Assembly: GCA_003559395.1 (NCBI GenBank)
Contig: PWLL01000069.1
Coordinates: forward strand, 1-5,314
DNA: 5,314 nucleotides
DNA from: Candidatus Iainarchaeum sp.
Lineage (GTDB): Archaea; Iainarchaeota; Iainarchaeia; Iainarchaeales; CSSED10-239
Direction of reading: 5' to 3'
The number at the start of each line of letters is the position of its first letter. Within the stretch, counting starts at the first letter, position 1. The translations under genes and the position numbers were made by a program. Shown here piece after piece: positions 1 to 5,314 of this stretch. The notes under the pieces are model-generated. The model ran no database searches, had not been told where the DNA came from, and saw nothing but the letters and a program-made list of their open reading frames with translations.

Positions 1-8
1 CGCGATCT

Positions 9-40
9 GTTTATAAATGTTTCGTATCCTATATTTAATA
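9..40 (+). promoter_or_regulatory. candidate archaeal TATA boxes for the 16S rRNA transcript (TTTATAAA 11-18; CTATATTT 29-36)
   Basis: Two TATA-like octamers lie about 85-110 nt upstream of the 16S processing stem. The second matches the C-TATAT motif also seen upstream of tRNA-Tyr, ORF 2083 and ORF 4345. TATA-like strings are common by chance in DNA this AT-rich. Confidence 0.3.
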
Positions 41-120
41 TTATTACTTTGTAAATTCATTTTATGAAGTGATAGTAAACTCGAATTATTTTATGAGGAT
101 TCAAGTTTCTTTGAATCTGA

Positions 121-149
121 TGTTAGGAGATAGCAGAAAATGACATAAT
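121..149 (+). other. 5' strand of the pre-16S rRNA processing stem
   Basis: TGTTAGGAGAT (121-131) is perfectly complementary to ATCTCCTAACA (1708-1718). TGACATAAT (141-149) is perfectly complementary to ATTATGTCA (1699-1707). The two helices are separated by a 9-nt bulge, AGCAGAAAA (132-140), on this strand only, and they bracket the mature 16S. Confidence 0.7.
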
Positions 150-183
150 ATTAAGATTAATTGTGTGCATTTATGAAGAACCA

Positions 184-1678
184 ATTCCAGCTGATCCTGC
201 TGGTGGGTACTGCTATTGGAATCTGACTAAGACATGCAAGTCTGAAAGCTTCAACTATGAGGAGTTTTGGCAGACGGCTCAGTAACGCGTGGTCAACCTA
301 CCTTTTTGACAAGTTAAACTTGGGAAACTGAGTATAATGCTTGATAGGTAAACAAATCTGGAATGATTGTTTACTCAAAGGTCTTACATTCATGTTTGTA
401 AGATGCAAAAAGATGGGACTGCGTCAGATTAGGTTGTTGGTAGGGTAATTGCTTACCAAGCCAAAGATCTGTACGGGTCTTGAAAGAGAGCGCCCGGAGA
501 AGGGAACTGAGATAATGTCCCTAGCCCTACGGGGTGCAGCAGTTACGAAACTTTTACAATGCGGGAAACCGTGATAAAGAAATTCCAAGTGCCTGCAAAA
601 ACAGGCTTTTGTATAGTGTAAACAGCTATGCGAATAAGGGGAGGGCAATATACGTGCCAGCCGCCGCGGTAATACGTAATCCCCAAGTGGTATCCAGCTT
701 TATTTGGCTTAAAGCGTGTGTAGCTGGTTTATTAAGTCTTTTGTGAAAGCAGTATGCTTAACATATTGAATTGCAAAAGATACTGGTAGGCTAGAGATAG
801 GAAGACGTTGAGGGTATTCTTGGAGTAGGAGTAGAATCTTAAGATACCAAGAAGACCATCTGTGGCGAAGGCGCTCAACGAGGACTAATCTGACAGTGAG
901 ACACGAAAGCTGGGGGCGCAACCCGGATTAGATACCCGGTTAGTCCCAGCCGTAAACGATGCGGATTAGGTGTTGGGATAACCACGAGTTATTTCAGGGC
1001 CGAAGAGAAATCATTAAATCCGCCGCCTGGGAAGTACTGTCGCAAGACTGAAACTTAATGGAATTGGCGGGGGTGCACTACAAGGGGTGGATGCTGCGGT
1101 TTAATTGGATGAAACGCCAGAGAATCTTACCAGAATAGACAGCAAGATGATGGTCAGTCTGAAGGGCTTACCTGATGCGCTGAGAGGTGCTGTATGGTCA
1201 TCGCCAGCTCGTACTGCGAAGCTTCCTGTTAACTCAGGTAACGGGCGAGACCCACATTATTAGTTGCTATCTTGTTTCTTAGAAACAGGAGCACTCTAAT
1301 AAGACTGCATTGGTAACAATGAGGAAGGAGTGGGCGACGGTAGATCTGTATAGCCCGATCGTTCTGGGCAACACGCGGCATACAATGGTTAAGACAAAGA
1401 GTATCTAACCTGAGAAGGGGTGGTAATCTCAAAAACTTAACCCAAGTTCGGATTGTGGGTTGCAACTCACCCACATGAAGATGGAATCCCCAGTAATCGC
1501 ATGTCATTATCATGCGGTGAATATGTCCCTGCGCCTTGCACACACCGCCCATCAAGCCAGTTGAGTAAAGTGTGGATGAATTTTAGTTTACTAAAGGCTA
1601 AAATTATTCTATATTTTGCGAGACGGACTAAGTTGTAACAAGGTGTCCGTAGGGGAACCTGCGGACGGATCACCTCCT
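184..1678 (+). rRNA. rrs: 16S (small-subunit) ribosomal RNA, archaeal, complete (about 1495 nt)
   Basis: Conserved SSU blocks were read directly. They are ATTCCAGCTGATCCTGCTGG (184-), GTGCCAGCCGCCGCGGTAATAC (654-675), GGATTAGATACCC (925-937), AAACTTAATGGAATTGGCGGGGG (1051-1073, archaeal type), GCACACACCGCCCATCAAG (1538-1556), AAGTTGTAACAAGG (1630-1643) and GGATCACCTCCT (1667-1678). Differences in helix 1 (CCAGC/GCTGG versus the usual CCGGU/GCCGG) and in h45 are compensatory, so the gene looks functional. All six track ORFs inside 424-1673 are artefacts of the rRNA. Confidence 0.97.
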
Positions 1679-1698
1679 AAATTTAACGATTGTCTAAA

Positions 1699-1718
1699 AT
1701 TATGTCAATCTCCTAACA
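1699..1718 (+). other. 3' strand of the pre-16S rRNA processing stem
   Basis: ATTATGTCA-ATCTCCTAACA is a continuous 20-nt complement of 141-149 plus 121-131. Confidence 0.7.
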
Positions 1719-1729
1719 CTATTTGAGTC

Positions 1730-1738
1730 TTTTTTTTT
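1730..1738 (+). terminator. oligo-T tract (T9) between the 16S and tRNA-Ala, a candidate archaeal terminator
   Basis: Nine consecutive T residues lie directly after the 3' strand of the processing stem. Archaeal RNA polymerase terminates at oligo-T runs. Confidence 0.5.
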
Positions 1739-1786
1739 ATAACCCTATTATTTTTTAAATAGTTATGACTATATAATATTTATAGA

Positions 1787-1859
1787 GGGCTCTTGGCTCA
1801 GTTGGTAGAGCGCTTCCCTTGCAAGGAAGAGGTCGCGAGTTCGAATCTCGCAGAGTCCA
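1787..1859 (+). tRNA. tRNA-Ala (anticodon UGC), 73 nt, no encoded CCA
   Basis: It folds as a cloverleaf by hand: GGGCTCT/AGAGTCC acceptor with the G3:U70 alanine identity pair, GCTC/GAGC D stem, CTTCC/GGAAG anticodon stem, CTTGCAA loop, GCGAG/CTCGC T stem, TTCGAAT T loop and discriminator A. Confidence 0.97.
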
Positions 1860-1860
1860 C

Positions 1861-1865
1861 TTTTT
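1861..1865 (+). terminator. oligo-T (T5, followed by CTATTTT) after tRNA-Ala(UGC)
   Basis: The T run starts 2 nt after the tRNA discriminator base. Confidence 0.45.
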
Positions 1866-2068
1866 CTATTTTAAATTGTGTTTATATTTTTTTATTTAAC
1901 ACGCGTTGTTTGATTTGTTGGACGAGTTATTTATTTTTTTTCCAAAAATATTTTTCATATTAAATTAAAATAAAATCTATTAAAAAATTTTAAAAAAAGA
2001 TTGATTTTCAAAGATACATATATTTATAAACAATAACAATCACTATATATATAAATCTTTTAAAAAAA

Positions 2069-2074
2069 AGGAGG
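2069..2074 (+). promoter_or_regulatory. Shine-Dalgarno site AGGAGG for ORF 2083
   Basis: It is a perfect complement to the 3' end of the 16S in this window (..GGATCACCTCCT) and lies 8 nt upstream of the ATG at 2083. Confidence 0.6.
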
Positions 2075-2082
2075 AAAAAACA

Positions 2083-2532
2083 ATGTTAGATATATTAATG
2101 AATATACCACAAAACATGGATGCTCTTGGAGCAGCAGGTATATTAGGTTCTTTATTTGCAATGTTTGCAGGTGCTTTTATTGCAGCTCTTGTTGTGATGA
2201 TTGGACTTTACGTATATTACGCTTTAGTTTTCCAAACTATTGCAAAAAAACTAAAATTTGATAAGCCATGGTTAGCATGGATACCAATAGCAAATCTTTT
2301 CTTAATTCCAATTTTAGCTAAAAAACACTGGGCATGGGGATTTATATTTTTAGTTCCTATTGTCAATGCTGTTTTTTACTTTATATGGATGTGGAAAATA
2401 TTTGAGCTTAGAAAATATCCTGGCTGGTTATGTTTAACACCTTTGTTAACAATTATACCATTGATCGGTGTAGTATTTTCTATAGGTTATCTAGTCTTAC
2501 TAGGATTAGTTGCATGGAAAGATTTAAAATAA
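2083..2532 (+). CDS. small polytopic membrane protein (149 aa, about 4 TM segments), hypothetical; resembles DUF5684-type small membrane proteins
   Basis: The ORF is long for DNA this AT-rich and has a strong SD. Hydrophobic segments are separated by short K/W-rich loops, with an internal repeat AWIPIANLF / FLVPIVNAVF. The family assignment is from memory of the (A/W)IPxxN motif pattern and is not a search result. Confidence 0.85.
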   Translation: MLDILMNIPQNMDALGAAGILGSLFAMFAGAFIAALVVMIGLYVYYALVFQTIAKKLKFDKPWLAWIPIANLFLIPILAKKHWAWGFIFLVPIVNAVFYFIWMWKIFELRKYPGWLCLTPLLTIIPLIGVVFSIGYLVLLGLVAWKDLK

Positions 2533-2539
2533 ATCTTTC

Positions 2540-2554
2540 TTTTTTTCTTTTTTT
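2540..2554 (+). terminator. two T7 runs (2540-2546, 2548-2554) after ORF 2083
   Basis: TTTTTTTCTTTTTTT begins 8 nt after the TAA stop. Confidence 0.55.
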
Positions 2555-2561
2555 AAATATA

Positions 2562-2635
2562 GGGCTCTTAGCTTAGTTCGGTAAAGCGCTTGGTTGGCAA
2601 TCAAGAGATCGTGAGTTCAAATCTCGCAGAGTCCA
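2562..2635 (+). tRNA. tRNA-Ala (anticodon GGC), 74 nt, no encoded CCA
   Basis: It has the GGGCTCT/AGAGTCC acceptor with G3:U70, a GCTT/AAGC D stem, a CTTGG/TCAAG anticodon stem, the loop TTGGCAA, a GTGAG/CTCGC T stem, the T loop TTCAAAT and discriminator A. Confidence 0.95.
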
Positions 2636-2651
2636 GAGAAACGTGATATTT

Positions 2652-3362
2652 ATGATTAATCTAAAAAACATATTTTTGTACCCTTTTATAAACATAAAAT
2701 ATTTAATGTTTTTTATGTTATTTTCTTTTTTACCTTTATTATATATGGATTTAGTTTTTCCAGCTTTAATCGTAATTATTTTTCTAACACCTGCCATTAT
2801 TGGTTACAAATTAATAAACAAAAAACTAACAACTTACAAAAAAGACTGTAAGAAAATAACCAACTTTTTTTTAATATCTGCAATAACAACCATCATTTAT
2901 TCTGTTATTCAAGTTATTGTTTTTGTTATTTCTGTTATTATTTTTTATTTGTTTTTTTTATCAATAATTGATTTTATGTTTTTAGAAGATTTTATTATTA
3001 GTCCTTGGGTAATTGCAGGCTTAATTGCTTTATTTATTATTACTTTTATAATAATCTTTTTTGTAGAAATATTAAAAACATTTGGACTTGTAAGATATTT
3101 TAAAACACAAAAATTTAATAAGATCTTTGATATAAAAACACACACAAAACAGATCTTTTCTTCAAACTTTTTTATAGGTTTTTTATATTTTTTAGGATAT
3201 CTGTTAATATATTTGTTGATTGCAACAACTCTAAGCTTTATTATTATTGTTTTCTTTGAATTGTTTGCTGAAAGATTAATTGTTTTTTTATTTTTGTTTT
3301 TAGTATATGTTATATATGCAGGAATAATAAATGTTTGTTATAGAACCATAATTGCAAAATAA
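2652..3362 (+). CDS. polytopic membrane protein (about 236 aa, 5-6 TM segments), hypothetical; possibly DUF4013-like
   Basis: A 720-nt open frame in DNA this AT-rich is unlikely by chance. The product is strongly F/I/L-rich with short K-rich loops. The track ORF opens at GTG 2643, and the first ATG is 2652. Alternative starts are ATG 2706 and ATG 2715, and ATG 2715 lies about 27-30 nt after TTTATAAA (2685-2692). The N-terminal LYPF...P..IGY pattern recalls DUF4013 proteins from memory only. No SD is visible. Confidence 0.72.
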   Translation: MINLKNIFLYPFINIKYLMFFMLFSFLPLLYMDLVFPALIVIIFLTPAIIGYKLINKKLTTYKKDCKKITNFFLISAITTIIYSVIQVIVFVISVIIFYLFFLSIIDFMFLEDFIISPWVIAGLIALFIITFIIIFFVEILKTFGLVRYFKTQKFNKIFDIKTHTKQIFSSNFFIGFLYFLGYLLIYLLIATTLSFIIIVFFELFAERLIVFLFLFLVYVIYAGIINVCYRTIIAK

Positions 3363-3367
3363 TTTAG

Positions 3368-3388
3368 TTTATATATTTTTCTATACTT
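3368..3388 (+). promoter_or_regulatory. candidate TATA boxes for the RNase P RNA gene (TTTATATA 3368-3375; CTATACTT 3381-3388)
   Basis: CTATACTT lies about 27 nt upstream of the first base that can pair in P1 (3408-3410). The T5 run at 3376-3380 may also terminate ORF 2652. Confidence 0.3.
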
Positions 3389-3409
3389 AGATATTTTAAT
3401 GAAGAGATT

Positions 3410-3660
3410 GAAAAGTAGTTAGTGTTTAGCACGAAAGTTTTTTAAAAACTTTTGAGGAAAGTCCACCCACCAACTTTCATCAACATGATGCTTCTGTACA
3501 GAAACAACACGGCTATAAAACAAAAGCAAATGATTTGCAAAAATGATGTGTTTTATAGAATCGCTGAAAGAACAGAAGTCTGGTGCAAGAGATATTTTTC
3601 TCGCTTAGATAAATTGCTATTAACTACAGAAGGTGGCTTATGGCTAACTACTTTCTTTTC
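3410..3660 (+). ncRNA. rnpB: RNase P RNA, archaeal, reduced (about 250 nt), type-M-like C-domain
   Basis: The universal CR-I block GAGGAAAGTCC (3454-3464) and the CR-V block ACAGAAGGTGGCTTA (3626-3640) are present. P4 pairs AAG-U-CCACC (3459-3467) with GGTGGCTT (3632-3639) and keeps the conserved bulged U (3462). P1 is 3412-3422/3644-3654, P2 is 3424-3431/3615-3624, P3 is the hairpin 3432-3454, P5 is CACCA/TGGTG (3468-3472/3581-3585) followed by the conserved GCAAG, P7 is 3474-3478/3566-3570, and small P8 and P9 hairpins lie at 3478-3490 and 3492-3503. A 10-bp P10-12 stem pairs CTATAAAACA with TGTTTTATAG (3513-3522/3549-3558) and is capped by a hairpin at 3526-3538. A short P15 hairpin lies at 3589-3602. 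Confidence 0.9.
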
Positions 3661-3668
3661 AAAAAAAA

Positions 3669-3676
3669 AGGTGATC
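3669..3676 (+). promoter_or_regulatory. Shine-Dalgarno site AGGTGATC for ORF 3681
   Basis: It is an 8-nt perfect complement to the 16S 3' end (GGATCACCT) and lies 4 nt before ATG 3681. Confidence 0.65.
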
Positions 3677-3680
3677 TTAC

Positions 3681-4106
3681 ATGTCAGAAGAACAAATACA
3701 ATTTGTAGCAAACGTAGACAAATTCGTTTCTGTAAAAAAATTAAAAATAGAACCAAAAGTAACAAAAGAAGATATTGTTGAGTTTTTTGCAAGTATCCAG
3801 TTTAGTTGCAATCAAAAGATAGATGATTTTCTTGAAAAAATAGTAGATGTAGTAAAACTACAAGAACAAACAAATCAACTATTTGATTTAAAATTTAATG
3901 AATTTTATGAAGAAATCAATAAACCTAAAACCAAAAAGATAATAACAAGTCTTTTACCAAGCCATATAGAAAAAAAACAAAAAGATGCTTATGTAGAGGC
4001 AATAAGAGTTTATCTTTTAAATAAGTTTTGTGTGAAAAATAAAATCATCCTAAGCTATAACCAAGTTGTTTTTCCATCAAAGAAAAAGATAATGAAAAAG
4101 AAATAA
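3681..4106 (+). CDS. hypothetical protein (141 aa), K/E-rich, probably soluble and helical, with no family recognised
   Basis: This is the longest frame in the region, with an excellent SD and a C-terminal lysine tail. The overlapping track ORFs 3452-3781 (+) and 3553-3792 (-) are explained by the RNase P RNA instead. Confidence 0.8.
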   Translation: MSEEQIQFVANVDKFVSVKKLKIEPKVTKEDIVEFFASIQFSCNQKIDDFLEKIVDVVKLQEQTNQLFDLKFNEFYEEINKPKTKKIITSLLPSHIEKKQKDAYVEAIRVYLLNKFCVKNKIILSYNQVVFPSKKKIMKKK

Positions 4107-4128
4107 TATCTTTATAAAGGTTTATTTG

Positions 4129-4138
4129 CCTATATATT
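4129..4138 (+). promoter_or_regulatory. candidate TATA box (CCTATATATT) for tRNA-Tyr
   Basis: The C-TATATAT motif lies about 34 nt upstream of tRNA position 1, which would give a transcript leader of only a few nt. Confidence 0.4.
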
Positions 4139-4163
4139 ATATAAACAAAAATAAATTGTTTAT

Positions 4164-4264
4164 CCCTCCTTAGCATAGCGGCTAATGCGTCCGGCTGTAG
4201 ACAAAAGGCAACATCGCTTTTGGCGGTGACCGGAAGATCCCCAGTTCGAATCTGGGAGGAGGGA
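4164..4264 (+). tRNA. tRNA-Tyr (anticodon GUA) with a 28-nt intron at canonical position 37/38; mature length 73 nt, no encoded CCA
   Basis: It has a CCCTCCT/AGGAGGG acceptor with the C1:G72 pair typical of archaeal and eukaryal tRNA-Tyr, a GCAT/ATGC D stem, a TCCGG/CCGGA anticodon stem (4190-4194/4230-4234), the spliced loop CTGTAGA, the variable loop AGATC, a CCCAG/CTGGG T stem, the T loop TTCGAAT and discriminator A. Confidence 0.93.
4201..4228 (+). other. tRNA-Tyr intron with a canonical helix-bulge-helix-bulge-helix splice motif
   Basis: The outer helix pairs CAAAAG (4202-4207) with CTTTTG (4217-4222). The 5' bulge is AGA (4199-4201). The central 4-bp helix pairs CTGT (4195-4198) with GCGG (4223-4226), including two G:U pairs. 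The 3' bulge is TGA (4227-4229), followed by the anticodon stem. Cleavage after the second bulge nucleotide on each side gives an intron of 4201-4228. Confidence 0.85.
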
Positions 4265-4274
4265 ATTGATTCTA

Positions 4275-4288
4275 TTTTTCTGTTTTTT
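4275..4288 (+). terminator. oligo-T runs (T5 at 4275-4279, T6 at 4283-4288) after tRNA-Tyr
   Basis: TTTTTCTGTTTTTT starts 11 nt after the tRNA 3' end. Confidence 0.5.
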
Positions 4289-4344
4289 ATAAATCAATAA
4301 ACCTTTAAAAACAAACACTATATATATTTATGAGGGTTTTATAA

Positions 4345-5097
4345 ATGAGAAAAAAAATTTCAGAAAATCCATTGTATGATAGACTAAAAAGAACTAATAA
4401 ATCAAAGATAAAAACACCAGCACTTAAGTTTAAAATAAGCAAAATAGGAAATGTTGGGCTAGTTACAAGCCCAAAAGCAAGAATCATTATTAAAAAACAG
4501 CCAAACTTAATACCAGAGTTTTTAAGATTTATAAAACAAAGTAAAACAACAATGAAAACAAGTTCTTTTTTATTTAGAAGATTAGAACAAAAATCATTTT
4601 TAATAATTGTTGAAAATACAAAGTTTATTGTTCAAAAAATAACAAAACCAAAAGATCAAATAACTCCTCAAAAATGGGCTTCTCATGCATTTAATTCTGC
4701 AGTAATTGTTGAAGCTTTAAAAAAACAAGGAATAAATACTGTACCACTACATTTTGCGTTTACAAATCTTAAAAAGAAAGAAAGTTTTCTTGCTTATGAA
4801 CACCTGAACCTAAAAAACATAAAGCAAGCAAGAGAAGAAAAGATTATTACAGAAAAAGAACATGCAGAATTTAAAGAAAACATGTTACAGATATATACTA
4901 CTTATAGAGACAAAATAAAAACAAAAGAACTAAATATTGGTTTAAGAAAAGAAAAATTGTCTTTTTTCTTTCTCTTAGAAGAAGAAGTATTAGTTGATCC
5001 AAAAACAAAAAAATTATATGTTAATCCAACAACAGAAACACGAGAAAATCTTCAAAAAAAATTAGCTTCTGTAAGTGAGTTTGATGTGCTTCTTTAA
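4345..5097 (+). CDS. hypothetical protein (250 aa), very lysine-rich, with no confident family
   Basis: The open frame is 753 nt. GAGGG lies at 4332-4336, and CACTATATATAT (4316-4327) lies about 27 nt upstream of the ATG, so the mRNA is either leaderless or SD-led from an upstream TATA at 4286-4294. The central segment (IVQKITKP...AVIVEALKKQGINTVP...SFLAYEHL) loosely recalls the N-lobe and hinge of RIO/Bud32/Kdo-type kinases, but I cannot see an HxD...N catalytic loop. Confidence 0.85.
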   Translation: MRKKISENPLYDRLKRTNKSKIKTPALKFKISKIGNVGLVTSPKARIIIKKQPNLIPEFLRFIKQSKTTMKTSSFLFRRLEQKSFLIIVENTKFIVQKITKPKDQITPQKWASHAFNSAVIVEALKKQGINTVPLHFAFTNLKKKESFLAYEHLNLKNIKQAREEKIITEKEHAEFKENMLQIYTTYRDKIKTKELNIGLRKEKLSFFFLLEEEVLVDPKTKKLYVNPTTETRENLQKKLASVSEFDVLL

Positions 5098-5244
5098 AAG
5101 AAAATTATGTGTTTTGTAAGATTTGTTGGACGTCAATCGTGGACACATAAACTCCACAAAACCTTAAAAATTTTAAAAACCCTAAAAACACAAATATTTA
5201 AATATCTTCTTTTTATAACATATATAGTAACTTGTTAGATATTT

Positions 5245-5314
5245 ATGGCACAACAGACAGGTTTGCAAAAACCAGAAAGTATAATTATACAAAAGATAGA
5301 AGAAAACATAAAAA
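5245..5314 (+). CDS. 5' end of a CDS running off the window (MAQQTGLQKPESIIIQKIEENIK...)
   Basis: The frame from the ATG at 5245 stays open to the window edge. TTTATAAC/CATATATA (5212-5226) lies about 26-30 nt upstream, which fits a leaderless transcript. It is too short in this window to assess the coding signal. Confidence 0.4.
   Translation, partial: MAQQTGLQKPESIIIQKIEENIK

Follow-up and report, generated by a model that had tools for sequence, protein, structure and literature searches.

A compensated A:U pair at positions 1405:1496 of the 16S rRNA decoding site: a probable clade character of the Iainarchaeota that recurs in other lineages

As a rule written into the consensus of small-subunit rRNA models, positions 1405 and 1496 (E. 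coli numbering) at the top of helix 44 (h44) are G and C. In the stretch of DNA analysed here (5,314 nucleotides of contig PWLL01000069.1 of Candidatus Iainarchaeum sp., assembly GCA_003559395.1, referred to as the window), the 16S rRNA gene has A and U at these positions instead. We consider it probable that this A1405:U1496 pair is a genuine, inherited compensatory substitution that was fixed early in the Iainarchaeota, and that the organism is a relative of Ca. Forterrea. The history we propose is that the substitution became fixed near the base of the phylum and has been inherited since; that selection would keep Watson-Crick pairing atop h44 while base identity is free; and that the passage from G:C to A:U would most likely have gone through a tolerated G/U wobble, C1496U occurring before G1405A. 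Because an A:U pair can take the place of G:C isosterically and nothing else in the decoding site has changed, normal decoding function is expected, and the change would be near-neutral for translation; the altered drug-binding face, the lost methyltransferase substrate and the primer mismatches described below would then be by-products. That G:C is the ancestral state is taken from the Rfam consensus, which has G and C in upper case here, and from general knowledge.

The decoding site and its gene

The window carries a complete archaeal 16S rRNA gene at 184-1678 on the forward strand, which matches the archaeal model RF01959 with 1349.5 bits (gathering score 50) over model positions 1-1478 of 1478. 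The features of the gene and of the sequence downstream of it are as follows.

184-1678, + strand: archaeal 16S rRNA gene (RF01959); its 3' terminus is the anti-Shine-Dalgarno sequence GGATCACCTCCT
1550-1554, + strand: 5' strand of the decoding site (C1404, A1405, U1406, C1407, A1408), canonical except at 1405
1551, + strand: A at E. coli 1405, where the consensus is G (RF00177, RF01959)
1555-1629, + strand: rest of helix 44, 75 nt, starting with A1409:U1491 (1555:1629) and G1410:C1490 (1556:1628)
1557, + strand: C1411 facing A1489 (window 1627), a C/A mismatch two pairs below the A site, flagged 'v' in both models
1630-1635, + strand: 3' strand of the decoding site (A1492, A1493, G1494, U1495, U1496, G1497), canonical except at 1496
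1634, + strand: T (U in RNA) at E. coli 1496, where the consensus is C, partner of 1551 (RF00177, RF01959)
1644-1667, + strand: helix 45 (h45) with the clade signature UGUCC...GGACG, two more compensated pairs relative to the archaeal consensus cagCC...GGcug
1787-1860: tRNA-Ala(TGC), downstream of the 16S gene
2083-2532: small membrane-protein ORF
2562-2635: tRNA-Ala(GGC)
2643-3362: second membrane-protein ORF
3414-3652: reduced archaeal RNase P RNA
3681-4106: DUF2666 ORF
4163-4265: intron-bearing tRNA-Tyr
4345-5097: further ORF

The 3' part of the gene was aligned to both small-subunit covariance models, RF00177 (bacterial) and RF01959 (archaeal). The window reads CACACCGCCCATCA at 1541-1554 and AAGTTGTAACAAGG at 1630-1643, and both models place 1551 on the consensus G of CCGcCCGUCA (E. 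coli 1405) and 1634 on the consensus C of AAGUCGUAaCAAGG (E. coli 1496), in agreement with the positions that an earlier note on this DNA had assigned to the two bases. The two columns are partners in the structure line of both models, the match line gives 1551:1634 as ':' (a compensated standard pair) with no 'v' flag, and posterior probabilities are '*' throughout. Both sides of a consensus pair have been changed (G:C to A:U) and a standard Watson-Crick pair has been kept at homologous positions, which bears out the reading of the two changes as a true covariation of paired bases. The neighbours are canonical, namely C1404:G1497 (1550:1635), U1406/U1495 (1552/1633) and C1407:G1494 (1553:1632), and so are A1408 (1554) and A1492/A1493 (1630/1631). 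When isolated h44 was folded with A:U, G:C, G/U or A/C at this position, the energies differed by no more than 0.5 kcal/mol, and thermodynamic folding of the isolated helix did not predict its two-pair top helix for A:U; such folding is uninformative, because upper h44 is held by its ribosomal context.

Two unusual bases at these positions could also come from errors of sequencing or assembly, from a chimera, or from mutation of a decaying pseudogene. The sole independent assembly found, a Logan contig from SRR490129 (L001), is identical to the window in their overlap and begins at window 1652, 18 nt downstream of 1634, and so reaches neither 1551 nor 1634; a sequence look-up of the 36-aa ORF spanning 1634, aimed at an independent assembly, returned no match. 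Against an artefact stand the match to the full archaeal model with an intact 3' end, the very low chance that two independent errors would fall on paired positions and restore their complementarity, and the recovery of the same two bases in 47 + 8 related loci that come from many separate projects, including the closed genome of Ca. Forterrea. Because A:U is carried by over 50 related genomes that were assembled independently, sequencing error and gene decay, which the earlier note had also discounted, can be set aside as having next to no chance of being the explanation.

The surroundings of the gene differ in organization from those of many relatives. In the window the rRNA genes are not linked (protein genes, and no 23S gene, come after the 16S gene and tRNA-Ala(TGC) in 1679-5314), while the order 16S-tRNA-Ala-23S is kept in many other Iainarchaeota loci, for example L074, L090 and L121. 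The second alanine tRNA, tRNA-Ala(GGC), lies 700 nt downstream of tRNA-Ala(TGC), and the acceptor and T arms of the two are near-identical. The tRNA-Tyr(GTA) at 4163-4265 has a 28-nt intron in its anticodon loop and is detected by the intron mode of ARAGORN; it is absent from the default tRNA scan and from the Rfam matches at the gathering threshold. With 239 nt versus a 288-position model, and several collapsed internal elements, the RNase P RNA at 3414-3652 is markedly reduced; it scores 96 bits against a gathering score of 84.

Distribution of the A:U pair

Carriers of a base other than G at 1405 were sought in one genome per GTDB species, by the pattern CCGCCC[not G]TCA followed, after 60-90 nt, by AAGTNGTAACAAGG. 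The scan is selective for non-G1405 and yields numerators only; all its counts are lower bounds (at least 119 loci). At least 118 of these are rRNA loci with non-G1405, and one further locus (L054) is a chance match outside rRNA. Among the 118 rRNA matches listed, the states at 1405/1496 are A:U in 112, U:A in one, A/C in two, C/C in two and U/C in one, so that 113 have the complementary base at 1496 and five are uncompensated. With a complement at 1496 in 113 of the 118 listed, the changes at the two positions are not independent, and pairing is the property that is conserved. A:U is, among the matches listed, the common alternative to G:C at 1405:1496. The five uncompensated loci (L027 and L055 with A/C, L057 with U/C, L089 and L093 with C/C) could be evolutionary intermediates, assembly errors or pseudogenes.

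At least 47 loci carry the h45 signature of the window (UGUCCGUAGGGGAACCUGCGGACGG), and 43 of the 47 listed fall into one cluster with the window when the 3' 700 nt are compared at a threshold of 80% identity. Those that are named are all Ca. Iainarchaeum, Diapherotrites or Forterrea, that is, members of the phylum Iainarchaeota within the DPANN. The closest named relative among the matches listed is Ca. Forterrea multitransposorum (L034, closed genome, CP045477), with 88.8% 16S identity; the loci L043 and L096 reach 90.5%, the full-length range over the loci listed is 75% to 90.5%, and partial loci labelled 'Ca. ainarchaeum sp.' are up to 93% identical. With named members of the phylum as its nearest relatives, the 16S gene of the window can be assigned by sequence to the Iainarchaeota (Diapherotrites). 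A first neighbour-joining tree of whole 16S genes was distorted by partial sequences and by one intron-bearing gene, and is used only qualitatively. Within the clade, h44 is 68-80 nt long. The C1411/A1489 mismatch is confined to a Forterrea-like family of nine loci plus the window (10 sequences, with the 3' end ...ACT); 38 of the 48 h45-signature sequences (47 with A:U, and L121) have ...GCT, i.e. C:G at 1411:1489.

A sample drawn without regard to the state of 1405 gives the same picture. The proteins of the window were tried as anchors for finding relatives and dropped, and a UbiA neighbour was used instead, because outside the Forterrea-like family the gene order of the window is not kept. 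In many Iainarchaeota a gene for a UbiA-family prenyltransferase (PF01040) is the immediate neighbour of the rRNA operon (in 13 of the 47 clade loci checked for ORFs; examples are L005 at about 1987-2930, L002, L018, and L123-L136 from 10001 onward), and all 138 of 138 database matches to it have E < 1e-10, the named sources being Diapherotrites or 'archaeon'. Ten homologues of this rRNA-adjacent gene were taken, with the length of the contig as the sole basis for the choice; the 3' end of the 16S gene could be reached in eight of the ten contigs, and all eight have both A1405:U1496 and the h45 signature. Compared with the nearest earlier locus, these eight 16S genes show 79-97.7% identity, and they therefore represent additional lineages. 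The sample is small (eight), covers only genomes with UbiA beside the rRNA operon, and sets the upper 95% bound on G:C at about 31%.

A reverse search for G:C together with the h45 signature of the clade, in 241 million JGI metagenome records, returned one contig (L121; again a numerator only), which contains the final 147 nt of a 16S gene, a tRNA-Ala and the start of a 23S gene. All 200 bootstraps (100%) of a neighbour-joining analysis of the 5' end of 23S place L121 together with the A:U loci L090 and L074. L121 represents either a reversal within the clade or a chimeric contig end; since its G:C is nested beside A:U lineages, A:U is not absolutely fixed in the clade unless the end of this contig is chimeric. 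The clade tally thus stands at no fewer than 56 A:U sequences (47 scan loci, eight UbiA-anchored genes and the window) versus one with G:C, and the h45 signature is almost perfectly linked to A1405:U1496 in these data.

The breadth of base composition in the clade bears on a second explanation, namely that the pair drifted to A:U under AT mutational pressure in a very AT-rich genome. The GC content of the window is 31.7% (32% overall, 26% in the flanks), both substitutions run from GC to AT, and many of the A:U carriers are AT-rich symbionts, all of which would suit such a drift. However, A:U is equally present in clade members with 44-55% flanking GC (for example L002 with 55% and L115 with 52%), the 16S genes of the clade themselves have 43-55% GC, and the adjacent G:C pairs 1404:1497 and 1407:1494 are unchanged. 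Across the h45-signature clade, A:U is present at flanking non-rRNA GC from 21% to 55%; AT drift of the genome of the window therefore does not explain it, and we hold this account to be very improbable.

Some further observations concern individual members of the clade. The 16S gene of L063, from a related metagenome-assembled genome (MAG), is interrupted at the equivalent of window ~933/934 by a 746-nt insertion (1121-1866) coding for a LAGLIDADG homing endonuclease of 233 aa (PF14528, E = 1.2e-16), and L023 has a 50-nt insertion at the same 16S site. In MAG ARS1307, two contigs (L018 and L032) each hold a 16S 3' end with A:U, and the two differ in h44, reflecting either two rRNA operons or a mixed bin.

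Outside the clade, the other matches listed fall into about 25 other clusters, from other DPANN, many CPR bacteria, Cardinium and others. By hand count, the rest of the matches listed comprise 11 other archaea, about 35 sequences of CPR/Patescibacteria type, nine of Cardinium/Amoebophilaceae and 16 other bacteria. Among the 11 other archaea listed are two further DPANN-like clusters, one member of the Thermoplasmataceae (U:A) and one of the Methanomassiliicoccales (A/C); A:U itself is also found in other DPANN clusters among the matches listed. Judging from general knowledge of the composition of GTDB, we take DPANN and CPR to be strongly over-represented among the carriers. The question raised in the earlier note, whether A:U is a synapomorphy of one clade, is thus answered in the affirmative for the Iainarchaeota as sampled here (47 loci plus eight of eight), and the pair also recurs in many other lineages. 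For both reasons it is much less exceptional than the single gene might suggest.

In several records the 16S gene conflicts with the name of the record (L037, L088, L081, L103, L041, L046, L095, L099 and L107). These include Iainarchaeota-type 16S genes in Prolixibacteraceae and 'bacterium' bins, a DPANN 16S gene in a 'Campylobacterales' bin, a CPR-type 16S gene in the 'Promethearchaeota Loki_b32' bin, and Amesbacteria- or Levybacteria-type 16S genes in 'uncultured Gammaproteobacteria' bins. Having exposed several such mislabelled bins, the combination of the A:U pair with the h45 signature provides a convenient probe and bin-checking marker. Scans of viral contigs for the motif found no A:U 16S genes; the one viral-contig 16S gene with an archaeal-type h45 was considered as an outgroup and rejected on account of its bacterial-looking h44.

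Drug contacts, methylation and primer sites

The 1405:1496 pair is known from work on bacterial ribosomes as a contact of drugs. Ring III of the 4,6-disubstituted deoxystreptamine (4,6-DOS) aminoglycosides forms hydrogen bonds with O6 and N7 of G1405 and contacts C1496 (PMC12104382, PMC12391297); the N7 of G1405 is the atom methylated by the ArmA/Rmt/Sgm enzymes (PMC2896518), and the resulting m7G1405 abolishes the activity of every 4,6-DOS drug (PMC12391297). On both points, the ArmA/Rmt target and the ring III contacts, the literature is in agreement with what the earlier note had stated (PMC2896518, PMC12104382, PMC12391297). Among mycobacteria, C1496T as the sole change is on record for two M. 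avium isolates resistant to amikacin (MICs 64 and 128 ug/ml), showing that the 1405:1496 pair matters for the 4,6-DOS class; G1491T by itself occurs in highly amikacin-resistant mycobacteria, with an MIC of 256 ug/ml or more (PMC7969740).

The correspondence of 1405/1496 in the window to these drug contacts is one of position, the contacts being known from bacterial ribosomes. As read from the bases, the substitution alters the hydrogen-bonding face of the major groove at the point where 4,6-DOS drugs dock with their ring III in bacterial ribosomes, and by analogy altered aminoglycoside binding in an A:U ribosome is plausible. An A at 1405 leaves m7G1405 methyltransferases of the ArmA/Rmt/Sgm type no guanine N7 and hence no substrate, so that protection or attack by m7G1405-type modification would be irrelevant in A:U lineages.

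These relationships allow an adaptive reading, in which A:U was selected, here and convergently elsewhere, for removing the O6/N7 face of G1405 on which 4,6-DOS aminoglycosides, or natural ligands like them, depend, giving intrinsic resistance. The dependence of ring III on G1405 O6/N7 and its contact with C1496 (PMC12104382, PMC12391297), the loss of all 4,6-DOS activity upon m7G1405 formation (PMC12391297), the two M. avium isolates with C1496T alone (PMC7969740), and the recurrence of A:U in about 25 sequence clusters among the matches listed are all in keeping with it. On the other side, the A site of the window already has U at 1491 (window 1629), and because the pocket is thus probably a poor drug target anyway, little would be gained from A:U; A1408 is retained; recurrence is to be expected regardless, since no compensated path is easier than the one from G:C through G/U to A:U; and the carriers are mainly fast-evolving lineages with reduced genomes (DPANN, CPR, Cardinium), for which relaxed constraint fits at least equally well. 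We therefore regard selection for drug resistance as an unlikely origin of the pair.

A broader version, for which we likewise see only a slim chance, is that A1405:U1496 might be a variant of the decoding site that prokaryotes with ultrasmall cells or a dependence on hosts have come to favour convergently, an adaptation altering docking in the major groove of h44. If that were true, the convergent set would consist of the Iainarchaeota, at least two other DPANN groups, several CPR lineages and Cardinium, and they might benefit, for example, by being naturally unaffected by 4,6-disubstituted aminoglycosides or by some factor from a host or competitor. Compensatory substitution with inheritance within the phylum remains the reading that we prefer over these adaptive ones.

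A more practical consequence concerns primers. The two changes fall in the 1392/1406 and 1492 universal primer sites, as the earlier note had indicated; we computed the mismatch positions on the window from sequences of 1492R, 1406F, 1391R and 1392R that we take to be the standard ones.

1537-1553, + strand: target of 1391R, 1392R and 1406F; one mismatch, at 1551
1630-1651, + strand: target of 1492R; three mismatches, at 1634, 1645 and 1646

In 1406F the mismatch at 1551 affects the last base but one at the 3' end, in 1391R and 1392R it is close to the 5' end, and 1634 is four bases in from the 3'-terminal base of 1492R. Since the sampled Iainarchaeota mismatch both 1492R and 1406F, they would be under-detected in full-length 16S and ARISA-type surveys. 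Mismatches between common primers and the 16S genes of DPANN have been described in general terms (PMC8407392).

Comparison with known systems

Cunningham et al. reportedly mutated exactly positions 1405/1496 in 1993. A search of the searchable literature for variation at 1405/1496, or for G1405A or C1496U mutants, found only the M. avium C1496T report, and no account of the A1405:U1496 pair itself, of a ribosome that carries it or of its bearing on primers. Known systems with which the pair can be compared are the 1494/1555 pair of human mitochondrial 12S rRNA, resistance methylation of G1405, clinical rrs mutations, and lineage signatures of small-subunit rRNA.

The mitochondrial pair (E. 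coli 1410:1490) is an h44 polymorphism near the A site that is associated with aminoglycoside ototoxicity. Like the pair in the window, it is a natural polymorphism beside the A site that affects pairing, and there it affects drug susceptibility as well; unlike it, a different pair is involved, and a single mutation turns a mismatch into a pair, whereas here one pair has replaced another. The C1411/A1489 mismatch of the window is the closer analogue of the mitochondrial 1410/1490 C/A case.

Methylation by ArmA, RmtA-H and Sgm affects the same nucleotide and the same major-groove face (N7/O6) (PMC12391297, PMC2896518). It differs in being an acquired enzymatic modification, while in the window the base and its partner are replaced in the gene itself, a chromosomal and ancient state. 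Mycobacterial rrs mutations (A1408G, C1409T, G1491T/C and C1496T) share with the window the 1496U and U1491 states (PMC7969740); the clinical changes are recent single substitutions that therapy has selected and that have no compensating partner, whereas the 1496U of the window is paired with 1405A and is found phylum-wide.

The closest likeness is to the compensatory changes that serve as lineage signatures in small-subunit rRNA: both members of the pair are replaced, Watson-Crick geometry is kept, the change is clade-wide and diagnostic, and function would be retained. What sets the present pair apart from them is its location inside the decoding centre, at positions that are upper-case G and C in both Rfam consensuses. 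A1405:U1496 thus appears to be a classic lineage-signature compensatory change, outside the classes of resistance methylation and clinical rrs mutation, and it is slightly unusual for its decoding-centre location at a strongly conserved pair and for its recurrence in many reduced-genome lineages. The event is of a familiar kind and opens no long-standing question; its value is as a natural, phylum-wide demonstration that 1405:1496 need only be Watson-Crick, and as a natural variant for gauging the share of G1405 O6/N7 in the binding of 4,6-DOS aminoglycosides.

Follow-up and report, generated by a model that had tools for sequence, protein, structure and literature searches.

RNase P trims tRNAs at their 5′ ends. 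In the type A RNase P RNAs (RPRs) of Archaea (Pyrococcus furiosus, Methanothermobacter; the RF00373 consensus), the core, P4 pseudoknot, CR-II/CR-III and P12 K-turn are accompanied by a CCA-binding L15, P16/P17 (with K-turn), P6, P7 and P8. Type M RPRs (Methanocaldococcus jannaschii, Methanococcus maripaludis, Archaeoglobus fulgidus), whose definition and biochemistry are given in PMC1874661, PMC4919922, PMC2475606 and PMC5499556 (Harris et al. 2001 as summarized in the first three), are without P8, L15, P16, P17 and the P6 pseudoknot. They have an elongated, uninterrupted P10/P11 stem (PMC1874661) and one or more K-turns in P12 that are bound by L7Ae (PMC5499556), and the RNA has no activity in trans unless its proteins are present (PMC2475606); the RPR of M. 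jannaschii is 88 kDa, or ~270 nt (PMC9371926). Type T (type P) RPRs of Thermoproteaceae (Pyrobaculum, Caldivirga), which are also naturally minimized, retain L15/P16-17/P6, whereas the greater part of their specificity domain, with CR-II and P12, is gone (PMC3579882, PMC13462272). RNase P is reduced in DPANN-type archaea as well: the RPRs of Nanopusillaceae (Ca. Nanobsidianus stetteri) are without P2 and P3 (PMC12974513 and its SI), and Nanoarchaeum equitans has lost RNase P wholly (PMC4919922). Variable deletions of this kind in Archaea have already been described (PMC12974513), and according to a 2026 survey they arose independently in several archaeal lineages.

We compared with these systems an RNA gene in the window, the whole stretch of 5,314 nucleotides of DNA that was analyzed. 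Judged by its sequence, the gene very probably encodes the catalytic RNA subunit of an archaeal ribonucleoprotein RNase P of type-M-like architecture (Table 1). The first-pass annotation had proposed an RNase P RNA here and had suggested a covariance-model search and an inspection of related genomes for compensatory changes. The search gave a significant match to RF00373 (RNaseP_arch) at 3414–3652, with 96.0 bits, an E-value of 1.4e-26 and full coverage of model positions 1–288; this exceeds the gathering score of 84 bits by 12 bits, and RF00373 was the top-scoring family of the RNase P clan. A covariance model built in this analysis (R1) matched 3404–3665, and P1 pairing reached ~3409–3661 in the minimum free energy (MFE) fold, the MFE z-score of the region being −3.1. 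The composite pattern CR-I...GCAAG...CR-V had 0.00 expected occurrences in shuffles. The score above gathering, together with the covarying helices described below, bears out the proposed identity of this RNA of ~240–255 nt, and CR-I, CR-V, U3462 and the GAGA/UCUC hairpin all lie where they had originally been placed.

Table 1. Features of the RNase P RNA locus and of the tRNA genes in the window.
Feature	Position	Strand	Partner, basis or remark
TATA-box-like element TTTATATA, upstream of RNA, putative promoter	3368–3375	+	TATA-like element conserved in 8/8 clade members
RNase P RNA gene (very probable)	3408–3662	+	Approximate mature ends, inferred from RF00373 match, R1 match and MFE P1
P1 5′ strand, AAAGUAGUUAG	3412–3422	+	Partner 3644–3654
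P2 5′ strand, UAGCA	3427–3431	+	Partner UGCUA, 3615–3619
P3 hairpin, 10 bp, loop UUA	3432–3454	+	Pairing and double changes
CR-I, GAGGAAAGUCC	3454–3464	+	Rfam consensus alignment, highest posterior probability
P4 5′ strand, AAG-U-CCACC, bulged U3462	3459–3467	+	Partner 3632–3639, long-range pseudoknot
P5 (or merged P5/7) 5′ strand, CACC	3468–3471	+	Partner GGUG, 3582–3585
P9, single hairpin CAUCA-ACA-UGAUG adjoining P10/11	3478–3490	+	Fold; relatives compared sequence by sequence
P10/11 5′ strand, CUUCUGU	3491–3497	+	Uninterrupted pairing with ACAGAAG, 3572–3578
CR-II (J11/12), ACAGAAACAACA	3498–3509	+	Rfam consensus ACAGAAACGAcA, high posterior probability; near-invariant in 8 clade members
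P12	3510–3563	+	12-bp proximal stem, 4-nt bulge, K-turn module, 2-bp distal stem, GCAAA loop
K-turn-like module in P12	3526–3549	+	Layout in 8/8 clade members, invariant UGAU...UGAU
CR-III (J12/11), CUGAAAGA	3564–3571	+	Rfam consensus UGAAACG; GCUGAAA invariant in 8 clade members
J5/15, GCAAG	3585–3589	+	Identical to Rfam consensus GCAAG; found in 8/8 clade members
P15, 4-bp hairpin GAGA/UCUC, U-rich loop	3589–3602	+	Fold and relatives
J15/2 conserved block, GCUUAGAUAAAU	3603–3614	+	Matches Rfam consensus CGCuuAGucGAAU; near-invariant in relatives
CR-V, ACAGAAGGUGGCUUA, includes P4 3′ strand (3632–3639)	3626–3640	+	Rfam alignment, P4 pairing
P1 3′ strand, CUAACUACUUU, then U-rich tail CUUUUC	3644–3654	+	Partner 3412–3422
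Spurious ORF, 109 aa, TTG start	3452–3781	+	No Pfam match; missing from 7/7 relatives
Spurious antisense ORF, 79 aa	3553–3792	−	No Pfam match; not conserved
DUF2666 protein gene, 141 aa, real downstream gene	3681–4106	+	Pfam PF10869, E = 6e-9
tRNA gene	1787–1859		No CCA after gene
tRNA gene	2562–2635		No CCA after gene
tRNA gene, intron-containing	4164–4264		No CCA after gene

Seven syntenic relatives from other assemblies, recovered through the neighboring DUF2666 gene, carry the same RNA. Their RPRs are 62–83% identical to the window RPR, and the 16S gene of one is 97% identical to that of the window. In a MAFFT alignment of eight sequences, the canonical fold including P4 paired 89.6% of cells, compared with 35–49% when the partners were slid, and double changes were found in 28 pairs; the observed values were reached by 0 of 500 shuffles. 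The MAFFT alignment is wrong for P9 and for the P10/11 3′ strand, where 54% was paired, and both were re-examined sequence by sequence. For 36 RPRs on model R1, 92.4% was paired against 35–45% in controls, with double changes in 59 of 66 pairs; as the alignment was fitted to R1, these counts are inflated except for P4, and because it is unreliable for distant RPRs in the specificity domain it was used for the core helices and P4 only. A pseudoknot-free RNAalifold consensus, in which the P5 5′ strand paired with the P4 3′ strand, was dropped, as the canonical P4/P5 pairs better. A size-restricted CR-I...CR-V pattern scan of metagenomes returned 6 loci, none of them close to the window. Against RF00373, the clade RPRs scored 81–106 bits, two members lying just below gathering at 81 bits.

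The universal catalytic core is present, with P1–P3, the P4 pseudoknot and its bulged U, P5, J5/15, J15/2, CR-I and CR-V. In the 36-sequence alignment, with the inflation by R1 noted above, P1 showed compensatory changes in 11/11 pairs (95.5% of cells paired), P2 covaried in 5/5 pairs and P5 in three of its four (98.6% paired). P4 was paired in 99.6% of cells over the 36 sequences, and its pairing is independent of the alignment model, since the pseudoknot is absent from R1; three of its pairs covary, as illustrated by A3465-U3634, which is G-C, C-G or G-U in other sequences. Within the eight clade members, P2 was 100% paired and in L040 showed one compensatory change, from C-G to U-A, and P3 had double changes in 7/10 pairs and 100% of cells paired. 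The inspection of related genomes suggested at the outset yielded compensatory changes in P1, P2, P3, P5, P10/11, P12 and P4. From CR-I to CR-V, all conserved regions aligned to the Rfam consensus and were invariant or nearly so across the clade. Taken together, the compensatory helix changes and the invariant CR-I to CR-V indicate purifying selection on the structure. The U-rich tail 3′ of P1 may be a terminator.

Such selection argues against a decaying or paralogous RPR copy, with a working type A RNA or a protein-only RNase P elsewhere in the genome, a reading that the near-threshold Rfam score would favor and that we consider very improbable. The RNA stands at the same syntenic position in eight genomes, and the window and two relatives (5.3 + 14.5 + 13.2 kb, ~33 kb) held no second RPR match. 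In addition, every DPANN genome that was examined for HARP was reported to lack it (PMC6380272), which is relevant only if the host is DPANN.

The relatives also bear on the two ORFs that overlap the RNA gene and that the first-pass annotation had dismissed as spurious. Both exist mechanically, and a protein-coding region in which one or both are real would be an alternative to the RNA. However, neither matches Pfam, and at the corresponding position in the seven relatives each frame has 3–12 stops and no gene was called. Six of the seven have no ORF of at least 50 aa over the RNA; the seventh, L031, has one of 69 aa that is unrelated. The forward ORF takes its TTG start inside P3/CR-I and overlaps, out of frame, the DUF2666 gene, which has its own ATG start preceded by the Shine-Dalgarno-like AGGUGAUC at 3669–3676. 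A coding function is therefore extremely improbable, and the dismissal was correct: the ORFs are present in the window only, and are thus spurious. DUF2666 homologs 58–74% identical lie at the same position in all relatives, with GGTGA upstream of the start in most. We considered DUF2666 as an RNase P-linked protein and rejected it, because the adjacency is restricted to the close clade and is plain synteny; an NCBIfam search of four neighboring proteins returned no names. Upstream of the RNA, the relatives carry TTTAWATA followed by GTTTCTGTRC.

The P15 region is strongly reduced. L15 with its internal loop and GGU, P16, P17 and P6 have no counterpart in the window RNA, where just 14 nt lie between GCAAG and GCUUAG and the P15-distal block measures 3 nt, compared with 34 nt in the Rfam model. 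The P15 hairpin spans 11–14 nt in 8/8 clade members; in L030 a G-C pair is replaced by C-G, and the loops of the eight share no conserved G. The Rfam alignment and the clade members thus confirm the earlier description of a bare 4-bp hairpin without L15, P16, P17 and P6. Absence of L15 implies that the RNA would not pair with the tRNA 3′ CCA, in keeping with tRNA genes in which CCA is not encoded: none of the three in the window encodes it, as had been observed before, and neither does any of the nine in the window and relatives together.

Set against the published definitions of type M, the window RNA is without the same elements and has the same simple P15 hairpin, uninterrupted P10/11 and CR-I to CR-V, and a K-turn signature in P12; both groups have tRNA genes without encoded CCA, and both belong to Rfam RF00373. 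The Methanococcales-like layout that had been proposed was upheld by the Rfam alignment and the relatives. The claim that the RNA is even shorter than type M holds in direction, but the difference from M. jannaschii is marginal. The window RNA further differs from type M in having no separate P7, with a 4-bp P5 directly on P10/11, a non-GNRA P9 loop and one K-turn signature instead of a double K-turn, and in coming from an AT-rich, non-methanogen lineage that is probably DPANN. With type A, whose consensus covariance model aligns with it end to end, it shares the core, the P4 pseudoknot, CR-II/CR-III and the P12 K-turn, and it has none of L15, P16/P17, P6, P7 and P8. Relative to type T it is the reverse, as CR-II, CR-III and P12 are retained and the P15-distal region is lost. 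Its P1–P5 are complete, unlike the Nanopusillaceae RPRs, and its reduction is much milder than that of N. equitans. The window RNA is a known reduced style of RNase P RNA and not a new type of molecule.

The novelty implied by the first-pass annotation was overstated, because reductions like this one are widespread in DPANN-labeled genomes and on record in the literature (PMC12974513). Around 30 small RPRs from DPANN-labeled MAGs and metagenomes (L001–L029, 211–273 nt) have, like the window RNA, the mini-P15 hairpin, J5/15 GCAAG and the CR blocks, and score 82–163 bits against RF00373. Unlike the window RNA, many of them (L006, L009, L022, L024) combine mini-P15 with two hairpins, P8 and P9, an intermediate state, and L003 and L028 keep P7. 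In several, a further hairpin stands between P2′ and CR-V, and in some P12 is very short or missing; the pattern-based dissection of the P5–P10 junction gave no reading for several distant loci. Several are directly downstream of a 23S rRNA gene, whereas the window RNA adjoins the DUF2666 gene. The likeness to these RPRs and the genome style suggest that the host, an AT-rich archaeon with a G+C of 26% outside the rRNA gene, is probably of DPANN type; the window 16S gene is 75% identical to that of an Iainarchaeum-labeled MAG. The type-M reduction most likely arose independently of Methanococcales, by convergence.

In the specificity domain, the tRNA-elbow-recognition module is reduced yet complete, comprising P9, P10/11, the CR-II/CR-III junctions and P12. 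The first-pass annotation had failed to recognize CR-II and CR-III; both are present, conserved and aligned to the Rfam consensus. It had also described tiny P8 and P9 hairpins, in place of which there is a single hairpin, read as P9. P8 is absent because no second hairpin was found between P5 and P10/11, either in the window or in the seven relatives, and the two 14-nt P8/P9 blocks of Rfam correspond to 4 and 2 nt in the window RNA. A hairpin of differing sequence occupies the P9 position in 7/8 clade members and is missing from L037, so that P9 may be dispensable. The loop is non-GNRA in the window RNA, unlike the GNRA-type loops of other DPANN RPRs. P9 is absent from L037/L038.

What had been taken for one 10-bp P10-12 stem is two separate helices, P10/11 and P12, joined via CR-II and CR-III. 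P10/11 has compensatory variants in the relatives (CUCCUG/CAGGAG, CUUUUG/CAAGAG, CUCCUA/UAGGAG and AUAUACUG/CGGUAUAU); its 7 contiguous bp in the window do not make it clearly elongated, and its 3′ strand carries a 1–2-nt bulge in four relatives. The 3′ linker from P10/11 to P5 measures 3 nt in the window (3579–3581) and 0–5 nt in 8/8 clade members, too short for a separate P7. The outgroups nearest to the clade, L003 and L028, retain a P7 of 4–5 bp, and the direct junction of the 4-bp P5 with P10/11 gives a shorter interdomain link than theirs. In P12, the proximal stem (3510–3521/3550–3563, with a 2-nt bulge) was 97.9% paired with 4 covarying pairs, and covariation is also seen in the two distal base pairs (UU/AA, CC/GG, CU/AG and AG/CU). 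What had been reported as a 3/10-nt asymmetric internal loop is a conserved K-turn motif. Its parts are a C-stem GCA/UGU, a 3-nt bulge AAU, the tandem G3532.A3546 and A3533.G3545, and U3534.U3544, and it aligns with GAuGAU/uGA in P12 of the Rfam consensus. The single K-turn signature is conserved in 8/8 clade members and the double-K-turn GAUGAU signature in only 3/8.

These traits raise the question of whether the clade forms a distinct, further-minimized RPR subtype, with a specificity domain that erodes stepwise and a heavier reliance on proteins for tRNA recognition than in Methanococcales type M. The linker that leaves no room for P7, a P9 that is missing in L037/L038 and non-GNRA in the window, the scarcity of the double-K-turn signature, RF00373 scores straddling the gathering threshold and the absence of P8 and of a hairpin in J2/4 would all be in line with this. 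On the other hand, the elbow-contacting CR-II, CR-III, P10/11 and P12 are intact and near-invariant, many other small DPANN RPRs also have a merged or short P5/7, and variable deletions are already in published archaeal surveys (PMC12974513). We therefore consider a separate subtype rather unlikely, and only tentatively suggest that the clade, without P7 and P8, with a non-GNRA or lost P9 and a single K-turn, represents a previously undescribed erosion step beyond classical type M.

For the type-M-like RNase P RNA, the following mechanism can be proposed. Pop5-Rpp30 would bind the catalytic domain and Rpp21-Rpp29 the specificity domain of the window RNA, and L7Ae would bind the conserved K-turn of P12, its predicted and expected site by analogy with type M (PMC5499556). 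The CR-II/CR-III modules would stack on the T/D-loop elbow of the pre-tRNA, while the P4 core would place Mg2+ for cleavage of the 5′ leader. The lack of L15, and hence of CCA pairing, implies that activity would depend on proteins, as in Methanocaldococcus type M. RNase P protein genes were not found within the 5–14 kb of DNA available per clade genome.

The immediate consequence is a correction of the annotation, in that an essential RNA gene replaces two hypothetical ORFs; the understanding of the RNase P mechanism is unchanged by the window RNA. With clade scores on both sides of the gathering score, Rfam-based pipelines will miss the RNase P RNA in some clade genomes, and such false absences matter for claims of RNase P loss in small-genome archaea. 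If the erosion step beyond type M were real, RNAs of this clade would be systematically missed in DPANN annotation, and the clade would offer a graded natural series from full RPR to the complete loss in Nanoarchaeum. The locus places the type-M pattern far from the methanogens it was named for, and supports repeated, independent, protein-enabled shrinkage of RPRs in Archaea.

Searching the window, a 5.3-kb archaeal contig, against Rfam showed that the RNA gene at about 3408-3662 (+) matches the archaeal RNase P RNA family RF00373 over the full model (3414-3652, + strand; model positions 1-288; 96.0 bits, E 1.4e-26; gathering score 84 bits), which confirms the RNase P RNA (RPR) proposed in the first-pass annotation. 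CR-I, the bulged U3462, CR-V and the GAGA/UCUC hairpin all lie where that annotation had placed them. The composite CR-I/GCAAG/CR-V pattern had 0.00 expected occurrences in window shuffles, and the region folded 3.1 sd better than shuffles. The window RNA is an archaeal RNase P RNA of reduced, type-M-like form, correctly identified and a new member of a kind already known.

Features of the window RPR and of its surroundings in the window
Feature	Position	Strand	Remark
16S rRNA gene	184-1678		
tRNA-Ala(UGC)	1787-1859		
tRNA-Ala(GGC)	2562-2635		
TATA-like element	3368-3375		3368-3387 with GTTTCTGTRC-like element
P1	3412-3422 with 3644-3654	+	possible extension to about 3409/3661
P2	3427-3431 with 3615-3619	+	
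P3 hairpin	3432-3454	+	
CR-I	3454-3464	+	GAGGAAAGUCC; U3462 = P4 bulge
P4	3459-3461 and 3463-3467 with 3632-3639	+	
P5	3468-3471 with 3582-3585	+	
P9	3478-3490	+	single hairpin
P10/11	3491-3497 with 3572-3578	+	7 bp, uninterrupted
CR-II	3498-3509	+	
P12	3510-3563	+	
K-turn layout	inside P12		C-stem GCA/UGU, 3-nt bulge AAU, tandem G3532.A3546 + A3533.G3545, then U3534.U3544
P12 distal end			two Watson-Crick pairs + GCAAA loop
CR-III	3564-3571	+	
J5/15	3585-3589	+	GCAAG
P15	3589-3602	+	GAGA/UCUC hairpin
J15/2	3603-3614	+	
CR-V	3626-3640	+	ACAGAAGGUGGCUUA
ORF	3452-3781	+	mechanical call
ORF	3553-3792	-	mechanical call
Shine-Dalgarno-like AGGUGAUC	3669-3676		belongs to DUF2666 gene; GGTGA conserved in relatives
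DUF2666 gene	3681-4106		ATG at 3681; Pfam
Intron-containing tRNA	4164-4264	+	Rfam tRNA model 53.7 bits; missed by ARAGORN

The specificity domain had to be redrawn. In place of the tiny P8 and P9 described previously there is one hairpin, taken to be P9 from its position next to P10/11, and no separate P7, since only 3 nt (3579-3581) lie between P10/11 and P5 on the 3' side. What had been drawn as a 10-bp P10-12 stem carrying a 3/10 asymmetric loop resolves into P10/11, two junctions and a 12-bp P12 stem bearing a K-turn. Those junctions are CR-II and CR-III, earlier reported as unrecognisable; both match the Rfam consensus with high posterior probability and are almost invariant in relatives. 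L15, P16, P17 and P6 have no counterpart in the window RPR, and its Rfam alignment retains 3 nt of the 34-nt P15-distal block and, of the two 14-nt P8/P9 blocks, 4 and 2 nt. The catalytic core and the elbow-recognition module are both intact.

Type M is defined by the absence of P8 and of L15/P16/P17/P6 and by an elongated, uninterrupted P10/11 (Harris et al. 2001, as summarised in PMC1874661 and PMC4919922). In the absence of P8 and of L15/P16/P17/P6 the window RNA agrees with type M, as the first-pass annotation had suggested, whereas it differs from type A, which has P6/P16/P17/P8, and from type T, which kept L15/P16-17/P6 and lost the specificity domain. Its P10/11 is uninterrupted, though at 7 bp not clearly elongated, and in four relatives the 3' strand of this stem has a 1-2-nt bulge. 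The further suggestion that it is even shorter than type M holds only marginally, at about 240-255 nt versus roughly 270 nt for the M. jannaschii RPR (expected mass 88 kDa; PMC9371926). Several fetched DPANN-labelled RPRs are shorter than the window RNA (211-232 nt).

We next turned to conservation. Homologues of the DUF2666 protein (58-74% identity) lie on contigs with unchanged gene order that also hold this RNA in the corresponding gap: L030, L031 (identical to L032 and L033), L034, L035 (identical to L036), L037 (identical to L038), L039 and L040. The 16S of L030 is 97.1% identical to that of the window; the relatives' RPRs share just 62-83% identity with the window RPR, a level of divergence useful for covariation. 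In a plain MAFFT alignment of the eight clade members, with pairs counted for the canonical fold and its P4 pseudoknot, 89.6% of cells were paired, compared with 35-49% when the 3' partners were slid, and 28 pairs had changes on both sides; these values were matched by 0 of 500 shuffles. MAFFT misaligned P9 and P10/11, which were re-examined by folding each sequence individually. This revealed a P9-position hairpin of differing sequence in seven of the eight and P10/11 variants CUUCUG/CAGAAG, CUCCUG/CAGGAG, CUUUUG/CAAGAG, CUCCUA/UAGGAG and AUAUACUG/CGGUAUAU. The K-turn motif of P12 is kept in all eight, and the P12 distal stem covaries (UU/AA, CC/GG, CU/AG, AG/CU). A covariance model built from this alignment, R1, picked out 36 RPRs from the full set of fetched loci; their alignment, which is model-fitted and so favours the structure, had 92.4% of cells paired (35-45% when slid) and double changes in 59 of 66 pairs. 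P4, which lies outside the model, was 99.6% paired over the 36 RPRs with three covarying pairs, and the window pair A3465-U3634 is G-C, C-G or G-U in other RPRs.

Individual RPRs showed departures of their own. In L031 (2504-2749), CR-I reads GGAACGUCC where the universal form is GGAAAGUCC, which turns the second P4 base pair into a C.U mismatch; the variant's recurrence in three independent JGI samples excludes a sequencing error. L037 (694-925) is without the P9 hairpin, its P5 and P10/11 being joined by 12 unpaired A/U residues, and L019 (949-1159; 211 nt), from the wider scans, apparently lacks P12, with CR-II and CR-III nearly adjacent. Both are further-reduced specificity domains.

Both ORFs called over the RNA proved spurious, as previously proposed: neither had a Pfam match, the seven relatives carry 3-12 stops in every reading frame over the RNA, and six of the seven have no ORF of at least 50 aa across it. 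In all relatives this interval is left without a called gene. In all eight clade members the RNA is preceded by a conserved TATA-like TTTAWATA and then GTTTCTGTRC, which suggests from sequence that the RNA may be an independent transcription unit. The distance from the TATA-like element to P1 varies from about 30 to 75 nt, implying primary-transcript 5' leaders of different lengths. In several Iainarchaeum-labelled MAGs a small RPR follows the 23S rRNA gene in the same orientation after only about 80-155 nt (L001 2267-2528, L008 831-1078, L015 4690-4935(-), L017 4845-5104, L018 2916-3168(-)), which suggests that it is transcribed together with the rRNA operon. For L024, L025 and L029 the spacing from the 23S gene to the RPR downstream is 1-2 kb.

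Type M P12 K-turns are bound by L7Ae (PMC5499556), and type M RNA requires its proteins for activity in trans (PMC2475606). By established knowledge of archaeal RNase P, the window RNA would act as an RNP with Pop5-Rpp30, Rpp21-Rpp29 and L7Ae, its CR-II/CR-III modules would bind the tRNA elbow, and its P4-centred metal site would cleave the 5' leader. Because L15 is absent, it would make no RNA-CCA contact. As had been observed, the window tRNA genes encode no CCA (0 of 3; 0 of 6 in relatives). Such genes are common in Archaea, and the missing CCA carries little weight. tRNA-Ala(UGC) lies directly 3' of the 16S gene and, if co-transcribed with it, would need 5' processing, consistent with an RNase P requirement.

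Other genes of the window were also inspected. The 16S gene and tRNA-Ala(UGC) (184-1859) lead into protein-coding genes without a 23S, as in L030, so the rRNA genes are unlinked. The window 16S shares only 75% identity with the 16S of an Iainarchaeum-labelled MAG. The tRNA at 4164-4264, like that at 1457-1561 in L037, carries an intron of about 28-31 nt in its anticodon loop; GUA (Tyr) is the most likely anticodon, and the region 5' of it (TTTATTTGCYTATATATTATATAAAC) is conserved between the two. Three conserved hypothetical proteins (2083-2532, 2643-3362, 4345-5097), two strongly hydrophobic and membrane-like, match Pfam only below threshold (DUF5684, DUF4013) and are given no name by NCBIfam; in relatives the first two stand at unchanged positions.

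To place this RNA more broadly, GTDB representative genomes were scanned for small RPRs, yielding 16 archaeal loci (11 Candidatus Iainarchaeum, one Woesearchaeota, one Methanosarcinales, three labelled archaeon only) and six CPR-bacterial loci; a metagenome scan added six. RF00373 matches all archaeal loci of both scans at 82-163 bits. L006, L009, L022 and L024 have a mini-P15, yet keep two hairpins, P8 and P9, and L003 and L028 keep P7 but not P8. From this mixed retention, reduction appears to have been stepwise within these lineages, and it was probably convergent with Methanococcales. A 2026 survey reported independent deletions of P6, P16, P17, sometimes P15, and P8 in multiple archaeal lineages, and Nanopusillaceae RPRs without even P2 and P3 (PMC12974513 and SI). 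In a separate study, every archaeal genome examined, those of DPANN among them, encodes one or more RNase P proteins, and none of the DPANN genomes examined has HARP (PMC6380272). An extra J2/4 hairpin (P2 3' strand to CR-V), at the position of P19 in other RNase P RNAs, occurs in several DPANN-labelled RPRs (L018, L008, L001, L017, L011 and L029) and is absent from the window clade. The CPR loci, matched by the same size-restricted pattern (L002, L007, L010 and L021, Dojkabacteria; L013 and L014, Saccharibacteria), match R1 at 39.7-62.4 bits, have a very short stem-loop after GCAAG and resemble bacterial RNase P RNAs in which the P15 region has been reduced in parallel.

The RPRs of the window clade score 81-106 bits versus the RF00373 cut-off of 84, and those of L037, L040, L016 and L019 fall just under it (81.0-83.7 bits); for these four, standard Rfam-based annotation would report RNase P RNA as missing. 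The main value of the finding is a corrected annotation and the location of the window clade on Rfam's detection threshold.
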